Assembly: GCA_002717445.1 (NCBI GenBank)
Contig: PBDY01000027.1
Coordinates: 32,747 to 96,746, forward strand
DNA from: Gammaproteobacteria bacterium
GTDB taxonomy: Bacteria > Pseudomonadota > Gammaproteobacteria > Steroidobacterales > UBA11654
Length of the DNA: 64,000 nucleotides
Reading direction: 5' to 3'
The position numbers and the translations under genes are program-made. Under the pieces are notes generated by a model, which made no database searches, had not been told where the DNA came from, and saw nothing but the letters and a program-made list of their open reading frames with translations. Shown piece after piece: positions 1-64,000 of this stretch (its first letter is position 1; each line of letters begins with the position of its first letter).

Positions 1-2
1 CA

Positions 3-407
3 AAATTAATAAGAGTCGTTGACGGTGATACCGTTGATGCAGAGATAGATTTAGGATTCGGAGTATTTATGAAATCACGGATTCGTTTAATGGGTATAGA
101 TACCCCAGAAAGTAGAACAAGGAATTTGAATGAGAAGTCTTGGGGGTTAGCATCTAAAGCCAGATTAAAAGCCCTATTAGAGAGTAAGGAGTTTATCTTA
201 GAGACTAAATTACAGAAGAAAGGAAAGTTTGGACGAGTACTTGGTACTCTAAGAACAATTAAAGATGGATTTGATATAAATCAATTATTAATAAGTGAAG
301 GACTTGCAATACCATATGAAGGTGGTAATAAAGATGATGCAAGAAAGAAATATGGAGTTTTAGAATTATGGAACACACCACACCAGTCGCAACCACGCCA
401 GACATAG
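3..407 (+). CDS. Thermonuclease (SNase-like) family protein, 5'-truncated by window edge
   Basis: The frame is open from position 3: KLIRVVDGDTVDAEIDLGFG...RIRLMGIDTPE...KFGRVLG, which are the SNase motifs VxDGDT and RLxGIDTPE. Confidence 0.85.
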   Translation, partial: KLIRVVDGDTVDAEIDLGFGVFMKSRIRLMGIDTPESRTRNLNEKSWGLASKARLKALLESKEFILETKLQKKGKFGRVLGTLRTIKDGFDINQLLISEGLAIPYEGGNKDDARKKYGVLELWNTPHQSQPRQT

Positions 408-727
408 ATAACGACTACGTAGCAATACGTAAAAAACTTTACGACTTATCAGGACAAGGAGATGAAGCAATCGAATTGATGTTGGAAGTTGCAAGAGAGA
501 GCGAACACCCAAGAGCATTTGAAGTACTAGGTCAGTTAATAAAACAAAATGCTGAGATAGCAGAGAAGTTAATGAAACTCCAGAAAAGTAAGAAGGAGAT
601 AATGAATCTAGATAAAATACCTGGATTAGAACACCAGACGAACAATGTGTTTGTTGGTAGTACTGCAGAATTACAGAAAATGTTGCGAGATGAGATAGTG
701 ATTGATGCTGAAAATAAACCCACTTAA
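368..727 (+). CDS. gp16: Terminase small subunit (T4 gp16-like)
   Basis: ESEHPRAFEVLGQLIK and NNVFVGSTAELQKML motifs; lies upstream of gp17. Confidence 0.85.
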   Translation: MEHTTPVATTPDIDNDYVAIRKKLYDLSGQGDEAIELMLEVARESEHPRAFEVLGQLIKQNAEIAEKLMKLQKSKKEIMNLDKIPGLEHQTNNVFVGSTAELQKMLRDEIVIDAENKPT

Positions 728-1394
728 AATATATATCGGATACGATAGTCGTGAACATGATGCATGGCATACGTGTGTTGATTCTATAATGAAATACGCA
801 AAATCCCCAGTTGCGATAATTCCCCTCAAATATGAAAACCTACCATACTTCGATAGGGAATGGGATTCTCAACAATCGAATTCATTTGCATTTACTAGGT
901 TTCTTGTACCATACTTAAATGGTTATCAAGGATTTGCTATCTTTATGGATTGTGATATGATGTTAAGAACTGATATAAATGAGGTTATGGAAAAGGTTAA
1001 TTTCACTAATAATCTTTGGGGTAATCCAAAAGCAGTATCCGTAGTTAAACACGACTATATACCAAAGAATAAAAAGAAATATCTAGGTGCAACACAATAT
1101 GCATATCCAAGAAAGAATTGGTCGTCGTTTGTAGTATGGAATTGTGGACACCCTAGCAATTGGGATTTAACTCCCCAAGTAGTAAACACACAAACAGGAA
1201 AGTACTTGCATAGATTTGAATGGTTAAGTGATGATGAAATAGGGAGTCTTGATGTTAAATGGAATTGGTTAGTGGGGGAATATGATAATCCACCAGATGA
1301 TGTAAAGAATGTACATTGGACAGTTGGTGGCCCATGGTTTGATGAATTTAAAAATGTAGACTTTTCTGACGAGTGGCGTAGTTATGGCAGATAA
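702..1394 (+). CDS. GT-A fold glycosyltransferase (GT8-like)
   Basis: IYIGYDSRE, FTRFLVPYL, DCD (DxD motif), YPRKNWSS, HWTVGGPW. Confidence 0.75.
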   Translation: MMLKINPLKIYIGYDSREHDAWHTCVDSIMKYAKSPVAIIPLKYENLPYFDREWDSQQSNSFAFTRFLVPYLNGYQGFAIFMDCDMMLRTDINEVMEKVNFTNNLWGNPKAVSVVKHDYIPKNKKKYLGATQYAYPRKNWSSFVVWNCGHPSNWDLTPQVVNTQTGKYLHRFEWLSDDEIGSLDVKWNWLVGEYDNPPDDVKNVHWTVGGPWFDEFKNVDFSDEWRSYGR

Positions 1395-2961
1395 TCCGGA
1401 AAATAAATATCTAGGAAATCCTAGAGTCAGGGGTGCAGACATTGAACACCCGTGGAATAAGGACGAACTTAAAGAATACAAGAAGTGTATGGACGACCCT
1501 GTATACTTCGCAAGGCATTATTGTAAGGTTATTCACTTGGATAAAGGATTAGTACCCTTTGACCTATACCCATATCAAGAGAAGATGTTTGAACATTTCC
1601 AAACTAATCGTTTCTCTATCATTCTTGCGTGTCGTCAATCAGGTAAATCAATAAGTACGGTTGCATATCTTTTATGGTATATCCTATTCAAAGGTGAACA
1701 AGTGGTTGGTATCCTTGCGAATAAAGCTGCAACTTCTCGTGAGATGTTAGGACGAGTTACTCTAATGTTAGAGAACATTCCTTTCTTCCTACAACCCGGT
1801 TGTAAGGCACTCAACAAAGGTTCTATAGAATTCTCTAATAACTCTAGAATCATTGCATCATCTACTACTGCGAGTTCTATTCGTGGTATGTCAATGAATC
1901 TCGTATATCTAGATGAGTTTGCGTTTGTCGATAGAGATGTGGAATTCTATACATCTACCTATCCTGTAATCTCGTCTGGTGAAACAACAAAGGTAATTAT
2001 TACCTCTACTAGGAATGGTGTGAATAATATGTTCAATCAAATATACGAAGGTGCAATGAATGGAACAAATGAATTCAAACCATTTAGAGTTGATTGGTGG
2101 GACGTTCCCGGCAGAGATGATAAATGGAAAGAAGAAACAATAAGTAACACTTCAGAAATGCAATTCAATCAGGAGTTCGGTAATGAGATTATCGGTGCTG
2201 GAAATACTCTGATTAATGCAGAAACATTAATGAAGTTAATATGGGTAGACCCCCAAACATATAGTAATAATGTTAATGTATACGAAGAACCCATAGAAGA
2301 ACATAAGTATCTTATGTTTGTTGATGTATCTAAAGGTCGTGGAATGGATTACTCCACTTTTAATATAATAGATGTAACAGAAGAAGTGTTTAAACAAGTT
2401 GCAGTATTCAGGAATAATACTACTTCACCTTTAATATTTCCAGACATTATATACAAGTGGGCGACACATTATAATCAATGTTATGTTGTAATCGAGAACA
2501 ATGACCAAGGTTCAGTTGTATGTAATGGACTTCATTACGATTTAGAATACGAGAATGTTTATGCAGAGTCTTTGATTAAGTCATCTGCAATTGGGGTCAC
2601 AATGTCAAAGAAGGTTAAGAGAATTGGTTGTTCCAATATAAAAGATATAATGGAAAGGGGAAAGTTAATTGTGTATGACCAAGATACGATAGTAGAAATG
2701 TCATCTTTCGTTGAGAAGGGTAAATCATATGAAGCAGACCATCACGGACACGACGATTTAATGATGAATCTAGTATTATTTGGGTGGTTCACTACAACAC
2801 CATTCTTTGAAGATGCAACAAATGTCAATATGAAAAGTTTCCTATATAAAGAGAAACTTAAACAAATAGAAGAAGATATGCTACCTATTGGTAGTTTATT
2901 CAATGATGGTAGAGAAGAATCAAACCCCCTAGGGGAAGGTTGGAAAGTATGGAAAGGATAA
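1384..2961 (+). CDS. gp17: Terminase large subunit
   Basis: RQSGKS Walker A, YLDEFAF Walker B, C-terminal nuclease motifs VDVSKGRGMDYS and HDDLMM. Confidence 0.97.
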   Translation: MADNPENKYLGNPRVRGADIEHPWNKDELKEYKKCMDDPVYFARHYCKVIHLDKGLVPFDLYPYQEKMFEHFQTNRFSIILACRQSGKSISTVAYLLWYILFKGEQVVGILANKAATSREMLGRVTLMLENIPFFLQPGCKALNKGSIEFSNNSRIIASSTTASSIRGMSMNLVYLDEFAFVDRDVEFYTSTYPVISSGETTKVIITSTRNGVNNMFNQIYEGAMNGTNEFKPFRVDWWDVPGRDDKWKEETISNTSEMQFNQEFGNEIIGAGNTLINAETLMKLIWVDPQTYSNNVNVYEEPIEEHKYLMFVDVSKGRGMDYSTFNIIDVTEEVFKQVAVFRNNTTSPLIFPDIIYKWATHYNQCYVVIENNDQGSVVCNGLHYDLEYENVYAESLIKSSAIGVTMSKKVKRIGCSNIKDIMERGKLIVYDQDTIVEMSSFVEKGKSYEADHHGHDDLMMNLVLFGWFTTTPFFEDATNVNMKSFLYKEKLKQIEEDMLPIGSLFNDGREESNPLGEGWKVWKG

Positions 2962-2966
2962 AATCA

Positions 2967-3587
2967 ATGAAAGGAGTTTTAGGTTATGACTCAAAGGTAG
3001 ATGAGTTATATGGTAAATCACAATCAGAGTTATATGACGGAAAAATCTTTCATATCGGATTGGATTATAATTCGTGGATGAAGAAGGTTGGGTGGTTTGA
3101 AGGCCCTATACTTTGGACTTCAAATTGGATTAGAGATAACATATCATTGGGTACAGAAATCGCAGATGTCGCTTGTGGGAATGGACAGATAGGACTTGGA
3201 TTAAGAAACCACGATTATATTATAGATGGATATGATTTAAATCCGAATATGTTACAGAGATTTGAAGCAACTAACTATCGTGATTTGTTTGAACACGATA
3301 TGATGGAGAATCCATTACCCAGAAAATACGAATGTATAACGGTAATAGGTGCATTTAATCCCTCACATCTTCCTGTTGAAACCTTAGAAATGGTTAGAGA
3401 TTCCTTAACAGATGATGGTAAACTTGTATGTACAATCTCAGACGGTGATTTCTTTAAGGGTTGGCAGAACGCACAACAGAAGTGGTTAAATCTAGATTCC
3501 TATGATTATATACCCTCAATATTGATAGATGGTGAACAATCACACCACTTTATGTGTGTATTTAGTCGTAAAAACGATAATGTATAA
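2967..3587 (+). CDS. Class I SAM-dependent methyltransferase
   Basis: Motif I ADVACGNGQIG and DGYDLNPNML; the start could be 2940 or 2967. Confidence 0.75.
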   Translation: MKGVLGYDSKVDELYGKSQSELYDGKIFHIGLDYNSWMKKVGWFEGPILWTSNWIRDNISLGTEIADVACGNGQIGLGLRNHDYIIDGYDLNPNMLQRFEATNYRDLFEHDMMENPLPRKYECITVIGAFNPSHLPVETLEMVRDSLTDDGKLVCTISDGDFFKGWQNAQQKWLNLDSYDYIPSILIDGEQSHHFMCVFSRKNDNV

Positions 3588-3590
3588 ATA
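3583..3590 (+). promoter_or_regulatory. T4-type late promoter TATAAATA (tail sheath operon)
   Basis: Exact TATAAATA 60 nt upstream of gp18; gp55 is encoded in the window. Confidence 0.8.
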
Positions 3591-3649
3591 ATGGTAGTGA
3601 ATAAAAATCGTATTATGTAAATTTCTTATAATTAATAGGGGTAAAAAAC

Positions 3650-5323
3650 ATGGCATTTCTAGTCTCGCCTGGTGTACAGGTAAAAGAAATAGATTTGACC
3701 AATGTGGTGCCAGCAGTTTCATCTAGTACGGGTGGAATCGCAGGTTCGTTTCAATGGGGGCCAGTAGATGAAATAACTACTGTAAGTTCAGAGAAACAAT
3801 TGGTTGAACTATTTGGACAGCCAGATGACAACACTTATCATAGTGTTATATCCGCTGCCCAATTTTTAAGCTACGGGAACACATTACGTGTTGTCCGTGG
3901 GGTAGGTACTTCAGCTCTGAACGCAACTTCAGGTGGAAGTGGTCTACTAGTAAAAAACGATACTCATGCCACTAGTGTTACAGGTCAGGATGTGGTTGCA
4001 AGATATCCTGGAACAACTGGTAATAATATTGGCGTATCAATATGTCCCGCTTCAACTTCGGCCTTTGCGGCTTGGGATTGGGCGAGTCATTTTTCTGCTG
4101 CTCCAGACACATCTTCGGGTGCGACTGCAGTAGGTGGAAGCAAAGACGAATTACACGTAGTCGTTTATGACTCTCTTGGTGGTATCACCGGAACTCAAAA
4201 CGAAATATTAGAAACGTATTCGTTCCTTTCTCAAGGTTCAGATGCGAAGGATTCGTCAGGTTCAAGTAACTATGCAAAAAATGTTATCAATAACAAGTCA
4301 GAGTGGATTCGAATTGTAGACGGACTTACTGGTCTATCTAACTTCGGAGCTGCACTTGCTTCACAGACTTTTGATGTAACAGTCGAAGGTTCTACTGATG
4401 GCGACTATGTTGATGTACTTCAACACGGTGTTGATGACAACGTATTAACAGCAGGTGAAACAACAACTGCTCTTGATATGTTTGCTGATGCAGAAACAGT
4501 TGATGTTTCTCTACTAATGATGTCAAACGCTAATCTTTCTTCTACCGATTCAACAACTGTATGTAATAAGTTGATTGCAATGGCAGAAGCACGTAAAGAT
4601 TGTGTTGCGTTTGTATCACCTTACTTCTCTGCCGATACGGCTGCAGAAGTAAAAACATGGGCTGCTACACTAACACACTCATCTTACGCATTTGCAGATT
4701 CTTCTGCATTGTATGTGTATGATAAGTATAATGATGTGTATCGCTGGTTAGGTGCATCTGCCTCAATGGCAGGTTTATGTGCAAATGCAGATTTAACTGC
4801 AGATGCGTGGTTCTCTCCAGCAGGATTCACACGAGGTAATGTTCGTAACGTTACTAAGTTAGCGTACAATCCAAATCAGTCAGATAGAGATGATTTATAC
4901 AAAGTTGGTATTAACCCGATTGTAACATTTCCGGGTCAAGGTACAGTTTTATATGGTGACAAGACATTACAAACTAAACCAAGTGCGTTTGATAGAATCA
5001 ATGTTCGTAGATTGTTCATTGTTCTTGAGAAGGCAGTATCGACTGCAAGTAAAGCTTCTTTATTTGAGTTTAATGATGAGTTTACAAGGGCGCAGTTCCG
5101 TAATATGGTAGAACCATTCTTACGTGATGTTAAAGGTCGTCGTGGTATCACAGACTTTAAAGTAGTATGTGATGACACCAACAATACTGGTAACATTATT
5201 GATACCAATAGGTTTGTTGCAGACATTTATATCAAACCAGCTCGTTCTATCAACTTCATCACACTTAACTTTATCGCCACGAGAACTGGTGTAGAGTTTA
5301 GTGAAGTAGCAGGGGGTGAATAA
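3650..5323 (+). CDS. gp18: Tail sheath protein
   Basis: MAFLVSPGVQVKEIDLT start, WFSPAG, FDRINVRRLF, FEFNDEFTR. Confidence 0.97.
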   Translation: MAFLVSPGVQVKEIDLTNVVPAVSSSTGGIAGSFQWGPVDEITTVSSEKQLVELFGQPDDNTYHSVISAAQFLSYGNTLRVVRGVGTSALNATSGGSGLLVKNDTHATSVTGQDVVARYPGTTGNNIGVSICPASTSAFAAWDWASHFSAAPDTSSGATAVGGSKDELHVVVYDSLGGITGTQNEILETYSFLSQGSDAKDSSGSSNYAKNVINNKSEWIRIVDGLTGLSNFGAALASQTFDVTVEGSTDGDYVDVLQHGVDDNVLTAGETTTALDMFADAETVDVSLLMMSNANLSSTDSTTVCNKLIAMAEARKDCVAFVSPYFSADTAAEVKTWAATLTHSSYAFADSSALYVYDKYNDVYRWLGASASMAGLCANADLTADAWFSPAGFTRGNVRNVTKLAYNPNQSDRDDLYKVGINPIVTFPGQGTVLYGDKTLQTKPSAFDRINVRRLFIVLEKAVSTASKASLFEFNDEFTRAQFRNMVEPFLRDVKGRRGITDFKVVCDDTNNTGNIIDTNRFVADIYIKPARSINFITLNFIATRTGVEFSEVAGGE

Positions 5324-5850
5324 TGGCACAATTAGGAGTAGATGATTTCAAAGCGAAATTAACTGGTGGTGGTGCAAGAGCCAATCTATACCAAGTGACA
5401 TTAGGTTTTCCAGCCTATGTTACCGCTGATGTAGAAGGTGCATCATTCATGGTCAAGAGTGCTCAATTGCCGGGTTCTACAATTGGAGTGATTCCTGTAA
5501 TGTTCAGGGGTCGTCAATTGCAAGTTGCTGGTGATAGAACATTTGAACCGTGGTCTATAACTGTTATTAATGACACTAACTTTGATGTTCGTAATTCTTT
5601 TGAGGAGTGGATGAACGGTATTAACCAACACAATGCTAATACTGGTCTAACTGCACCAAGTGACTACATGGCTGACATGGAAGTCGCTCAATTGGATAAA
5701 GACGGAACGAAAGTTAAGACTTATAATATCCGAGGTTGTTTCCCAACTGTACTGGGGCCTATTGAGGTATCCTATGAACAGGAAGGAACAATTGAAGAAT
5801 TTACAGTAGAACTACAAGTTACTTATTGGGAATCCGATAAAACTACGTAA
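5323..5850 (+). CDS. gp19: Tail tube protein
   Basis: GGGARANL, FRGRQLQVAGDRTFEPW; follows gp18. Confidence 0.95.
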   Translation: MAQLGVDDFKAKLTGGGARANLYQVTLGFPAYVTADVEGASFMVKSAQLPGSTIGVIPVMFRGRQLQVAGDRTFEPWSITVINDTNFDVRNSFEEWMNGINQHNANTGLTAPSDYMADMEVAQLDKDGTKVKTYNIRGCFPTVLGPIEVSYEQEGTIEEFTVELQVTYWESDKTT

Positions 5851-5861
5851 ATAACAATATC

Positions 5862-5883
5862 TGGCCTCTTGAAAGAGAGGCCA
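5862..5883 (+). terminator. Stem-loop after gp19 (terminator or stabiliser)
   Basis: TGGCCTCT-TGAAAG-AGAGGCCA inverted repeat; no U-tract. Confidence 0.5.
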
Positions 5884-5892
5884 AATAATGTA

Positions 5893-5900
5893 TATAAATA
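5893..5900 (+). promoter_or_regulatory. Late promoter TATAAATA (portal)
   Basis: Exact motif 30 nt upstream of gp20. Confidence 0.8.
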
Positions 5901-5930
5901 AAAGTACATTAACTTAAGTTAAGAGAATCT

Positions 5931-7421
5931 ATGGCAGAAAACGACAGAAGTTTATTTGGCTTCCAAATCAAACGAAAGAAAACGGCTGAGGATAAAGTTG
6001 CGAAGACATTTACGAGAGATGAGGAAGATGGTTCGTACGAAATATCCCCCACAGGTGGTTACTTTGGACAATACTTAGATATCAATGGCGACCAGTTTAA
6101 GACTGACGTTGACCTAATATTAAAGTATCGTCAAATCACAACATATCCAGAAATAGATGCGGCTATCGAAGATATAGTCAATGAGTCTATTACTAAGCCC
6201 GAAGGTGGTTCAATCGTAGAATTGAATACAGAGGATTTAGAACAAGCGGATAATGTTAAAAAACTAATTACAGAGGAATTTGATAACATAGTCAAAATCC
6301 TCGACTTTAATAATAAGGGTTATGATTTATTCAGACGTTGGTATACTGACGGACGATTATTCTTCCACGTTATTATTAACGAGAAGGGTGAGTCTGGTAT
6401 CAAGGAATTGAAACAAGTAGACCCTACTAAAATCAGGAAAGTAAAAGAGGTTGAGAAGGTTAAAGACCCTAAAACTGGTGCAGAGTTACTTCGTACCGTT
6501 GGGGAATACTACCTTTATCAAGATGACAGTATGAATCAAACAGGGGAAGGTTTAAAGATATCCCCAGATGCAATCATACAAGTTAACTCAGGATTACTCA
6601 ACGAGAAAAGAGATAAGGTAATTGGGTATCTACATAAGGCACTCAAACCAATGAACCAACTATCTATGATGGAAGATTCAATGGTTATCTATCGTATATC
6701 TCGTGCGCCTGAAAGACGAATTTTTTATATTGATGTTGGTAACCTTCCAAAAGGAAAGGCAGAAGAATACCTCAACAATACAATGAACAAGTATCGCAAC
6801 AAGATTGTATACGACCCTACAACAGGTGATTTAAAAGACGAGAGAGACCATAAGAGTATTATGGAAGATTTCTGGTTACCACGTAGGGAAGGTGGTAGAG
6901 GTACAGAGATTACTACACTTCCTGGTGGTCAAAACCTAGGTGAAGTAGAAGATGTACAGTATTTCCAGACCAAACTATATAGGTCTTTGAATGTACCAAT
7001 GTCAAGATTGGAAAATGATGCAGTATTCCAAGTTGGTCGTTCTTCAGAAATAACCAGAGATGAACTTAAGTTTCAAAAGTTCATTGATAGAATCCGGATT
7101 AAATTCAATGGTTTATTTATGCAGGCCCTTGAAAGACAACTTATCCTTAAAAAGATTATTGTTCCGTCTGATTGGCCTGAGATTAAATCACAGATATCTA
7201 TTGATTTCTCTAGGGATAACCACTATGCAGAACTTAAAGATACAGAAGTATTGACTGCAAGACTAGAAGTACTTGCATTAATGGACGAGTATGTAGGTAC
7301 ATATTACTCGAAAGAATGGGTAAAACGTAACATTTTGCGTCAAGATGATGACCTAATGAAGGAAATCGAGAAACAAAATGAGGAAGACCCAGCAACTGAT
7401 GAAGAAGATGAGGATATGTAA
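5931..7421 (+). CDS. gp20: Portal vertex protein
   Basis: YRISRAPERRIFYIDVGNLPK, EDFWLPRREGGRGTEITTLPGGQNLG. Confidence 0.98.
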   Translation: MAENDRSLFGFQIKRKKTAEDKVAKTFTRDEEDGSYEISPTGGYFGQYLDINGDQFKTDVDLILKYRQITTYPEIDAAIEDIVNESITKPEGGSIVELNTEDLEQADNVKKLITEEFDNIVKILDFNNKGYDLFRRWYTDGRLFFHVIINEKGESGIKELKQVDPTKIRKVKEVEKVKDPKTGAELLRTVGEYYLYQDDSMNQTGEGLKISPDAIIQVNSGLLNEKRDKVIGYLHKALKPMNQLSMMEDSMVIYRISRAPERRIFYIDVGNLPKGKAEEYLNNTMNKYRNKIVYDPTTGDLKDERDHKSIMEDFWLPRREGGRGTEITTLPGGQNLGEVEDVQYFQTKLYRSLNVPMSRLENDAVFQVGRSSEITRDELKFQKFIDRIRIKFNGLFMQALERQLILKKIIVPSDWPEIKSQISIDFSRDNHYAELKDTEVLTARLEVLALMDEYVGTYYSKEWVKRNILRQDDDLMKEIEKQNEEDPATDEEDEDM

Positions 7422-7451
7422 TGCATAAATAGTATGCGAAATCACAAATTT

Positions 7452-7459
7452 TATAAATA
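7452..7459 (+). promoter_or_regulatory. Late promoter TATAAATA (prohead core operon)
   Basis: Exact motif upstream of the 7477 ORF. Confidence 0.8.
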
Positions 7460-7476
7460 TATTATACGGAGACAGT

Positions 7477-7707
7477 ATGAGCATTGACGAATTAATTGGT
7501 AATGTAAAAAAGGGAGACGTTCAATCGTCTAATAACAGTTTCAACACACTTATGGCAGATAAAATAAATTCTGCTTTAGATGGAAAGAGACAAGAAATCG
7601 CTCAAGGTATGTACGGAGAAGAAGTTCCTGTAGAGGAACCAGCGGATACTGAAGTAGCGGTGGAAGAACCTACAGCAGAGGAAACACCGAGTAGTGAAGA
7701 CGTTTAA
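7477..7707 (+). CDS. Prohead core protein (gp67-like)
   Basis: Small acidic protein between gp20 and gp21 (T4 synteny). Confidence 0.6.
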   Translation: MSIDELIGNVKKGDVQSSNNSFNTLMADKINSALDGKRQEIAQGMYGEEVPVEEPADTEVAVEEPTAEETPSSEDV

Positions 7708-7933
7708 AGAATCTTTCGACATTATAATTGAAAAGAAAATGAAACTGCCATCTGGTGAGAAGGTAGTTAAAGAATTATCTCGTTTGGGTAAAAAGAAGAA
7801 CGTTAATGCTGTTATTAGTAAGAAAGGTTCGAAGTTTAACCTATATGTGGACGGTCAGATGGTTGACGGTTTCAAAGACGAGAAGTCTGCCGATAAGGCA
7901 CTAAAAGAATTTATTAAAGTTATGGGTATTTGA
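7694..7933 (+). CDS. Small basic head protein (gp68 position)
   Basis: Synteny; N-terminus MKTFKESFDIIIE resembles a capsid-targeting sequence. Confidence 0.5.
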   Translation: MKTFKESFDIIIEKKMKLPSGEKVVKELSRLGKKKNVNAVISKKGSKFNLYVDGQMVDGFKDEKSADKALKEFIKVMGI

Positions 7934-7956
7934 AGAAATTAATAAAAGGAACTAAT

Positions 7957-8643
7957 ATGAAGTTAATCGCAGAATACACAGATACAGACCTTGGTTACTC
8001 AATAACTGAAGATGCAAAGAGCGGTAAGAAGAATGTTTTTATCGAAGGAGTCTTTATGTCTGCTGAATCCAAGAACAGAAATGGAAGAATTTATTCCAAG
8101 AAGGTTCTTGAGAAAGCAATTGAGAAATATAATCAAGACCAAGTAATTACAGGTCGTGCAGTTGGTGAGTTGAATCACCCTGACGGCCCATCTATTAATT
8201 TAGATAAAGTTTCTCACAGAATTACCGAACTCAAGTGGGACGGTAACAATGTGATGGGAAAGGCACTAGTTTTGGATACCCCTATGGGTCAGGTCGTTAA
8301 AGGCTTGGTTGAGGGTGGTGTACAACTTGGAGTGTCAAGTCGTGGTATGGGAAGTTTGGAAAGTAAGAATGGAGCTAACTATGTTAAGGATGATTTCCTA
8401 CTTAACACAGTTGATATCGTTCAAGACCCGTCGGCTCAAAATGCGTTCGTTAATGGCATTTATGAGGGGACTAATTGGTCTATGGACGAAGAAGGTCATT
8501 TTATACCTTTCAAGACTGTTGAAGAAGGTGAGACTGAAATGATGGAACCAGAAGTAGTTGAAGAAGAACCTATTGTCGAAGAAATTGTCGATAATAGTAA
8601 ATCTGAAATTGCAGGATTCGAACATTTCCTCTCTAAACTATAA
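7957..8643 (+). CDS. gp21: Prohead core protease
   Basis: MKLIAE start, NRNGRIY, GELNHP, LGVSSRGMGS, DIVQDPSA. Confidence 0.95.
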   Translation: MKLIAEYTDTDLGYSITEDAKSGKKNVFIEGVFMSAESKNRNGRIYSKKVLEKAIEKYNQDQVITGRAVGELNHPDGPSINLDKVSHRITELKWDGNNVMGKALVLDTPMGQVVKGLVEGGVQLGVSSRGMGSLESKNGANYVKDDFLLNTVDIVQDPSAQNAFVNGIYEGTNWSMDEEGHFIPFKTVEEGETEMMEPEVVEEEPIVEEIVDNSKSEIAGFEHFLSKL

Positions 8644-8662
8644 CTCTCTAAAGGAGAATACA

Positions 8663-9748
8663 ATGTCTGAAAAAATTAAAGACGAAGTTGCCGACGAGAC
8701 TGTAGTTGAGGAAACTGTGGAAGAAGTAGTTGAAACTACTAGTGAAACGGAAACACCTTTAACTAAGGCTCGTACGTTATCAGCAATTTATGCTTCTTTA
8801 CAAGAAAAAAGTAAAGAGGAACTTGACGAGTTATTGGAAGCATCAAAGAAGAAAGCAGAAGCTGCTAAAGCGAAAGCTAAAACTGAAGATGATGACGAAG
8901 ATGACGAGGAAGATGATGACGAAGAAGATGAGGGTGATGTAGAAGAAGGCGCTGAACCAAAGACCAAAAAACTTTCTAAGAAGAAAGTTAAAGCGGACGA
9001 CGGTTCGGAAGGCGACGTAGTAGAGAAGAAGGGTAAATTCAAGGAAGATATTGATGCACTTGCTAAAGGTGAAGAATCTCTTTCTGAAGGCTTTAAAGAA
9101 AGAGCTGCCACGATTTTCGAAGCTGCATTACAGGAAAAAACTGCTACTAAAATCGCAGAGTTAGAGGACACTTATGCCTCTGACCTTGCTGAAGAAGTAC
9201 AAGCGGTTAAAGAAGACATGGTAGACAAAGTAGACGGTTATCTTAACTATGTAGTTGAGAACTGGATGAAAGAAAACGAAGTTGCAATTGAGCATTCTTT
9301 GAAATCTGAAATCACAGAATCGTTTATTGAAGCTATGCATGGTGTCTTTACAGAGCATTACATTAATGTTCCAGAAGATAAGGTTGAAATTGTTGATGCC
9401 TTAACTGAGGAACTAACTGATGCTAAAGACCAACTTAACAAGTCTACTGAAGATGCGAAAGAACTATCTGAGAAAGTTAAATCTTTCGAAAGACAAGCTG
9501 TCATATCTGAGGCGTGTGAAGGTCTTGCAAGTACTGAAGCTGCAAAAATTCAGAAGTTATGTGACGGTATAGAAGCCGACGATAACGCTGATTTTGCGAC
9601 TAAAGTTGCAACAATAAAGGAGTCTTACCTTTCTAAGGATACAGCGACGGACGACACAGAAGTGGACGCCATCTCTGAAGACAAAGCAGAAGTTGAAGTA
9701 ACTGACCAAATGGCCAAGTACATCGCTGCTATTAATAAAACCAAGTAA
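8663..9748 (+). CDS. gp22: Prohead scaffold (core) protein
   Basis: AAGGAG RBS before ATG 8663; acidic coiled coil, LSEGFKERAATIFEAA, VDGYLNYVVENWM. Confidence 0.9.
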   Translation: MSEKIKDEVADETVVEETVEEVVETTSETETPLTKARTLSAIYASLQEKSKEELDELLEASKKKAEAAKAKAKTEDDDEDDEEDDDEEDEGDVEEGAEPKTKKLSKKKVKADDGSEGDVVEKKGKFKEDIDALAKGEESLSEGFKERAATIFEAALQEKTATKIAELEDTYASDLAEEVQAVKEDMVDKVDGYLNYVVENWMKENEVAIEHSLKSEITESFIEAMHGVFTEHYINVPEDKVEIVDALTEELTDAKDQLNKSTEDAKELSEKVKSFERQAVISEACEGLASTEAAKIQKLCDGIEADDNADFATKVATIKESYLSKDTATDDTEVDAISEDKAEVEVTDQMAKYIAAINKTK

Positions 9749-9764
9749 TTTTAAAGGAGAAAAC

Positions 9765-10952
9765 ATGTCAATAGAATTACAAGCTGATACTTTACAGGAA
9801 AAATGGGAACCTGTATTGTCAACTGACGGTGGTATCACAGACTCTCACAAGAAGTCTGTAACTGCAGTTTTGTTGGAAAATCAGGAAATTGCCCTTAAAG
9901 AGGATATGGTTGCAGGTGGTGGAAATGCTACAGGCCCTGTCGATAACTTCGACCCTATCCTAATCTCGCTAGTTAGACGTTCTACTCCAAATCTTTTGGC
10001 GTTCGACGTTGCTGGTGTTCAACCTATGAAAGGCCCAACTGGTTTGATTTTTGCAATGAAATCAAACTATGCTGACGGTACGGACGGTACTAATGAAACT
10101 GAAGCTTTGTTTAACGAAGCAGATGATTCATTCTCTGGTGCTGGTTCTGCTGGTTCAGGTACTGGTATGGCGACTGCAACTGCAGAAGGTAACATTTCTG
10201 CAACAATGGGTTTCTCAATCGATAAGACTTCCGTTACGGCTAAGTCACGTCAATTGAAAGCACATTACACGCAAGAACTTGCTCAAGACCTTAAGGCTGT
10301 TCATGGACTTTCTGCTGAAACTGAATTGGCAAACATTTTGTCAACTGAGATTCTTCAGGAAATTAACCGTGAGTTAATCCACAAAATGACTACTAACGCT
10401 AAGCGTGGTCATGGGTTTGACGCTGCTGTAGGTGCTACTGCTGTTACTACTTCTGGTTCAGAAGTTGACGTATCAGATGGTCGCTGGGAAGTTGAAATCT
10501 ACAAAGCGATGATTACTCATATCGAGAAGCAAGCTAACTTAATCGCTGTTGATACTCGTCGTGGTAAAGGTAACTTTGCTATCGTCGGTACTGGCATCGC
10601 AGCTGCTCTAAATGCTACAGGTTCAGTACAGTACGGAAACGTTGCTGGAACTGGTCTTGAAGATGTAACTGGAAACCTTTTCTTAGGTACTCTAAACGGA
10701 ATGAAGATTTATGTCGACCCGTTTGGAACTGCTAACAGAATCGTTGTTGGTTATAAGGGTTCTAACTCTTATGATGCAGGTATGTTCTACTGCCCATACG
10801 TTCCATTAAGCATGATGAAGACAATCGGTGAGTCAGATTTCCAACCACGTATCGGGTTTAAAACTCGTTATGGTATGGCTGACAATCCATTTGTTACTGC
10901 TGGTGCAAACAACAACGTATACTACCGTCGTGTAGATGTAACTAACCTATAA
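9765..10952 (+). CDS. gp23: Major capsid protein
   Basis: GVQPMKGPTGLIFAM, ELAQDLKAVHGL, FYCPYVPL, FQPRIGFKTRYG. Confidence 0.98.
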   Translation: MSIELQADTLQEKWEPVLSTDGGITDSHKKSVTAVLLENQEIALKEDMVAGGGNATGPVDNFDPILISLVRRSTPNLLAFDVAGVQPMKGPTGLIFAMKSNYADGTDGTNETEALFNEADDSFSGAGSAGSGTGMATATAEGNISATMGFSIDKTSVTAKSRQLKAHYTQELAQDLKAVHGLSAETELANILSTEILQEINRELIHKMTTNAKRGHGFDAAVGATAVTTSGSEVDVSDGRWEVEIYKAMITHIEKQANLIAVDTRRGKGNFAIVGTGIAAALNATGSVQYGNVAGTGLEDVTGNLFLGTLNGMKIYVDPFGTANRIVVGYKGSNSYDAGMFYCPYVPLSMMKTIGESDFQPRIGFKTRYGMADNPFVTAGANNNVYYRRVDVTNL

Positions 10953-10971
10953 GGTTTAGTTAGTTGTTTAT

Positions 10972-11002
10972 TTAAATCCCCCTTAATTGGGGGATTTTTT
11001 TT
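10972..11002 (+). terminator. Rho-independent terminator after gp23
   Basis: AAATCCCCC-TTAATT-GGGGGATTT followed by a T-tract. Confidence 0.85.
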
Positions 11003-11068
11003 GTATATATACTATGGTAATCAAAGATATTTGGTTACTTTTTTTAACTTTTAAAAGAGAGAAAACAT

Positions 11069-11839
11069 ATGTTTAATAAACTTTTAGCCGCAATAGCGGC
11101 CATACTACTGTCTGCAACTACGTTTGCAGATGTAAGTTTATCTGGTGAATATGAAGGTAAACTTGATGATAGTGGTAACTATACCCAAGATGTAGAAGTT
11201 TCTGTAAAAGGTACTTCTGGTGATTCGACGGTAACGGTAACACTTGATGAGAATGGAGATGTAGATGACCTATGGGTAGAAACTACTTTAGGTGCATTTG
11301 TATTTAAATTAGGTGATTATTCTGGTTCAGATGGTCTTGATGATGATGACGCCGACAAAACCAAATTTGGTGTAACTACCACAGTTGGTGGAGTTAAGAT
11401 TACTGTAGACCAAGAGGTTGGTAAGACTGCAAAACTTACTGTAGCAGGTAAAGTTGCAGGTGTTGACCTTAAGGTAAAAGATGTCCTAAACTCTGAAAGA
11501 GAAACGACAGCTACTGTTGTCGCTGGTGGAGTAACCATTAAAACGGTTCATTCAAAGGTAACGGCTGGTAATAATCTTGATACGACGGTATCAACTGTTG
11601 TTGCTGGTAACACATTTAGTGTAGGACACGATTCCAATTCAGATGGAACATCTACTAACTCAGCTTCAGTATCAAGAGATATTACTGGTATCGGAGTTGT
11701 TAAGGTAGAGACTGAAAAGACTTCTGCTGATGTTAAGACAAATACCATATCTGTTAAAAGAGGTGTTTGGACTCTTGAACATAAGAAGACAGGCAGTGCA
11801 GATGGTGAAACATCACTTAAAGCAAGTTTTAAGTTTTAA
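11069..11839 (+). CDS. Putative outer-membrane beta-barrel (porin-like) protein
   Basis: Signal peptide MFNKLLAAIAAILLSATTFA, alternating V/T/S/G beta-strand pattern, C-terminal ...LKASFKF (terminal Phe beta-signal). Confidence 0.65.
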   Translation: MFNKLLAAIAAILLSATTFADVSLSGEYEGKLDDSGNYTQDVEVSVKGTSGDSTVTVTLDENGDVDDLWVETTLGAFVFKLGDYSGSDGLDDDDADKTKFGVTTTVGGVKITVDQEVGKTAKLTVAGKVAGVDLKVKDVLNSERETTATVVAGGVTIKTVHSKVTAGNNLDTTVSTVVAGNTFSVGHDSNSDGTSTNSASVSRDITGIGVVKVETEKTSADVKTNTISVKRGVWTLEHKKTGSADGETSLKASFKF

Positions 11840-11856
11840 ATTAACTATGGTCTAGA

Positions 11857-11887
11857 TTAAATCCCCCTTTACTGGGGGATTTTTCTT
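11857..11887 (+). terminator. Rho-independent terminator after porin-like gene
   Basis: AATCCCCC-TTTACT-GGGGGATT followed by a T-tract; near copy of the gp23 terminator. Confidence 0.85.
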
Positions 11888-11895
11888 TATAAATA
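11888..11895 (+). promoter_or_regulatory. Late promoter TATAAATA (gp3)
   Basis: Exact motif 5 nt before ATG 11901. Confidence 0.75.
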
Positions 11896-11900
11896 AAGAT

Positions 11901-12350
11901 ATGAGTGTAAATTTTCTAAATCCAACTGCGTTTTCAATGTCATTAGATAAGACATTAAATCCTAACGCAGAATTCAGCATACAAACTATGATGTTACCAG
12001 ATGTAACAGCAGAGGGAACACTATACCCCACTCGTTCCCGGAATTTAACTATGTCTGCAGACAAACTAGTATATGCCCCGTTCGAAGTTACTTTCTTAGT
12101 TGATGAAGATTTAGGGAACTATAAAGAGATATATGATTGGATATACACACAAGTGGATAGTAAACAAGATGATTTTAGAGATATTACTTTATCAGTATTG
12201 TCGTCTGCAAACAAAGTTAACAAACAAATCATATTCCACTCTGCACACCCAACTAGTCTGAGTTCATTACCATTCGATATAACAACACAGGATATTGAAT
12301 ATGTGGTAGCATCAGTTAGTTTTGAGTACTCATATTTCGAAATTGTATAA
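11901..12350 (+). CDS. gp3: Tail completion / sheath stabiliser (gp3-like)
   Basis: NFLNPTAF, FLVDEDLGNYKEIYDWI, PTSLSSLPFD. Confidence 0.85.
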   Translation: MSVNFLNPTAFSMSLDKTLNPNAEFSIQTMMLPDVTAEGTLYPTRSRNLTMSADKLVYAPFEVTFLVDEDLGNYKEIYDWIYTQVDSKQDDFRDITLSVLSSANKVNKQIIFHSAHPTSLSSLPFDITTQDIEYVVASVSFEYSYFEIV

Positions 12351-12379
12351 TTGACATTACACCCTGACTAGGGTATAAT
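12351..12379 (+). promoter_or_regulatory. Sigma70-type early promoter
   Basis: TTGACA-17 nt-TATAAT, perfect consensus. Confidence 0.85.
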
Positions 12380-12408
12380 GGTAGTATTGAATTGAAAATA
12401 GGCATATT

Positions 12409-12636
12409 ATGACACCATCAAAAGAAAGAATAGACCCACCTCACTATACTGTCGGTACTATCGACTGCATAACCTACATAACAGATAAGAACCTTAATTT
12501 CCTAGAAGGAAATATAGTTAAGTATGTCACACGCTGGCGTATGAAGAACGGTCTTGAGGATTTACATAAAGCAAAATGGTATTTAACAAAATTGATACAG
12601 GAAGAAGAAAAGAAAGCATATGACCAATCAGATTGA
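12409..12636 (+). CDS. DUF3310-like protein
   Basis: PPHY, FLEGNIVKYVTRWRMKNGLEDLHKAKWYL. Confidence 0.8.
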   Translation: MTPSKERIDPPHYTVGTIDCITYITDKNLNFLEGNIVKYVTRWRMKNGLEDLHKAKWYLTKLIQEEEKKAYDQSD

Positions 12637-13306
12637 AATGAAAATAGAACATCTTCAACCTTGGTCTACATTTGTATTGAGGACTAAGTTACCTGATTTT
12701 GTACTTGAGAAGATGATAAAGATTACAGATAAGATAATTGATGAAGGTGGTGATAGTCACGGACAATATCTCGCTGGTCAAATAAAATCTGAACTTGAAG
12801 TACCCCATAAGATTTTAGAAGAAGAAGGGTTAATGGGTTTCTTTAATGAGATGACTAGACAGTTTGTGGTTCAACAGACTATACAACAGAAACCACTTGA
12901 AGAAGAAAGGATACTACAAGAGGAGTATATCACAGAGATGCTTTCTATGTGGATTATCTCTCAAAAGGATAATGAATATAATCCCTTTCATATACATACT
13001 AAATGCGCCCTCTCTACTGTAATGTATCTCAAGATACCTGAATACTTACCATCTCGTAAGGAAGGTAAAGATGATGATGGTGCAATTAACTTCATTGGTA
13101 ATGCGAGTAAGGATAGATTTTGGGGTGAACCAAAATTAACTATTAAACCAGAGGTAGGGGATTTCTTTATATTCTCTGCATCACAAGGACATTTCGTATA
13201 CCCTTTCAGAACGGCAGACGGTAAGGGTGAGAGAAGAAGTGTTTCGTTTAATGCAAGGTATATTAGTGGTTACGACGAAATGGGAAAAAGAAATGAATCT
13301 AATTGA
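12620..13306 (+). CDS. 2OG-Fe(II) oxygenase-like protein
   Basis: NPFHIH, LSTVMYL, PEVGDFFIF, HFVYP, RRSVSFN. Confidence 0.75.
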   Translation: MTNQIEMKIEHLQPWSTFVLRTKLPDFVLEKMIKITDKIIDEGGDSHGQYLAGQIKSELEVPHKILEEEGLMGFFNEMTRQFVVQQTIQQKPLEEERILQEEYITEMLSMWIISQKDNEYNPFHIHTKCALSTVMYLKIPEYLPSRKEGKDDDGAINFIGNASKDRFWGEPKLTIKPEVGDFFIFSASQGHFVYPFRTADGKGERRSVSFNARYISGYDEMGKRNESN

Positions 13307-13739
13307 TGAAACATTAGAGATGTGGGAACAAGATGGTGTTATAGACCAATTCAAACTAGATGATACTACAATCAAAATGGCGAGTATGCACTCGAAGTAT
13401 CTTGGGTTAATAACTAAATGCAAACTCACTAAGAAGAAACTTGACTTGGATTATAAAACCCTACTCAAGAATAAGTGGTTATATTATAATGGTAAGATGT
13501 CACAAGAGGAAATCGAATCATTTGGTTGGGAATTCGACCCATTCAAAGGATTGAAAATTCTTAAAGGTGATATGAATTACTATTATGATGCAGATGTGGA
13601 TATTCAGAAAGCACAAGCAAAACTAGAATATTATAAAGTATATGAAGAAACATTAAAGGAGATTTTAGACACTATAAGATGGCGACACCAAAACATTGGT
13701 AATATAATTAAGTGGCGTTCCTTTGAAGCAGGTGTATGA
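13293..13739 (+). CDS. uvsY: Recombination mediator UvsY
   Basis: HSKYL, KWLYYNGK, YYDADVDI, NIIKWRSFEAG. Confidence 0.9.
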   Translation: MNLIDETLEMWEQDGVIDQFKLDDTTIKMASMHSKYLGLITKCKLTKKKLDLDYKTLLKNKWLYYNGKMSQEEIESFGWEFDPFKGLKILKGDMNYYYDADVDIQKAQAKLEYYKVYEETLKEILDTIRWRHQNIGNIIKWRSFEAGV

Positions 13740-13912
13740 TAGCTTGCATATGTCGTAATATAAGTGAGAATAAATATAAAGATAAGAAAGCTTTATATAA
13801 AAGATTAATACAAGATGATAAACAATGTTGCAAATGTTTAGTAAATTATCACATATCGGATACAGAGAAGAACGATATAGAAGAGCCGATGTCAACAATC
13901 CACTCCTATTAG
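13736..13912 (+). CDS. Small Cys-rich BFD-like protein, 58 aa (missing from ORF track)
   Basis: ATGA overlap with the uvsY stop; MIACICRNIS...QCCKC gives CxC...CxxC as in bacterioferritin-associated ferredoxins, but with shorter spacing. Confidence 0.5.
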   Translation: MIACICRNISENKYKDKKALYKRLIQDDKQCCKCLVNYHISDTEKNDIEEPMSTIHSY

Positions 13913-14757
13913 GATTATCAACCATTGAATTAAATGTTAGTGAGTTGTGTAATCGTAAGTGTAGTTTCTGTCCTCGTTATGACGAGTCAGTCTATCCAAA
14001 TCAAAAAAAGTTTATGTCTACTGCAACGGTAGACGCTTTAGTGAAACAACTGAAATGGTGTGGTTGGTACGGTGATGTTCATATCGCTGGTTTCGGTGAA
14101 CCACACACTCACCCAACACTACTTCAAATCATTAAGATATTAAAATCGTACAATAACTTGTTTATTGAAATAGCAACTAATGGGGATAGACTAATAGATA
14201 ATGATATTGAATTCACTAAGAAATTATTTGATGCTGGACTAGATTTGTTAACCATTGATTGTTATGACGGTGATGCACAATACTATGAAAGAATATCTAC
14301 GTGTCAAGTATTACCCGAAGGTAAATATAGATTATCAAATAAACCTGATATTGCTAATTTCCAGTTATTTCAGGGACATCCTGACCATAAATCAACTGAA
14401 CAATTGATTAATGAATTTGGATTTACTAATCGTGCTGGGATTATGGGAAAGACGGAGACTCTAGATAGAGAATGTTATTTACCATTTTACAAGACATTAA
14501 TTGATTGGAATGGTAATATGTTATTATGTTGTAACGACTGGCATAGGAAAGGTGGTGATTTCGGTAACATAAACAAGGATAGTATTATAGACGCTTGGAA
14601 CTCTGATAAGATGATAAAGAAACGTCGTAGACTCTCAGAAGGAAAACGAGATGATGTTTGTGCTACTTGTGATATAGACGGAAAGAAGTTTGGATTAAAG
14701 AGTTTTGAATTACACGAATCTCACTATAACTACATTCTCCACAAGCTTGTGGATTAA
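13825..14757 (+). CDS. Radical SAM protein with SPASM/twitch domain
   Basis: CNRKCSFC (CxxxCxxC), GFGEP, TNGD, C-terminal CYLPF...CCNDW...GNI...CATC. Confidence 0.9.
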   Translation: MLQMFSKLSHIGYREERYRRADVNNPLLLGLSTIELNVSELCNRKCSFCPRYDESVYPNQKKFMSTATVDALVKQLKWCGWYGDVHIAGFGEPHTHPTLLQIIKILKSYNNLFIEIATNGDRLIDNDIEFTKKLFDAGLDLLTIDCYDGDAQYYERISTCQVLPEGKYRLSNKPDIANFQLFQGHPDHKSTEQLINEFGFTNRAGIMGKTETLDRECYLPFYKTLIDWNGNMLLCCNDWHRKGGDFGNINKDSIIDAWNSDKMIKKRRRLSEGKRDDVCATCDIDGKKFGLKSFELHESHYNYILHKLVD

Positions 14758-14779
14758 CATGAATCTCACTATAACTACA
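14712..14779 (+). repeat. 23-nt direct repeat pair flanking a 16-bp palindrome at the uvsW start
   Basis: ACA(C/T)GAATCTCACTATAACTACA at 14712-14734 and 14757-14779; TCCACAAGCTTGTGGA at 14738-14753. Confidence 0.85.
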
Positions 14780-16246
14780 AAAAATAATACCTACATTACA
14801 TTAGATTGTGATGATAAAGGAATACTACACGAACTATCCGAGTTCTTTACATTCTATGTTCCTGGATATAAGTTTATGCCTGCATTTCGTAATAAGATGT
14901 GGGACGGTAAACTTAGACTCTTTAATATAAACAACCAACAGATATACTCTGGATTGTATTCGTATATCGTCGAATTCTGTAAAGAGAGGGATATCACCAT
15001 TACTATGAAAGAAGGGAACTACGATAACCCAGACAAAGAGTATGATGATTCTCTTGATTGGATTAAAGAACTATCATTGACGGTTCGTGGAAAGAAAATA
15101 GAACCAAGAGATTATCAGTTGGAAGCAATCCGGATGGCCCTTAAAACTAGGAGAGGAATGTTGTTAAGTCCAACTGCGTCCGGAAAATCTTTGATTATAT
15201 ATCTACTAATGAGAAAAATGCTGTCAGAGGCATCCGGTAAAGTTTTGATTATCGTACCAACAACTTCTCTGGTAAAACAGATGTATGGTGATTTCGCAGA
15301 TTATTCCGAATTTGATAAAGAATGGGATTCCCATATGAACTGTCACGAGATAATGGCAGGAAAGGATAAAGGACATAAGACTAAGAGAGTTTATATCTCT
15401 ACGTGGCAATCCATATACAAAATGAGTAGTAAATACTTTGAACAGTTTGGTATGGTAGTAGGTGATGAGGCACATCAATTTAAAGCAAAATCTCTTACAT
15501 CTATATTGACTAAGTGTACAGAAGCAAAATATAGACTTGGAACTACTGGTACACTTGACGGTACGCAAACACATAAGTTAGTACTTGAAGGTTTGTTCGG
15601 GCCAGTTAGAAAGATAACCACATCAAAGACTCTTATGGATAGGGGTGACCTTGCACCATTAGAGATTGATGTATTATCAATGAAGTATCCCACAGAGATG
15701 TGTCAGATTGTGAAGGGAATGAAGTACCCAGAGGAAATAAATTACCTTGTAACGAATGATATGAGGAATAATTTTATAAAGAATCTCGCATTAGACCAAA
15801 AAGGTAATACATTGGTCTTATTCAATTATGTAGAGAAACACGGTGTACCTCTGTTTAGATTGATAGAGAAATGTGCGAAGAAAGGTAGAAAGGTATTCTT
15901 TGTATCTGGAAATACTGATGCAACGGTTCGTGAGGAAATCAGAACCATAACAGAAACAGAAAAGGACGCTGTGTTAGTATGTTCTTTCGGTACATTCTCT
16001 ACTGGTGTTAATATAAGGAATCTTCATAACATCATATTCGCATCACCGAGTAAATCCCAAATTAGAGTATTGCAGTCTATTGGTAGAGGATTAAGGAAAT
16101 CGGATAGACAAACCAAAATATATGATATCGCAGATGACCTATCTTGGAAGAAATATAAGAACTTTGCACATAGACACGCTGCTGAAAGGGTTAAAATATA
16201 TGCGAAAGAAATGTTTAAATTCAAGATACACACCGTTAAATTATGA
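14759..16246 (+). CDS. uvsW: SF2 DNA helicase UvsW
   Basis: WDGKLRLF, PTASGKS, DEAH, TGT, QSIGRGLR. Confidence 0.95.
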   Translation: MNLTITTKNNTYITLDCDDKGILHELSEFFTFYVPGYKFMPAFRNKMWDGKLRLFNINNQQIYSGLYSYIVEFCKERDITITMKEGNYDNPDKEYDDSLDWIKELSLTVRGKKIEPRDYQLEAIRMALKTRRGMLLSPTASGKSLIIYLLMRKMLSEASGKVLIIVPTTSLVKQMYGDFADYSEFDKEWDSHMNCHEIMAGKDKGHKTKRVYISTWQSIYKMSSKYFEQFGMVVGDEAHQFKAKSLTSILTKCTEAKYRLGTTGTLDGTQTHKLVLEGLFGPVRKITTSKTLMDRGDLAPLEIDVLSMKYPTEMCQIVKGMKYPEEINYLVTNDMRNNFIKNLALDQKGNTLVLFNYVEKHGVPLFRLIEKCAKKGRKVFFVSGNTDATVREEIRTITETEKDAVLVCSFGTFSTGVNIRNLHNIIFASPSKSQIRVLQSIGRGLRKSDRQTKIYDIADDLSWKKYKNFAHRHAAERVKIYAKEMFKFKIHTVKL

Positions 16247-16257
16247 TAAATAGTAGT

Positions 16258-16635
16258 ATGTCAGAAGAAAAAAAGATAAGTATAACTGAATTACCAATCA
16301 GATACTTTAAAATGATGAATGGAGACTCAATCATCTCATACTTACATGATGAAGCATTAGAAGGTGAAGAAGTCTATGCATTAGAAGAACCAATGTTAGT
16401 CACAACAGATGATGACCATAGATATAATTTATCACCTTGGTTTCCATTTAGTAAAGAGAATATACACTTCATTGATGTAGAGAAGGTATTGTCTACTGAT
16501 TCTGTTGATGATGGTATTAAGAACACATATCTTCGTCTTGTCCTTGATAAGACCGAATACGAGTCAAGGGGTACTCCCACTCAAGCCTCTAGTACTGCGT
16601 TCCACGTAGAACAACTATCCTACTCTAAACACTAG
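16258..16635 (+). CDS. Hypothetical protein at the usual post-uvsW position
   Basis: FKMMNGDSII...PW pattern; GATAAATA late-promoter variant 5 nt upstream. Confidence 0.6.
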   Translation: MSEEKKISITELPIRYFKMMNGDSIISYLHDEALEGEEVYALEEPMLVTTDDDHRYNLSPWFPFSKENIHFIDVEKVLSTDSVDDGIKNTYLRLVLDKTEYESRGTPTQASSTAFHVEQLSYSKH

Positions 16636-16660
16636 CTCAGCCCTGGCAGACACAGCCCTT

Positions 16661-16689
16661 ATTATACCTGATAAATAGCCAAAAGTCAA
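16661..16689 (-). promoter_or_regulatory. Antisense sigma70-type promoter, divergent from the gp55 promoter
   Basis: The reverse complement reads TTGACT-17 nt-TATAAT. Confidence 0.75.
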
Positions 16690-16705
16690 GTTTATGCTGA
16701 TTTAA

Positions 16706-16734
16706 TTGACTTTGGCCTTGTACTATGGTATAAT
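16706..16734 (+). promoter_or_regulatory. Sigma70-type promoter for gp55
   Basis: TTGACT-17 nt-TATAAT with an extended -10 TG. Confidence 0.85.
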
Positions 16735-16767
16735 GGTATGTAATATTATAATAATAGGAGTATTGAA

Positions 16768-17340
16768 ATGCCTGAAAAGATTAAACCAAGAGATAAACCA
16801 CATTATGTAAATAATAGAGATTTTAGTAATGCCGTTGTCGATTATTGTAAACATTGTATTACTGAGGACGAGTCTGGTAATGAAAGACCAGTAGTAACTG
16901 ATTATATCGCAACGTGTTTTATGAAGATATGTGAAGGATTATCACACAAATCTAATTTCGTTAGATATACATATCGAGATGAAATGGTTATGGACGGAGT
17001 AGAGAATTGCCTTCGTGCGATACATAACTATAACATTGAAACAACTACTCGTACTGGTAAACCTAATGCTTTTGCATATTTCACACAGATAGCGTATTTC
17101 GCTTTCATTAGACGAATCACTAAAGAAAAGAAACAACAAGATATTAAGTTTCATTTCTTAGAACAAGCAGATATCGAATCCTTTATTACTTCAACAGATA
17201 CTAGTAATCCTATTGACCAAGCATATGTTGATGTGTTAAGGAATAAGATTGCATCAATCAAAAAGAAAGATGATGCTATTAAAGAGTTCGGTAAAGTTGT
17301 TAAAGAGAAGAAAGCAAAAGGAGTCGAATTGCATACATGA
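16768..17340 (+). CDS. gp55: Late transcription sigma factor
   Basis: HYVNNRDF, YTYRDEMVMDGVENC, NAFAYFTQIAYFAFIRRI. Confidence 0.95.
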   Translation: MPEKIKPRDKPHYVNNRDFSNAVVDYCKHCITEDESGNERPVVTDYIATCFMKICEGLSHKSNFVRYTYRDEMVMDGVENCLRAIHNYNIETTTRTGKPNAFAYFTQIAYFAFIRRITKEKKQQDIKFHFLEQADIESFITSTDTSNPIDQAYVDVLRNKIASIKKKDDAIKEFGKVVKEKKAKGVELHT

Positions 17341-18155
17341 TGAAATTCCACGATAATTATTTCTGGTGGACTTACACAGATATAATTGATACATTGGTCT
17401 TTGCACATATGTTAGTAGAGAAATTTCAATGCAATGCAACGTTAGAATCGGTACAACCTAGTAGTGTAAATAACAATGCAAATGAATTTGAAACTCATTT
17501 AGACCAAATAAACTTCGTATATGATTATATGAATCTTAAAGAAAGGGGTGTAGACCTCAAGATTGATATAATGGATAGCAAGTTACATAACAAAATCTGT
17601 GCAAATAAGTCAATAGACCACGAAGGTAATTCCGTGGGTAGACTCTTTTGGCCTCATAATATTAATCACGTTAAGAACCACAAGATAGCAATCTTTAGTG
17701 GGGAAGATAACCGTAGTAAGTTTAGTGATAACCTTGATGCACACGGTAAAGATAAGAATTGGAAGAATCCTATGTATGGTAATTGGGATATAGTGAGAGA
17801 AGATTTGACAAGACAAGGATATGAGTTAGTTGAAATCAGTTATAAGGATAAGATATCTGACACGATAGAGAAAGTACAAGATTGTTATGCGTGTGTGGGA
17901 TACTTTGGTGCAATAAACAGCATTGCATTATTAACAAACAAACCCCTTATTCTTATATACCAATCTCCGGGAAATGATGGATATACTAGATTGTGTAACA
18001 GGGAGATTATTAATATTAGTTCACCAGACGAATACAGTTTATTACTACATAACTCAAAACACCAATGGCACGAGTTAATAAGGAACTCACACAAAATGTG
18101 GGCGAAAGGTTATCATAATTATCAGGGATATAAATTAGGAACTAAATCGGTATGA
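17337..18155 (+). CDS. Hypothetical protein, GT-B/GT9-like C-terminal motif (paralog 1)
   Basis: WKNP...GYELVEISY...CVGYFGAINSIALLTNKPLI; similar to the 18152 and 62125 ORFs. Confidence 0.45.
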   Translation: MMKFHDNYFWWTYTDIIDTLVFAHMLVEKFQCNATLESVQPSSVNNNANEFETHLDQINFVYDYMNLKERGVDLKIDIMDSKLHNKICANKSIDHEGNSVGRLFWPHNINHVKNHKIAIFSGEDNRSKFSDNLDAHGKDKNWKNPMYGNWDIVREDLTRQGYELVEISYKDKISDTIEKVQDCYACVGYFGAINSIALLTNKPLILIYQSPGNDGYTRLCNREIINISSPDEYSLLLHNSKHQWHELIRNSHKMWAKGYHNYQGYKLGTKSV

Positions 18156-18994
18156 TGACACTAGTAGATAATTATAATTGGAAAGCATATGCAAATACCA
18201 TTTGTAAATTCGTCTTTGCGAATATGTTAATGGAAAGATATCAATGTCCAGCAGTATTAAAGTCTGTACAAGATGTTGGTATAAACAAACAAGCAAATCA
18301 ATACGAGACTTATTATGACCAAATAATGTTCTTCTATGATTATATGGAAATGAAGGAAAGGGGATTAACCCTTGAAGTGAGAAAGATTGGAACAAGAGAA
18401 CACACAAGAACGTGTAACAATCAACGAATAGATACGTGGACTAATGACCAAGCAATAGGTAGACTTTTCTGGCCTGGCCTAAACCAGTGTACTCCGATTG
18501 GTTCACCTAATAAGATTGCAGTATGTACTGGGGAAGATAATATTCAGAAATATTTTTCCACCACCAATAGTTATAATTGGAGTGCCAATATTGATGATAT
18601 TACACCTACATGGCGAAATCCTATGTATGGTGAATGGGATTTAGTCAAAGAAGATTTAGAATCACAGGGGTTCGAAGTAGTTAATATCTCTTATAGAGAG
18701 AGATTATCTGACACTATAAATAAATTAGAAGATTGTTCTTCTATTATAGGATATTATGGTGTAACTCAGTTCCTTGCATTATTGATGAACTTACCACTCA
18801 TATCTGTTTATGATAATAGTAAAAATGACAGTTATTCTAGAGTATGTAATAGGGTTATTATAAACGATTATAAGAAACCTAAACTCACAGCGACAGCGCC
18901 CCACGATTTCAAAGAGTTGATAAGGGAATCAAAAAAGAAATGGGAGTTAGGTAAGAAACGTTATGGTTTATTTAAAGAGGGGATACAATATTGA
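18152..18994 (+). CDS. Hypothetical protein, GT-B/GT9-like C-terminal motif (paralog 2)
   Basis: Shares FAxML.E..QC.A.L.SVQ, GRLFWP, GEDN and W.NPMYG.WD with the 17337 ORF. Confidence 0.45.
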   Translation: MMTLVDNYNWKAYANTICKFVFANMLMERYQCPAVLKSVQDVGINKQANQYETYYDQIMFFYDYMEMKERGLTLEVRKIGTREHTRTCNNQRIDTWTNDQAIGRLFWPGLNQCTPIGSPNKIAVCTGEDNIQKYFSTTNSYNWSANIDDITPTWRNPMYGEWDLVKEDLESQGFEVVNISYRERLSDTINKLEDCSSIIGYYGVTQFLALLMNLPLISVYDNSKNDSYSRVCNRVIINDYKKPKLTATAPHDFKELIRESKKKWELGKKRYGLFKEGIQY

Positions 18995-19179
18995 TTAGAT
19001 TGATTGAGAAGTGTTTGATTATAGCAATACCAACATATAGTATTGCTTGGTGGACTGAGATGATGGTATACACTATGCCAATGTTAGCAATAACAACTGT
19101 TATTGCAACTAGTATCTTTAATGAAGATAATATTACAAAGAGAATTGATTTTGATTATAAGGAAGGAAAAGAAGGGTGA
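18991..19179 (+). CDS. Small membrane protein
   Basis: Two hydrophobic segments; overlaps both neighbours. Confidence 0.45.
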   Translation: MIRLIEKCLIIAIPTYSIAWWTEMMVYTMPMLAITTVIATSIFNEDNITKRIDFDYKEGKEG

Positions 19180-19931
19180 AAATATTAGTAGTAGGATATG
19201 GCGTTGTCGGACAGGCAGTCGCAAATGGATTGGATTGGGAAAGTGATAATGTAGTAGATGTACTTGACCCACCCAAAGGAATGAATAATATAGATGATTA
19301 TGATGATTACAATGGAATCATACTATGTCTACCAACCCCAATGGCGAGTGACGGAACGTGTGAAGATTCCCTTGTAGATAACTATCTTGCAGACATAAGA
19401 ATGAAATGTAGAGATATACCAGTACTAATTAAAAGTACTACGAGTATAGAACTAATTAAAGAAAACAAACACGACCCCAACCTCACCCATAACCCGGAAT
19501 TTCTAACCGAAGTAAATGCATTTGAAGAATTTCGAAATCAGAGGTTCGCAATCTTTGGTGGTAATCAAGGAAGATTTTGGTATAACGTCTTTATCGAAAG
19601 TGGTATTAAGATTAAAGAAGTTAGGTTTACTGATATGGTTAAAGCCGCATATGCCAAGTATACTATCAACTGTTTCCTTGCAACAAAAGTTATATTCTTC
19701 AATCAATTACGAGAGATGTATAATGAACAAGATTTCGACCAGTTAACCGACTTGGTTTCTCTTGACTCTCGTATAGGTAAATCCCATATGATGGTTCCAG
19801 GCCCCGACGGGGAGTGGGGATATGGTGGTATGTGTTTCCCAAAAGACACTAGTGCCTTCCTCAAAAGTTCAAATAATACCCTGACTTTGTTACAAAAAGT
19901 AATAGAAATAAACGACGAATATCGGTCATAA
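19176..19931 (+). CDS. UDP-glucose/GDP-mannose dehydrogenase-like protein (short form)
   Basis: VVGYGVVG, CLPTP, IKST, NPEFL, GYGGMCFPKD; the C-terminal domain is absent. Confidence 0.85.
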   Translation: MKILVVGYGVVGQAVANGLDWESDNVVDVLDPPKGMNNIDDYDDYNGIILCLPTPMASDGTCEDSLVDNYLADIRMKCRDIPVLIKSTTSIELIKENKHDPNLTHNPEFLTEVNAFEEFRNQRFAIFGGNQGRFWYNVFIESGIKIKEVRFTDMVKAAYAKYTINCFLATKVIFFNQLREMYNEQDFDQLTDLVSLDSRIGKSHMMVPGPDGEWGYGGMCFPKDTSAFLKSSNNTLTLLQKVIEINDEYRS

Positions 19932-19946
19932 CAGGGCCCCCTTTAA

Positions 19947-19954
19947 TATAAATA
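19947..19954 (+). promoter_or_regulatory. Late promoter TATAAATA (membrane/transport operon)
   Basis: Exact intergenic motif upstream of 20036. Confidence 0.7.
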
Positions 19955-20035
19955 TAAGTTATATACTATGTTGAAGTGCATAGTGGCGCTGGGTGGCTCC
20001 ACCGACCAGCACCTAAATCTAAAAGCGGGGAAACA

Positions 20036-20935
20036 ATGTTTAAACAATTCTTTGAGGAGACAAAATGGCTCTTAATAATCGTAACCACAGTAATAATAAT
20101 CTTACTGGGAAACGTAGCATATTTTGTATGGGAAGATGGCAAGCTCGCTAGAGAGAATGAAGGTATTCCCGAATGGTTATGGAATCCAGAGGTAAGAGAA
20201 CTAGATGTAGTACTTAAAGGACTGGAGTTTAAACAACTAAAAGAAAATCTATACAGTCTGACAGGAACAGTTCGACAAGACGACTGCGAGAAAATCGTTC
20301 CTCTACTCCCTATTGATAAACCATTTTCAGTAATATTGGAATCGCCTGGCGGAAGTCTTTTTGATGGTGGTTGTATTGCTGCTCATTTCAAACTTAGAGA
20401 TGTTATCACAGTTGTTAGGGATACTCCTGTCTTAGATGAAGATGGTAATATATTGTATCAGCCTGGACTTATACCTATGGCAGATAAGAATGATGAAGGC
20501 GAGGGATATACAATATGTGCATCATCTTGTTCTTTAATATTCCTTGGTGGTGATTTAAGATATCTTATAGGTAATGTCTTTTTAGGTATTCACGCACCAC
20601 ATACACCCGAAGAAGTAATAAATACTATAGGAAAACGTGCATTAGAATCTGATGCATATAGAACAGCAGCCTCATTACAGTTGTTGTTAGAAAAACTTGG
20701 AGTAACCGACCCTAATTTGAGGTTGTTGTTTATTCAAGTACCAGCGGCTTCTATGTACTGGTTGACTCCAAGAGATTTTGAATCTCAACCAACATTAATT
20801 ACATTAGCAACGCACTATAAGAACTTCTGGGGATTTAACTTTGAAAATGAGTTCATGGATGTCATAGACTCCAATGAGGACAGAAAGATAATAATGGAAT
20901 CTGAACCACCACCAACTAAACCGGGGTTAAAATAA
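20036..20935 (+). CDS. Membrane-anchored ClpP/crotonase-like (COG3904-type) protein
   Basis: N-terminal TM helix, ESPGG, CASSCSLIFLGG..R, GIHAP. Confidence 0.65.
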   Translation: MFKQFFEETKWLLIIVTTVIIILLGNVAYFVWEDGKLARENEGIPEWLWNPEVRELDVVLKGLEFKQLKENLYSLTGTVRQDDCEKIVPLLPIDKPFSVILESPGGSLFDGGCIAAHFKLRDVITVVRDTPVLDEDGNILYQPGLIPMADKNDEGEGYTICASSCSLIFLGGDLRYLIGNVFLGIHAPHTPEEVINTIGKRALESDAYRTAASLQLLLEKLGVTDPNLRLLFIQVPAASMYWLTPRDFESQPTLITLATHYKNFWGFNFENEFMDVIDSNEDRKIIMESEPPPTKPGLK

Positions 20936-20936
20936 T

Positions 20937-21959
20937 ATGTTAAAATCATTCTTTTGGACTAGACAAAACGCCTTTTACGCTTGGGTAATGTTATCATTAC
21001 TATTAGGTATCGCTTGGTATACTGTAGAGATACTAGTATTTTACAATGCGTGGAACAAAGAAATCTATGATGCGATTCAATCTTTACAAGAGGAAAGGTT
21101 TTGGACATTGTTCTTAGGATTTGACCTCAGTAGGATAACAGAATTTGTAATGCTTAAGGAAGATACTATGCCATCATTCCTTGAGATTATAACTTTATAT
21201 ACACCTATAGCAGTATATGCCACTTGGCAGACACAAAGGTATTGTTTCAAATGGAGAGAAGCGAATACGCATCACTACGCAAGAAGGTGGGAAAAATCAC
21301 CAGCAAAGATTGAAGGTGGTTCTCAACGTATCCAAGAAGACCTTATGATATTTGGTAAGACACTACAGAGTTTATTTTCAGGGTTCTTCTCAGCAATCTT
21401 AGTATTGTTTGCGTTTCTTCCTATACTTTGGGAATTATCAGAAGGATTACCTGTTTGGAATGGTAAGATAATTCCGGGATTTCTTGTATGGGTTGCATTA
21501 GGTGTTTCAATTGGTGGTACTTTAATATCTCTTATACTGGGTTGGAAACTACCCAAACTTGAATATAATAATCAGGTAGTAGAAGCGAAGTTTAGAAAAC
21601 AACTCGTATTCTCTGAGGACGATTTCAAGGCACGAGCAACTGATGTGTTGTTCCCAATGTTTAGTGCAGTTAAGAGAAACTATTATCGACTCTTTAATTG
21701 GTATATGGGATTTGGAGTATGGCAAACAGCATTCGGTCTGGCAGTAGGTAACTTAGCATTAGTAGTATTAGCGCCTGCATACTTTGACCAACTAATTACA
21801 CTTGGAGTATTATTCCAAGTACTCAACGCCTTTGGGCGAGTAGAATCGTCTATGGGATATTTTATAGACCGTTGGACTACAATCGTAGACTTCTTATCGG
21901 TTATTCGTCGTATCCGTGAATTTAACAAAGCTTTGGACGAGGCAGAACAGAAGGGATAA
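20937..21959 (+). CDS. sbmA: SbmA/BacA-family peptide transporter
   Basis: MLKSFF start, FKWREA, IEGGSQRIQED, LPKLEYNNQVVEAKFRKQLVFSED, FSAVKRNYYRL, WTTIVD all track E. coli SbmA motifs. Confidence 0.9.
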   Translation: MLKSFFWTRQNAFYAWVMLSLLLGIAWYTVEILVFYNAWNKEIYDAIQSLQEERFWTLFLGFDLSRITEFVMLKEDTMPSFLEIITLYTPIAVYATWQTQRYCFKWREANTHHYARRWEKSPAKIEGGSQRIQEDLMIFGKTLQSLFSGFFSAILVLFAFLPILWELSEGLPVWNGKIIPGFLVWVALGVSIGGTLISLILGWKLPKLEYNNQVVEAKFRKQLVFSEDDFKARATDVLFPMFSAVKRNYYRLFNWYMGFGVWQTAFGLAVGNLALVVLAPAYFDQLITLGVLFQVLNAFGRVESSMGYFIDRWTTIVDFLSVIRRIREFNKALDEAEQKG

Positions 21960-21960
21960 T

Positions 21961-22422
21961 ATGAATAAAGTTTTACAAAGATGGTATCTTTTTGTAATGG
22001 TCTATCTCTGTGGTGTATATGCTTTATACACTAACGGAATATTCGTAGACATATATGAGAATGATGTTACCAAACTAACCTTTGTTATATATGGATTGTT
22101 TATACTTTCCACAGGTATTTTGGGGTGGGTGTCGCATAAGTGCAAACTTGGCCCAAAGAAATTTAAACACAATAAGTTCACAGATATGTGTTGGTTTATG
22201 AGTGATGCAATGATGACACTCGGACTGATAGGTACGGTTGCAGGTATGATATTCCTATTCGGAATGATATTCGGTAATATCGACCCAAGTGTACCAGAGG
22301 ATTTGAAAAATGCATTAGGTCATATGGCAACTGGATTGTCTACTGCAATGTATACAACGATAGTAGGTATGGTGTGTTCTTTACTGACTAGGGTTCAGTT
22401 AATGAATATCGAATATGGATAA
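21961..22422 (+). CDS. MotA/TolQ/ExbB-family proton channel subunit
   Basis: TLGLIGTVAGMI...GLSTAMYTTIVG TM-pair signature. Confidence 0.8.
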   Translation: MNKVLQRWYLFVMVYLCGVYALYTNGIFVDIYENDVTKLTFVIYGLFILSTGILGWVSHKCKLGPKKFKHNKFTDMCWFMSDAMMTLGLIGTVAGMIFLFGMIFGNIDPSVPEDLKNALGHMATGLSTAMYTTIVGMVCSLLTRVQLMNIEYG

Positions 22423-23089
22423 CAAGACAAGATTTAAAAGTCTGATTAGTTTCTTAGACCTGTTGTGGATTCTTCTTGCAGGTTTTGGTGCAATGTTTAT
22501 TATTGCATTTCTTCTCATACAACCACCAGCGAAACATGCCGATATTATTAAGAAGGCAGAGTATATGATTATCCTAGAATGGGATAAGAAATCTTCTGAT
22601 GATATTGATTTGTGGGTGATGAATCCAAAAGGGGGAGTAGTATCCTTTAGGGGTAAGAGTATGGGGTATATGAACTTAGAGAAAGATGACCTTGGTTCTA
22701 AGAATGATAAAGTTATAGATGAATATGGTGTTGCACACGTTCTCGAAATAAATAGAGAAGTAGTTACCCTTAGAGGTGTTATGAAAGGAGAATATAAAGT
22801 TATGGTACACGTTTATAATAGATATCCGGTTTCGGAAACTCCCGAATGGTTTACAATAGAAATTGTAAAGATAAATCCATATAAACAAGTGTATTTGTCA
22901 ACAGGTACATATACATTCAGAGGACAAGAACATTCTGTTGTTAGATTTACCGTAGATGCAGATGCGAATTTCAAAGGGTTCAACTCTTTAAATACTAACT
23001 TCATCAACGCTAGTAGGACATCACCAGAAGAAAGAGCAGAAGATGTAATAACTAATCAAGGCGCTCAAGGTTATACAGGAGATTACTAA
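22415..23089 (+). CDS. ExbD/MotB-like single-TM partner with a periplasmic beta domain
   Basis: N-terminal SFLDLL (TM Asp) followed by a hydrophobic helix; LEWD...DIDLWV.NP domain. Confidence 0.55.
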   Translation: MDNKTRFKSLISFLDLLWILLAGFGAMFIIAFLLIQPPAKHADIIKKAEYMIILEWDKKSSDDIDLWVMNPKGGVVSFRGKSMGYMNLEKDDLGSKNDKVIDEYGVAHVLEINREVVTLRGVMKGEYKVMVHVYNRYPVSETPEWFTIEIVKINPYKQVYLSTGTYTFRGQEHSVVRFTVDADANFKGFNSLNTNFINASRTSPEERAEDVITNQGAQGYTGDY

Positions 23090-23553
23090 TGGATATTGAA
23101 AATTCAATCGCACTAGTTTCTTTATCAATCTTTCTATTAATGACATTCTCATTGATAGTGATGATTTGGTATGGTCGTTCTAACAAACTGATATACTTAG
23201 TGATACCTCTGGTTCTTTGGTTAAGTGTATCAACTTATAGTACTATACAAGGATTACTTGGATATCCTGTACTAGCAAAAGATATACCCGAAGGAAACAT
23301 ATATCTATCTCACACAGTAGGAAAAGACCAAGAATGGTTATACTTCTGGTTAATTGATATAAATACATATGTACCTAAAGCTTATAAGATAGTGTACACA
23401 GAGGAAGGTGAAAAGTTACTTGCAGAAGCGAAAGAGAAATCAGGTCTTGGTAATCCTCAAGGATTGAAACTTCAACTAGGAAGTAGTGAACAAGAAACTG
23501 AAAAACAAATAACAATATACAATTTTAATAAACTAGAAGGAATAATCAAATGA
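23089..23553 (+). CDS. Two-TM membrane protein, hypothetical
   Basis: Two N-terminal hydrophobic helices then LGYP; translationally coupled to its neighbours. Confidence 0.6.
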   Translation: MDIENSIALVSLSIFLLMTFSLIVMIWYGRSNKLIYLVIPLVLWLSVSTYSTIQGLLGYPVLAKDIPEGNIYLSHTVGKDQEWLYFWLIDINTYVPKAYKIVYTEEGEKLLAEAKEKSGLGNPQGLKLQLGSSEQETEKQITIYNFNKLEGIIK

Positions 23554-24200
23554 GTAAAAAACCGTCAAGAATGGATATCATAGGACAGAACGGAAATGAT
23601 GGCGACCACTATGACCAAGTAGATACAGCGCCACCACCGCCGCCACCAGGAATGGATACAGTCATTCCTAAATTGGACTTGATGAAAAAGAACATCAACT
23701 TCTTTATGGGTGATGTTACAATGCAATCAATGGAACCAATATGTGAGTGGATTATTTCTGCAAACCTATCTGATACTCCCCCAAAGGAATTGACACTAGT
23801 TGTTTGTTCAAGAGGTGGTGACCTCAATGCTTGTTTCGCCCTCGTAGATTGTATGAGGGGTTCTAAGATACCTATCCGAACCATTGGTTTGGGTATGATT
23901 GCATCTTGTGGACTCTTAATGTTTATCTCAGGTACGAAAGGTCGTAGAGTACTTACACCAAATACTGCAATACTATCACATCAATACTCTTGGGGTTCAG
24001 TTGGTAAGGAACACGAACTCTTTGCAAGGGTTAAGGAAATGGAATTAACTACTCATAGACTACTGAGTCATTATAAGAAGTGTACTGGATTAAATGAGAA
24101 GAAAATCAGAGAACATTTACTACCACCACATGATGTGTGGTTGGGTGCTGACCAAGCATTAAAATTAAAACTATGTGATAAGATATCGGATATTACTTGA
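23550..24200 (+). CDS. clpP: ClpP-like protease
   Basis: SRGGD, TIGLGMIASCG (catalytic Ser), ILSHQ (His), DVWL (Asp). Confidence 0.85.
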   Translation: MSKKPSRMDIIGQNGNDGDHYDQVDTAPPPPPPGMDTVIPKLDLMKKNINFFMGDVTMQSMEPICEWIISANLSDTPPKELTLVVCSRGGDLNACFALVDCMRGSKIPIRTIGLGMIASCGLLMFISGTKGRRVLTPNTAILSHQYSWGSVGKEHELFARVKEMELTTHRLLSHYKKCTGLNEKKIREHLLPPHDVWLGADQALKLKLCDKISDIT

Positions 24201-24225
24201 CTTTTAAACTCATATAGAGTATAAT
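24197..24225 (+). promoter_or_regulatory. Sigma70-type promoter, leaderless geometry
   Basis: TTGACT-17-TATAAT, with the ATG 7 nt downstream. Confidence 0.8.
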
Positions 24226-24232
24226 ACTTACT

Positions 24233-24970
24233 ATGAATATAACTGTAACTGGTGGCAACGGCTACATAGGTTCACACCTAATTCCAGTACTGAAAAGTGC
24301 AGGGCATAAAGTAAGCAATTACAGGGGAGATATATTAGACTTCCAAACTTACTGGACGACAGATATGGTTATTCACCTCGCATCACTAACAGGCGTAAGA
24401 CAATCCCTAGAAGAACCCGAAGAATACTACAAAGTAAATGTTGAAGGATTCCGTAAGGTCGTAGAAGAATGTGAGAAGTGGGAAGTCAAGTTATTATACG
24501 CAAGTTCATCTAATGCAGAAGAATGGTGGAGTAATCCTTACGCAGTTACTAAGAAGATAACCGAAGTAATGGCAGAAGATATTGATGCGATTGGATTCAG
24601 ACCACATACAGTATATCCTGGAAGGACAGATATGTTGTATCATAAACTCAAATCAAACGTAGACCAAATAACATATATCAATGGTGGTCATTATAGAGAT
24701 TTTACCCACGTCGAAGATGTGTGTAGCGCAATATTGACTTTAGTGGCGAATTACTGTATAATAGAGGATAAGGTAATAGATATTGGCACTGGTACGAGTA
24801 AGAGTGTTCTTGAGATAGCATTAATGATGGGATTCTGTGGTGAAGTCAGAGAAGATTTAACACCCAATGAAAGAGAAGAAACGTGTGCAGATATTACAGT
24901 ATTAAAGAACCTTGGTTGGAAACCGACCATACAAATAAAGGACTACATTGAAAATAGCAATTCTAAATGA
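24233..24970 (+). CDS. NAD-dependent epimerase/dehydratase
   Basis: TGGNGYIG, HLAS, YASSS, YAVTK (YxxxK), RDFTHVED. Confidence 0.9.
   Translation: MNITVTGGNGYIGSHLIPVLKSAGHKVSNYRGDILDFQTYWTTDMVIHLASLTGVRQSLEEPEEYYKVNVEGFRKVVEECEKWEVKLLYASSSNAEEWWSNPYAVTKKITEVMAEDIDAIGFRPHTVYPGRTDMLYHKLKSNVDQITYINGGHYRDFTHVEDVCSAILTLVANYCIIEDKVIDIGTGTSKSVLEIALMMGFCGEVREDLTPNEREETCADITVLKNLGWKPTIQIKDYIENSNSK
24734..24762 (+). promoter_or_regulatory. Intragenic sigma70-type promoter, probably serving gp47
   Basis: TTGACT-17-TATAAT inside the epimerase ORF. Confidence 0.55.
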
Positions 24971-26000
24971 CACCCACGCTGGTGTTCGAAATTCGTCAGA
25001 GATATTCATAGATTACCAATATAGGTTTTATAACGAAATCTTCTTCCCCTATTGTGAGGATAACAACATCACACACATCATTCACTTAGGTGATTACTAT
25101 GACCACCGTAAGAATGTGAACTTCAAAGCTCTTAATGCAAATCGTCAGATGTTCCTGGAACCACTCAGGAAGAAAGGAATGACAATGGATATTATTCCGG
25201 GAAATCACGACGTATTCCACAAGAACACAAACGACCTATGTTCTCTCAAAGAACTCTTAGGATATTATACATCTAATATAAACATCATAATGAAACCCAC
25301 GACGATAAATGATATGCATTTCCTACCTTGGGTTAACAATGAGAATTATGAACACTCAATGAAATACATTAAGTCTAGGAAGGGTGGAACTCTATTCGCT
25401 CACTTAGAATTAAAAGACTTTGAGATGATGCGTGGTATCAAATCACCACAAGGTATGTTGAAATCAGAATTCAAACATTTCGATAGAGTTTACTCTGGAC
25501 ATTTCCACGCAAGTTCGATACAAGATAATATCACTTACTTGGGTTGTCAAATGGAATTTACTTGGGCAGATTGTGAAGATGACAAATACTTTCACATATA
25601 TGACACAGACAAGAAAACAATGACAAGGATACGAAACCCCCTTATATTGTATAAGAAGATATATTACAATGACGATAAGACAGACTACAGCAAGATAGAT
25701 GATGTGTCCGATTACGCTGATAAGTTTGTTAAGATAATCGTCGAGAAAAAAGGAAATCCGTTTATGTTTGATAAGTTCGTTGATAGACTATCAGATATAA
25801 ACACACACGAACTCAAAATCGCAGAGAACTTCTCAGAGTTTCTCGGTGAGAATGTAGTAACCTCAATAGAAGATGTAGAGAATACTACCGACTTAATGAA
25901 CAATTACATAGACGGTATCAATACAGATTTGAATAAGGATAAGATGAAGAACTTAATGAATAGTTTATATAATGAAGCACTTGATATGGAGATACAGTAA
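24948..26000 (+). CDS. gp47: Recombination endonuclease subunit (Mre11-like)
   Basis: DTHAG, HLGD, GNHD, SGHFH metallophosphoesterase motifs. Confidence 0.95.
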   Translation: MKIAILNDTHAGVRNSSEIFIDYQYRFYNEIFFPYCEDNNITHIIHLGDYYDHRKNVNFKALNANRQMFLEPLRKKGMTMDIIPGNHDVFHKNTNDLCSLKELLGYYTSNINIIMKPTTINDMHFLPWVNNENYEHSMKYIKSRKGGTLFAHLELKDFEMMRGIKSPQGMLKSEFKHFDRVYSGHFHASSIQDNITYLGCQMEFTWADCEDDKYFHIYDTDKKTMTRIRNPLILYKKIYYNDDKTDYSKIDDVSDYADKFVKIIVEKKGNPFMFDKFVDRLSDINTHELKIAENFSEFLGENVVTSIEDVENTTDLMNNYIDGINTDLNKDKMKNLMNSLYNEALDMEIQ

Positions 26001-26503
26001 TGGAATATATATTAATGATTGCAATGGGTATTGCAATAGGAATGAACACAACAGAAACACAAACAACAGAGGTAGTAGATAAGTCTTGGTCAGACCCAAT
26101 TGTTACTATCATACCTATAGATATGACACCTCTACCCGACAGGGGGATTATACCACTCGACGAAGAAATGAATTCAGACCCCCGAGAAGAAACCGAAGTA
26201 GTTGAAGAAGAAGTAATCATAGGGCCGAAGATTTTTGATGAAGAACTAGAATTCAGAAATATGGCAGTCCAAGTATTAGGTGGACTAAACTTCTATACCT
26301 CTAACTGTGGACAACTAACTGAATTAGGTAATGTCTATAAATCGCAGATAATGGAAACCTTTAACCTAGACGAAGATTTAATGACACTAGACCAATACTA
26401 TATTGATGGAATGTATGCGGCTTCCACGTATGAAACGTGTGATGCTTTATATGAAGTTATAGATAGTATAGGTGGTGCAGATATGGTAACTAAAGGGTGG
26501 TAA
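26000..26503 (+). CDS. Acidic hypothetical protein with hydrophobic N-terminus
   Basis: ORF coupled between gp47 and gp46. Confidence 0.6.
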   Translation: MEYILMIAMGIAIGMNTTETQTTEVVDKSWSDPIVTIIPIDMTPLPDRGIIPLDEEMNSDPREETEVVEEEVIIGPKIFDEELEFRNMAVQVLGGLNFYTSNCGQLTELGNVYKSQIMETFNLDEDLMTLDQYYIDGMYAASTYETCDALYEVIDSIGGADMVTKGW

Positions 26504-28174
26504 ATGATTACATTTCGGGAATTAGAATATAGCAACTTCCTAGCGTGTGGGAACAATCCAATAACAATCAGATTAGACAAGAGTAAGAGTACTCTTATCG
26601 TCGGTCAGAATGGTTCGGGTAAATCCACAATCCTAGATGCATTATCTTTTGCATTGTTTGGAAAGGCACATAGGAATGTTCCTAAGAATGGATTAGTCAA
26701 TTCAGTTAATGGTAAAGGTACGGTAGTATCAGTTACCTTTGAAACTGCTGGACATAACTTCAAGATTATCAGAGGTATCAAACCGAACATCTTTGAAGTA
26801 TGGCAGAACGATAAGATGATTGACCAAACAGCGTCAGTCCGTGATTATCAGAAATTCCTCGAACAGAATATACTCAAACTCAATCATAAGAGTTTTCACC
26901 AAATCGTAGTATTAGGACAATCGTCCTTTATTCCATTTATGCAATTATCAACTGCACACAGACGAGATGTCGTAGAGGACTTGCTAGATATCAATATCTT
27001 CTCGAAGATGAAAGGTATTCTCAAGGAAAGGAATTCAGTTAGTAAACAAGAAGCAACCACAGCCAGACACGAATTAACTACCCAAAAGGGTAAGATAGAT
27101 TATCAAAAGAAACACATAGACTCATTAAAGAAACTCAATCAGAAAGCAGACGAATCCACTAAACAAATCGAAGATGACATTACGTCTGATATTGAAAATC
27201 TCAAGACACAGAGAGATGGATATCCAAAGACATTACAAAAACAGGTGAAGGAACTACAATCGAAGAAGGCAGATAACAATCAACTACTTGGAAAGTGCAA
27301 CCATAAGATATCGGAATTAGCAGAGAAACATAAGTTCTTTGAATCACATACTGAATGCCCCGAATGTGAACAATCGATTACCAAGGAATTCAGAGAAAAG
27401 AGATTAGAAGATATCGTAGTAAGTGCAAGAGAAACTTCGAAAGGGGTTACAGCATCTCAATTACAGTCTAAAATGGTGCAAGATGAGATAGATATCCTAA
27501 TGTCAGATATAACTGATTACAATGAGATACTCACTAAGATTAAAGGAAAAAAGACTGAGTTGGATAGAGTTCAAGCAAAAAAACCTCTAAAATCGAATAT
27601 AAGCCCCCTAGAAATCGATTTAAATGACCTAATTTTAAAAGCCGACGATATAAGGGATACCTTAGATGATTGTACAGACAAGCTATTATATAATGAAATT
27701 GCGTGGGAAATGTTAAAAGACACGGGGATACGTACCAAAGTTATACGAGAATACCTACCAGCGATGAACACATTAATCAATCAATACTTACAAACTCTTG
27801 ACTTCTTTGTTGCGTTTACTCTGAATGAGAACTTCGAAGAAACCATTCGTTCAAGACATAGAGATAAATTCAAATACGATAACTTCTCAGAGGGCGAGAA
27901 GATGCGTATAGACCTTTCATTGTTATTCACTTGGCGACAGATTGCGAAGATGAAGAACTCAACGAACACCAACCTATTAATCCTTGACGAAACATTCGAC
28001 TCATCATTAGATGCAGACGGTGTGGACAATCTAATGAAGATACTATTGACCTTAGAGGATTATACCAATACCTTTATCATATCACATAAACCTGATGTGT
28101 TAGAATCGAAATTGAAATCTAAAATCGAATTCGCAAAGGTTAACAATTTTAGTGCAATCAAGTCCGGGATTTAA
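26504..28174 (+). CDS. gp46: Recombination endonuclease ATPase subunit (Rad50-like)
   Basis: GQNGSGKS, CPEC zinc hook, FSEGE, LDETFD. Confidence 0.96.
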   Translation: MITFRELEYSNFLACGNNPITIRLDKSKSTLIVGQNGSGKSTILDALSFALFGKAHRNVPKNGLVNSVNGKGTVVSVTFETAGHNFKIIRGIKPNIFEVWQNDKMIDQTASVRDYQKFLEQNILKLNHKSFHQIVVLGQSSFIPFMQLSTAHRRDVVEDLLDINIFSKMKGILKERNSVSKQEATTARHELTTQKGKIDYQKKHIDSLKKLNQKADESTKQIEDDITSDIENLKTQRDGYPKTLQKQVKELQSKKADNNQLLGKCNHKISELAEKHKFFESHTECPECEQSITKEFREKRLEDIVVSARETSKGVTASQLQSKMVQDEIDILMSDITDYNEILTKIKGKKTELDRVQAKKPLKSNISPLEIDLNDLILKADDIRDTLDDCTDKLLYNEIAWEMLKDTGIRTKVIREYLPAMNTLINQYLQTLDFFVAFTLNENFEETIRSRHRDKFKYDNFSEGEKMRIDLSLLFTWRQIAKMKNSTNTNLLILDETFDSSLDADGVDNLMKILLTLEDYTNTFIISHKPDVLESKLKSKIEFAKVNNFSAIKSGI

Positions 28175-28326
28175 TGAGAATCAAGAATGTAAAATATACT
28201 CGAAATGGTCAGACCACTTCGAAGTCAATACCAAAGAAATATCAGACATCTGCACGGTTATATGTTAAGGAAATACTGAAAAATCCTAAATGTGACACCG
28301 TTGTGGTTGAATACAGCTCAACTTAA
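28174..28326 (+). CDS. Small basic hypothetical protein (50 aa)
   Basis: TAATG overlap with the gp46 stop; MRIKNVKYTRNG...VVVEYSST. Confidence 0.35.
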   Translation: MRIKNVKYTRNGQTTSKSIPKKYQTSARLYVKEILKNPKCDTVVVEYSST

Positions 28327-28391
28327 GTTGAATATTTGGCGCTGTAAATAGCGAAAAATAGTTTCACTTTTGGTGAAATAACTGGTATAAT
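28318..28391 (+). promoter_or_regulatory. Early promoter with conserved upstream palindromic element (copy 1)
   Basis: Palindrome TCAACTTAAGTTGA, then ATATTTGGCGCTGT...GCGAAA, then TTCACT-17-TATAAT. Confidence 0.7.
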
Positions 28392-28424
28392 AGTATTATA
28401 GAATGAAAAAGGAACTATAAAACT

Positions 28425-30599
28425 ATGAATTTGACCTCCCAAGAATACCTCGCCAGACTTCTCGCCAAAGAGAATCTGACTATCCAACACGGTAACTACT
28501 CTACTGCCTCATTTGATACTGAGAATCGTATCCTTAGACTTCCATTATGGGAAGATAAAGGTAAGGCAGTTTATGACCTATTGGTTGGACATGAGGTAGG
28601 ACACGCACTATACACTCCTAATGAGGGATTGCACTCTGCATTGTCTGAGGGTGATATACCTAAACCATATTTAAACATTGTTGAAGATATTCGTATTGAA
28701 CGAATGATTCAAGAAACATATCCAGGAATTGTCAAGGCTTTTCGTGCTGGATATAAACGTCTGTTTGATGATAACCTATTTGGTACTAACGATAGAGAAC
28801 CAACTTCTCTTATGGATAGACTGAATGTTCATTCTAAAGGTCGTGGTCTTTTCCCAGTAGAATTTGATGATGAAGAATCACCATTAGTCAAAGAGGCAAT
28901 GGAAGTCAAAACTTGGGAAGATGTTGTTGTGGTTTGTAAGAAACTAAAAGAATTTTTAGATGCTCGTTGCGAAGAAGAAGAAGAAGCAATGGGTGTTGGT
29001 GATATGGGTGAGTCTGAATCAGAAGAAATTGAAGATTCAAGTGCTGATAGTGGTTCAGGCCCAAGTGAAGAAGAATCTGAAGAATCGGAAGAAGAATCTG
29101 AATCTGAGGGTGGTGAATCAGGCTCTGAGAGTTCTGAGGAAGAAGGTGAAGGCGAGGGTGAAGAATCCGAAGAAAGTTCTGCTGGTTCAAGTGGTGGTGA
29201 AGAACTTGTAGAAAAGGCAACTGATACCTTTACTGAGGAAACTTTCCGTAAGAACGAAGAAGAATTATTAGACATTAAACCAGACCGTTATGGTAGAAAA
29301 CGCCAAAGTCGTTTTACTTCTGGAATGTCTGAATCAAGTATTGAGGGTGCAGTTTACGGTTATAAAGAAGTTATGGACGCTCGTGAAGAAGAACTTGATT
29401 ATGAATCTAGTGAAGGCTGTTATATGACTAACCGTGAGTTGTCAGAAAAATGGTTGACTATTAAAAAGAAATTAGACAGTACTGCGAGTTTACTTGCAAA
29501 AGACTTCGAAAGGAAGAAAGCTGCGTATGAGTACTCAAGGGCGACTGTCGCTAAGAAGGGAAGTTTAAACCCCAACAAACTTCACCAATACAAATACTCT
29601 GAGGATATATTCCTAACTACTACTCGACTTGCACAAGCAAAATCACACGGTATCGTTTCTTTTATCGATATGAGTGGTTCAATGTGTGAGATAATCGAAG
29701 ATGTTGTTTGTCAGGCAATGACTATCGCAATGTTCTGTAAGAAAGTTAATATCCCATTTAGGTTTTACACTTTCACTTCTCGTTGGACTTCTGTTGACGA
29801 TAGAGATGAAGAAGCGAAACCAACTGAGATTGAGAACACAAACTCTTTAAAGATTTGTGAAGTACTGAGTAACGAAATGAAATCTTCTGAATTCAAACTT
29901 GCATTGAAAGGTTTGTATGGTACTGCTTGTGTTAACGGTTATAGAGGTTATGGTCGTGGTGGTGTTTGGTTAGACCGTCGTAACGCTACTAGGTTTGACG
30001 AAATGGGAACTACTCCTTTAGTCCAAACTACTATTGTTGCTGCTTCAATCGTTAAGAAGTTCCAAAGGAAATACAATGTTCAAAAAACAAACATTATGAT
30101 GTTGACTGATGGCTATGCTGATAGTATCAACGTCAACGTTGATGGCGATTTAAGTGTTGACTCTTATAAAACTACTATGAGATTTGGTGGTAAGATGATT
30201 CACGGTGAGAGTTCTCGTGAGTTGTATCAAGAGTGTCTGAAAAGACTTCGTGAGATTACTGGTGCAAAGATTACTGGTTTCTTCCTTGCTTCTAAACCTC
30301 GTGATATGTATCACGGAATATGGGGTGTTGAGTGGGGCAAACAGTTCAAAGGTGATGATAAGGCAATCAGAAAAGAATGGAACAAGAACAACATAGTGTC
30401 TTTCAAAGATGCTATTGGGTATGATGATTACTTCGTTGTGAAAGTTGGCGACGGGTATCATGGTGATGATGAGTTTACTCTGCCGGAAGATAAAACTCAT
30501 GAAATTAAAGATATCCGGAATGCGTTCAAGAAACACAGTCAAACTAAAAAGAAGGCGAAGATGTTAGTGAATAAAATCTCTGAGGCGGTTGCAGTATGA
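28425..30599 (+). CDS. VWA-domain / HExxH peptidase-like protein (CobT-like partner of MoxR ATPase)
   Basis: HEVGH, acidic E/S/G linker, MIDAS DMSGS, TPL, LTDG. Confidence 0.8.
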   Translation: MNLTSQEYLARLLAKENLTIQHGNYSTASFDTENRILRLPLWEDKGKAVYDLLVGHEVGHALYTPNEGLHSALSEGDIPKPYLNIVEDIRIERMIQETYPGIVKAFRAGYKRLFDDNLFGTNDREPTSLMDRLNVHSKGRGLFPVEFDDEESPLVKEAMEVKTWEDVVVVCKKLKEFLDARCEEEEEAMGVGDMGESESEEIEDSSADSGSGPSEEESEESEEESESEGGESGSESSEEEGEGEGEESEESSAGSSGGEELVEKATDTFTEETFRKNEEELLDIKPDRYGRKRQSRFTSGMSESSIEGAVYGYKEVMDAREEELDYESSEGCYMTNRELSEKWLTIKKKLDSTASLLAKDFERKKAAYEYSRATVAKKGSLNPNKLHQYKYSEDIFLTTTRLAQAKSHGIVSFIDMSGSMCEIIEDVVCQAMTIAMFCKKVNIPFRFYTFTSRWTSVDDRDEEAKPTEIENTNSLKICEVLSNEMKSSEFKLALKGLYGTACVNGYRGYGRGGVWLDRRNATRFDEMGTTPLVQTTIVAASIVKKFQRKYNVQKTNIMMLTDGYADSINVNVDGDLSVDSYKTTMRFGGKMIHGESSRELYQECLKRLREITGAKITGFFLASKPRDMYHGIWGVEWGKQFKGDDKAIRKEWNKNNIVSFKDAIGYDDYFVVKVGDGYHGDDEFTLPEDKTHEIKDIRNAFKKHSQTKKKAKMLVNKISEAVAV

Positions 30600-30607
30600 T
30601 GAATTTA

Positions 30608-30683
30608 ATTCAACTAAAGTTGAATATTAGGCGCTGTCGAAAGGCGAAATTAAGCTTGACATTTGAGCCAGCTGTGGTATAAT
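30608..30683 (+). promoter_or_regulatory. Early promoter with conserved upstream palindromic element (copy 2)
   Basis: ATTCAACT-AA-AGTTGAAT, then ATTAGGCGCTGT...GCGAAA, then TTGACA-16-TATAAT. Confidence 0.7.
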
Positions 30684-30715
30684 ATAATCTGAAATAGAGA
30701 AATAAAGGAAAATAT

Positions 30716-31885
30716 ATGATGTTAAATAATGAAATAATTGAAAAATTGAGTGAGAACTTTGCTGGTCGAACTGAGTTCACCAACAAAGAAGTCTTTTCAG
30801 TTGCTGAAGAATTCGGTATGACTGACAAGAAAGTCTTTCACGCTCTTGCGAAATATCCAAAGGTTGCTCGAGGTGTCTATGACCTCTCGGAAGAATTTGG
30901 TAAACCAAGTGCTGTTGTTGAATCGAAAGTGAAACCTAAACCTGTTATGAAACAGGCATTGAAAGGTGTTGTTTCGGTTTCCAATGACGAAGTGTTTATT
31001 CCTAGAGCGATGCCAGAATTTGTTCCTTGGGGACATTTTGCTGATATCGTGAAAATCATAAAATCACGTATGTTCTACCCAACTTACATTTCTGGATTAT
31101 CTGGAAACGGTAAGACTTTTATGGTGGAACAGGCCGCTGCTAAGGCACGACGTGAGTTTGTTCGAGTTCAGATTTCGCCCGAAACTGATGAAGATGATTT
31201 GATTGGTGGTTTCCGTTTAATCAACGGTGAAACTGTTTTCCAAAAAGGTGCTGTAATTAAGGCAATGGAAGCTGGTGCATTACTTCTGATTGACGAGATT
31301 GACCGTGGAACTAACAAGATTATGTGTCTACAGGGTGTCCTTGAAGGCAAACCAGTTCTTATTAAAAAGACTGGCGAAGTGGTTGAACCCGCTCCAGGTT
31401 TTAACGTGATTGCTACTGCAAACACAAAAGGTAAAGGTTCTGAGGACGGCCGTTTCTCTGCTGCTACTGTTATTGACGAAGCGTTCTTAGAACGATTCAC
31501 TATCAACGTTGAACAAACTTTCCCTCAAATTGCTACTGAGAAAAAGATTGTTATGAAACATATGAAGAAGTTCGAAGTTATAGATGAAGAATTCGCTGAC
31601 TTGCTTGTAGGTTGGGCCGATGCGATTCGTAAGACTTTCTATGATGAAGGAATTGACGAAGTGATTTCCACTCGTCGTCTATGTCATATCGTTCAGACTT
31701 TCTCAATATTCAACAAACGTGATAAGGCAGTTTCTCTTTGTGTTAACCGTTTTGATGATGATACTAAGGAAGCGTTCAAAGACCTTTACGAAAAGGTTGA
31801 TGCTACTATCAATGGTGAAGAACCTGAAGAAGTTCCAACTGGTTCGTATCCGTCTGATGATGATGATACTTGGAATGCTGAATAA
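30716..31885 (+). CDS. MoxR/CobS-like AAA+ ATPase
   Basis: GLSGNGKT, LLIDEID, TANTKGKG, AFLERF, STRRL. Confidence 0.9.
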   Translation: MMLNNEIIEKLSENFAGRTEFTNKEVFSVAEEFGMTDKKVFHALAKYPKVARGVYDLSEEFGKPSAVVESKVKPKPVMKQALKGVVSVSNDEVFIPRAMPEFVPWGHFADIVKIIKSRMFYPTYISGLSGNGKTFMVEQAAAKARREFVRVQISPETDEDDLIGGFRLINGETVFQKGAVIKAMEAGALLLIDEIDRGTNKIMCLQGVLEGKPVLIKKTGEVVEPAPGFNVIATANTKGKGSEDGRFSAATVIDEAFLERFTINVEQTFPQIATEKKIVMKHMKKFEVIDEEFADLLVGWADAIRKTFYDEGIDEVISTRRLCHIVQTFSIFNKRDKAVSLCVNRFDDDTKEAFKDLYEKVDATINGEEPEEVPTGSYPSDDDDTWNAE

Positions 31886-31908
31886 AAAATATTAACCGTT
31901 CTCCTTTC

Positions 31909-31937
31909 CCCCCTTACATTGTGTGAGGGGGTTTTTT
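31909..31937 (+). terminator. Rho-independent terminator
   Basis: CCCCCTTACA-TTG-TGTGAGGGGG followed by TTTTTT. Confidence 0.85.
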
Positions 31938-31941
31938 ATAC

Positions 31942-31970
31942 TTGACTTTTGGTCAAGTTTTCTGTATAAT
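31942..31970 (+). promoter_or_regulatory. Sigma70-type promoter, leaderless geometry
   Basis: TTGACT-17-TATAAT, ATG 7 nt downstream at 31978. Confidence 0.8.
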
Positions 31971-31977
31971 ACTTACT

Positions 31978-33396
31978 ATGAATATGAAATTACATAACGC
32001 AGACTGCATTATCAAAATGCAAGAGATGATTAACGAGGGTGTCAAAGTAGATTCTGTTGTTACTGACCCACCATATGAACTTGGATTTATGGGTAAGAGT
32101 TGGGATTCTACTGGAATCGCATTTCAACCAGACACTTGGAAACTCGCATATAAACTCCTAAAACCCGGTGGACACCTCTTAGCGTTCTCTGGTTCTAGGA
32201 CATATCACAGAATGGCAGTTGCAATAGAAGATGCAGGGTTCGAGATTCGTGACCAAATGATGTGGTTATACGGTTCCGGATTTCCTAAAAGTTTGAACTT
32301 AGGTAAAGGCGTTGACAGGCGCCTCGGAAATGAAAGAATAAAGACTGGCGAAACAAAGACACACGCTAGAAAAGGTGTTGCGATTGCAGAAGAAAGAAGT
32401 GCAATTGGCGCTGGTGCATTTGGTCAAGAAACAGAAGAAGAAGTAACCGTTGGAACATCTGAATGGGAAGGTTGGGGTACTGCTTTAAAACCAGCACACG
32501 AACCTGTGGTGGTTGCAAGGAAACCACTATCGGAAAAATCTATTGTAGATAATGTATTGAAACACGGAACTGGTGGTATCAATATTGATGGGTGTAGAAT
32601 CGACGGCGAAGTAGTAAGACCAGAATCAAATCCTGATTTCAGAGATATCGCTGATAAAGCAATGGCACAAGGTGGAGTGAACAAACTCAACTTTAATCAA
32701 ATGTCAGGTGCAAAGAGAAAAACAACTAAAAGAAAATCTAGAAGTAAAGACGGTGTATGGACTGATGATAATTCTGGAATGAGTGCAGAGGGTTCTGTAT
32801 ATGCTGATGCCGACCCCAGAGGAAGATTCCCTGCTAATGTTATGCACGATGGAAGTGATGTGATTACAAAAGAGTTCCCACAAACAGGTAAATCATCTGG
32901 TGGTGGTGGCGATAAAACCGTATCAAAGAATAAAAACGTTTTTGATGGTGGTTGGGGAAATATTCAATATGAAGATAACATTGGATATGGTGATAATGGT
33001 TCAGCAGCAAGATTCTTCTATTGTCCAAAGGTTTCCCAAACAGAAAGGAATGATGGATTAGATTCATTTGAAACAAAACAAACTCAAGGTGGTGGTGGTG
33101 GAATAGGTGATTATCAAGATGATGTCAATTCTGCTAGTGGTAAGTTCGGTAGTGAGAAAGCACCTAGTAAGAATACCCACCCAACAGTAAAACCTGTTGA
33201 GTTAATGAAATACCTTTGTAGATTGGTTACCCCGAAAGGTGGTACAGTCCTTGACCCATTTATGGGTTCTGGTTCAACTGGGATAGCCGCAAAAGATGAG
33301 GGATTCAATTTTATCGGAATCGAAAGAGAAAAGGAATACTATAATATTGCCAAATCTCGGATAGGGTCTAGTTCACCCTTAATGGACTTTATGTAA
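31978..33396 (+). CDS. DNA methyltransferase (beta class, DPPY; N6-adenine likely)
   Basis: TDPPY near the N-terminus; HPTVKP and DPFMGSGSTG near the C-terminus. Confidence 0.9.
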   Translation: MNMKLHNADCIIKMQEMINEGVKVDSVVTDPPYELGFMGKSWDSTGIAFQPDTWKLAYKLLKPGGHLLAFSGSRTYHRMAVAIEDAGFEIRDQMMWLYGSGFPKSLNLGKGVDRRLGNERIKTGETKTHARKGVAIAEERSAIGAGAFGQETEEEVTVGTSEWEGWGTALKPAHEPVVVARKPLSEKSIVDNVLKHGTGGINIDGCRIDGEVVRPESNPDFRDIADKAMAQGGVNKLNFNQMSGAKRKTTKRKSRSKDGVWTDDNSGMSAEGSVYADADPRGRFPANVMHDGSDVITKEFPQTGKSSGGGGDKTVSKNKNVFDGGWGNIQYEDNIGYGDNGSAARFFYCPKVSQTERNDGLDSFETKQTQGGGGGIGDYQDDVNSASGKFGSEKAPSKNTHPTVKPVELMKYLCRLVTPKGGTVLDPFMGSGSTGIAAKDEGFNFIGIEREKEYYNIAKSRIGSSSPLMDFM

Positions 33397-33398
33397 AC

Positions 33399-33427
33399 TT
33401 GACTTTAATGGTCAATTAGAGTATAAT
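33399..33427 (+). promoter_or_regulatory. Sigma70-type promoter for gp45
   Basis: TTGACT-17-TATAAT. Confidence 0.8.
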
Positions 33428-33457
33428 GGCCAGTAACAATTAATATAAGGATTAATT

Positions 33458-34162
33458 ATGAAACTTAGTAATGAAACAAAGGAAGTTTTAGATAACTTCG
33501 CAGGTATAAATGCAAATTTAGTTATAGGCGACGAAGGTTTCGTTAGGTCTGTAACAACTGCAAAGAACCTTTTAGCAAAGGCAACGATTACAGATAACTT
33601 CCCATATAAGTTTGGGATATATGATTTGAATTCGTTCCTTGGTAGTATGGCAATGTTCGACGACCCAGACTTGGAATTTGACGACAAACAGAAGTTTGTT
33701 AAGATTAAAGATAAAGGTCGAGTTCTAATATATCGATTTGCAGACATTGGTAATCTTGTAACATCTGACAAAGATGTCAATATGCCAGAGGTAGATGTAT
33801 CATTTACATTATCCCATACTGACCTTATGACCATTAAGAAAGCATCTGCAACTTTACAAGCATCTCACTTCGTTGTTAAGAAACACGAACACGTAGATAC
33901 TGATGGCAATGTTAGTGATGTTCTATTGGGTGTCGTAACAGATACTAAGAACGCTTCTTCAAACGAATTTGCAATAGAGTTAAATAATTCTAGTATAAAT
34001 ACTTCTGAAACATTTGAGTTTGTGTTTGATATTAACAATTTCAAATTCATTGTTTCTGATGATTATAACTTTGAAGTGAGTTCAAAATTGATATCGTCTA
34101 TTAAAACACCGACAGTAACTTACTGGTCGGCATTATTGAAAACATCTAAGTATGGAGAGTAA
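33458..34162 (+). CDS. gp45: Sliding clamp
   Basis: MKLSNET...NFAGIN, FGIYDLNSFL. Confidence 0.93.
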   Translation: MKLSNETKEVLDNFAGINANLVIGDEGFVRSVTTAKNLLAKATITDNFPYKFGIYDLNSFLGSMAMFDDPDLEFDDKQKFVKIKDKGRVLIYRFADIGNLVTSDKDVNMPEVDVSFTLSHTDLMTIKKASATLQASHFVVKKHEHVDTDGNVSDVLLGVVTDTKNASSNEFAIELNNSSINTSETFEFVFDINNFKFIVSDDYNFEVSSKLISSIKTPTVTYWSALLKTSKYGE

Positions 34163-34166
34163 GAAA

Positions 34167-34457
34167 ATGGCAGAAGAAACAACTGAAGCACAAACACCTG
34201 AAGCACCCGAACTATCATTAATTGACTTAAGTTCAGTTATTAAGATTATTGATGTGGTAACAAAGCGTGGAGCATTTGATGGTGGTGAAATGGCCGATGT
34301 AGGTGCAGTCCGTAACAGACTTGCAACCTTTTTAGAACATGCAACTGGTCAAAAACACCCTGAAGAAGCTACCCCACCGGAATCTCAAACAGATACCGAA
34401 GAAAAAGCTGAAGAACGTAAAGCAAGGGTAAAAGACAAAGACACGAAAAAATCCTAA
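34167..34457 (+). CDS. Hypothetical protein
   Basis: IIDVVTKRGAF.G.E...VG pattern; GGAG RBS. Confidence 0.65.
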   Translation: MAEETTEAQTPEAPELSLIDLSSVIKIIDVVTKRGAFDGGEMADVGAVRNRLATFLEHATGQKHPEEATPPESQTDTEEKAEERKARVKDKDTKKS

Positions 34458-34678
34458 TGGGTAAAATATCAAAAGAGTGGCGTATCTTCCTAATGATACC
34501 TGCTGTTGTGGTGTTCATTGGCATTTGGTTAACTGGATTTAGTGTAGTATCTTGGGTACTTTATGTACCTATAGTATTATTACCGTTTGCATCAATTACT
34601 GGATATTGTCCAGGTATGCATATCGTTCGTTGGTGCAGAAAAAGTAAAGGCAGATTTGCTCACGGAATTGGGAAGTGA
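34457..34678 (+). CDS. Small membrane protein (DUF2892/YgaP-like)
   Basis: Two TM helices followed by TGYCPG. Confidence 0.5.
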   Translation: MGKISKEWRIFLMIPAVVVFIGIWLTGFSVVSWVLYVPIVLLPFASITGYCPGMHIVRWCRKSKGRFAHGIGK

Positions 34679-35904
34679 AAGTAGTCATAGTCGGTGGTGG
34701 TACTGCTGGTTGGTGGACTGCTGGTTGTTTAGAACATAACTTTCCCGATTGGGATATCACCTTAATAGAATCTAAAGACATTCCCATTGTGGGTGTCGGT
34801 GAATCAACTGTACCTCAAATAGGAAACTTCCTATCCAATATCGGAATCGAAGATAGTCATTGGTTAGCGAATTCTAACGCATTAAAGAAATATGGTAATC
34901 GAAAGATTAACTGGCGTAAGAGTGGTGATGATAATTTCGATTGGACATTTTGGTACAACTACAATAAGAAGTTCGAAGGTTGGGCGCAAAAGTTTCGCAA
35001 GGGGGAAGTTGACTTGGATTCCCTTAATGATTTTTACGACCCAAACGATTGGTCAGGATATGCGTATCACGTAGATGCATTTGAAATGGGAAGAATGGTT
35101 AAAGACCATTGTAAGAATGTTAAACACGTATATGCAACTCTGACGGAGAAACCAGAAGCAGATTTGGTATTTGACTGTTCCGGATTTGCTGCTAGATTCG
35201 TAGAAGATAAAACAAAACAACATTACCCCCACACAATAATCGATAGAGCATTTGTCGGGCCACACGAACCTAGAGATGATTTACCAATGGTAACTCAAAG
35301 TATCGGTAGAGATTATGGTTGGCAGTTTATCGTTAAGTTAAAGAATAGAGTTGGTGTTGGATATGTTTATTCATCTCGACACGTATCTGACGAAGATGCA
35401 TATAAAGAATTTGAAGAAATGATTGACGAGGGTGGTTTTGTTCCTATGGGTTTACCCTCAGAAGCAAATTCATATAATGACAAACATATGTTTTTTAAAT
35501 GGGAGCCACACGCATTGACTAACCCTTGGAGTGGTAATGTTGTTGCGATTGGTACTACTGCTGGATTTATCGACCCACTAGAAGCGAACGCACTATTCCA
35601 TATCCAACACGGTATTGAAACCTTTGTTAAATGTTGGAAACGAGGTTACGGTAAAAAGACATATAACAAAGCAGTTCGTATCTCTTGGAACAATACAGTA
35701 GATTTAATGAAACACCACTATGCATTGTCTGATAGAGATGATACAGAGTTCTGGCGTTATTGGGATTGTTGCAGAGAAGAATGTAGACAATCGGTTTGGG
35801 ATAACTATGAAAAAAGACACAATCTAGAAACGAATTTATATCCATCATCTATATGGGCAACAATGGCCGCATACTTTGATGAATGGAAAAGAGCACCATT
35901 TTGA
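34675..35904 (+). CDS. Flavin-dependent tryptophan-halogenase-like protein
   Basis: GGGTAGW, GVGEST, AYHVDA, DCSGF, FIDPLEA, RDDTEFW. Confidence 0.85.
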   Translation: MKVVIVGGGTAGWWTAGCLEHNFPDWDITLIESKDIPIVGVGESTVPQIGNFLSNIGIEDSHWLANSNALKKYGNRKINWRKSGDDNFDWTFWYNYNKKFEGWAQKFRKGEVDLDSLNDFYDPNDWSGYAYHVDAFEMGRMVKDHCKNVKHVYATLTEKPEADLVFDCSGFAARFVEDKTKQHYPHTIIDRAFVGPHEPRDDLPMVTQSIGRDYGWQFIVKLKNRVGVGYVYSSRHVSDEDAYKEFEEMIDEGGFVPMGLPSEANSYNDKHMFFKWEPHALTNPWSGNVVAIGTTAGFIDPLEANALFHIQHGIETFVKCWKRGYGKKTYNKAVRISWNNTVDLMKHHYALSDRDDTEFWRYWDCCREECRQSVWDNYEKRHNLETNLYPSSIWATMAAYFDEWKRAPF

Positions 35905-36317
35905 GTGAACTAACAGTATTTGGAGATTCAGTTAAGGATAATCCCTTATCCGAGTGGCGAACTTTCGAGAATTATGTATGCAATATACTGAAACCGAAAT
36001 ACCAAAATGTCCAAGAACAAGTATCAATTGGTACAAAGGTCAATGGTAGAAAACATATCATAGATGTCTATGTACCCAAACCAAGAATATTGGTATCAGT
36101 AAAACTACAAAACACAGGTGGTACTGCTGAAGAAAAGGTTGCATATGAAATGTTCACCCTACAAAGAGCATGTGATAAGTACGGATACAGTCGTGCATAT
36201 CTTGTTTTAGGTGGTGATGCGTGGACAATCAAAAAAGACCTTTATGAGATAAGTGATTTATACCCCCAAGTTACAATACTTGAATATGAAGATGATAAAA
36301 ACTTGTCTTTAATATAG
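35883..36317 (+). CDS. PD-(D/E)XK nuclease-like protein
   Basis: HIIDV...VSVKLQNTGGTAEEK. Confidence 0.7.
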   Translation: MEKSTILSELTVFGDSVKDNPLSEWRTFENYVCNILKPKYQNVQEQVSIGTKVNGRKHIIDVYVPKPRILVSVKLQNTGGTAEEKVAYEMFTLQRACDKYGYSRAYLVLGGDAWTIKKDLYEISDLYPQVTILEYEDDKNLSLI

Positions 36318-36331
36318 GGATATGGTATAAT
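36303..36331 (+). promoter_or_regulatory. Sigma70-type promoter upstream of gp44
   Basis: TTGTCT-17-TATAAT with a TG extension. Confidence 0.6.
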
Positions 36332-36499
36332 GGTAAATAGAAATAAACATAATGATGGTAAAGAAGGACGTCACGCAAAAGGCAGAAAGGGTGATATACC
36401 TTTAAGGCAATTCAATAATAAGAGAGATGACTATTGGGATGCAAAGACCAACGAATGGTTGAAAAAAAATGAAAAGTAATTATATTATGGAGCAAGTGA

Positions 36500-37438
36500 A
36501 TGAAAGAGTTTTTATGGGTAGAGAAATACAGACCTCAGAAGATTGAGGATTGCATATTACCAAAAACATTAAAGAATACCTTTAATGAAATAATCAAAGG
36601 GGGCGAACTCCCAAATATGATGTTTACTGGTACTGCTGGTGTCGGTAAAACTACGGTTGCACGAGCGTTGTGTAATGAGTTAGGATTAGATAATATAGTT
36701 GTCAATGGTTCTGAGGACGGTAACATTGATACACTTCGTGGTAAAATTAAACAGTTTGCAAGTACAGTATCACTACAGGGTGGATACAAAGTAGTTATAT
36801 TAGATGAAGCAGATTACTTAAATCCACAATCAACACAACCAGCATTGCGTGGTTTCATTGAGGAGTTCTCAAGTAACTGTAGGTTTATCCTTACGTGTAA
36901 TTTCAAGAATCGTATCATTGAACCACTACACTCTAGATGTTCTTTATACGATTTCAATGTAGGTACAACCGAACTCAAGACACAATTGAAGTTGGATTTC
37001 ATGAAACGTGTATGGGATATATTAGATAAAGAGGAAATCAAATATGAAAATGTAGTTCTTGCTGAACTCATTCATAAACATTTTCCGGATTGGCGTAGAG
37101 TCTTAAACGAGTTACAGAGATATGGAATGTCTGGTAATATCGACGCTGGTATCCTAGTAACTGTATCTGAGGAAAACGTTAAGAAACTTATGTCATATCT
37201 AAAGGACAAAGACTTTAAGGGTATGCGTAAATGGGTTACTGAGAATATGGACTTGGAGTCTGCGAAGTTGTTTAGAATGATATATGACAATATGAAAACA
37301 TATGTTGAACCACGTTCTATCCCAGCGTTAGTAGTAATACTTGCAGATTATTCTTACAAGGATTCCTTTATGGCAGACCACGAATTGAATGTGGTTGCGT
37401 GTTTAACCGAAGTAATGAGTCAAGTGAAATTCGTATGA
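36500..37438 (+). CDS. gp44: Clamp loader ATPase subunit
   Basis: LWVEKYRP, GTAGVGKT, LDEAD, SRC. Confidence 0.96.
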   Translation: MKEFLWVEKYRPQKIEDCILPKTLKNTFNEIIKGGELPNMMFTGTAGVGKTTVARALCNELGLDNIVVNGSEDGNIDTLRGKIKQFASTVSLQGGYKVVILDEADYLNPQSTQPALRGFIEEFSSNCRFILTCNFKNRIIEPLHSRCSLYDFNVGTTELKTQLKLDFMKRVWDILDKEEIKYENVVLAELIHKHFPDWRRVLNELQRYGMSGNIDAGILVTVSEENVKKLMSYLKDKDFKGMRKWVTENMDLESAKLFRMIYDNMKTYVEPRSIPALVVILADYSYKDSFMADHELNVVACLTEVMSQVKFV

Positions 37439-37803
37439 GTCCATTCGACTACTTAAAGGCAATAAACTCAACCAAGAAAGATATCTTTGAGTCTGAAAAG
37501 GATTACTCACCGTTTATGATTAACCGTGGGTTATCTTATTTTCCAGATACAGTATTGTTTGCAAATGAAATGAATAAGTACCACCATATCGACCACAGGT
37601 TGCAATTCGATTTTCTTATAAATATTATTAGGAAACGAAATCGTTTCTCAAAGTGGAATAAGAAAATCAAACTTAGTGATTTAGATGCCGTCAAATCTTA
37701 CTACGGATACTCTAGTGAAAAGGCAAGAGATGTACTTCCACTTTTAAGTAAAGAACAACTTAAAATAATAAAGGAAAGTATAAATTATGGTGGAGTACAA
37801 TGA
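37435..37803 (+). CDS. gp62: Clamp loader small subunit
   Basis: YSPFMINRGLSYF, ANEMN, YYGYS. Confidence 0.92.
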   Translation: MSPFDYLKAINSTKKDIFESEKDYSPFMINRGLSYFPDTVLFANEMNKYHHIDHRLQFDFLINIIRKRNRFSKWNKKIKLSDLDAVKSYYGYSSEKARDVLPLLSKEQLKIIKESINYGGVQ

Positions 37804-38197
37804 TGATTTGGTTGATTGGAGTCCGGCAATGATGTTAGAAGTAACACTTTCAGAACCCGACGATTTTCTTAAGATTAAAGAAACCTTAACCCGAATGGGA
37901 GTGGCATCTAAGAAAGACTCTAAGTTATATCAATCATGTCATATCCTACACAAACAAGGTAGATATTTTATAACGCATTTCAAGGAGTTATTCTTGTTAG
38001 ACGGTAAACCCTCTAACCTCACAGAAAATGACTTAATGCGTAGAAATACTATCGTAACATTAATGAGTGATTGGGGATTGTTAACCCCAATGGCTGAGAT
38101 AGGTGATACAGCACCTTTAAACCAGATTAAGATAATATCCCATAAAGATAAGACTAATTGGGAACTTTGTCCAAAATATAATATAGGAATCAAATGA
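37787..38197 (+). CDS. regA: Translational repressor RegA
   Basis: DDFLKIKETLTRMGVAS, LYQSCHILHKQGRYFITHFKELF. Confidence 0.96.
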   Translation: MVEYNDDLVDWSPAMMLEVTLSEPDDFLKIKETLTRMGVASKKDSKLYQSCHILHKQGRYFITHFKELFLLDGKPSNLTENDLMRRNTIVTLMSDWGLLTPMAEIGDTAPLNQIKIISHKDKTNWELCPKYNIGIK

Positions 38198-38203
38198 AAC
38201 CTG

Positions 38204-38211
38204 TATAAATA
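38204..38211 (+). promoter_or_regulatory. Late promoter TATAAATA (hsp20)
   Basis: Exact intergenic motif. Confidence 0.7.
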
Positions 38212-38215
38212 AAAT

Positions 38216-38297
38216 TGAATATGCCGAAAGGGTATTCAGAACCGTAGTCATGGCGACTACATTTTTAACCTTGCTATAATAATAGGAGGACATTATG
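38216..38297 (+). promoter_or_regulatory. ROSE-like RNA thermometer in the hsp20 5' UTR
   Basis: Two upstream hairpins, then CCTTGCTAT-AATA-ATAGGAGG pairs the SD with a bulged G (UUGCU motif). Confidence 0.7.
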
Positions 38298-38759
38298 TCA
38301 AACTTAGCAATAAACTTCCCGAGGAATACATTCTTCGGATTCGATTCAATCTTCGACCAAATCGAAAGATTGGAAAATTCAAAACCCAACTTTGGCAGAG
38401 GCCAAGGATATCCACCTTATAACGTAATCAAGAAAGATGATACTCATTATCTTATTGAAATCGCTGTTGCAGGATTCAACAAAGATGACATTTCACTTAC
38501 TCTTGAGAAAGGTGAATTAACTATCGAGGGTGATGCTCATCACGGTGAAGATAAGAGGGATTATACACACAGAGGAATCTCTGCTCGTAAATTCATTCGT
38601 AAATTCACTTTGAGTGAAACTATGGTAGTAGTTGGTGCAGATATAGTTGACGGTCTACTTGTTATCGGATTAGAAAATCAAATTCCGGAAGAAGATAAAC
38701 CAAAGACTATTAAATTAGGTGACCTAGATAAGAGTGCAAAACAACTTTTACTAGGATAA
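38295..38759 (+). CDS. Small heat shock protein (Hsp20/IbpA-like)
   Basis: YPPYNVIK, IEIAVAGF, HRGISARKF, GLLVI. Confidence 0.95.
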   Translation: MSNLAINFPRNTFFGFDSIFDQIERLENSKPNFGRGQGYPPYNVIKKDDTHYLIEIAVAGFNKDDISLTLEKGELTIEGDAHHGEDKRDYTHRGISARKFIRKFTLSETMVVVGADIVDGLLVIGLENQIPEEDKPKTIKLGDLDKSAKQLLLG

Positions 38760-38767
38760 CATTGCTA

Positions 38768-38788
38768 GGGTGGTCGTTATGGCCACCC
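38768..38788 (+). terminator. Stem-loop after hsp20
   Basis: GGGTGGTC-GTTAT-GGCCACCC; weak U-tract. Confidence 0.5.
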
Positions 38789-38804
38789 ACTTTCGGAGTA
38801 CATT

Positions 38805-39080
38805 ATGATTAAAATAATCAAACTATCAAGTGGTGACGAACTCATTACTCAACTAAAAACAACATCAAAGAAAGGGAATGAAGTAGTAAGTCATACTGCA
38901 ACCCACCCATTCATAATCAATCATTTAGATGAAGGCCAGATTGGTTTCGAACCTTACTGTGCATATGCAGTAGAAGGTGAGATTACTATTAGACCTGAAC
39001 ACGTTGTTTGGACAGCAATCCCTGAAACCGGATTGGAAACACAATATAAAGATTTGATAATAAACATTCCAAAAGATTGA
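38805..39080 (+). CDS. Hypothetical protein at the usual pre-gp43 position
   Basis: IKIIKLSSGDELI N-terminus. Confidence 0.65.
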   Translation: MIKIIKLSSGDELITQLKTTSKKGNEVVSHTATHPFIINHLDEGQIGFEPYCAYAVEGEITIRPEHVVWTAIPETGLETQYKDLIINIPKD

Positions 39081-39105
39081 CTTTACACTACGATTAGTGT
39101 ATAAT
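39077..39105 (+). promoter_or_regulatory. Sigma70-type promoter for gp43, leaderless geometry
   Basis: TTGACT-17-TATAAT, ATG 7 nt downstream. Confidence 0.8.
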
Positions 39106-39112
39106 AGTCATT

Positions 39113-41623
39113 ATGGAATTTTATACAAACGTCTACCGTTACGGTAGGAACATTCGATATATTGGTTACAAGAATGGTAAGAGAATTCAAACTCTCGTTC
39201 CATTCAGACCAACCCTGTATCTAGAATCTGACCAACCCAATACCACTTGGAAATCTCTCAAAGGTTTGAATGTCGAACCACTAGTGTTCTCTGATATGGC
39301 AGAGGGTACTCAGTTCGTTAGGAAGTATCAAGATGTAGAAGGATTTGACATATACGGTCAAACCAATTTCGCAGTCCAATATATGTATGACAAATTCCCA
39401 GGAAAGATTAAGTGGGATAGAGAAGTCATCAATGTAACCTCAATCGATATTGAAACTAAGTTTGAGGACGGATTCCCCCACCCAGAAGATGCAGACCAAG
39501 AAGTAACTGCGATTACTTGTAAGAGTAATACGGACGATACTTTCCATGTGTTTGGTTGTGGCGAATACACTCCCAGTAAACCAAATGTGAAGTACGTACA
39601 ATGTATGGACGAACGAGAGTTATTGTCTCGATATGTTATGCATATGCAAGGTGTTGATATTATCACAGGGTGGAATGTTAAAGAATTTGATATACCATAT
39701 CTCGTCGTTAGGATAGAAAAGATATGTGGTAAAGAAGTTATGAAGAAACTCTCACCGTGGGGTGATGTCAAAGATGATACACCAAAGTTCGGTGATAAGT
39801 TCTACAAACCAAAATTGCAGTTCAAGTTGGGTGGTATTACAATCTTGGACTATATGGAGTTATTCAAGAAGTTCACTTACAACACGATTGGTACACAAGA
39901 GTCATATAGACTAGACCATATTGCAAATGTAGTGTTGGGTGATTCTAAGTTATCGTTTGATGAATACAGTAACTTGAATGAGTTATATGAGAAAGACTAT
40001 CAGAAGTTCATTGACTATAACATTAAAGATGTGGACATTGTAGATAGACTCGACGATAAACTCGACCTTATCTCTCTCGCCCTCACTATGGCATATAACT
40101 CTGGTGCAAACTATATTGATGTGTTAGGTACAGTATCGATTTGGGATACAATCATATATCGTGATTTAGCACAAAGAAAGATTACAATCCCACCAAAGGT
40201 AGAGAATATACACGGTAAATTCGCTGGTGGATATGTGAAAGAACCACAAGTGGGTAAACACGATTGGGTATGTTCGTTCGACTTGGCTTCCCTATATCCG
40301 TCAATCATTATGCAATATAATATGAGTCCGGAAACTTTACACCCATTCTCTATTAAAGATGTTAATGTTTATAATGTGATGCACGACAAAGTTCAGAATG
40401 AAAAAGATGATGTATCTCTTGCAGTTAATGGTTCTCAATACTATACGAAAAAGGAAGGATTGATGCCTAGACTGATTCAAGATATGTATAATGGTCGTGT
40501 CGGTATGAAGAACCGAATGATTAATGCACAAAAAGAATTAGAAACGATAGACCCTCACAACAAACAGGAAATGTATCGAGTGGAAAGAGATATACAGATT
40601 GCGAAGAACCAACAGATGGCAATCAAGATTCTTCTTAACTCATTGTATGGTGCAATGGGTAATCGTTGGTTTAGATATTATGATAGACGAATCGCAGAAG
40701 CAGTTACTCTCACAGGACAGTTAACTATCCAATGGGCAGAGAAAGCCATTAACAAGTATATGAATGACTTAATGAATACTCACAACCTCAGATTTGATGG
40801 TTCGAGAGAAGATTATGTTGTTGCGATTGATACTGATTCGGTCTATGTCAAATTAGGTTCGTTAGTTGATAAGTTCAAACCTAAGAATCCAGTACAGTTC
40901 TTGGACAAGATATGTAAGGAACAGTTGGAAAAGGTTCTTGAAGATTGTTATGATGAACTATTCAAAATGCTTGGTGGTCGTGAGAACAAAATGATTATGG
41001 AACGAGAAGTGATTGCAGATAGAGGTATATGGACTGCAAAGAAACGATACATTCTCAATGTGCATAACAACGAGGGAGTTCAGTATAAAGAACCACAACT
41101 TAAGGTTATGGGAATCGAATCAGTTAAGTCCTCAACTCCACAGATAGTTCGAGATGCGTTAAAGGAAATCTTTAAGAGTATTGTGAGTAAGGAAGAATCT
41201 GATGTTCAGAAAGAGATTGCTCAATTCAGAGAGTACTTCTGCAAAGCAAATCCGGAAGATGTTGCATTTCCAAGAGGAGTTAATGGTATAGCGAAATGGA
41301 AACACGACGGTGAGGGAATCTATAAGAAGGGAACACCAATCCATGTTCGAGGTGCAATACTCCATAACCATTACACGGATAAGACTAAAGTTGCTACTAT
41401 CGAATCTGGCGATAAGATTAAATTCACATATCTGAAAACACCCAATCCGATACAGTCAAACATCATTTCGTTTGTTGATTATCTTCCACAGGAATTAGGA
41501 CTTCACGATTATGTTGATTACGAAACACAATTCGAGAAGACATTCATAAGTGCAATTCAACCAATCCTCAAGTCAATCGGGTGGAGAGTGGAACACACAG
41601 TATCCTTAGAGGACTTCTTTTAA
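39113..41623 (+). CDS. gp43: Family B DNA polymerase
   Basis: DIET exonuclease motif, FDLASLYPSII, KILLNSLYG, DTDS, KKRY. Confidence 0.98.
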   Translation: MEFYTNVYRYGRNIRYIGYKNGKRIQTLVPFRPTLYLESDQPNTTWKSLKGLNVEPLVFSDMAEGTQFVRKYQDVEGFDIYGQTNFAVQYMYDKFPGKIKWDREVINVTSIDIETKFEDGFPHPEDADQEVTAITCKSNTDDTFHVFGCGEYTPSKPNVKYVQCMDERELLSRYVMHMQGVDIITGWNVKEFDIPYLVVRIEKICGKEVMKKLSPWGDVKDDTPKFGDKFYKPKLQFKLGGITILDYMELFKKFTYNTIGTQESYRLDHIANVVLGDSKLSFDEYSNLNELYEKDYQKFIDYNIKDVDIVDRLDDKLDLISLALTMAYNSGANYIDVLGTVSIWDTIIYRDLAQRKITIPPKVENIHGKFAGGYVKEPQVGKHDWVCSFDLASLYPSIIMQYNMSPETLHPFSIKDVNVYNVMHDKVQNEKDDVSLAVNGSQYYTKKEGLMPRLIQDMYNGRVGMKNRMINAQKELETIDPHNKQEMYRVERDIQIAKNQQMAIKILLNSLYGAMGNRWFRYYDRRIAEAVTLTGQLTIQWAEKAINKYMNDLMNTHNLRFDGSREDYVVAIDTDSVYVKLGSLVDKFKPKNPVQFLDKICKEQLEKVLEDCYDELFKMLGGRENKMIMEREVIADRGIWTAKKRYILNVHNNEGVQYKEPQLKVMGIESVKSSTPQIVRDALKEIFKSIVSKEESDVQKEIAQFREYFCKANPEDVAFPRGVNGIAKWKHDGEGIYKKGTPIHVRGAILHNHYTDKTKVATIESGDKIKFTYLKTPNPIQSNIISFVDYLPQELGLHDYVDYETQFEKTFISAIQPILKSIGWRVEHTVSLEDFF

Positions 41624-41624
41624 C

Positions 41625-41653
41625 TTGACTTTTGACCCCAATTAGTGTATAAT
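41625..41653 (+). promoter_or_regulatory. Sigma70-type promoter, leaderless geometry
   Basis: TTGACT-17-TATAAT, ATG 8 nt downstream. Confidence 0.75.
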
Positions 41654-41661
41654 ACAGGGTA

Positions 41662-42585
41662 ATGATTACAGTTACAATCTTTAAAAACTTATTTGATACT
41701 AAGACCAATAACAAGGTCGAGTTGAATGATGATAGATTCGAATCGTTCTTATATAAGATGTTTGATAGACAATATGAGGTCAAACAAGATGCGAGTCTAA
41801 TGTCACCAGCAATGTATACGGCGGGAACTACACGGAAGAACGCAAGTGTAGTTAAGTGGTCTAAGTGGGCCGCTGTGGATATAGATGATTACGAAGTTAA
41901 GAAGTCTGTCGAAGAAGATATGAAAGACTTGTTCGGACAATATCGGTATATCTGTTATTCTACTGCCAGTTCAAGTAAGGATAAACCAAAGTTTAGAATG
42001 GTGTTTCCATTATCTGAGGAAGTTGAGAAGGATAAGATTAAACACTTTTGGTTTGCTCTTAGTAAAGAACTAGGTGATTTAGGAGACCCACAAACTAAGG
42101 ACTTGAGTCGTATGTATTATGTTCCCGGCAATTATAGGGGTTCATATAACTTCATATTCAGTAACGAAGGTAAGTTAGTTCAACCGTCGGAGTTAATGAA
42201 GAAATACGAATATATAGATAAAACTGGGAATTCATTTTTAGACACATTACCAAATGCAATTAAGGAACAGATACTTGCATATCGTAAGAGTGAAATGACT
42301 AACACAGATATTAGATGGAATGGTTATCAAGACTGTCCATTTGTATCGAAGAAGTTAGTAAGGGAGTATTCGCAAATAACAGACACAGGTTGGTATTATA
42401 AGATGTATGGGATAATGGTTTCCATAGCAGGTCATGCCATCAAAGTTAAATATCCAATCACAGCAATTGAAATCGCTGACTTATGTAAACAGATAGATGA
42501 TGCAAACGGTGGTTGGTATAAGAATCGTCCTCTTAAGAAAGAGGCCGATAGAGCAATAGAGTACATATATGGACAGGATTTTTAA
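41662..42585 (+). CDS. AEP-superfamily primase/polymerase-like protein
   Basis: AVDIDD, YSTASS...PKFRMVFPL, DLSRMYYVP. Confidence 0.6.
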   Translation: MITVTIFKNLFDTKTNNKVELNDDRFESFLYKMFDRQYEVKQDASLMSPAMYTAGTTRKNASVVKWSKWAAVDIDDYEVKKSVEEDMKDLFGQYRYICYSTASSSKDKPKFRMVFPLSEEVEKDKIKHFWFALSKELGDLGDPQTKDLSRMYYVPGNYRGSYNFIFSNEGKLVQPSELMKKYEYIDKTGNSFLDTLPNAIKEQILAYRKSEMTNTDIRWNGYQDCPFVSKKLVREYSQITDTGWYYKMYGIMVSIAGHAIKVKYPITAIEIADLCKQIDDANGGWYKNRPLKKEADRAIEYIYGQDF

Positions 42586-42596
42586 AGGGAGTTGAA

Positions 42597-43031
42597 ATGT
42601 TAAAAGAAAAGATAAAAGGATTCATAATAGGATTCATAGGATTTGGTATCGTTGGAGTAGCAATCGCTGGTAGTGGTGCAACAGTAACAGACCATTATAG
42701 AGATGTGGTATACTTAGAACCATATACGGTTGAAGTATGTGAACAACAGAAGATAACTAATCCAGATGACCTTATCAATAGTGCATTTTGGGGAGCAATC
42801 TTCGGTGCAGTTGTTGGTGATGCAATAGATGATGAAAACGGTAAAGCTCCTGGAGCAATTATCGGTGCAGCTATTGGTGCAAATGAAGCCGAGAAGAATA
42901 GTACTACCACAGCAATGGTATGCAAACAAGAAACACGTCAAAACAGAGTTGTTCGTACAGAGTATAGTCATTCTGTTATTGAGTTTGAATACGAAGGTAA
43001 TCATTATGAAATAAATTTCACTAAAAGATAG
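42597..43031 (+). CDS. Glycine-zipper envelope protein
   Basis: N-terminal hydrophobic helix; GAIFGAVVG...GAIIGAAIG repeats. Confidence 0.65.
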   Translation: MLKEKIKGFIIGFIGFGIVGVAIAGSGATVTDHYRDVVYLEPYTVEVCEQQKITNPDDLINSAFWGAIFGAVVGDAIDDENGKAPGAIIGAAIGANEAEKNSTTTAMVCKQETRQNRVVRTEYSHSVIEFEYEGNHYEINFTKR

Positions 43032-43039
43032 GAGTTATT

Positions 43040-43291
43040 ATGACAGGTGAGAAAATCGATTTCACTAAGGATAGTGAATATATAAGACTGTATGGACACC
43101 CTAAAAGTGTTCATATTGAAATTCTTGAAAAGGAAGTAGAACATTTGAAAACTCTACTCCGAGAACATGCGACAGGACATATACACACAGCAATTGGTGT
43201 ATTGGAAACACGCATTAAAGAAGAACGAGATAAATTGAATTTAGAAAACGCTACCAATAACTGGGGCCATTTTTTCTCTGGTGGGGGTTAG
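43040..43291 (+). CDS. Hypothetical protein
   Basis: ORF with AGGAG RBS; TGHIHTAIGVLE motif. Confidence 0.6.
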   Translation: MTGEKIDFTKDSEYIRLYGHPKSVHIEILEKEVEHLKTLLREHATGHIHTAIGVLETRIKEERDKLNLENATNNWGHFFSGGG

Positions 43292-43292
43292 T

Positions 43293-44318
43293 ATGGGTAT
43301 AATGGATAAGTTACAAAAGAATAGTAAGATTAAACAGACAGCAGTCTTGGATAAATCTAAACTATTTACTGAAAAGAGTATGGTTACTACTCCAGTACCT
43401 ATGATTAATGTTGCGTTAAGTGGTGACCCCGACGGTGGATTAAGTTCGGGAATGACCGTACTTGCAGGCCCGTCAAAACATTTTAAGACATCATTTGGAT
43501 TATTGATGGCAGCTGCATATCTAGACAAACACGAAGATGCAGTTCTCTTATTCTATGATAGTGAATTTGGTTCACCCCAAAACTATTTCAAATCATTTGG
43601 TATTGATACTAAGAGAGTATTACATACCCCAATTACTAATGTTGAAGAACTTAAGTTTGACTTAATCAGTCAACTGGAAAATATGGAACGAGAAGATAAA
43701 GTCATTATTATGATTGACTCTATCGGTAATATCGCATCAAAGAAAGAACTAGACGATACTATGAACGAGAAGTCTGTTGCAGATATGAGTCGTGCGAAAG
43801 CATTAAAATCCTTATTCCGAATGAGTACACCTTACTTGACTCTTAAGGATATTCCGTTACTTGCAGTTAATCATACCTACCAAGAGATTGGTATGTTCCC
43901 TAAGGCAGTCGTGTCTGGTGGTACTGGTATCTATTATACTGCTGATAACATTTGGATTATCGGTAGACAACAAGATAAGAAAGGTACTGACATTGTAGGA
44001 TATAACTTTGTAATCAATGTTGAGAAGTCTAGGTTTGTCAAAGAGAAATCAAAATTACCTATCTCAGTTACTTGGGAAGGTGGTATCGAATCTCATTCCG
44101 GATTACTTGACGTTGCACTCGAAGGTGGATTCGTTAATAAACCAACAATCGGTTGGTATTCAAGAGTCGATACGGATACTGGTGAGATAGAGGACAAGAA
44201 GGTTAGGATTGCTGAAACTCTTAAAGAAGAATTTTGGAAACCTATCTTCGAGAATACAAACTTCAAAAAGTATCTCAAGGCAAAGTTCCAAATAGGTCAT
44301 ATCGATATGATTCAATAA
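43293..44318 (+). CDS. uvsX: RecA-like recombinase UvsX
   Basis: AGPSKHFKT, FYDSEFG, DSIGN, VSGGTG. Confidence 0.96.
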   Translation: MGIMDKLQKNSKIKQTAVLDKSKLFTEKSMVTTPVPMINVALSGDPDGGLSSGMTVLAGPSKHFKTSFGLLMAAAYLDKHEDAVLLFYDSEFGSPQNYFKSFGIDTKRVLHTPITNVEELKFDLISQLENMEREDKVIIMIDSIGNIASKKELDDTMNEKSVADMSRAKALKSLFRMSTPYLTLKDIPLLAVNHTYQEIGMFPKAVVSGGTGIYYTADNIWIIGRQQDKKGTDIVGYNFVINVEKSRFVKEKSKLPISVTWEGGIESHSGLLDVALEGGFVNKPTIGWYSRVDTDTGEIEDKKVRIAETLKEEFWKPIFENTNFKKYLKAKFQIGHIDMIQ

Positions 44319-44319
44319 C

Positions 44320-44348
44320 TTGCCTTTTTAGTCTGAATAGGGTATAAT
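44320..44348 (+). promoter_or_regulatory. Sigma70-type promoter for gp41, leaderless geometry
   Basis: TTGCCT-17-TATAAT, ATG 7 nt downstream. Confidence 0.75.
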
Positions 44349-44355
44349 AGTTATT

Positions 44356-45711
44356 ATGCAAATCGAAACAATCATACTTCGTCATTTAATTCAAGACGAA
44401 ACTTTTATGAGGAAAACCATTCCTCATCTCGAACACAGATATTTCGAAGGCCCCCACGCACACGTCTTTAAGGGGATAGTGGACTTTGTTAATAAGTACG
44501 AGGAAATACCAGAACCTACTGCATTGGGAATTGAAATGCAGAGGAGTGCGAAACTTCCCAAAGAAGAAACTGCACAGACCTTTGATATCATATCTGAATT
44601 GAATGATAAGGTTAAAGATGTAAATGATTCTTGGTTACTTCAAAAGACAGAACAATGGTGTCAAGATAGGTCTATCTTTCTGGCAATTATGGAGTCGATT
44701 AATATTATCGACGGTAAGCATAAAGATTTAACGAAGAACGCCCTTCCCGACTTACTTCAAAATGCACTTCAAGTAAATTTCGATACTAATGTCGGACACG
44801 ATTATATCAACGACTCAGATGGACGATACGATTTCTATCATAAAAAGGAAGAACATCTCGAATTAGACTTAGAAATGATGAATCGGATAACCAAAGGAGG
44901 ATTCGTTAACAAATCTCTCAATATTGCAATGGCAGGTACTGGAGTTGGTAAGTCATTGTTTATGTGTCATTGTGCTGCTTCAGTATTATCAAGTGGTAAG
45001 AATGTATTGTATATCTCAATGGAAATGTCAGAAGAAAGGGTTGCAGAAAGAATTGATGCAAACCTAATGAATGTACCATTAGATGAACTCAAGAATCTCT
45101 CTAAGGATATGTTTGATAATAAGGTAAAACATATTGCAGACAAGGGAGTGGGTAAATTAATTATAAAAGAATATCCAACAGGTGCGGCTCACGTAGGTCA
45201 TTTCCGTTCCCTGTTGACAGAACTAAAAATGAAAAGGGATTTCGTTCCCAATTTGATTTGCATTGACTATATTAATATATGTGCATCATCTCGTATGAAA
45301 GATATGGGAAGTACATACACATATGTCAAGGCAATCGCAGAAGAATTGCGTGGTATGGCAGTAGAACAAAATGTTCCAATACTGTCCGCCACACAAACAA
45401 CACGGGGTGGTTATGACAATAGTGATGTTGGACTGACCGATACATCTGAATCATTTGGATTACCTGCAACTGCAGACTTAATGTTTGCAATTATATCTAC
45501 TGAAGAACTTGAGAATCTTAATCAGATTATGATAAAGCAACTGAAGAATAGGTATAACGACCCAACAGGTAAGACGAGAAGATTTGTCTTAGGAATCGAC
45601 AGGGCGAAGATGAGATTGTATGATGTAGAGGATTCAGCACAACAAGGATTTATAGATACTGACCAAGTTAAAGCTAGCGTAGTTGATGATTATGAAGGAT
45701 TTAAATTATGA
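44356..45711 (+). CDS. gp41: Replicative helicase
   Basis: AGTGVGKS, IKEYPT, IDYINIC, SESFGLPATAD, KQLKNRY. Confidence 0.96.
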   Translation: MQIETIILRHLIQDETFMRKTIPHLEHRYFEGPHAHVFKGIVDFVNKYEEIPEPTALGIEMQRSAKLPKEETAQTFDIISELNDKVKDVNDSWLLQKTEQWCQDRSIFLAIMESINIIDGKHKDLTKNALPDLLQNALQVNFDTNVGHDYINDSDGRYDFYHKKEEHLELDLEMMNRITKGGFVNKSLNIAMAGTGVGKSLFMCHCAASVLSSGKNVLYISMEMSEERVAERIDANLMNVPLDELKNLSKDMFDNKVKHIADKGVGKLIIKEYPTGAAHVGHFRSLLTELKMKRDFVPNLICIDYINICASSRMKDMGSTYTYVKAIAEELRGMAVEQNVPILSATQTTRGGYDNSDVGLTDTSESFGLPATADLMFAIISTEELENLNQIMIKQLKNRYNDPTGKTRRFVLGIDRAKMRLYDVEDSAQQGFIDTDQVKASVVDDYEGFKL

Positions 45712-46730
45712 ATAAGATATTCAATTGCGATATTATGGAAGGCTTTAAACAACTTGACTCCCAGTCAGTTGATTGTGTTATAACTTCCCCACCTTATTGG
45801 CAATTAAGAAACTATGGATTTGACGGACAATGGGGGTTAGAACCAACATTCGAAGAATACTTAGAAAACTTATGGAAAATGATGGACGAAATCAATCGTG
45901 TCTTGAAAGATACTGGAACTGTCTGGATTAACCTTGGTGATACTTACTCAACTAAATCCGGTGGATTTGCTCAAGAGGCCTCAAAGAGAACTCCAAGTAT
46001 GACTCAAAAATACTTAGACCATATAGGAACAATCCAACAACCAAGTAATCTACCTACGAAATCACTATTGTTAATTCCACATAGATTTGCAATAGGGTGT
46101 TTTGATAGAGGTTGGACTATACGTAACGATATCATATGGGCAAAAACTTCTGCAATGCCAGAATCCGTATTAGATAGATTCTCTAAAAAACACGAATACA
46201 TTTTCTTTATGACAAAGAAACCAAAAGGATATTACTTTGATTTAGATTCCGTAAGGGAAGAACATATGCAATCCACACTTAAAAGAGAAATGCGTGGAAG
46301 GAATACTGGTAAATATACTGGTGGCGCTGGTGGACAATCCGAACAAGGATTGATTAAAGAAAGAGAACACAAAGGATATGAGAATATGAAGGATATATAT
46401 GAATCCGGAGAAACTACCCTCAATCCTAAAGGAAAGAATCCAGGTGATGTTGCAGATTTCTGGAAGATAGGTACTGCAATGTCTAAGACAGAACATGTTG
46501 CATCATATAACCCAGCATTGATTGATAAACCAATTCTCGCTGGTTGTCCTAGAGGTGGAGTGGTATTAGACCCATTCTCTGGTACAGGTACAACATTGGT
46601 TCGTGCCTCTCAGTTAGGTAGACAGTATATCGGATTTGAGGCATCAGAACAGTTCTTTAAGATTACTGAGGAATCTGTTAATCAAGAAGAAGAACGTAAA
46701 TCACAACCAACAATTGAGGACTTTATATAA
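45708..46730 (+). CDS. DNA methyltransferase (beta class, SPPY; N4-cytosine or N6-adenine)
   Basis: TSPPYW, WINLGD, DPFSGTGTT. Confidence 0.9.
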   Translation: MNKIFNCDIMEGFKQLDSQSVDCVITSPPYWQLRNYGFDGQWGLEPTFEEYLENLWKMMDEINRVLKDTGTVWINLGDTYSTKSGGFAQEASKRTPSMTQKYLDHIGTIQQPSNLPTKSLLLIPHRFAIGCFDRGWTIRNDIIWAKTSAMPESVLDRFSKKHEYIFFMTKKPKGYYFDLDSVREEHMQSTLKREMRGRNTGKYTGGAGGQSEQGLIKEREHKGYENMKDIYESGETTLNPKGKNPGDVADFWKIGTAMSKTEHVASYNPALIDKPILAGCPRGGVVLDPFSGTGTTLVRASQLGRQYIGFEASEQFFKITEESVNQEEERKSQPTIEDFI

Positions 46731-47008
46731 TGTGGAAGAAGATTGAAATCCAGAAAATCACCCCAAGATTTGATTTATCGTGGTACATAAAATGGTTGTC
46801 ATCATTCGCACTACTTGTTAGTATGGTAATGACAGCGAACTTTGATATGCACCCATATAATCTTATGTGGGCTGGTGCTGGTACTTTTGGTTGGTTTATT
46901 GTGGGTATGATGTGGAATGACAGAGCACTCATATTCATTAACTCGATTGCAACTGGTATATACGGTTATGCAATTTTAATGTGGGGTCTTAAACTATACT
47001 TTACATAA
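46730..47008 (+). CDS. Small multi-TM membrane protein
   Basis: WYIKW...HPYNL...GWFIVGMMWNDRALI; three hydrophobic segments. Confidence 0.65.
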   Translation: MWKKIEIQKITPRFDLSWYIKWLSSFALLVSMVMTANFDMHPYNLMWAGAGTFGWFIVGMMWNDRALIFINSIATGIYGYAILMWGLKLYFT

Positions 47009-47093
47009 ATAAGTATATGAAAAGGGAAGAAAAAGAACCTAAATTGAAACCAGTGAAAACGAAGAAGAAGAAGAAAACCGAACCAAGGCCGCT

Positions 47094-47264
47094 ATGGCAC
47101 AAGGATTGGGCGAAGTGAATGATGAAGATATTAAGGAATTTATCGAGTACTTTAAAGATGAATTACCAGACCCCGACCACCACCCTTTAAAGGTGATATG
47201 GTTGATGAAATGGTACCAATCGATTGTAATGAGGAATAGAAATGATAATAACAATAGACACTAA
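47094..47264 (+). CDS. Small hypothetical protein (56 aa)
   Basis: MAQGLGEVNDEDIKEFIEYFKDELPDPDHHP...; below the ORF-track size cutoff. Confidence 0.4.
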   Translation: MAQGLGEVNDEDIKEFIEYFKDELPDPDHHPLKVIWLMKWYQSIVMRNRNDNNNRH

Positions 47265-47412
47265 AGAGTTACTACCTACATTGTTTGCAATCTTGATATT
47301 TCCATTTATAATCGGTGGTCTGATAATATTTTATATATGTATAGGAGTTGTATGGTTAGTAATGGAAGTGAAAGACCTTTTGTTTCGTGGTCATTTGTCG
47401 AAAGAGATTTAG
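47242..47412 (+). CDS. Small membrane protein (56 aa)
   Basis: GAGGA RBS; MIITIDTKELLPTLFAILIFPFIIGGLIIF... Confidence 0.4.
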   Translation: MIITIDTKELLPTLFAILIFPFIIGGLIIFYICIGVVWLVMEVKDLLFRGHLSKEI

Positions 47413-47669
47413 ACCAAGACCAATGGTATATCCGACTTGACGGTGGGAAGTATAGCGGTGTGGTATTCAATTACACATCAATCAAATTGTTACCAGAAGA
47501 TGAATCAATGTCTTTTGACTATGATGTCAAAGATTGGCTTGAGGAAGACCCACACGGAACACCAGAATTCAATAAAGTGGTAGGTAACATATTAAAACAC
47601 GTCTTAGATGATGCAATGGACAAACAGGATTTTGTACTAGGTGAAAGAGATATTAACGATTCTAAGTGA
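47337..47669 (+). CDS. Hypothetical protein
   Basis: GKYSGVVFNY...MSFDYDV; coupled to the next ORF. Confidence 0.6.
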   Translation: MYRSCMVSNGSERPFVSWSFVERDLDQDQWYIRLDGGKYSGVVFNYTSIKLLPEDESMSFDYDVKDWLEEDPHGTPEFNKVVGNILKHVLDDAMDKQDFVLGERDINDSK

Positions 47670-47907
47670 AGAATGTGCTGAAGTAATTCAATGTTCTGCT
47701 AAACTGCAACGGTTTGGTGTGAATGATGAAAGAAATCAGAAGAAATTAGAATCTGAAGTAGGTGATGTCATGGCGATGATACTCATTCTACATTACTACG
47801 GCGTAGTTTCTGATGTCGGTATCAAGAAACAAATCAAACGCAAACTACGAAAACTCAAGAGATTTTCCGAAATTGAGTGCATTGATGAGGTTCTGAAAGA
47901 ATTATAA
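47641..47907 (+). CDS. MazG-like NTP pyrophosphohydrolase
   Basis: EECAE...RFG...ESEVGD acidic helical motifs. Confidence 0.7.
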   Translation: MKEILTILSEECAEVIQCSAKLQRFGVNDERNQKKLESEVGDVMAMILILHYYGVVSDVGIKKQIKRKLRKLKRFSEIECIDEVLKEL

Positions 47908-47908
47908 T

Positions 47909-47916
47909 TATAAATA
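47909..47916 (+). promoter_or_regulatory. Late promoter TATAAATA
   Basis: Exact intergenic motif heading the 47947-54750 gene run. Confidence 0.75.
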
Positions 47917-47946
47917 CTATTAGTCTTATAATACTTTTAATTCTTT

Positions 47947-49242
47947 ATGCACCAATTTAAATCATATTTAACAGATTCAACACCCTTTAAACTGACTCCG
48001 GAACTGCGTAAAGAACTGGAAGATATTGCTTCGTCCCTACCAGATGACAAGTTTAAGAAGGAGTATGGCGATGAGTGGAAGTCCGTGAAAATGGGTACTG
48101 CTATGAACATGCTTAAGAAAAAACACGGTTATAGTGAGTCGGTAGAATACCTAGAAGAAAAACTACTAATGATTAACAATGGTGCTCAATATGGGCAAAT
48201 AGTATTCCTTGCTGGTGGTGCAGGTTCAGGTAAAGGTTTTGCAATTGATAACTTTATGGAAGGACAGAAATTCAAAGTTATTGATGTGGACGAATGGAAA
48301 AAGAAGTTTTTAAAGTTAGCAAACGTTACTAATAAATACAAAGAGTTAAAAGGACTCAAGTTATCGAAACCAGCAGACGTTGAGAAGTTACACGACTTCG
48401 TTAAGAAGATGAAGATTAAGGATAAAGTCCTTAATAATATGATACTTCAAATGAAGAATAAAGAAACTTTACCCAATATAATGTTTGATATGACATTTAA
48501 TGATATAAAGAAAGCGAAAAAATTAATGCCAGACTTACTGAAAGCAGGGTATAATCCTGCTAATATACATTTAGTTTGGATATTGCAAGAGTACAGAATA
48601 GCATTAAAACAGAATAAAGACCCAGAGAGGGATAGGGTAGTGCCAAAGAATATTATGTTTCATACACACGAAGGAGCAGGTAAAACTATATATGAACTGC
48701 TCGCAAAGAAATCTAAACCAATTGCATTGAATGGTTCGATATCTGTGATACTGAATAACCCAAAGAATACGATATACTTTGAACCAACTGGTAATGAATC
48801 GAACCCTAAGAAGAAAGTGATAAAAGACTTTAAATATTTAACTTTGAAAAAACGTGGTCAACGAATGTTCAGAGACCAAATCGTAATGAAAGAGTTATTC
48901 TTTTGGATTAAGGCAAGTATTCCAAAAGGTGAGTTCTCAAAGTTTATGCAAGCCAAAGTGGATAATCCGGAACTAGATGAAAGCTTTAAACAATTTCATA
49001 AGGAGGAACAAGCTTTGAGATTTATAGACTTATTACCGAAAAAGGTTAAACACGCAATAAGAAGAATTGCACATAAAGACAAGTATAAGGCCGCTTTACA
49101 TATGTATCATGGATTGAAGAAAGACCCAGATGCGAAAAAAAGATTGACTGATAAGAAGATGAAAGAGATAGCGGCTGACCATTTCAAATTAAAACATAAA
49201 GAATTTGAGGCGATATTAAACAGAAAAACGAGGTATCAATAA
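47947..49242 (+). CDS. P-loop kinase (zeta-toxin/AAA_33-like) with extra N- and C-terminal modules
   Basis: IVFLAGGAGSGKG, VIDVDE, MFDMT, RDRVVP. Confidence 0.7.
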   Translation: MHQFKSYLTDSTPFKLTPELRKELEDIASSLPDDKFKKEYGDEWKSVKMGTAMNMLKKKHGYSESVEYLEEKLLMINNGAQYGQIVFLAGGAGSGKGFAIDNFMEGQKFKVIDVDEWKKKFLKLANVTNKYKELKGLKLSKPADVEKLHDFVKKMKIKDKVLNNMILQMKNKETLPNIMFDMTFNDIKKAKKLMPDLLKAGYNPANIHLVWILQEYRIALKQNKDPERDRVVPKNIMFHTHEGAGKTIYELLAKKSKPIALNGSISVILNNPKNTIYFEPTGNESNPKKKVIKDFKYLTLKKRGQRMFRDQIVMKELFFWIKASIPKGEFSKFMQAKVDNPELDESFKQFHKEEQALRFIDLLPKKVKHAIRRIAHKDKYKAALHMYHGLKKDPDAKKRLTDKKMKEIAADHFKLKHKEFEAILNRKTRYQ

Positions 49243-49583
49243 TGTCTGAACCACAATTAGATTTAAGAGAGACAGCAGGTGTAAGATTAGATGTAAAGAC
49301 CTTAGTGGGTATTATCGCAATGATATTATCTATCGCTGGTGTTTACTTTTCTCTACAAGGACAGATAGCACAATTACAATTAGACGTTATCCGTTTGCAA
49401 GACCAACAAGCAATGAATACAGAGTTTAGAATCAAATGGCCCAGAGGTGAACTTGGTGCTTTACCAGATGATGCTGTACAAGATATAAATATTGAATATC
49501 TAAAGGAATCAGTAGATGATTTAATTGACGAACTGGACGAAGTTTCTAAGGAGATTGAAGACCATATAAGGGAGAGAGAATGA
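49242..49583 (+). CDS. Single-TM coiled-coil protein
   Basis: TM LVGIIAMILSIAGVYF followed by heptad repeats. Confidence 0.6.
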   Translation: MSEPQLDLRETAGVRLDVKTLVGIIAMILSIAGVYFSLQGQIAQLQLDVIRLQDQQAMNTEFRIKWPRGELGALPDDAVQDINIEYLKESVDDLIDELDEVSKEIEDHIRERE

Positions 49584-50668
49584 AAAAATTTAGAAGTTTC
49601 TTAACAGAGAAAAGAGCGGATACCACACAGAACGCTTCTGTTACGGAATTGTTTCCAGCACTTGCATTTAATCATAAGTTCCACCCAACTAGTGTAGAGG
49701 ACTTTAAGAAGTTCTTATATAAAACTAATCTCAAAGGTGTGAATGCTAAAAAATCATTCCAAGTAAAGGACGCTAGTTCAGCTGCTCTGGTTATAGAGAG
49801 GTTGCCTCTTATGAAGGAAACATTCTCTAAGACCAAAATAGAAAATGCAATAGGTATCACAAACTACTTGTATGACTTACACGACGAAAAACCTATATCT
49901 AAGGTTGTGTGGGGTTATCGTGCAAAACCAAAAGGTATTCCAAAGAGTCACGCTGGTGATATATTTGTACTGTTCACAGATAAGTCTTGGTTGGGAATCT
50001 CTTTGAAAGCAGGTGCAAAGAAATCCAGAGAACCACTTTACAATACGTATGTAGGAACACAATACGATAAGAGAGGTTGGAGTAAAGATAAGTTAGCGAA
50101 AGCACTTTGGACACAAGTATACAAGAAGATTCCGGGAGTTACTACTGTCGGTGAAGATGGTATCAAACCTACTGCGAAAGAGTTCTATAAAAATACGAAA
50201 CAAAGAAAGAAAATTGTCGGACACTATGTCGATATGTTCGAAGCTGACCAATCAGCTGCTGATGAACTATATCACAAACAAGTTAAGGTATGTATCACTC
50301 AATTGTGTAAAGAAGTCAACAAAATGTCTAATGCAGATTTTATAGATTGGTTAGGTTCGGATTTCAATCTAGAGAAGAAAGGTGAGAAAGTACCTTTGAT
50401 TCTAGTGAAGGCTGTCGGTAAGACTGCAGACAGAAAAGGTGATGACCTTGCACCAGTATACAAAACAATTACAGGTCATATCGCATATAGAAATAAGAAG
50501 TCAGTCCAAGAATGGTTGATTGATGTTTTCTTACCAGAAGGTAAACTCACCCTTACAATGGTTTGTCGTAGTGATTCCGGAGTTCGTAGAGAGAAGGGAA
50601 CTAGTGGTCAGGGTAGATTAGGACAGTTCTTACAATTAAAAGTATTATATACAGGAGTAAAAAAATAA
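49580..50668 (+). CDS. Hypothetical protein, possible PD-(D/E)XK-like nuclease fold
   Basis: TE...AGDIFV...GISLK pattern; N-terminus MKKFRSFLTE. Confidence 0.5.
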   Translation: MKKFRSFLTEKRADTTQNASVTELFPALAFNHKFHPTSVEDFKKFLYKTNLKGVNAKKSFQVKDASSAALVIERLPLMKETFSKTKIENAIGITNYLYDLHDEKPISKVVWGYRAKPKGIPKSHAGDIFVLFTDKSWLGISLKAGAKKSREPLYNTYVGTQYDKRGWSKDKLAKALWTQVYKKIPGVTTVGEDGIKPTAKEFYKNTKQRKKIVGHYVDMFEADQSAADELYHKQVKVCITQLCKEVNKMSNADFIDWLGSDFNLEKKGEKVPLILVKAVGKTADRKGDDLAPVYKTITGHIAYRNKKSVQEWLIDVFLPEGKLTLTMVCRSDSGVRREKGTSGQGRLGQFLQLKVLYTGVKK

Positions 50669-50759
50669 TGTTTACAACAATAGCATTTATAGTAGGATTC
50701 GTTTTGGGTTGGTTTATTAACGATAAAATTGATGCAGTAAAGGATTCGAAGTTGAACCC

Positions 50760-51983
50760 ATGGCGTTAGATTTTAAAAACTACATATTCGAAGCAAAGAA
50801 CACCCATATGACTCATGTCGAGGATATGGTTATAGACGGTGGTGTTGCTGGTACTCGTGCGGCCATTAATGCGTTGCGTGATTTACGCAATATGCTAGCG
50901 GGGAGTACAAATGACACAAAACAAGTTACGGTCAAATGGGACGGAGCGCCGGCAGTATTCGCTGGTATCGACCCCAATGATGACGAGTTCTTTGTCGCTA
51001 AGAAAGGTATTTTCAATAAGAACCCTAAAGTATATAAGTCTCATAGTGAGATTGACGCTGACACCTCTGGAGATTTATCTGATAAACTCAAGGTTGCGTA
51101 TACTGAATTAAAAAAGGTTGTTAAGAGTGGAGTATACCAAGGTGACATTATGTTCATCAAGAAAGACCTCAAAACAGAAAAGATTGACGGACTGAAATAT
51201 ATTACATTTCACCCGAACACCATAGTCTATGCAGTACCAACAGACCAAGCAAAAGATATAAAGAAATCAAAAATTGGTGTGGTATGGCATACAAAATACA
51301 CGGGAAGTACATTTGATACAATGTCTGCTTCCTTTAGTGTAAAGGATTCCGACTTCAAAGCAACCAAATCGGTGTGGCAGAAGACGGCAAATTTACCAGA
51401 CATATCAGGTCTGGCAACATTAAACAAAAAGGAAACAGATGAAATTACTAAACACATTTCAATGGCGGGAAAACTCTTTCAAAAAATCAAAGCTTCTACG
51501 CTTAAAGACGTATCTACAAATACAGATATTAACCTATTTATCAATACCTTTCGCAATGCGAAGGTTAGAGAGCAAAGTGAAATCACAAACACGACGAAAC
51601 ATACCCAAGACCTAATCAATTGGATACATAAGAGATATGATAAAGAAATCAAGAAACTTAAGTCGGATAAGGGTAAGGCCAGGAAGAACGCCGCCAAGAT
51701 AGCCGCACTTGATTGGTTCAATGCATCTAATAAAAAGAACCTAAAACTGATGTTTGATATGCAAAATGAACTAGTATCTGCAAAATCTAAACTGTTAACG
51801 CACTTGGATACCATGGATAGTATAAATACATTTGTAAAGACTAAAAACGGTTTTAAGGTTACTGGTGCAGAAGGATATGTTGCAATCGACCATTTAACTA
51901 ATGGTGCAGTAAAGATTGTAGATAGAATGGAATTTAGTCATAACAACTTTAGCAAAAACATAATCAAAGGGTGGGACAAATAA
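50760..51983 (+). CDS. DUF6267-like protein with ligase-type KxDG motif
   Basis: KNTHMTHVED, TVKWDGAPA, YQGDIMF, EGYV...KIVDR. Confidence 0.6.
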   Translation: MALDFKNYIFEAKNTHMTHVEDMVIDGGVAGTRAAINALRDLRNMLAGSTNDTKQVTVKWDGAPAVFAGIDPNDDEFFVAKKGIFNKNPKVYKSHSEIDADTSGDLSDKLKVAYTELKKVVKSGVYQGDIMFIKKDLKTEKIDGLKYITFHPNTIVYAVPTDQAKDIKKSKIGVVWHTKYTGSTFDTMSASFSVKDSDFKATKSVWQKTANLPDISGLATLNKKETDEITKHISMAGKLFQKIKASTLKDVSTNTDINLFINTFRNAKVREQSEITNTTKHTQDLINWIHKRYDKEIKKLKSDKGKARKNAAKIAALDWFNASNKKNLKLMFDMQNELVSAKSKLLTHLDTMDSINTFVKTKNGFKVTGAEGYVAIDHLTNGAVKIVDRMEFSHNNFSKNIIKGWDK

Positions 51984-52756
51984 TGCCAGGTAAATTAAAA
52001 TACGATACTTATCATAAAGAATTCACAGGTGCAATACAACACGCATATGCAGTTGTAAAGAAACAGGGGTATAAGATTGATAAAGATTCTCAATGGAATG
52101 ACGTTACTACTGGCCCTAAGAAACCCGGAAAAGGTAAGACAAATGAATATCACTTGAAGTTGAAAGGGTCGAAAAAAGCACTTCATATTCAAGTATATAA
52201 TACTGGCCCAAAATACGAACTAAACATGTACATAGAGGAGACTGACATGACAGAGATAGACGAAATGCTTACATTGTTGGAAACTATCGACGAGGAGTAT
52301 TGTGGTTGTAAAGACCATAAGAATCACGAAGATTGCAACGAAGATAACTGTGAGTGTATGCAACCAGAGTTCACCGAAACTGAACTCGACGAGATTAAGA
52401 ACGCTGATACTATAGATGAGGTATCAATGCAGACTCGTAAGAAAATGAAGATGGCAATGAAACGTAATGCGAAGAAGATTCAAAAGAAACGTAAACGTGC
52501 CATGAAACGAGTAGGAATGACCAAAGACCAAGCGAAGAAAGCTGCAATGGCAGCCGCAAGAAAAGTAATCGCATCTAAATTGGTTAAAGGTAAAACCAAA
52601 GCACAAATGAGTAATGCTGAAAAGGGCAATCTTGAAAAGAGAATGTCAAACCCTAAACTGAAGAAGAAGATGGCAATGTTGTCAAAGAAACTTCTCAAGA
52701 AGGTTAAAGCGGCCCACAAGGCAAAAGCAATGGCAATGAAGCAGAAAAAGAAATAA
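51983..52756 (+). CDS. Hypothetical protein with Cys/His cluster and very basic K/A/M-rich tail
   Basis: CGCKDH..H..C....CEC, then a long Lys-rich helical C-terminus. Confidence 0.6.
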   Translation: MPGKLKYDTYHKEFTGAIQHAYAVVKKQGYKIDKDSQWNDVTTGPKKPGKGKTNEYHLKLKGSKKALHIQVYNTGPKYELNMYIEETDMTEIDEMLTLLETIDEEYCGCKDHKNHEDCNEDNCECMQPEFTETELDEIKNADTIDEVSMQTRKKMKMAMKRNAKKIQKKRKRAMKRVGMTKDQAKKAAMAAARKVIASKLVKGKTKAQMSNAEKGNLEKRMSNPKLKKKMAMLSKKLLKKVKAAHKAKAMAMKQKKK

Positions 52757-53580
52757 TGATTAATACATTTAAACAACATTATTTAGAAGCAGTTTCTACT
52801 GAGGAGATTGTCGTATCGTTTGGTAGATTCAATCCACCAACAAACGGTCACGAAAAACTTCTTGCGAAGGTTTCTAAGATTTCCGGGGGAATGCCTTATA
52901 GGATTTACGCATCACAAACTAATGACGCCAAAAAGAATCCTCTATCTTACAAGGCCAAGATTAAGTTTATGCGTAAGATGTTCCCTAAACATGCAAGGTC
53001 TATAATTGCAGACAAGAAAATCAAAACATTGTTTAATGTATTATCTAAGGTTCAAGACGACGGATTCAAGAAATGTTCTGTCGTAGTTGGTTCAGATAGA
53101 GTCCAAGAGTTTGATAAAATACTTAACAAGTACAATGGTGTTAAGGGTAAACACGGATTCTATGACTTTGAAGGTGGTGTAAAAATAGTAAGTGCAGGCG
53201 AGAGAGACCCCGATTCAGATGATGTATCTGGAATGTCTGCAAGTAAACTAAGGTTGGCTGCAAAGGAAAACGACCTCATTACATTCACTAAAGGTATGCC
53301 GAAGGGTTTCAAAGATGCAAAGGGTTTAATGAACGCTGTTCGTGACGGTATGGGTTTGAAAGAATCCGACGAATACAAACAGAATTGTAAGTTAAAAAGA
53401 AAGTCCTATATAAGAGAGAAGTATGTAAATGGTAAACTATTTAATATTGGTGATAAAGTTATTATTACTAAGACTAGGGAAGATGCTATTGTACAAGGAC
53501 TAAATGCTAATCATATAAGTGTATTAGTAAATGATGAAATGAAAAACGTCTGGATATCAGACATTGTTAGGAGTAAATAA
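52756..53580 (+). CDS. HxGH-type (cytidylyltransferase-like) nucleotidyltransferase
   Basis: FGRFNPPTNGH, KNPL, VVGSDR, SAGERDPD, MSASK. Confidence 0.85.
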   Translation: MINTFKQHYLEAVSTEEIVVSFGRFNPPTNGHEKLLAKVSKISGGMPYRIYASQTNDAKKNPLSYKAKIKFMRKMFPKHARSIIADKKIKTLFNVLSKVQDDGFKKCSVVVGSDRVQEFDKILNKYNGVKGKHGFYDFEGGVKIVSAGERDPDSDDVSGMSASKLRLAAKENDLITFTKGMPKGFKDAKGLMNAVRDGMGLKESDEYKQNCKLKRKSYIREKYVNGKLFNIGDKVIITKTREDAIVQGLNANHISVLVNDEMKNVWISDIVRSK

Positions 53581-53852
53581 TGAAATATAAAAAGAAAGGT
53601 GCTTATAGTAAAGCAATTGCAAAACCAAATGGTCTATTCGCAGCCAATGGTGTTCTATTAGTAAGAGGTCAATTCTCACAGACAGACATTGATGAATTTA
53701 ATGGAAATAAGAAGGATGAGAAATTCTCATTTTCCAATAGGTCATCAAAAGATGATTTGGAAGAATATGGTCGTACTGTTGGTATAGAATTAGACAAGCG
53801 TAAGTCTAAAAAGAGCTTACTAAAACAATTGAGGGATTGGACTAAAAAATAA
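53580..53852 (+). CDS. Small basic protein with HeH/Rho-N-like C-terminus
   Basis: SKDDLEEYGRTVGIELDKRKSKKSLL. Confidence 0.55.
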   Translation: MKYKKKGAYSKAIAKPNGLFAANGVLLVRGQFSQTDIDEFNGNKKDEKFSFSNRSSKDDLEEYGRTVGIELDKRKSKKSLLKQLRDWTKK

Positions 53853-53856
53853 AATT

Positions 53857-54216
53857 ATGTTAAAATTGAGTAAGGATAATTTTGAGTTGTACGCATCTCA
53901 GCATTATTCGGCAGGTAAATGGTCTACGACAGAGGATTTTAAAAATGACTTTGCTAGATTTAATTATGTAAACCGACTGATTAATAGATACTATCGTGAT
54001 GATGAATTGAAAGAAAGATTGATTCTAAATCACTTGGTTATATTGGGCAATATGTTTGGCCCGAAAGAAACTGCCAAGATGGCTATGTTCAATATCAAAG
54101 CAGAACAGAAACCAGTACTCAAGACATTTTTAATATACTTAAACTATCTTCCAGAAGATATGCATTTGAGTATACCACTTGATTCTGAAATAGTAGACAA
54201 ATTAAGGAAGTTATAA
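53857..54216 (+). CDS. Conserved T4-like hypothetical protein
   Basis: ERLILNHLVILGNMFG, LKTFLIYLNYLP. Confidence 0.7.
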   Translation: MLKLSKDNFELYASQHYSAGKWSTTEDFKNDFARFNYVNRLINRYYRDDELKERLILNHLVILGNMFGPKETAKMAMFNIKAEQKPVLKTFLIYLNYLPEDMHLSIPLDSEIVDKLRKL

Positions 54217-54750
54217 ATGGGTATAAGCAGAGTTGCTGACGTATATTATACATATCGTTTCATAAAGACATTAGTTACTAAATGGGAAGATATGGATGCA
54301 TATAAGTTAGGTATAATAGATGAAAAGGGTAAGAACCTCATTAAGTACAGAAAGTTAAAGACTAATGAGCAGAAAGATGCCTTCACTACATTCCATCGTT
54401 TGGTATTCAATATCAAGCGTCTTATGGAAATTATGCCATTTGGACGGTCTAAGTTAGCCAGTTATGCGGCTGCATTATTCCTATTGAGGGAAGAAACTGG
54501 TATGTCCGAAGAAGGAATTATGAACGCTTTAGATGAGTTGGGATATGAACATCACTTGGAAGATGAATTGGACTTAACGGAAGATACATTAGTTGCTGGT
54601 GAATACATATTAAACCATACTCTATCTGAAGAATTCTCTAGAGGAAAGGTAGTCACCTTAGTAGACCTCGAACCGATAGGAAAGTTCTCACAAACTTTCA
54701 TATATAAAACTGCCGAGGGTTGTCATGTTACTTATGAGAACTTACGGTAA
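54217..54750 (+). CDS. Conserved T4-like hypothetical protein
   Basis: YRFIKTL..W...AYKLGIIDEKG, FHRLVFNIKR, SYAAALFLLRE. Confidence 0.7.
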   Translation: MGISRVADVYYTYRFIKTLVTKWEDMDAYKLGIIDEKGKNLIKYRKLKTNEQKDAFTTFHRLVFNIKRLMEIMPFGRSKLASYAAALFLLREETGMSEEGIMNALDELGYEHHLEDELDLTEDTLVAGEYILNHTLSEEFSRGKVVTLVDLEPIGKFSQTFIYKTAEGCHVTYENLR

Positions 54751-54856
54751 TGCAAGTCTTATCATCAATAACAGGCAATGATTTGTTTGAATTTGTGTTT
54801 GGCATGTTGTTTTTCTTTAGTGTAATGTTAGCAATGGCGATATACGACGAATAAAC

Positions 54857-54885
54857 TTGCCAAATTAAAGTATTTAAGGTATAAT
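54857..54885 (+). promoter_or_regulatory. Sigma70-type promoter for nrdA, leaderless geometry
   Basis: TTGCCA-17-TATAAT, ATG 7 nt downstream. Confidence 0.75.
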
Positions 54886-54892
54886 ATTAGTT

Positions 54893-57184
54893 ATGAATAT
54901 ATCAATTACCAAGCGTGATGGCACGAAAGAAAGGTTTTCGTTATCTAAAATACACCGTATATTAGAGTGGGCGTGTACCGATATCACTGGTGTGTCCGAA
55001 TCACAAATAGAATTAAAAGCGAATGTACAACTGTATGAGGAAATAAGTACAGGTGATATTCACGACCTGTTAATCAAAAGTTCAGCAGAACTTATTACGG
55101 AAGATACCCCCAACTATCAATTTGTAGCAGCAAGACTTATTAACTATAAGTTGCGTAAGTATGTGTACGGTCAGTTCGAACCTCTACATATTAAAGATAT
55201 TATCAATAATAATATATGGGAAGGTGTATATGACCACCAGATAGTTAACTGTTATACAGATGATGAACTAGACTACATCAACGATAACATCATTAATCAC
55301 GAGAGAGATGCTACTTTCACATACGCTGGTATGGAACAAATGAGGAGTAAGTATCTTGTACAGAATCGTTCTGATGGTACTGTATATGAAACACCCCAAG
55401 TATTGTATATAATGATTGCAATGACTCTATTTGCAAGTTATACGAAACAACGTATGTATTATATCAAGAACTTCTATAATGCAATATCACAATTCTATAT
55501 CTCATTACCAACCCCAATTATGGCAGGGGTACGTACACCAACAAGACAATTCTCAAGTTGTGTTGTATTAGAGAGTAATGATTCACTTGATTCAATCAAT
55601 GCAACATCTACATCTATCGTTAAGTACATATCCAAGAAAGCAGGATTAGGTATTAATGCTGGTAAGATACGTGCAGTAGGTTCTCAGATTGGTGATGGTT
55701 CGATACAACATACTGGTCTAATACCATTCCTTAAGTTATTCCAAGCATCAGTTAAATCGTGTTCCCAAGGTGGAGTACGTGGTGGTGCGGCTACTGTCCA
55801 TTTCCCTTTATGGCATTATGAATTCGAGGACTTAGTAGTTCTTAAAAACAATAAGGGAACGGAAGAAACCCGTGTAAGGAATATGGACTATTGTTTCCAA
55901 TTCAATAAACTAATGTATGAGAGATTATTAGAGGGCGGAGATATAACATTCTTCTCACCCCATGATGTTCCCGGATTATATGAGGCATTTAGTACAGACC
56001 AAGATGAGTTCAAGCGACTATACGAGAAGTATGAAAAATCGAGAAAGATTAGGAAGAAAACGTTACCAGCATTAGAGGTGTTCTCAAAGTTCATAACTGA
56101 ACGAAAAGAAACTGGTAGAGTATATTTACAGAACATAGATAACGCAAACATACACGGTTCATTTATAGAAAAGGAAGCACCAATACACCAAAGTAATTTA
56201 TGTCAAGAGATTGATTTACCTAGTCACGGATTAGAATCATATCACGACGAAGAAGGGGAAATATCTTTATGTACTCTATCTGCAATCAACTGGGGATTGA
56301 TAAACGACCCAAGTGAGTTTGAGAAGTATTGTGATTTGGCAGTTCGTGCCTTAGACTCCCTATTAGATTACCAAGAGTATCCAGTAAAAGCCGCAGAGAT
56401 TTCTACGAAAAGTCGTAGACCTCTTGGAGTTGGAATCATCAATTTTGCATACTTCCTTGCGAAACGAGGACTTAAATATGACGAGAAGGCACTCGCAACT
56501 GTTGATGAATATTCAGAAGCGTGGTCTTATTATCTGATTCGTGCAAGTGCTAACTTGGCAAAAGAATACGGTGCGTGTCCTAAGAATGAACAAACAAAGT
56601 ATGGTCACGGAATACTTCCTATTGACACATACAAGAAAGAAGTTGATGAGTTAGTTAAATTCAAATCAAGAATGAAATGGCAATCATTAAGGAATGATTT
56701 AAAGAAATATGGTATTAGGAACTCAACTCTTATGGCGATAATGCCAGCAGAAACTTCTGCACAAATATCGAATTCAACAAATGGAGTAGAACCCCCACGG
56801 GCTTTAGTATCGTACAAACAATCTAAAGATGGTGTGATGGCACAGGTAGTTCCCGGAATATATCACTTAAAAGGATACTATGATTTGTTATGGGAACAAA
56901 AATCTCCAGAAGGATATCTCAAATTAATGGCAATACTTCAGAAGTATGTTGACCAAGGTATCTCAGTAAACACAAGTTATAACCCTATACATTACGAAGA
57001 TAATAAGATACCAATGTCTGTTATGTTGACCGACTTAATTACCTTTTATAAGTATGGTGGAAAACAACTGTACTACTTCAATACAAATGATATGGCAGGT
57101 GATGATGATACACCTGAATTGGTCAGAGAAGATTTCAATACTAAAGAAGAATATGAGGAGTACTGTGAATCGTGTTCTTTATAA
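54893..57184 (+). CDS. nrdA: Class Ia ribonucleotide reductase alpha subunit
   Basis: ATP cone ITKRDG, FSSCV, SQGGVRGG, SNLCQEI, MPAETS, C-terminal CESC. Confidence 0.97.
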   Translation: MNISITKRDGTKERFSLSKIHRILEWACTDITGVSESQIELKANVQLYEEISTGDIHDLLIKSSAELITEDTPNYQFVAARLINYKLRKYVYGQFEPLHIKDIINNNIWEGVYDHQIVNCYTDDELDYINDNIINHERDATFTYAGMEQMRSKYLVQNRSDGTVYETPQVLYIMIAMTLFASYTKQRMYYIKNFYNAISQFYISLPTPIMAGVRTPTRQFSSCVVLESNDSLDSINATSTSIVKYISKKAGLGINAGKIRAVGSQIGDGSIQHTGLIPFLKLFQASVKSCSQGGVRGGAATVHFPLWHYEFEDLVVLKNNKGTEETRVRNMDYCFQFNKLMYERLLEGGDITFFSPHDVPGLYEAFSTDQDEFKRLYEKYEKSRKIRKKTLPALEVFSKFITERKETGRVYLQNIDNANIHGSFIEKEAPIHQSNLCQEIDLPSHGLESYHDEEGEISLCTLSAINWGLINDPSEFEKYCDLAVRALDSLLDYQEYPVKAAEISTKSRRPLGVGIINFAYFLAKRGLKYDEKALATVDEYSEAWSYYLIRASANLAKEYGACPKNEQTKYGHGILPIDTYKKEVDELVKFKSRMKWQSLRNDLKKYGIRNSTLMAIMPAETSAQISNSTNGVEPPRALVSYKQSKDGVMAQVVPGIYHLKGYYDLLWEQKSPEGYLKLMAILQKYVDQGISVNTSYNPIHYEDNKIPMSVMLTDLITFYKYGGKQLYYFNTNDMAGDDDTPELVREDFNTKEEYEEYCESCSL

Positions 57185-57187
57185 ATA
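57180..57187 (+). promoter_or_regulatory. Late promoter TATAAATA
   Basis: Exact motif 6 nt before ATG 57194. Confidence 0.65.
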
Positions 57188-57193
57188 ATAGTA

Positions 57194-57424
57194 ATGAGAA
57201 GTGGCCCTTTCAAAAAACAAATCAATGAGGATACGACGGGAGTCGTAATGAGAATACTCACAACTTATAAATTAGTCAGAGGTGTAATGGTAAGAGAGGT
57301 TGCAACAAGAAGATATACTTCACTAGGTAGTTATCACGACACGACAGAAGTGACGCCTCTCGGTGCAATGTTTCCCTCAGATGTGGAATATATGCAAGAT
57401 AAAAAACTTGACAAAGCAGACTGA
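57194..57424 (+). CDS. Hypothetical protein
   Basis: ORF directly after a late promoter. Confidence 0.55.
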   Translation: MRSGPFKKQINEDTTGVVMRILTTYKLVRGVMVREVATRRYTSLGSYHDTTEVTPLGAMFPSDVEYMQDKKLDKAD

Positions 57425-57436
57425 AGCAGGTATAAT
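57408..57436 (+). promoter_or_regulatory. Sigma70-type promoter
   Basis: TTGACA-17-TATAAT, perfect consensus. Confidence 0.8.
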
Positions 57437-57465
57437 ATAGGTCAAGTTAACAACAAAAGTATATT

Positions 57466-57582
57466 ATGGAATATGTGGTCTTAACCCTATGGGGAATCGG
57501 TTTATTATCAAACTTCTTTTTCATCTTCTTTATACCCGCTGATGACAGAATAAAAAAACAAATTGGTCTAAAATTAGACTAA
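57466..57582 (+). CDS. 38-aa membrane microprotein
   Basis: MEYVVLTLWGIGLLSNFFFIFFIPADDRIKKQIGLKLD directly behind a consensus promoter. Confidence 0.4.
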   Translation: MEYVVLTLWGIGLLSNFFFIFFIPADDRIKKQIGLKLD

Positions 57583-57714
57583 AAAACAGAAGATTCTTCT
57601 ACTGATACAGGCAATGAATCTTATAAGTAAAACTACGAGTATGCACATTCTACTCGCAGATGTACTTCCGAAATGAAGTAAAACTATTTTTTAAAATAAC
57701 ATAGGAGTAAAAGT

Positions 57715-57939
57715 ATGTTAGATAAAATCACAAACGGCGTTTCAGCCGCAACGGCTATTGCCATGTCATTAATCGGTTTAGCAATTATGCTACAAATCGT
57801 ATTTGGTGGCTCTGTACCTTTCCTTGGCGGAGACGTCATTGGTACAATCATTGGTATAGTTCATCAACTAGGCGACGCTGGCTTGGTTGGTTTAATTTCC
57901 GCTGCTGTACTTTGGAAATTACTAACTCATGATGAATAA
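57715..57939 (+). CDS. Small hydrophobic membrane protein
   Basis: TAGGAG RBS; almost entirely hydrophobic and Gly/Ala-rich. Confidence 0.75.
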   Translation: MLDKITNGVSAATAIAMSLIGLAIMLQIVFGGSVPFLGGDVIGTIIGIVHQLGDAGLVGLISAAVLWKLLTHDE

Positions 57940-57954
57940 CTAAGTTTACACACC

Positions 57955-58260
57955 ATGTGAAATGAACGTTTAGTGGAGTTCGTATAAACCACTTCTCAAC
58001 AGCGTTAATGTTGGGAATAGATATACTTAGGACGGCGGTGCAAGTCCGCCCTCCTCCACCAAATGTGTATTCTGCGAGTATATATTTGGGGGGAGAGTCA
58101 GATATCGACTGGGTATGCCATCTATCTCAATTCGCTAGTCAAGACTAGACTTTAAAATCAAAAATTAATCGGCAATCAAAACGATTATTTACTGGCTGCA
58201 TGATAGTCAGTTTGAGGTTTCGCCCGAGTTCCTTATCACCAAATACTCGGGTTTTTCTTT
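57955..58260 (+). ncRNA. ssrA: Circularly permuted (two-piece) tmRNA
   Basis: T-arm GGCGG-TGCAAGT-CCGCC plus CTCCTCC-A-CCA (58034-58061) precedes the 5' half GGGGGAG (58089-58095), forming a 7-bp acceptor stem with G3.U70. Tag ORF GNQNDYLLAA-stop at 58171-58203. Outer boundaries are approximate. Confidence 0.9.
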
Positions 58261-58274
58261 AACCTATATAAAAT

Positions 58275-59348
58275 ATGAAATCAGTATTTAAAGTCGGCAC
58301 TAAAAAACACCTAAAGAAAAAGATGTTCTTCGACGAGAGTGTTGATATTGCACGGTATGATACGGTAAAGAATGTACCCCAACAAAAACTCTACGAGAAG
58401 ATGTTATCATTTTATTGGACACCCGACGAGATTGATGTTACTAAAGATAAAATAGACTTCGGTAAATTGACTAAGGGTGAACAACACATCTTTACTGCAA
58501 ATCTAAAAAGACAAATCTTATTGGATTCTGTACAAGGACGTTCCCCCAATATCGCATTACTTCCTTTATGTTCTACACCAGAACTAGAAGTCCTTATTGA
58601 AACGTGGTCGTTCTTTGAAACGATTCACTCCCGTTCTTACACTCACTTAATTAGAAATGTCTATCCAGACCCGTCAAAGGTTTTTGATGAAATTGTAACT
58701 ATTCCGGAAATCTTAGATTGTGGAAAAGACATATCCAGGCATTATGATTTGCTAATGCACTATCGGGGTAAGTTCGGTTCATACGAACATAAAAGATTAT
58801 TGTATCTGTGTATGATTTCGATATACATACTAGAAGGTATTAGGTTTTATGTATCGTTTGCCTGTTCTTGGGGTTTCGCAGAGATAAAGAAAATGGAAGG
58901 TAACGCAAAGATTATTAAATTGATTGCAAGAGATGAGAACACCCACCTTGCGGCTTCGTTAAATATCCTTAAATCTTTCCCTAAAGAAGATAAGGATTAT
59001 GTGAAGATTCGTAAAGAAACACATAATGAAGTTATCGATATGTTTATGAGTGCAATCAAACAAGAAGAAGAATGGGCAGATTATCTGTTCAAACACGGTA
59101 GTATGATTGGATTGAATTCAGGAGTTCTGAAAGAATATGTAAGGTGGATAGGTGCAAAGAGATTTAAGAGTGCTGGATATACAACACCTTACCCAACACA
59201 ACAAGCAAATCCATTACCTTGGACAGAGAAATGGATTGGTGGTGGTAACGTTCAAGTTGCACCACAAGAAACTGAAATCACATCTTATCTCGTGGGGGGA
59301 GTAACACAAGATGTTAAAGAAAACACATTTAAAGGATTAAGCTTATGA
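58275..59348 (+). CDS. nrdB: Class Ia ribonucleotide reductase beta subunit
   Basis: LDSVQGR, ETIHSRSY, EGIRFYVSFAC, RDENTH, VAPQETEI. Confidence 0.97.
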   Translation: MKSVFKVGTKKHLKKKMFFDESVDIARYDTVKNVPQQKLYEKMLSFYWTPDEIDVTKDKIDFGKLTKGEQHIFTANLKRQILLDSVQGRSPNIALLPLCSTPELEVLIETWSFFETIHSRSYTHLIRNVYPDPSKVFDEIVTIPEILDCGKDISRHYDLLMHYRGKFGSYEHKRLLYLCMISIYILEGIRFYVSFACSWGFAEIKKMEGNAKIIKLIARDENTHLAASLNILKSFPKEDKDYVKIRKETHNEVIDMFMSAIKQEEEWADYLFKHGSMIGLNSGVLKEYVRWIGAKRFKSAGYTTPYPTQQANPLPWTEKWIGGGNVQVAPQETEITSYLVGGVTQDVKENTFKGLSL

Positions 59349-59584
59349 TAACTATATGGAGTAAAAACGATTGTTCGTGGTGTACACGGGCGAAAGAATT
59401 TCTTGATAATGAGGGAGTCGATTACGAAGAAAGAAATATACAAGGTGGGGAATGGACTATCCAAGATTTACAAAAGAGGGCTCCTAACGTAAGGAGTCTA
59501 CCAGTAATATTTCAAGATAAAAGATTCATTGGTGGTTATGAGAATTTAGTAGCACATATTAACTTAGGACAATTAAGACTATGA
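59345..59584 (+). CDS. Glutaredoxin (NrdC-like)
   Basis: CSWC, SLPVIF, IGGY. Confidence 0.9.
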   Translation: MITIWSKNDCSWCTRAKEFLDNEGVDYEERNIQGGEWTIQDLQKRAPNVRSLPVIFQDKRFIGGYENLVAHINLGQLRL

Positions 59585-59772
59585 CAACCTGTAGGGCATG
59601 TAACAAAAGTTATAAGATACAAATGGTAGTAGATGATAATGACGGTACGACAATGGACACCGAAGAAATAGGGGAAGAAACTACATTCTGTCCGTTCTGT
59701 GGTGAAGACCACCGATACCATCAACAATCATATGTAGGACATGAATGGCAGGCAACATTTGATAATAGATAA
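59581..59772 (+). CDS. Small zinc-ribbon protein
   Basis: CRAC...FCPFCG. Confidence 0.7.
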   Translation: MTTCRACNKSYKIQMVVDDNDGTTMDTEEIGEETTFCPFCGEDHRYHQQSYVGHEWQATFDNR

Positions 59773-60173
59773 TGTGGACATATAAAGGTAAAGAATTTAC
59801 TTCTGAAGATATAGGTGATTATTACGGATTCGTTTATAGGATAGTAAACACTATAAATGGACACGACTATATCGGACGAAAGTATTTTAAAACCAAACGT
59901 AAACTCAAACCGTTAATAGGTAGAAAGAACAAAAGACACAAGGTTATAGAAACTGATTGGCAAGATTATTGGGGTTCTTCAAGACGACTTCAAGAAGATA
60001 TAGATAGATATGGAAAGGAAAACTTTACTCGTGAAATAATAATGTTATGTGATACGAGAGGTAACACTAACTACTATGAAGCGAAGATACAGTTTGAAGA
60101 AGATGTATTATTAAGAGAAGATAATTACAATGGAATTATCGCAGTTAAAATTGGAGTAGGTTCGGTGAAATAA
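59772..60173 (+). CDS. GIY-YIG endonuclease (endonuclease II/DenA-like)
   Basis: GFVY...YIGRK, YWGSS, FTREII, YYE, YN. Confidence 0.85.
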   Translation: MWTYKGKEFTSEDIGDYYGFVYRIVNTINGHDYIGRKYFKTKRKLKPLIGRKNKRHKVIETDWQDYWGSSRRLQEDIDRYGKENFTREIIMLCDTRGNTNYYEAKIQFEEDVLLREDNYNGIIAVKIGVGSVK

Positions 60174-60548
60174 ATGGCATATTCAAAAGAAGTTTTAGAA
60201 CATTATAATAATCCACGCAACGTGGGTAAATTCGACCCGAAAACAGATTCGGTAGGAACTGGTATGGTCGGTGCGCCTTCCTGTGGTGATGTTATGAAAC
60301 TACAAATTAAAGTTAAAGATGATATAATTGAAGATGTAAAGTTTAAAACATATGGTTGTGGTTCTGCAATCGCTAGTTCTAGTATGGTTACTGAAATGAT
60401 TAAAGGTATGACATTAGACCAAGCACAAGCAGTAAAGAATACGGATATCGTAGAATCATTAAGTCTACCGCCAGTTAAGATACATTGTAGTGTACTGGCC
60501 GAAGATGCAATCAAAGCTGCAATAGAAGATTATCGGTCAAATACTTGA
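60174..60548 (+). CDS. iscU: Fe-S cluster scaffold protein IscU
   Basis: MAYS...NPRNVG, APSCGD, FKTYGCGSAIASSS, LPPVKIHCSVLAEDA. Confidence 0.96.
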   Translation: MAYSKEVLEHYNNPRNVGKFDPKTDSVGTGMVGAPSCGDVMKLQIKVKDDIIEDVKFKTYGCGSAIASSSMVTEMIKGMTLDQAQAVKNTDIVESLSLPPVKIHCSVLAEDAIKAAIEDYRSNT

Positions 60549-60573
60549 CAAGCTAACTCAACTAGAGTATAAT
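60545..60573 (+). promoter_or_regulatory. Sigma70-type promoter for RNase H
   Basis: TTGACA-17-TATAAT. Confidence 0.85.
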
Positions 60574-60601
60574 GGTGGTAATGTATAAAATGGATTAAAT
60601 T

Positions 60602-61453
60602 ATGGTATTAGTGGATTTCAATGGTATATCGATTGGTTCAATCATGGGCCAACTCAACAGAGGTGAAAAACTCTCAGAAAGATTAGTCAAACACATCATT
60701 CTTAATAACTTAAGAAGTTATCGTGTTAAATATCCCGAAGAAGATTATGGTAAAATGGTTATCTGTTGCGATTCTCATTCGTGGCGTAAAGATGTATTTC
60801 CTCAATACAAAGCCAGTAGAACAACCAATCGTGAAAAAGATAAAACTGATTGGGATACTATATATGACTTATTAGATAAAACGCTTAGCGACCTGACACG
60901 GAATTTCCCTTATGCAGTAATCAAAATAGAGAAGGCAGAAGCAGATGATATAATCGGTGCATTAGCAAACAACACCGAAGTGATTCAAGAGGAAGTTGTA
61001 ATCATATCTGCTGACAAAGACTTCATACAATTGCAAACTGGTAATGTTACTCAATGGTCACCTTTCCAACAGAAGATGGTAAGGGCCGAGGAAGGTGCAG
61101 AGAGATATCTATTTGACCATACAATGAAAGGTGATTCTTCGGACGGTGTTCCGAATGTTATGTCACCAGACCATTCATTTACGCACCACGTTAGACAAGT
61201 TCCAATGAGAAAGGTATTGATAGAAGAATGGTGGGAAGGTAGAGATAATCTTAAACAGGTTATGCCTCCTGAAGTCTTTAGAAACTATTGTCGTAACAAA
61301 GAGATGATAGATTTAAAAAGAACACCACAAGAAATTATTGATGAAAGTATAGAGAAATATGAATCTTATAAATACATAGACAAAGGCAACATTTTGACAT
61401 ATCTAATTGAAAATGATATGAAACTTTTAATAGAATCAGCAGGAGAGTTTTAA
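60602..61453 (+). CDS. rnh: T4-type RNase H (5'-3' exonuclease)
   Basis: WRKDVFPQYKASR, AEADDIIG, SADKDF, GDSSDGVPN. Confidence 0.93.
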   Translation: MVLVDFNGISIGSIMGQLNRGEKLSERLVKHIILNNLRSYRVKYPEEDYGKMVICCDSHSWRKDVFPQYKASRTTNREKDKTDWDTIYDLLDKTLSDLTRNFPYAVIKIEKAEADDIIGALANNTEVIQEEVVIISADKDFIQLQTGNVTQWSPFQQKMVRAEEGAERYLFDHTMKGDSSDGVPNVMSPDHSFTHHVRQVPMRKVLIEEWWEGRDNLKQVMPPEVFRNYCRNKEMIDLKRTPQEIIDESIEKYESYKYIDKGNILTYLIENDMKLLIESAGEF

Positions 61454-61864
61454 ATGGAAGAAAAGAAATATTATGAATCAATATGGCAAATATTAGATGC
61501 CGTTCACGAGGCGTATGGGGCAGAAGCAAAGAGTAAAATCTTAATAGATAATGATTGCTTGGCGTTACGAGATATTATGAAAATTAACTTCGACAATAAG
61601 TTAACAATTCATGTTTCCAAGGGTATAGAGTGGCAACCCGGAGATGAACAGAAAGCAAACCTTAGAGATATAACTAAATTTTTAGTTCCATTATCTAGAG
61701 GTAATATCGAACAGAAAAGGGCAGATGCTTCATTCAAAGCAATGTTGGAACAGATACACCCAATGGACGCTGTGTATTTAGAACAAGCAGTACACAAGAA
61801 ACTCAAAGTGAAAGGTCTTACCGAAAGACTTATCAAAAACACTTGGGGTGATAGAATAATCTAA
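61454..61864 (+). CDS. Conserved T4-like hypothetical protein
   Basis: F..MLE.IHP.DA pattern at the usual post-rnh position. Confidence 0.65.
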   Translation: MEEKKYYESIWQILDAVHEAYGAEAKSKILIDNDCLALRDIMKINFDNKLTIHVSKGIEWQPGDEQKANLRDITKFLVPLSRGNIEQKRADASFKAMLEQIHPMDAVYLEQAVHKKLKVKGLTERLIKNTWGDRII

Positions 61865-62124
61865 TGCCTACTTATTGTTTCAAAAATAAAACAACGGGTG
61901 TCGAGTGGGAAAAGGAAATGAAAATGTCCGAGGTTGATGATTACGTCAAGGAAAATGATTGTTCCATAATAGTTCAAACACCCAATTTTGCTATAAAACA
62001 TGGCGATGGTAAGGGTAAAGACCAATACGCTCGTGCTGATGGTGATTTTAGAGATAGAATGAAGAATCTTAGAAAAGCAAATCCAACTGCAGAATTAACA
62101 AATCCCGATATCAAAAACTGGTAA
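61864..62124 (+). CDS. FmdB-like small protein
   Basis: MPTY.F N-terminus; zinc-ligand Cys residues largely absent. Confidence 0.55.
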   Translation: MPTYCFKNKTTGVEWEKEMKMSEVDDYVKENDCSIIVQTPNFAIKHGDGKGKDQYARADGDFRDRMKNLRKANPTAELTNPDIKNW

Positions 62125-62934
62125 ATGAAAGTAAATTGGTTTGGTGCATATGGTTATGGTGACTGCATACGTTCTATGGGATATGCAAATACCTTTGCAA
62201 GGAAAACAGACACACCAATAGAACTCAATATTCATTGGTATGGTAATGATACTGAAAAGTTTCATAGTACTGACCCAGAATCCAAATACCAGAGATACAT
62301 CACACTACAAGACGAGATATCAATCGATTATAATATGGTTGATATTAGACATCATTTCAATTCACGAGATACTGTCTATCAAGGTATCGCTTGGAAGGAA
62401 TGGGATAAAGGACTTCACCTACCTAGATTTTTTCCAGTATTCGACCAAGGACTATCATTACACGCACTAGTCAAACCAAAGAAACCTAGATTGATTAATA
62501 AGAATCAAATCTGTATATGGACACCCACTAGTAACATACACTCACTATATCAATGGAAAAACCCTTTAAAAGAATGGAATACCTTTAGAGGTATTGTTAA
62601 AGCACACGGATATGATATAGTAGAGATGTCATATAGAGAACCAATTAAAGATGCAATAGAGAAGGTTGCAACATCAGAGTTTTGTTGTGGGTATGGTGGA
62701 ATGGGTAAAGGTCTTGCTGGTCTATTCTGGAAACCTTTAGTATCCATTACCGAACGTCCAAACAACACATACAGGGAAACCCCTTGGGCATATCCAGTTG
62801 ACAACTTAAGAGATTTCCACAATCTACCAACAATGATAGAAGAATCTATCAAAAGGATTCCCATAGTACAAAGAGATTATAACCGTTACATAAACAACCA
62901 AGGATTTAAGATTGAAAGATATGATATCTTCTGA
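62125..62934 (+). CDS. Hypothetical protein, GT-B/GT9-like motif (paralog 3)
   Basis: GYGD near the N-terminus; WKNP...GYDIVEMSY...CGYGGMG..AGLFWKPL. Confidence 0.45.
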   Translation: MKVNWFGAYGYGDCIRSMGYANTFARKTDTPIELNIHWYGNDTEKFHSTDPESKYQRYITLQDEISIDYNMVDIRHHFNSRDTVYQGIAWKEWDKGLHLPRFFPVFDQGLSLHALVKPKKPRLINKNQICIWTPTSNIHSLYQWKNPLKEWNTFRGIVKAHGYDIVEMSYREPIKDAIEKVATSEFCCGYGGMGKGLAGLFWKPLVSITERPNNTYRETPWAYPVDNLRDFHNLPTMIEESIKRIPIVQRDYNRYINNQGFKIERYDIF

Positions 62935-63466
62935 CGTACCTGTTTATATGATACAGATGTCTGATAATAAGATATCTCAATATTATAAAGAAATGGTTCT
63001 ACCGAGTTGGGAGAATCTAGAATATAAGGTGCATATGTTTGAGGCGACAACTCCGGAAACTCTAGGGGATATGTTGAGGTTTGATGTACTGAAGTCTAAG
63101 AAATCTAACGGAAGGGAGTTTTCCCCAACCGAGAAAGCAGTATGGTATTCCCATTTAAATCTGTGGTTGAAATGTACTAAACCAATGATTATTATAGAAC
63201 ACGATTGTATGACAACTGCTAAATTCTTTATTCAACGGTCTTTGGATTTCAAATTCTTAAGTAAAGATAAGAACCTATCCCCGTGTAATGCATACTTTCT
63301 TACACCTAAAATTGCAAATAAACTGATAGTAAATGCAGTAAAGAACCCATTAACATTGAACACAGACGGTTTTATGTATACTGTATGCAAAGACGAACCT
63401 AGAGGGTTCTGTTGCTATCCCATAATGCACCCGGAAATTGGTGTAACAATTGAGCATTATACTTGA
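62912..63466 (+). CDS. Glycosyltransferase family 25-like protein
   Basis: FEATTP, SPTEKAVWYSHLNLW, IIEHD, AYFLTP..A. Confidence 0.65.
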   Translation: MKDMISSDVPVYMIQMSDNKISQYYKEMVLPSWENLEYKVHMFEATTPETLGDMLRFDVLKSKKSNGREFSPTEKAVWYSHLNLWLKCTKPMIIIEHDCMTTAKFFIQRSLDFKFLSKDKNLSPCNAYFLTPKIANKLIVNAVKNPLTLNTDGFMYTVCKDEPRGFCCYPIMHPEIGVTIEHYT

Positions 63467-63491
63467 CTTGCTAGCCAAAATAGTGTATAAT
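63463..63491 (+). promoter_or_regulatory. Sigma70-type promoter, leaderless geometry
   Basis: TTGACT-17-TATAAT, ATG 7 nt downstream. Confidence 0.8.
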
Positions 63492-63498
63492 ACATAGT

Positions 63499-64000
63499 AT
63501 GAAAACATTTGAACATAAAAAGGTTGATTTAGGGTATGAAGACCTAGTTGCAATAACTAAACCCGAAGGTAGGAAGTATGTAACTCCCGACCATAACAGA
63601 TACTATCCCTCTATTACTACGGTATTAGGACACAAGTCAAAACCTGGAATAGAGGCATGGAAAGACAGAATAGGACACGAGGAAGCCGCAAAGATATTAC
63701 ATCAAGCATATACTCGTGGAACTGCTGTACATCTATTAATTGAAAAGTACTTAAAGAACGAGGATTGTCTAGATGAGTTTCTTCCAGATATCCAAGGTTC
63801 TTTCTTTGATGTTAAACCATTCTTTGATAATAGAATAGGAACTATATACGGTCAAGAGATGGCACTATACTCTGACCATTTAGAAGTTGCTGGTCGAGTA
63901 GACTGTATTGCAGAATTCGACGGTAAAGTAAGTATCATTGACTTCAAGACTTCTAGAAAACCAAAGAAAAGAGAGTGGGTAGAGTCTTACTTTATGCAAG
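63499..64000 (+). CDS. PD-(D/E)XK (Cas4/RecB-like) exonuclease, 3'-truncated by window edge
   Basis: YPSITTVL, RGTAVH, AGRVDCIAEFDG...IDFKTS; absent from the ORF track because no stop falls in the window. Confidence 0.88.
   Translation, partial: MKTFEHKKVDLGYEDLVAITKPEGRKYVTPDHNRYYPSITTVLGHKSKPGIEAWKDRIGHEEAAKILHQAYTRGTAVHLLIEKYLKNEDCLDEFLPDIQGSFFDVKPFFDNRIGTIYGQEMALYSDHLEVAGRVDCIAEFDGKVSIIDFKTSRKPKKREWVESYFMQ

Follow-up and report, generated by a model that had tools for sequence, protein, structure and literature searches.

A phage-borne operon that places an ion-motor-like trio of membrane proteins beside an SbmA-family transporter and ClpP-type proteins

The conserved unit of the six-gene membrane operon that we analysed is not the full set of six genes, but a trio, termed A-B-C here. 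By their sequence features these three proteins appear to be related to the ion-driven motors of bacterial membranes, without a name of their own, and A and B would assemble in a 5:2 fashion. The operon is carried by a marine T4-like phage within the window (the whole stretch of 64,000 nucleotides under analysis), and it consists of two separable units, A-B-C and the pair ORF1-SbmA, plus an optional ClpP. An earlier note had described a single six-gene module; the genes do co-occur across many phages, but the module divides in this way. Literature searches found no paper describing it, in agreement with the note's failure to match it to a described pathway. As to function, we tentatively favour, at somewhat less than an even chance, an ion-powered system for digesting proteins of the envelope and recovering the resulting peptides.

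As had been described, the six ORFs abut or overlap, all on the + strand, with gaps of 1 nt or overlaps of 1-8 nt, and a sigma70-like site at 24197-24225 is probably the start of the next unit. The motif TATAAATA, the T4-type late promoter consensus, indeed lies ahead of the operon at 19947..19954 (+). The 106-kb contig holds 28 copies on the + strand and 1 on the - strand, where base shuffles expect 13.8 per strand, and many copies sit shortly 5' of ORF starts; owing to this strand excess and placement, the motif behaves like a genuine T4-type late promoter in the window phage and would presumably be used as such. A second copy within C (23358..23365, +), 192 nt 5' of ClpP, is a possible internal late promoter. 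The motif also occurs upstream of ORF1 in L001, L004, L174, L008, L012 and L197, yet it is exact in just 6 of 48 distinct ORF1 upstream regions (4 located after C or ClpP being excluded) and in 14 of 79 upstream regions of A, so that the 'late' label fits the window and is not established as general. Between promoter and ORF1, at 19987..20031 (+), a conserved 5' leader motif would form a bulged hairpin with an A-rich/G-rich tail overlapping the ribosome-binding site; this exact pattern recurs in five other viral contigs, one of which has an outer-stem change that compensates. Its fold z-score is weak (-0.72) and Rfam gave no match.

Subunit A (21961..22422, +, 153 aa) matches PF01618 (MotA_ExbB; E 7.7e-8, 32.6 bits, cut-off 22.9) and has the Gly/Thr helices of the MotA/TolQ/ExbB 5:2 superfamily, with G88, G91, T92, G95, T132, T133 and G136 invariant (n = 68). 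The closest solved structures to its profile are those of MotA (8gqy, E 0.004; 6ykm); about 25 residues separate helices 2 and 3, and four helices are likely. Its matched length is at most 166 aa in 122/122 viral copies, and by this measure 33 of the 36 copies on chromosomes from the class of genome G000 exceed 190 aa; phage A seems to have lost the cytoplasmic domain. Force output is therefore unproven, and we count this against a motor-driven reading. Adjacent to A, subunit B (22415..23089, +, 224 aa) opens with a single helix bearing the stator-type Asp15 (SFLDLL), a residue that 220 of the 222 non-gap rows of the alignment share. The ectodomain of its AF2 model (pLDDT 85) is an all-beta sandwich best matched by TerD (2qz7; Z 9.0, rmsd 4.2 over 131 residues; Foldseek E 2.5e-4), and is thus predicted to be TerD-like rather than ExbD-type. 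Pfam and NCBIfam gave no ExbD/TolR match for B, ExbD/TolR was not among the structural matches listed, no OmpA-family match was found, and neither Pfam nor structure searches matched the ectodomain to a peptidoglycan-binding family. Hence the ExbB/ExbD-like pair named earlier holds for the PF01618 family of A and the transmembrane Asp of B, but apparently not for the ectodomain, and the view that the phage carries a membrane module built around an ion-motor core of MotA type is borne out. Subunit C (23089..23553, +, 154 aa) is a predicted hairpin of two helices with about 95 aa beyond them. In 69 of 71 sequences its loop carries more positive charge than the N-terminus; a cytoplasmic positively charged loop and a periplasmic beta domain are predicted, and a fold search gave no clear match. 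ORF1, B and C have no significant family in Pfam, NCBIfam or PADLOC, and the sole PHROG match among the three is a weak one of B to a family of unknown function (E 0.0011).

The trio has in common with ExbB-ExbD-TonB and TolQ-TolR-TolA a PF01618 subunit with Gly/Thr helices, a single-helix Asp partner and a third membrane protein in the operon; it departs from them in the predicted TerD-like ectodomain of B, in an A of probably four helices without a cytoplasmic domain in phages, and in being phage-borne. TonB/TolA-type transducers are described in PMC12204202 as carrying an SHLS His motif in the helix, whereas the hairpin C, with two helices, no conserved His in them and a short ectodomain, is no single-pass periplasm-spanning transducer. 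With MotA-MotB and PomA-PomB the trio shares the nearest solved structures and the likely four-helix topology of A. A torque-generating cytoplasmic domain and an OmpA-family domain define flagellar stators (PMC12505986); the 153-aa A lacks the expanded cytoplasmic domain and B the OmpA-family match. The membrane region of ZorA is weakly matched by A (E 3e-7 to 6e-6), and ZorA-ZorB and the trio are both motors in a phage-conflict setting, but A has no long tail and the trio sits on the phage, not on the host. The Zorya-like device once suggested was rejected: A scores 20-25 bits against cut-offs of 500 and 700, only the membrane region aligns with the PADLOC ZorA models (413-648 positions long), and the other five proteins gave no match to any PADLOC model at E<=0.05, ZorB and ZorC/D/E included.

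ORF1 (20036..20935, +, 299 aa) is predicted to be a periplasmic, membrane-anchored, ClpP-fold serine-peptidase-like protein, with helix 13-31 as anchor. We prefer the ATG at 20036 over the GTG at 19976 as its start, since 8 of the 12 relatives in the alignment start there as well, with 'MFK/MFR'. Its profile aligns with a ClpP alignment in hhalign (68%, E 4.7e-5), pairing Ser163 and His186 with ClpP Ser119 and His144, although the structure profiles reached ClpP 6cfd at E 0.77 only. S163, H186 and four Cys are invariant in 53/53 relatives, and Met or Ile occupies the position of the ClpP Asp; these Cys, the anchor and the missing Asp set ORF1 apart from ClpP. Membrane-anchored ClpP-fold proteins of 6 out of 301 alphaproteobacterial genomes share its SPGG, CASxC and GxH motifs, which in the window read SPGG, CASSC and GIH. 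The last gene, ORF6 (23550..24200, +, 216 aa), matches PF00574 (CLP_protease; E 2.4e-25, 89.9 bits, cut-off 20.2), albeit below every NCBIfam ClpP cut-off, and has the Ser-His-Asp set of ClpP. S119 and H144 are invariant and D195, which by the usual spacing of ClpP motifs would be the catalytic Asp, is near-invariant (n = 13). A gp21-type head protease is encoded separately at 7930-8643, and ORF6 is probably not the head protease. The motifs reported earlier for these proteins and for B are all present, and the SbmA, MotA/TolQ/ExbB and ClpP assignments agree with Pfam.

The SbmA gene (20937..21959, +, 340 aa) encodes a member of the same SLiPT family as E. coli SbmA and S. meliloti BacA, matching PF05992 (SbmA_BacA; E 4e-76, 257 bits) over residues 12-333 and 7p34 by phmmer (E 6e-51). 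It corresponds to the type IV ABC-like membrane domain and has no nucleotide-binding domain. As its alignment with 7p34 spans residues 82-394 and so begins only at SbmA residue 82, it lacks TM0; bacteria also have comparably short SbmA proteins (329-343 aa). Of the SLiPT glutamate ladder (E193, E203, E269, E276, E287 and E378; PMC13316013), four Glu are kept, E203 being replaced by Q144 and E378 by D318, while R190, R280, K281, D288, Y116 and Y368 have their equivalents. Glu203 is essential in E. coli SbmA, a proton-coupled importer of peptides (PMC8442886). The proton-driven transporter of the earlier note accordingly stands as to family, yet it is a non-standard member, and peptide import by it is not assured. 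The loss of Glu203 goes with the pairing to a membrane-anchored peptidase-like gene, in which E. coli SbmA and BacA also differ: 42 of 46 ORF1-linked copies lack the Glu (41 Gln, 1 Asn, 4 Glu), and 14/14 unlinked viral copies retain it. The ORF1-linked copies are highly conserved (69-95%, alignment A5). A second SbmA type with the full ladder, 33-36% identical, directly follows A-B-C in L295, L299, L303, L304, L308 and L309. Cultured phages gave no convincing SbmA among three matches, namely one unannotated 7.5-kb record and two 254-kb 'Acinetobacter phage' contigs.

Gene neighbourhoods define the two units. Of the 205 distinct B loci that have flanks, 202 show A-B-C intact (116/118 viral, 86/87 chromosomal), with A preceding B in 204 and C following B in 203. 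SbmA lies directly 3' of ORF1 in 52 of 53 distinct loci, and among 40 ORF1 loci with wide flanks, the trio is present in 26 and ClpP in 17. It is conceivable, though unlikely in our estimation, that the operon merely brings together a peptide-scavenging ORF1-SbmA pair and an envelope motor A-B-C of separate function, the variable region and promoter being common because both are envelope genes needed simultaneously. Each unit is often found without the other: 13 of the 40 wide ORF1-SbmA loci have no trio nearby, and just 15 of 80 loci have ORF1 next to B. Of 47 records without an adjacent trio, most of them fragments, only 5 have B elsewhere, tens of kb away; B is absent from a record that is 84% complete and has ORF1-SbmA, and from a complete record that has only ORF1. 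In bacteria, too, the trio is encoded apart from SbmA, and both lie apart from ORF1-like genes. Against such independence, the units are neighbours in at least five different gene orders and across unrelated types of phage, including T4-like (window), podovirus-type (L196/L018, with terminase, portal and capsid neighbours) and polA-type (L237) phages, and the trio has acquired two SbmA types and three protease types as neighbours. Mapping the ORF1+SbmA label onto the B tree takes 7 changes, and starred branches force 6 of these.

One of these proteases, an exported trypsin-like enzyme of unrelated fold, lies directly before A in 23/23 16-3-like viral loci (L315-L337) and in the cultured phages 16-3, NV1.1.1, TM3_3_14B and X2_25; a trypsin/PDZ protease is near the trio in L054, L055 and L057 (after SbmA) and in L060. 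The 16-3-like phages are temperate and rhizobial. In Rhizobium phage 16-3, p036, p038, p040 and p042, annotated by p-number alone, correspond to the exported serine protease and, by HMM matches, to the same A, B and C; the protease is trypsin-like here and SbmA and ClpP are not nearby. The trio and protease of 16-3 lie between immX and attP/int, and those of TM3_3_14B next to attL. This arrangement recalls exclusion or counter-defence, where the trio and the adjoining protease would remove a specific envelope target, for instance the receptor of a phage or a sensor of the host, or a gated ion leak would block entry of a second phage, with SbmA and ClpP secondary. Temperate phages profit from exclusion and have no SbmA beside their trio, the lost cytoplasmic domain of viral A is consistent with a channel role, and ZorAB offers a 5:2 motor precedent in phage conflict (PMC12204202). 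We nevertheless regard it as rather unlikely: chromosomal trios occur in housekeeping contexts, with no defence family among the neighbours scanned with Pfam and NCBIfam, and are retained even in the 1.1-Mb genomes G236 and G380; the late promoter of the window phage suits exclusion less than early expression would; and exclusion by itself does not account for the high conservation of SbmA.

Other neighbours point to the cell wall. Seven loci of one lineage (L095, L167-L172) encode C as a fusion with a phage lysozyme, and an Atlas cluster with 86 members shows the same architecture. An M15 peptidase gene immediately precedes A in L058, L072, L079 and L085. In several chromosomal loci from the class of genome G000, the second gene ahead of A encodes a YkuD L,D-transpeptidase, and an SLT transglycosylase lies near the trio in L422. 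The trio might thus place or power enzymes acting on peptidoglycan, either ahead of lysis or to maintain the integrity of the infected cell, with SbmA recovering wall peptides. This we consider quite improbable, for the fused lysozyme retains an apparent start of its own and L173 has a near-identical stand-alone, membrane-anchored lysozyme, so that the fusion may be a one-off; moreover, the window module has no wall enzyme, and the ectodomain of B, as noted, no peptidoglycan-binding match.

We therefore return to digestion and salvage, which corresponds to the peptide foraging of the earlier note and is the best single reading among its proposals, though tentative. A and B would together make a minimal 5:2 ion motor with C as its periplasm-facing third subunit, the anchored ORF1 peptidase would cut envelope proteins exposed by the motor, the altered SbmA would import the resulting peptides, and ClpP would complete their degradation in the cytoplasm. 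Literature searches found no such digestion and recycling of envelope proteins described for phages. The phage might gain an amino-acid supply in nutrient-poor water, the removal of envelope proteins being a side effect. This reading is supported by the intact A-B-C across loci with its stator-type Asp and Thr/Gly ring, by the coupling of ORF1 and SbmA across phage types, often with the trio or ClpP, by the unrelated exported proteases and second SbmA type that also adjoin the trio, and by the known peptide import of SbmA (PMC8442886). It is weakened because the majority of phage trios have no partner gene in their vicinity (22 of the 35 distinct loci with wide flanks in an unbiased scan), and the same holds for all 54 wide-flank chromosomal trios, where ORF1, SbmA, ClpP and the trypsin-like gene are absent within 4.5 kb and L,D-transpeptidase/vWA-FHA, PQQ-dehydrogenase and housekeeping genes are among the neighbours; because ORF1-SbmA, too, is often without the trio, as counted above; because of the Gln at Glu203, the missing ClpP Asp of ORF1 and the missing His of C; and because unrelated genes gather in phage variable regions.

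A bolder version, which we think distinctly improbable, takes the trio as a class of 5:2 ion motor, with a TerD-fold B and a hairpin third subunit, that feeds force to periplasmic hydrolases, and on which marine phages have built an entire envelope-cannibalising pathway. The motor would extract host envelope proteins, the ClpP-fold peptidase would cut them, and the Glu203-to-Gln SbmA, having given up its own first proton site, would import the products, possibly driven by the motor itself. If true, the trio and its peptidase would represent an energy-coupled periplasmic unfoldase-protease, a counterpart of ClpXP running on ion flux instead of ATP.

All six open reading frames that the earlier note had described as abutting or overlapping are there on the forward strand, namely ORF1 (20036-20935), SbmA (20937-21959), A (21961-22422), B (22415-23089), C (23089-23553) and ClpP (23550-24200), and they are translationally coupled through junctions of 1-nt gaps or 1-8-nt overlaps. 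The window lies on a T4-like phage contig of 106 kb that belongs to a 1.5-Mb bacterial assembly and, at 36.3%, has the lowest GC content in it (37.7-44.1% for the other 30 contigs); it is possibly mis-binned or derived from an infected cell. Late sigma factor gp55 (16768) lies on one side of the module and gp47 (24948) on the other, a UDP-glucose dehydrogenase precedes it, and a sugar epimerase comes after. Adjoining the dehydrogenase are two tandem ORFs (17337-18155 and 18152-18994; 272 and 280 aa), paralogues by eye and without a Pfam or PHROG match, which are possibly sugar-modifying enzymes. No clear second copy of any of the six genes was found on the other contigs of the assembly (two weak A matches only), and B was absent from 18 same-family genomes searched; we therefore assign the six genes to the phage. 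The trio A-B-C as a gene set of the bin's host was rejected on this absence and on the lowest GC of the contig, and ClpP as the head protease was rejected because the phage carries its own separate gp21-type head protease at 7930.

The late-promoter sequence TATAAATA at 19947 is found 28 times on the contig's coding strand and once on the opposite one. The module has a second copy of it at 23358, ahead of ClpP; the next unit probably starts from a sigma70-like site at 24197. The late expression claimed in the earlier note is plausible for the window module but may not be general: among relatives, the exact motif stands upstream of the first module gene in only a minority (6 of 48 distinct regions for ORF1, 14 of 79 for A), although near-matches are numerous. 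Between the promoter and ORF1 (19987-20031) there is a conserved leader, which consists of a bulged hairpin, an A-run and a G-rich ribosome-binding site in this order and for which no real Rfam family was matched; a GTG start for ORF1 at 19976 was rejected. The exact leader pattern is found in 5 other viral contigs, and the same leader is seen in the relative loci L001 (4515-4548) and L012 (1013-1056), the latter with a compensatory pair change. A different short leader, in four distinct sequences, precedes ORF1 in L009 (4606), L011 (4580), L013 (4495) and L014 (4567); judging by its sequence it could form an H-type pseudoknot, and it had no Rfam match at the gathering score.

By family, the trio belongs with the 5:2 ion motors as a variant of them, and phages have built an unusual extension on it. 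A matches PF01618 above the cut-off, its profile retrieves MotA structures, the Gly/Thr residues of its last two helices do not vary across 68 sequences, and three helices are given by the hydropathy scan, with a fourth predicted from the MotA alignment. Every one of the 122 viral copies of A is short, with a matched length of no more than 166 aa, and a cytoplasmic insert is kept in 33 of 36 chromosomal copies from the class of the window's own assembly. B has no family match, and its profile gave chance matches only in a sequence search against the PDB. Asp15 of its single helix is conserved in 220 of 222 non-gap rows, and its AlphaFold model (pLDDT 85) comprises one helix and an all-beta ectodomain. 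The best structural matches of this ectodomain are TerD proteins, with moderate scores (Z 9.0 and 8.7; Foldseek E 2.5e-4), and ExbD/TolR and OmpA-like folds are not among the matches listed. A shared TerD fold is no proof of function, and Ca2+ binding by B is only a lead; the ectodomain has the invariant Asp residues D63, D65, D91, D92 and D98. C is a helical hairpin whose loop is basic in 69 of 71 sequences, which predicts a periplasmic location for its 95-aa domain; fold searches with C returned generic helical-hairpin matches only, the best of them with Z 7.8 (residues 1-60), and Foldseek gave no match at E<=0.001.

In the surveyed literature, the 5:2 ion motors behind flagella, TonB uptake, Tol-Pal and Zorya are machines of the host. 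In its mode of action the trio would resemble the three-part Ton/Tol energisers, but its C fails the transducer test; C carries no TonB/TolA-type His, no long fusion of C (413-2000 aa) came up when such fusions were looked for, which is weak evidence, and in a complex prediction with two A, B(1-198) and C the score for C as partner was 0.01 (mark 0.32), a value that counts neither for nor against binding. The trio as a flagellar stator was rejected. Membership of Zorya, the system to which the earlier note had likened a possible envelope sensor, was rejected as well, because the trio failed the tests for it. An ion motor of this kind could also act in exclusion or in the control of ion leak, which we regard as rather unlikely.

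Of the 205 distinct B loci whose flanks are long enough, 202 have the three genes side by side. At E<=0.001, B has 2,066 relatives among 50%-identity representatives; it is present on 479 viral stretches, phage 16-3 included, and in 29 records of cultured phages, all rhizobial. The trio also occurs in about 11-14% of the sampled genomes of two bacterial classes, as B was found in 43 of 399 other genomes of the assembly's class (probably Gammaproteobacteria, judging from the lack of GcrA in the assembly and from HflD next to one trio) and in 41 of 301 genomes of the class of an alphaproteobacterial isolate. An unrooted FastTree of B (131 rows, reduced from 318 by dereplication at 80%) sets most chromosomal copies apart from the phage sequences, which form a broad radiation, and places the SAR116-type copy among the latter. 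In the SAR116-type genomes (L099-L141) the trio is the short one typical of phages; many of their contigs break off about 540 nt ahead of B, pointing to a repeat or the edge of an island. Chromosomal trios neighbour YkuD-DUF302 and vWA-FHA genes, PQQ-dehydrogenase clusters, or housekeeping genes. The order YkuD L,D-transpeptidase and/or DUF302, A-B-C and often a vWA/FHA gene (L385, L386, L390, L398, L400, L401) recurs across families of the assembly's class. A paralogous trio in or beside PQQ-dependent alcohol dehydrogenase clusters (L384, L388, L389, L396, L420; L087-L096), near PedF, a SoxYZ-like carrier, a CXXCW protein and a PQQ ABC transporter, hints that in cells it may help to handle periplasmic quinoproteins or metals. 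The B variants of L399 and L400 carry Ala in the Asp column, with an Asp four positions ahead of it; each of these loci has two C genes, and so do L420 and L421.

The earlier note expected the six genes to co-occur in related phages, and among 40 distinct ORF1 loci with wide flanks, compared for gene order, the trio is indeed near 26, in several arrangements. The orders were ORF1-SbmA-A-B-C-ClpP (9 loci), A-B-C-ORF1-SbmA (7), ClpP..A-B-C..ORF1-SbmA (5), ORF1-SbmA-A-B-C (2), ClpP-ORF1-SbmA-A-B-C (2) and a trio on the opposite strand about 5 kb from ORF1 (1); 13 loci had the pair ORF1-SbmA alone without the trio, and one had ORF1 alone. The full set extends beyond T4-like phages to podovirus-type and polA-type contexts, and a distant SbmA type lies right behind A-B-C in 6 of the 20 loci retrieved for it. 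In an unbiased top-80 scan, ORF1 was near B in 15 cases, SbmA in 19 and ClpP in 13, 22 of 35 distinct wide-flank loci had no ORF1, SbmA, ClpP or trypsin-like gene, and none of these genes was found at 54 chromosomal wide-flank loci; these counts speak against a single obligatory pathway. Two independent modules are a rather improbable explanation, with the 13 pairs that lack the trio speaking for it and the recurrent joint orders against it.

ORF1 has a single N-terminal helix, and its profile matches the ClpP profile (68%, E 4.7e-5) with Ser163 and His186 on Ser119 and His144 of ClpP; all 53 relatives have both residues and the same four Cys, but the ClpP Asp position is Met or Ile. The gene just downstream of ORF1 is SbmA at 52 of 53 distinct viral loci. 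The window-type SbmA is without TM0 and keeps E193, E269, E276 and E287 (E. coli numbering), with Gln at E203 and Asp at E378. Glu203 is missing in 42 of 46 ORF1-linked SbmA and kept in 14 of 14 unlinked viral copies, the latter count leaving out the window's own truncated locus; since the linked copies are close kin, the loss may be one event. According to PMC8442886 and PMC13316013, E203 is essential and likely the first proton site, its protonation favouring the outward-open state. Hence, Gln at this position could mean a pre-primed importer, an uncoupled importer or a different activity.

Proteases of three types, an M15 peptidase and a fusion to lysozyme all point to hydrolysis in the periplasm as the theme that the phage partners share. 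In the 16-3-like temperate rhizobial phages, an exported trypsin-like protease lies directly before A in 23 of 23 viral loci, which form one clade on the tree; such a protease lies a few genes downstream of the trio in N3_13, L339 and L349, and a trypsin/PDZ protease is near it in L054-type loci and L060. Altogether 49 of 84 pooled viral loci have an exported protease, a figure inflated by targeted scans and not a rate. No fusion of C to trypsin was seen among the loci. The lysozyme fusion to C occurs in one lineage (ClpP-A-B-C, 7 loci): C is joined in frame to phage lysozyme (PF00959) in L167-L172 and L095, and a near-identical stand-alone membrane-anchored lysozyme is encoded in L173 (88-615). 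Wall remodelling would suit this fusion and the M15 peptidase, but we consider it unlikely.

Other neighbours were also seen. Homing-endonuclease genes are inserted between trio genes in rhizobial temperate phages (L312 4252-4989, L313 4225-4983, L314 5535-6077), two annotated as such and that of L312 by likeness to L313; aprB (APS reductase beta subunit) lies just after the trio in L025 (5487-5996), in a cluster shared with L037 and L048, on marine phage contigs; and in another phage group a short Na+/Pi-cotransporter-family gene (PF02690) is directly 3' of C (L071/L075/L078, 8127-8609). In L162 (719-1684), B and C profile matches on one 322-aa stop-to-stop frame are a possible fusion or artefact.

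In marine phages, a peptide importer and a cytoplasmic protease come after the periplasmic-hydrolysis genes, and this combination leads us to propose, tentatively, that the operon is an ion-powered system for envelope proteolysis and salvage, a scheme of which we infer every biochemical step. The ion-powered trio, with an exported protease, would digest host envelope proteins; SbmA, then ClpP, would complete salvage in marine phages by importing the peptides and degrading them in the cytoplasm.

The feature is real and widespread, and no earlier description was found in the literature searched. The main texts of two recent motor surveys (PMC12505986 and PMC12204202), as far as available, neither mention TerD nor describe such a trio, and the supplements of PMC12505986 may list family members among unnamed 'GIT' complexes; the accessible part of PMC10460002, on AP-16-3, does not mention trypsin or MotA. 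Wider searches, with most subscription papers outside their scope, gave no description of the trio, a phage SbmA or the operon. As the classic phage 16-3 carries the trio, direct tests are possible with a phage and host in culture. Exported proteases and two types of SbmA recur beside the trio, and this association provides a first hypothesis for the job of such an orphan motor. Moreover, the operon gives an ecological handle on the natural cargo of SbmA, and the natural Glu203-to-Gln variant is useful for probing SLiPT energy coupling. If the salvage scheme is true, phages would use the host periplasm as a nutrient pool while infecting.

Follow-up and report, generated by a model that had tools for sequence, protein, structure and literature searches.

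We asked why four unrelated late enzymes of a T4-like phage begin with similar peptides, and whether this shared leader could load them into the phage head for injection. The window, by which we mean the whole 64,000-nucleotide stretch analyzed, is part of a 106-kb contig of this phage, an aquatic relative of T4. A preliminary description had reported similar N-terminal peptides after a late promoter at 47909; the promoter and all four N-termini were confirmed as quoted. The operon is laid out as follows:

47909..47916, + strand: TATAAATA, late promoter of T4 type at the head of the cargo operon
47947..49242, + strand: three-cassette P-loop kinase fusion, 431 aa (Pfam, PHROG)
48151..48159, + strand: internal L-E-E site, residues 69-71 of 47947, directly before the kinase core
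48973..49008, + strand: internal leader remnant, residues 343-354 of 47947, LDE then FKQFHKE, before the C-terminal cassette
49242..49583, + strand: predicted membrane protein without leader, 113 aa, phrog_20984 (membrane character from sequence)
49580..50668, + strand: PD-(D/E)xK-fold nuclease-like protein, 362 aa, phrog_2496, leader LTE10
50668..50769, + strand: putative 33-aa hydrophobic peptide ORF without tag, overlapping the start of 50760
50760..51983, + strand: DUF6267 protein, predicted ligase-type covalent nucleotidyltransferase fold, leader IFE11
51983..52756, + strand: 257-aa cassette protein without N-terminal leader, acidic middle and very basic C-terminal half
52756..53580, + strand: HIGH-family nucleotidyltransferase ("cytidyltransferase", phrog_395), leader YLE11, small C-terminal domain

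The promoter lies 38 nt before ORF 47947, with a second copy of TATAAATA at 49484 inside ORF 49242, and in 95 related loci the same octamer occurs no more than 2.5 kb ahead of DUF6267 in 73 cases, compared with 9 on the reverse strand. The four enzymes (47947, 49580, 50760, and 52756) have a common leader, MxxF-x-x-F/Y/H-L-x-E, with hydrophobic residues near positions 4 and 7 as in T4-type cargo bearing a capsid-targeting sequence (CTS). The exact L/I-X-E site is present only in 49580 (LTE10) and 50760 (IFE11); the leader of 47947 ends in LTD and that of 52756 in YLE, so two of the four lack an exact gp21 site. Untagged genes are also found in the operon, namely 49242, the 33-aa peptide at 50668, and 51983. 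The last has six [IL]xE sites within its acidic middle, and relatives encode its basic half as a gene of its own, with a tag on 17 of the 48 members of that family.

We scored all 161 ORFs of the phage contig with a profile built from 66 leader 7-mers, which came from 49580 and 50760 homologues in metagenomes. The top five N-termini were 49580 (15.5), 50760 (12.7), 20036 (11.9), 52756 (11.7), and 47947 (9.1), such that the tagged enzymes take four of the five best places, a ranking that is circular for 49580 and 50760 and not circular for 47947 and 52756. ORF 20036, a predicted membrane protein, is probably a false positive. The leader was not equally common elsewhere: scores of at least 5 were reached by 6 of 161 phage ORFs versus 5 of 1329 ORFs on other contigs. 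A profile built from the 49580 family alone (19 leader 7-mers) gave scores of at least 5 for 71 of 110 DUF6267 proteins, 47 of 69 nucleotidyltransferases, and 6 of 10 kinases, but for hardly any replication proteins: 1 of 54 helicases, 1 of 36 UvsX proteins, and 0 of 34 DUF7207 proteins.

The leader also varies within families. In the 49580 family, where the conserved core was located in 116 of 120 sequences, [IL]xE ends 95 of 101 distinct leaders no more than 8 residues from the core (background, 67 of 4730 core 8-mers), and leader lengths are mostly 9-37 residues. Among DUF6267 representatives, the site was found in 81 of 96 short leaders and at 13 of 17 fusion junctions, with 17 representatives lacking a leader and 20 of 150 not parsed; leaders of homologues do not count as independent observations. 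The cultured phages Melnitz, DLP6, and C48C1 have a tagged DUF6267. The DUF6267 tree (104 of 118 rows) needs 14 leader gains or losses, six of them forced by strong branches. Leaders are unfolded in both structure models (residues 1-13 of 49580 and 1-10 of 50760), phiEap-3, a phage of the Straboviridae, has a kinase homologue (35%) whose N-terminus carries such a leader, and the motif is missing from structural late genes of the genomes that have the leader. Taken together, the leader behaves as a detachable tag: its length varies, the models leave it unfolded, it was gained or lost repeatedly, and fusion junctions retain it.

In T4, the literal capsid targeting sequence is MKTYQEFIAE, as quoted in the preliminary description. 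The rule given in PMC9026906 is hydrophobic residues near positions 4 and 7 and L/I-X-E at the leader end. T4 core proteins are cut up, and T4 ejects its internal proteins (IPs), Alt, and tagged foreign enzymes. The window encodes the following head and late-transcription genes:

7694..7933, + strand: ORF of 79 aa with GTG start, located where a prohead-core gene is expected, IIE at 13
7957..8643, + strand: gp21-like head maturation protease (phrog_207, E 1e-75), predicted processing enzyme
8663..9748, + strand: gp22-like scaffold (phrog_237), 14 [IL]xE sites
9765..10952, + strand: gp23-like major head protein (phrog_138), LQE at residue 12
16768..17340, + strand: gp55-like late sigma factor (phrog_234, E 1e-48)

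ORF 7694, previously offered as a further example of the leader, did not hold up as one: it starts with GTG and scores -10 on the leader profile, although it has IIE at residue 13. Its place between a "prohead" gene (phrog_1064) and the protease makes a prohead core protein likelier than cargo.

We then turned to published virion proteomes of relatives. Tagged nucleotidyltransferases homologous to 52756 are present in those of S-CREM2 and S-SZBM1, and the family also occurs in S-SM1 virions, making three published proteomes with it and two without, and no processed N-termini were seen; the tagged nucleotidyltransferase of Syn9 is marked as not detected, on an inferred column order. The untagged DUF6267 proteins of S-CREM2 and S-SZBM1 are absent from their virion lists, and no tagged DUF6267 or 49580 homologue appeared in the virion proteomes compared. 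For S-CREM2, four of the five top-scoring N-termini belong to virion proteins (4 of 52 versus 1 of 167, p = 0.012; pooled with S-SZBM1, p = 0.0036). Three thresholds were tried, and the other two gave p = 0.14 (at 8) and p = 1 (at 10). The S-CREM2 rank tests were not significant (p = 0.60 and 0.20), nor were the pre-set regex tests (5 of 52 versus 8 of 167, p = 0.17; 6 of 52 versus 12 of 167, p = 0.23). In S-SZBM1 by itself the counts were 1 of 23 versus 2 of 225 (p = 0.25); of its 30 virion proteins, only 23 could be mapped, one of them probably wrongly. Neither the highest S-CREM2 scorer (gp175) nor the second-ranked one of S-SZBM1 was detected in virions, and the S-CREM2 and S-SCSM1 authors consider carry-over in purification possible. 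Literature searches found no virion proteome for phiEap-3, no virion list in the S-SCSM1 supplement, and no relevant paper on phage C48C1. The virion data from relatives agree modestly with capsid targeting. The earlier proposal that these N-termini target the capsid is well supported by cross-family enrichment, leader modularity, and the virion data for 52756 homologues; the two leaders without an exact cleavage site are a weaker point.

What would such a tag deliver? ORF 50760 belongs to DUF6267 (Pfam E 1e-96), a family whose matches comprise 457 phage records and 2,495 clusters at 50% identity and for which a literature search by name found no paper. The lysine of its KWDG motif is K59, and K59, D61, G62, K82, G128, D129, E371, G372, and K385 are invariant in 118 sequences. 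In its structure model (pLDDT 94), the top eight fold matches are RNA ligases, with a moderate score (Z 8.3) and the top scores tied within about 1 Z. Foldseek with the model gave no match at E 0.001 or better, a PDB profile search with DUF6267 had no ligase among its matches, and comparison with the phiEap-3 RNA ligase gave an hhalign probability of 0.2 and no profile match. The ligase-like label first given to 50760 is supported by the structure model, with the KxDG lysine on an adenylation-domain fold. DUF6267 folds like an RNA-ligase adenylation domain in the model, and adenylation activity is predicted. It shares this fold with the OB-less ATP-dependent RNA ligases NgrRnl (5cot), T. brucei REL1 (1xdn), T4 Rnl2 (2hvq), and Trl1 (6n0t), and has counterparts of ligase motifs I, Ia, III, IIIa, IV, and V. 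Unlike those enzymes, DUF6267 has an Asp where motif III otherwise has Glu, a helical insertion of about 130 residues ahead of motif IV, and a chain end about 20 residues past motif V, with 8-16% identity.

For ORF 49580, the nuclease-like label was likewise supported by the structure model (pLDDT 88), which has a PD-(D/E)xK core, with moderate scores: the best fold match was HinP1I (Z 6.5), and Foldseek gave no match at E 0.001 or better. E23, D127, S141, K143, and E151 are invariant in 81 sequences of the family. Its best fold matches are the type II restriction endonucleases HinP1I and MspI of the PD-(D/E)xK superfamily, with a conserved E, D, S-L-K core. The differences are weak match scores, the lack of a consistent methylase partner or of any avoidance of self sites, and a late promoter plus leader. 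A methylase gene ends 1.2 kb upstream of the cargo operon, and methylase-like motifs were seen in 5 of 96 slot loci. The slot itself is hypervariable, with unrelated nuclease-like families taking one another's place at a single site next to a conserved gene; many of these proteins carry the leader, and a Pfam scan of 25 slot proteins named no nuclease-like one. Self-site avoidance by 49580 carriers was considered and rejected as a lineage or host effect. GCRYGC, the best of 638 patterns across 127 dereplicated loci, was seen 11 times against 139 expected in carriers and 230 against 341 in non-carriers. On longer contigs it was no longer among the top 12 of 194 patterns, and the contig with the closest 49580 homologue (G001) had 11 against 21 expected and no depleted palindrome. 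Contigs not fetched as carriers (G017, G019, G021, G024, G026, G027, and G029) also avoid GCRYGC. A second site, GCATGC, was missing from 11 of 14 carriers compared with 8 of 17 others (p = 0.077).

ORF 52756 has FNPPTNGH as its HxGH-type motif, a downstream SxS-x-R motif, and a score above the PF01467 cut-off (26.3 bits versus 21), while curated NCBIfam NadR, NadD-type, and CoaD models gave 13-16 bits, far below their cut-offs. Profile searches yielded weak matches (MJ0951, E 0.02; NMNAT, E 0.6-1.7; PPAT, E 0.87), and an Atlas search returned viral CTP_transf_like clusters only. It is homologous to S-CREM2 gp154 (34%) and S-SZBM1_140 (43%), and resembles the virion-associated "cytidylyltransferase/NMNAT" of T4-like cyanophages (T4-GC190), at 34-43% and in the same gene neighborhood. 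The available parts of the cyanophage papers on T4-GC190 (PMC3037559, PMC10665884, PMC9146016, PMC9602691) give no targeting mechanism and no assay, and the NMNAT label there is an annotation.

The kinase of 47947 is Zeta_toxin-like (Pfam E 7e-7; phrog_5268, PHROG E 2e-45), passes the PF06414 (Zeta toxin) cut-off (29.3 bits versus 22.3), and has GAGSGKG as its P-loop; PDB sequence searches with 47947 and with 52756 found nothing useful. A small N-terminal cassette precedes the kinase and a small basic cassette follows it, and all three parts exist as separate genes, each behind a leader, in related loci (L007, L008, and L001). The stand-alone kinase of L008 has a core starting at the same point as after LEE71 of 47947, and the internal leader remnant scores 9.6 on the profile. 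By the T4 rule, the Asp-ended leader of 47947 would target the protein yet stay uncut, and the internal LEE71 and LDE345 sites would be cut, releasing the kinase.

The preliminary description had further suggested a co-packaged enzyme kit that might serve in RNA repair, NAD restoration, or counter-defense, and as a whole its interpretation is partly supported. Leaders on all four enzymes speak for shared packaging, but a fixed unit was not found: only 13 of 124 loci have the kinase within 5 kb of DUF6267, many families exchange places in the nuclease slot, and DUF6267 is untagged and undetected in several cyanophage virions. The nucleotidyltransferase, on the other hand, follows DUF6267 in 95 of 111 loci, the two are fused in both orders, and the kinase is seen fused to DUF6267 and to the transferase as well. 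One related kinase family of the island resembles the polynucleotide kinase phrog_505 (E 5e-6), and phrog_415 is matched by a HAD family from the cargo island; an earlier HAD-motif count of 1 in 124 loci was set aside because it missed this family. Judged by gene content, the set is modular rather than a fixed four-enzyme pathway, with relatives swapping or dropping members, and is best read as an island with a stable core of DUF6267 and nucleotidyltransferase, an exchanged nuclease slot, and an optional kinase.

The late promoter, the leaders and their modularity, the phage's own gp21, gp22, and gp55, and the modeled enzyme folds are shown here, and packaging, cleavage, and ejection of the tagged enzymes are likely by analogy with T4. 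Since the leader resembles the T4 head-loading tag, the four enzymes are likely packed in the particle and injected. We consider it probable that this detachable leader would load them into the prohead and be trimmed after Glu by the gp21-like protease, and that the cargo would enter the host with the DNA and act ahead of phage gene expression; any gene gaining the tag could then join the cargo. It is very unlikely that the motif instead has no targeting role and merely follows from the composition of N-termini encoded by A+T-rich late genes, with virion matches reflecting carry-over: false positives exist (20036 and the five ORFs on other contigs) and the pre-set S-CREM2 tests were not significant, but structural late genes lack the motif, which is kept inside fusions with its Glu directly before conserved cores. 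Somewhat less improbable is that the leaders load cargo that stays in the head or serves assembly or DNA packing, as basic filler or in nick sealing. Many island products are indeed small basic cassettes with many [IL]xE sites, like cut-up T4 core proteins, and folded 400-aa enzymes are far larger than T4 IPs; however, T4 ejects IPs, Alt, and tagged foreign enzymes, and the hypervariability of the nuclease slot points to conflict more than to assembly.

As for what injected enzymes would do, we doubt that all four form one coupled pathway, a PNKP/Rnl-like heal-and-seal kit for RNA or DNA broken by host defenses. The resemblance of DUF6267 to RNA ligases, the conserved gene order and fusions, and the phrog_505 and phrog_415 matches argue for it; against it, the kinase is rarely nearby, the S-SZBM1 transferase is in the virion while the adjacent DUF6267 is not, and adjacency alone can yield fusions. 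About equally unlikely is that 49580 and other slot nucleases are free-standing homing endonucleases hitch-hiking on the island rather than phage tools. The swapping of unrelated families at one site and the absence of self-site avoidance, which fits long recognition sites, are compatible with this, but many carry the leader, needless for homing unless used against co-infecting phages. For the injected cargo that we favor, a role in early takeover or counter-defense is a tentative suggestion: the restriction-fold nuclease would cut non-self DNA, DUF6267 would adenylate and seal broken nucleic-acid ends, and the HIGH enzyme would make NAD or a related adenylated cofactor. Equally speculatively, marine and freshwater T4-like phages may possess a plug-in injection platform in which a portable tag loads a hitherto undescribed ligase-superfamily enzyme, a nucleotidyltransferase, and a rapidly exchanged restriction-fold nuclease into the head, some as polyproteins cut by the head protease. 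The nuclease would then be a weapon made in advance for use on DNA of the host or of rival phages, with DUF6267 as the counterpart that seals or adenylates ends. The "cytidylyltransferase" repeatedly seen in cyanophage virions has been taken as either cargo or carry-over, and a leader would offer a mechanism. If our reading is right, injected proteins could be predicted from a simple N-terminal pattern in one of the most common groups of aquatic phages, DUF6267 would be a new ligase-superfamily branch, and the tag could be used to search for injected effectors, of which a large set may await discovery.

The closest known system is that of T4 IPI-IPIII and Alt; for the phage described here, packaging and ejection are predicted. 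As in the gp21-processed T4 proteins described in PMC9026906, PMC5694885, PMC12373910, and PMC3012670, a roughly 10-residue leader stands on unrelated mature proteins, with key hydrophobic residues near 4 and 7, a terminal Glu, T4-type head genes, and a late promoter. In contrast with T4 IPs, the cargo consists of 270-430-aa enzymes rather than small GmrSD inhibitors, and the leaders range from 9 to about 37 residues, are often absent in orthologues, and are kept inside fusions.

Contig C28, which contains the window, is 106 kb long (36% G+C) within a 31-contig assembly of 1.5 Mb, and is a fragment of a T4-like phage, carrying homologues of gp21, gp22, gp23 and gp55 together with 29 copies of the octamer TATAAATA. 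The nearest cultured-phage relatives of its DUF6267 gene are in C48C1 (54%), Melnitz (46%) and DLP6 (43%). The late promoter at 47909 and the four N-termini quoted for the genes behind it, namely the kinase fusion (47947), the nuclease-like protein (49580), the DUF6267 protein (50760) and the HIGH nucleotidyltransferase (52756), were confirmed as first described. Among the 161 ORFs of the contig, all four enzymes ranked in the first five on a leader profile from metagenomic homologues. Relatives of 49580 and 50760 had served to train this profile, which leaves only 47947 and 52756 as independent cases. On the other contigs, 5 of 1329 ORFs reached the same threshold. T4 gp21 cuts after L/I-X-E, according to the accessible part of PMC9026906, and only 49580 and 50760 of the four have leaders ending in this motif. 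The 47947 leader instead matches a T4 rule described in the same part of that source, whereby an Asp in position 10 prevents cutting while targeting is retained. ORF 7694, a GTG-started head-operon ORF that the preliminary description had offered as a further leader example, fits poorly and occupies the expected place of the prohead core gene. Another leader-like N-terminus was found in the window, on a protein for which no PHROG match was found:

20036-20935, a predicted membrane protein of 299 aa behind the late promoter at 19947, with a leader-profile score of 11.9 for its N-terminus

Starts resembling the leader form a second cluster upstream of the window, at G000:C28:27355-29480, ahead of the neck genes:

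65-aa ORF
basic ORF of 552 aa, rich in [IL]xE-like sites
GTG-started ORF scoring 9.0

Across the 49580 family, where leaders are mostly 9-37 residues long, [IL]xE stands immediately ahead of the conserved core in 95 of 101 distinct leaders (background, 67/4730). Among 150 DUF6267 representatives, 96 have a short leader, 17 lie inside fusion proteins, 17 are leaderless and 20 could not be parsed; the site is present in 81 of the 96 short leaders and 13 of the 17 fusion-internal cases. The DUF6267 tree (FastTree, 104/118 rows) requires 14 changes of leader state, six of them forced by strong branches, although mis-called starts may explain some leaderless rows. A profile built from the nuclease family only marked 71/110 DUF6267 proteins, 47/69 transferases and 6/10 kinases, and, among core genes of the same loci, 1/54 helicases, 1/36 UvsX and 0/34 DUF7207 proteins. 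Pooled leader-profile matches numbered 123/244 in island families versus 8/295 in core families, these sets having been picked after the per-family results were known. The leader is unfolded in the structure models of both 49580 and 50760, and a leader-bearing kinase homologue occurs in phiEap-3, a phage of T4's own family. The 47947 protein itself consists of three fused units, each a separate tagged gene elsewhere, and retains LEE71 plus an internal leader at residues 343-354. Taken together, the leader behaves as a tag that can move between genes, and it is probably a capsid-targeting propeptide.

Virion proteomes of related cyanophages bear on whether tagged proteins are packaged. In the accessible S-CREM2 data (PMC10665884), regex motifs fixed beforehand showed no significant excess in the set of 52 virion proteins (p 0.17 and 0.23). 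With the profile, virion proteins held four of the top five N-termini, and at threshold 5 there were 4/52 virion versus 1/167 other proteins (p 0.012), whereas neither the thresholds of 8 and 10 nor a rank test gave a significant result. The best profile scorer in the accessible S-SZBM1 data (PMC9146016) is a virion transferase, with enrichment not significant in this phage (1/23 vs 2/225); pooling the two gives p 0.0036. The DUF6267 proteins of both phages are leaderless and absent from these virion lists. In the accessible part of PMC3037559, including 30 of the 51 flagged rows of its supplement 2, the transferase is present in S-SM1 virions and missing from the other two proteomes; the Syn9 transferase is tagged, yet not in its virion proteome, and T4-GC71, assigned by eye as the DUF6267 cluster, is unflagged among the rows listed. 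A virion NMNAT-like protein is also described in the accessible part of PMC9602691, and that of PMC12801897 does not name its NMNAT among non-structural virion proteins. Thus, the virion data from these relatives favour packaging of the transferase family, and bear directly on no tagged DUF6267, nuclease or kinase.

The core of 47947 is a Zeta_toxin-like P-loop kinase, and 52756 is a HIGH transferase, although sequence and profile comparison did not assign it among NMNAT, PPAT and others. The top PDB profile match of 52756-53580 (alignment A2) was MJ0951/UPF0348 (E 0.02), presumably a relative of tRNA cytidine acetate ligase; this match was not reproduced with a deeper 52756 alignment. For 50760, called ligase-like and put forward for structure comparison, the model (pLDDT 94) was compared with 48,161 chains, and RNA ligases took the first eight places (5cot, Z 8.3, rmsd 4.0, 185 aligned; 1xdn, Z 7.8; 2hvq, Z 7.5; by the tool's own warning, Z < 8 can be chance), with DNA ligases next. 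Foldseek, PDB profile search and hhalign were all negative for this protein. Despite the marginal Z, the uniform match list and the invariant residues agree on a predicted ligase-type fold. The nuclease-like label of 49580 receives weak but consistent support from a fold list led by HinP1I (Z 6.5, rmsd 4.7, 194 aligned), followed by Dna2, ACE1, AdnA and MspI.

In 95 of 111 loci the transferase gene comes next after DUF6267 (truncation may affect the 16 without it), and fusions of the two occur in both orders. A kinase lies within 5 kb of DUF6267 in only 13/124 loci. The slot upstream of DUF6267, taken as the nearest upstream ORF of at least 200 aa, holds 29 families across 96 loci. A PD-(D/E)xK-like pattern is present in 54 of these 96 ORFs (shuffles: mean 20, maximum 29), 28 of the 54 belonging to the 49580 family, which was enriched by search design; counted by family, the comparison is 11/29 versus 31/183 (p 0.012). 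Judged from gene content and order, transferase adjacency, the rarity of the kinase and the many slot families point to a cargo locus built of modules, in which two genes form the core and the nuclease-like slot is exchangeable. One small ORF lies between nuclease and DUF6267 genes:

50668-50769, 33-aa hydrophobic ORF overlapping both ends

TATAAATA also occurs at 51821, inside the 3' part of the DUF6267 gene, and at a similar position in ten related loci (L001-L008, L010, L011); this copy may serve the genes downstream as an internal late promoter, or may merely reflect codon conservation. A tagged HAD-type phosphatase family (L141:5272-5892, L151:6973-8004), weakly matching the phrog_415 polynucleotide kinase, is found in the island as well.

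Restriction sites are strongly depleted on C28 (observed, with expected in brackets: GATC 0 (~396), CGCG 0 (49), GGWCC 1 (90), GCRYGC 1 (20)), and comparable avoidance was not seen on the assembly's other contigs, which suggests strong host restriction pressure. The contig carries two DNA methyltransferases (phrog_67):

31978-33396, DNA methyltransferase
45708-46730, DNA methyltransferase

An attempt to deduce the target of the 49580 nuclease from site avoidance failed. A committed role in early takeover and counter-defence, in which the nuclease would cut, DUF6267 would seal ends and the HIGH enzyme would synthesize a cofactor, is a tentative and rather doubtful reading.

The T4 capsid targeting and internal-protein system is textbook knowledge (accessible parts of PMC3012670, PMC9026906, PMC5694885 and PMC12373910), and the presence of transferase-family proteins in virions is already published. 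Searches of mostly open literature under DUF6267, and under capsid targeting with cyanophage or Kyanoviridae, found no paper in which the tag is described for these phages. Three long proteins joining DUF6267 to an ADP-ribosyltransferase domain (ART-PolyVal; P0429, P0462, P0469) resemble T4 Alt. The present analysis itself covers the kinase with its three cassettes, leader detection in families left out of the training set, the comparison of tagged and untagged proteins in virions, the hypervariability of the slot and site avoidance, the last with a negative outcome.

Follow-up and report, generated by a model that had tools for sequence, protein, structure and literature searches.

An intact, beta-like permuted tmRNA gene conserved between nrdA and nrdB in a clade of marine T4-like phages

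The 64,000-nucleotide stretch of DNA analysed here (the window) carries, at 57998–58252 of the forward strand, an intact permuted (two-piece) tmRNA gene that is built like the beta-type genes of bacteria and is conserved in a clade of marine T4-like phages. We think it quite likely, judging from the sequences of the gene and its relatives, that the product is cut into two base-paired pieces and rescues stalled ribosomes together with the SmpB of the host during infection.

The window is part of a 106-kb contig (C28), which was annotated from 76 window proteins and 41 proteins of the remaining contig, and which is a T4-like phage by its genes (terminase, sheath, portal, gp23, gp32, gp45, polymerase B, RegA and nrdA/nrdB). 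ARAGORN called a single gene in the entire 64 kb, a permuted tmRNA with the tag GNQNDYLLAA, and Rfam gave one gathering-level match, to RF04321 tmRNA_permuted (58001–58203, 82.5 bits against a cut-off of 47, E 2.8e-14). ARAGORN and a covariance-model search were among the checks named in the first-pass annotation, which had proposed a phage-borne permuted tmRNA and had given the lack of a covariance-model hit as grounds for refutation. Both were positive; together with covariation in relatives, they support that proposal. As in RF04321, the segment with the T-arm and CCA lies 5' of the segment that starts with G1, with a spacer between them; the standard RF00023 order, with the 5' acceptor strand first and CCA last, is not that of the window gene. 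The region 57995–58260 has a predicted fold of -83.9 kcal/mol (z = -4.27; 0/200 shuffles were as good) that contains the T-arm, helix 2, the spacer hairpin and the tag hairpin. The features of the gene and its upstream region, all on the forward strand, are as follows.

57408..57436, +, sigma-70 consensus promoter, perfect at 12/12 positions; candidate start of an ORF-tmRNA transcript
57665..57690, +, conserved leader hairpin and AAACTA motif, preceding the 74-aa ORF
57715..57939, +, 74-aa hydrophobic ORF, directly upstream of the tmRNA throughout the clade; no known family
57998..58061, +, acceptor piece: helix 2 3' strand from 58001, T-arm 58034-58050, acceptor strand and encoded CCA 58051-58061; predicted 5' end
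58062..58088, +, spacer of 27 nt (26-133 nt in relatives), a hairpin prolonging the acceptor stem, with excision predicted
58089..58252, +, coding piece: G1 acceptor strand, D-loop region, helix 2 5' strand, pk1, tag frame, tag hairpin, pk2 and T-run; predicted 3' end
58137..58159, +, pk1: 4-bp stem 58137-58140/58148-58151 and 2-bp second stem 58143-58144/58158-58159
58171..58206, +, tag reading frame: GNQNDYLLAA and the stops TGA TAG
58191..58211, +, tag-stop hairpin, from fold and covariation (4/7 pairs compensated)
58213..58251, +, pk2, the 3' pseudoknot, with 6/7 and 1/5 pairs compensated and a loop motif in common with the beta_tmRNA model

All coordinates given beforehand for the tRNA-like domain and the tag agree with the sequence: the T-arm, the CTCCTCC-A-CCA segment and the spacer match base by base, GGGGGAG at 58089–58095 does form a 7-bp acceptor stem with G3.U70, and GGC to GCA at 58171–58200 translates to the tag as previously read.

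To identify relatives, viral loci were scanned with the 74-aa ORF, and the best 80 of 82 loci were considered. Both acceptor halves were found right after this ORF in 65 of these 80, and 64 of the 65 genes are complete to the last pseudoknot. In 54 of the 65, the locus also includes nrdA on the upstream side and nrdB on the downstream side. One of the remaining 15 loci ends at a contig edge, while 14 have no gene there. The gene was also missing at this spot in some close nrdB relatives (such as L125–L131), and among 80 nrdB relatives three (L122, L123 and L138) were called as having a permuted tmRNA. Its absence from some close nrdB relatives indicates that the gene is dispensable. Of the 80 loci (L203–L282, the best 80 of 82), 60 have an iscA-like gene, usually directly after the tmRNA; in the window there is an iscU at 60174, and iscA lies elsewhere on C28.

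The structure of the RNA is under selection. We aligned 36 sequences (the window, 33 of the 44 distinct clade members, L122 and L138), leaving out genes with 133-nt spacers and near-duplicates, and compared them with a 62-pair structure drawn from L203. Standard pairs made up 96.6% and 27 pairs had two-sided changes, values reached in 0/500 shuffles, with 34–48% paired in slid controls; since the sequences are kin and the structure was drawn from one of them, the shuffle controls overstate significance. The real structural evidence is the compensated pairs in helix 2, the T-arm, pk1, the tag hairpin and pk2, and compensatory changes were present in nearly every helix of the 36 sequences. The acceptor stem is 98% paired, with G3.U70 invariant (36/36), and the parts of helix 2 are 88–100% paired. 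The window copy sits on a long branch (0.33) and has 72% identity to its nearest relative, yet its helix 2 refolds fully. The 2-bp second stem of pk1 is paired in 65/65 relatives, with a switch from C-G to G-C in three of them and in the window.

The first-pass annotation had described pseudoknot-like pairings at 57962–57993 and 58213–58251. Covariation supports the 3' one; the upstream one does not hold, and pk1 had been overlooked. The upstream pseudoknot can be drawn in the window, but only 39.7% of its cells are paired in the 36 homologues, a value that 403/500 shuffles reach; 57940–58000 has no fold signal (z = +0.38), and 64 of 65 relatives have a plain hairpin at the site. Without this non-conserved element, two pseudoknots are left, pk1 and pk2, and both belong to the coding piece. 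The 5' limit of 57955 given earlier was also too far upstream, as the homologous RNA begins near 57998.

All 62 tags that were read out end in LAA, the frame is open, and differences in length are whole codons. Translation would resume at a Gly codon in 63 of the 65 relatives. Between the fixed acceptor strands the 35 distinct spacers are all hairpins, most with a basal stem, as expected of a part that is excised. Fourteen of the 65 relatives encode ACCT and would require the CCA-adding enzyme of the host.

In six of the 65 relatives (L235 [3646-3798], L236, L237, L241, L262 and L275) the spacer is 133 nt long and contains a 41-codon ORF with a CxxC...CPHC zinc-ribbon pattern, whose frame continues to a stop codon within the coding piece, giving 50 aa in all. 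Differences between the copies are mostly at third codon positions. A free-standing copy precedes nrdB in L203 (L203:2655-2780); the ORF has a weak match to phrog_21525 and is absent from the window. In the literature searched, we found no protein gene within a tmRNA spacer.

The 74-aa ORF is probably co-transcribed with the tmRNA. It has no Pfam or PHROG family, although 341 homologues were found, and it is common in marine phages and in the bacterial family f153; homologues in bacteria are sometimes in tandem. The 4-bp leader hairpin is paired in 26/26 sequences, with compensatory changes at three pairs, and has a CGAAA-type loop followed by AAACTA; a variable hairpin lies upstream of it, and the motif has no Rfam match. 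Promoters are less uniform: a pattern search found a sigma-70-like promoter within 400 nt in just 14 of 63 relatives, and 18 of 65 have an ATAAATA that resembles a late promoter. Four RNA runs compared with the sequence at 80% yielded no piece that falls on the tmRNA, a result that does not bear on its expression.

The assembly from which C28 derives is 1.5 Mb in size and 84% complete. Compared with the other 30 contigs, C28 shows no long stretch of matching DNA and only distant similarity between proteins, so it probably ended up in the bin of the bacterium by chance; the assembly's own bacterium was considered as the host of the phage and is not supported, for the same reason. The tmRNA gene of this bacterium, next to smpB on contig C20, is of the standard one-piece form (tag ANNNNYALAA; RF00023, 205.8 bits). 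An assembly that has two tmRNA genes of different form, on C28 and C20, is a misbinning trap for tmRNA surveys. The SmpB family was found on C20 only and is absent from C28 and from four related virus records, which extends to the entire 106-kb contig the earlier statement that the window has no smpB. Beyond the window C28 also has a TctA-family transporter and a DruA-like protein (L283:13705-16241; L285:1693-2792).

The ClpP-like gene at 23550, to which the first-pass annotation had drawn attention beside the tmRNA, is real, as its catalytic Ser, His and Asp align with those of ClpP2. Its link to the tmRNA is not supported: none of five related tmRNA-bearing virus records (31–78% complete) has a Clp protease match and, therefore, we do not treat ClpP as a conserved partner. 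In the window it is part of a run (20937–24200) with an SbmA/BacA transporter, a MotA/ExbB-like gene and two unknowns.

We propose that the RNA would be transcribed with the small upstream ORF from the sigma-70 promoter at 57408–57436. The spacer would be lost through cleavage by host RNase P at 58089 and trimming back to the CCA at 58061, and host AlaRS would charge the acceptor piece via G3.U70. The charged two-piece RNA would be loaded with host SmpB for ordinary trans-translation, in which the ribosome would resume at GGC (58171) and add A-GNQNDYLLAA. A tag ending in LAA is a ClpXP-type degron. The likely benefit for the phage would be extra rescue capacity at a time of host RNA decay and high turnover of phage mRNA. 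Consistent with the two-piece form, permuted tmRNAs are described as acting as two unligated pieces in the available text of two studies (PMC11915505; PMC3978253).

A functional RNA whose main use is counter-defence is unlikely; it would replace host tmRNA that an anti-phage RNase has destroyed and escape this RNase through its foreign sequence and two-piece form. Such a role would fit the patchy presence of the gene among relatives and its identity of only ~50% to the standard tmRNAs of marine gammaproteobacteria, and defence systems directed at tmRNA (CoCoNuTs) have been predicted (PMC11090510, in the part available); the core of the gene, however, varies little within the clade (85% mean column identity in the coding piece), which is atypical of an escape race. 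Very unlikely, in our estimation, is an RNA that acts as an inhibitor or re-router, either competing with host tmRNA for SmpB or altering the fate of rescued proteins by means of its tag. There is a precedent in the tag-less RNA of phage DS6A, which inhibits the endogenous tmRNA in E. coli according to the accessible portion of PMC11915505, and the window gene has two features that could be read in this way, the Gly resume codon, where the bacterial tmRNAs seen here have Ala, and a reversed A-U at acceptor pair 6. Unlike in the DS6A RNA, conservation extends to the tag frame and its C-terminal LAA, to pk1 and to the resume context, and Gly-start tags occur in alpha-type phage genes as well. 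As for a non-functional relic or chance look-alike, model scores below those of bacterial genes and the relatives that have no gene might suggest one, but the E-value of 2.8e-14, the compensatory changes in nearly every helix and the 62/62 intact tags make its probability negligible. Ribosome rescue with host SmpB is thus the reading we prefer.

The best tmRNA-clan model for the window gene was beta_tmRNA (RF01850), which matched over its full length, including the pk2 loop motif, with 63 bits, a score under its cut-off of 84 (three lower clan matches were left out of this ranking). The same model was best for four of four further clade loci (L204, L216, L250 and L258; 55–83.9 bits, all below the cut-off). 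Clade members range from 55 to 88 bits, one of those scored passing the cut-off, and the genes that exceed it are L122, L138 and L271. RF01849, the alphaproteobacterial or Melnitz-type model, gave no gathering-level match to the window gene and is outranked by the beta model. Bacterial beta-type genes at 84 metagenome loci have the same layout, with a short helix 2 and two pseudoknots. Two pseudoknots, both in the coding piece, are the rule in the betaproteobacterial tmRNA family, and the window gene has this arrangement. Sharkady and Williams reportedly described a betaproteobacterial two-piece tmRNA, of the Dechloromonas lineage, in 2004. One metagenome contig has two divergent beta-type tmRNA genes back to back (L344:1022-1346 and 1399-1741).

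Compared with the bacterial beta two-piece tmRNA, the window gene shares the short helix 2, pk1, the single 3' pseudoknot with the same loop motif and the lack of a 5' pseudoknot. It differs in its sub-threshold RF01850 score and ~54% identity, in the A-U at acceptor pair 6 and the Gly resume codon, and in having the small ORF and leader hairpin instead of a conserved -10 box directly before helix 2. A coding-piece model run on 78 loci placed other phage genes first (89, 72 and 62 bits), with bacterial beta genes at 19 bits or below and SUP05-like standard genes at 16–22 bits. In a tree of 58 rows (48 permuted and 10 standard, with four intended rows left out) and 229 columns, the clade had support of 100/100 and grouped with L122, L138 and L057 (93/85); it fell on the beta side with weak support (88/78) from these 229 columns, and the 48 permuted rows split from the 10 standard ones at 100/99. 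Judged by sequence, then, the window RNA is built like a beta-type gene while lying outside strict RF01850 membership, with other phage genes as its closest relatives.

These data also bear on the idea that the gene arose by a fresh phage-side permutation of its own host's one-piece tmRNA, which would be a fourth origin of the two-piece form. Forcing the clade together with SUP05-like standard genes lowered the lnL by 26, and the AU test does not formally reject this grouping (p-AU 0.065); the coding-piece model, moreover, ranks bacterial beta genes no higher than standard ones. We nevertheless regard such an origin as extremely unlikely, because the best full-length match is to beta_tmRNA including the pk2 loop motif, the sister genes L122, L138 and L271 exceed the beta cut-off, permuted and standard rows separate at 100/99, and the short helix 2 and two-pseudoknot layout fit bacterial beta genes.

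Weak hints point to SUP05-like bacteria with a one-piece tmRNA as the host. Cellular homologues of the 74-aa ORF were present in 32 of 61 f153 genomes (up to 55% identity) versus 2 of 300 in a class-wide sample, and dsrA was found in 4/5 f153 genomes tested, which suggests that f153 corresponds to SUP05/Thioglobaceae. The f153 genomes have standard tmRNA, 0/41 exceeding the permuted cut-off. In addition, an ORF of a sister phage (L127:5175-5471), situated between nrdA and the small ORF, has matches in 2/4 f153 genomes (49% over ~55 aa); we take its product to resemble a sulfur globule protein. Other candidate markers did not favour f153: ORF 34457 had a match in 1/21 f153 genomes and 9/160 elsewhere, the porin in 1/3 (36%) and SbmA in 2/4 (34–38%). 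IscU was uninformative, with 70–77% identity to many families, and DsrC was found in 0/5 related virus records. Methylophilaceae and SAR11 were not knowingly in the sample used for these comparisons. A more specific picture, which we offer tentatively and consider doubtful as a whole, is that SUP05-like sulfur oxidisers with only a one-piece tmRNA are infected by a widespread phage clade whose two-piece tmRNA, beta-derived, circulating among phages and with a Gly-start tag, would run on host SmpB, and that the excised spacer would provide room for a small zinc-ribbon gene, the mRNA of which would lose its stop codon when the tmRNA matures.

Two-piece tmRNAs of marine myophages are already published (PMC9004378, in the text available), and the window gene adds to them. 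The available part of that study reports a two-piece tmRNA in Melnitz, a Methylophilales/OM43 phage, with a proposed role in maintaining the hijacked translation machinery (Buchholz et al., 2022), puts the two-piece share at 53 of 133 unique phage tmRNAs, and tabulates permuted calls in Stenotrophomonas and Pseudomonas phages. As far as the accessible text of PMC11915505 goes, 79 phage tmRNAs were counted there, and its 97,179-sequence tmRNA database may include the window gene. Like Melnitz and other marine myophages, the window phage is a T4-like marine myophage with a complete permuted tmRNA gene and no SmpB of its own. The Melnitz gene, in contrast, is of the alphaproteobacterial type with a glutamine riboswitch, while the window gene is beta-like, has no riboswitch hit and lies in the nrdA–nrdB interval; capsid identity between the two phages is 49%, the best value for any cultured phage being 52%. 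BLAST of the tmRNA region against 50,697 phage records gave no match beyond flanking noise. The literature searched yielded neither this phage clade nor a tmRNA of a SUP05 phage, and no phage tmRNA whose function had been tested during infection.

Permuted tmRNA genes are common in viral contigs, based on a general pattern scan that found at least 119 viral loci, 95 of those listed being called permuted tmRNA. Since ARAGORN recovers just 33 of the 65 clade genes (counted by eye), surveys would undercount such genes. We also found unannotated permuted tmRNA genes in the cultured phages XacN1, DLP6 and RpAliso (L430:1176-1596; L431:1140-1483; L432:939-1282). Those of Xanthomonas phage XacN1 and Stenotrophomonas phage DLP6 pass the beta model (108 and 104 bits) and belong to phages of gammaproteobacteria; their sequences are distant from that of the window gene, and their tags start with Ala. 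The hosts of XacN1 and DLP6 use one-piece tmRNA. The window phage is uncultured; these two cultured phages offer a bench model. The clade itself adds a well-covarying, beta-like family of 65 loci (from the best 80 of 82) and suggests that the movement of two-piece tmRNAs among phages does not depend on host type.
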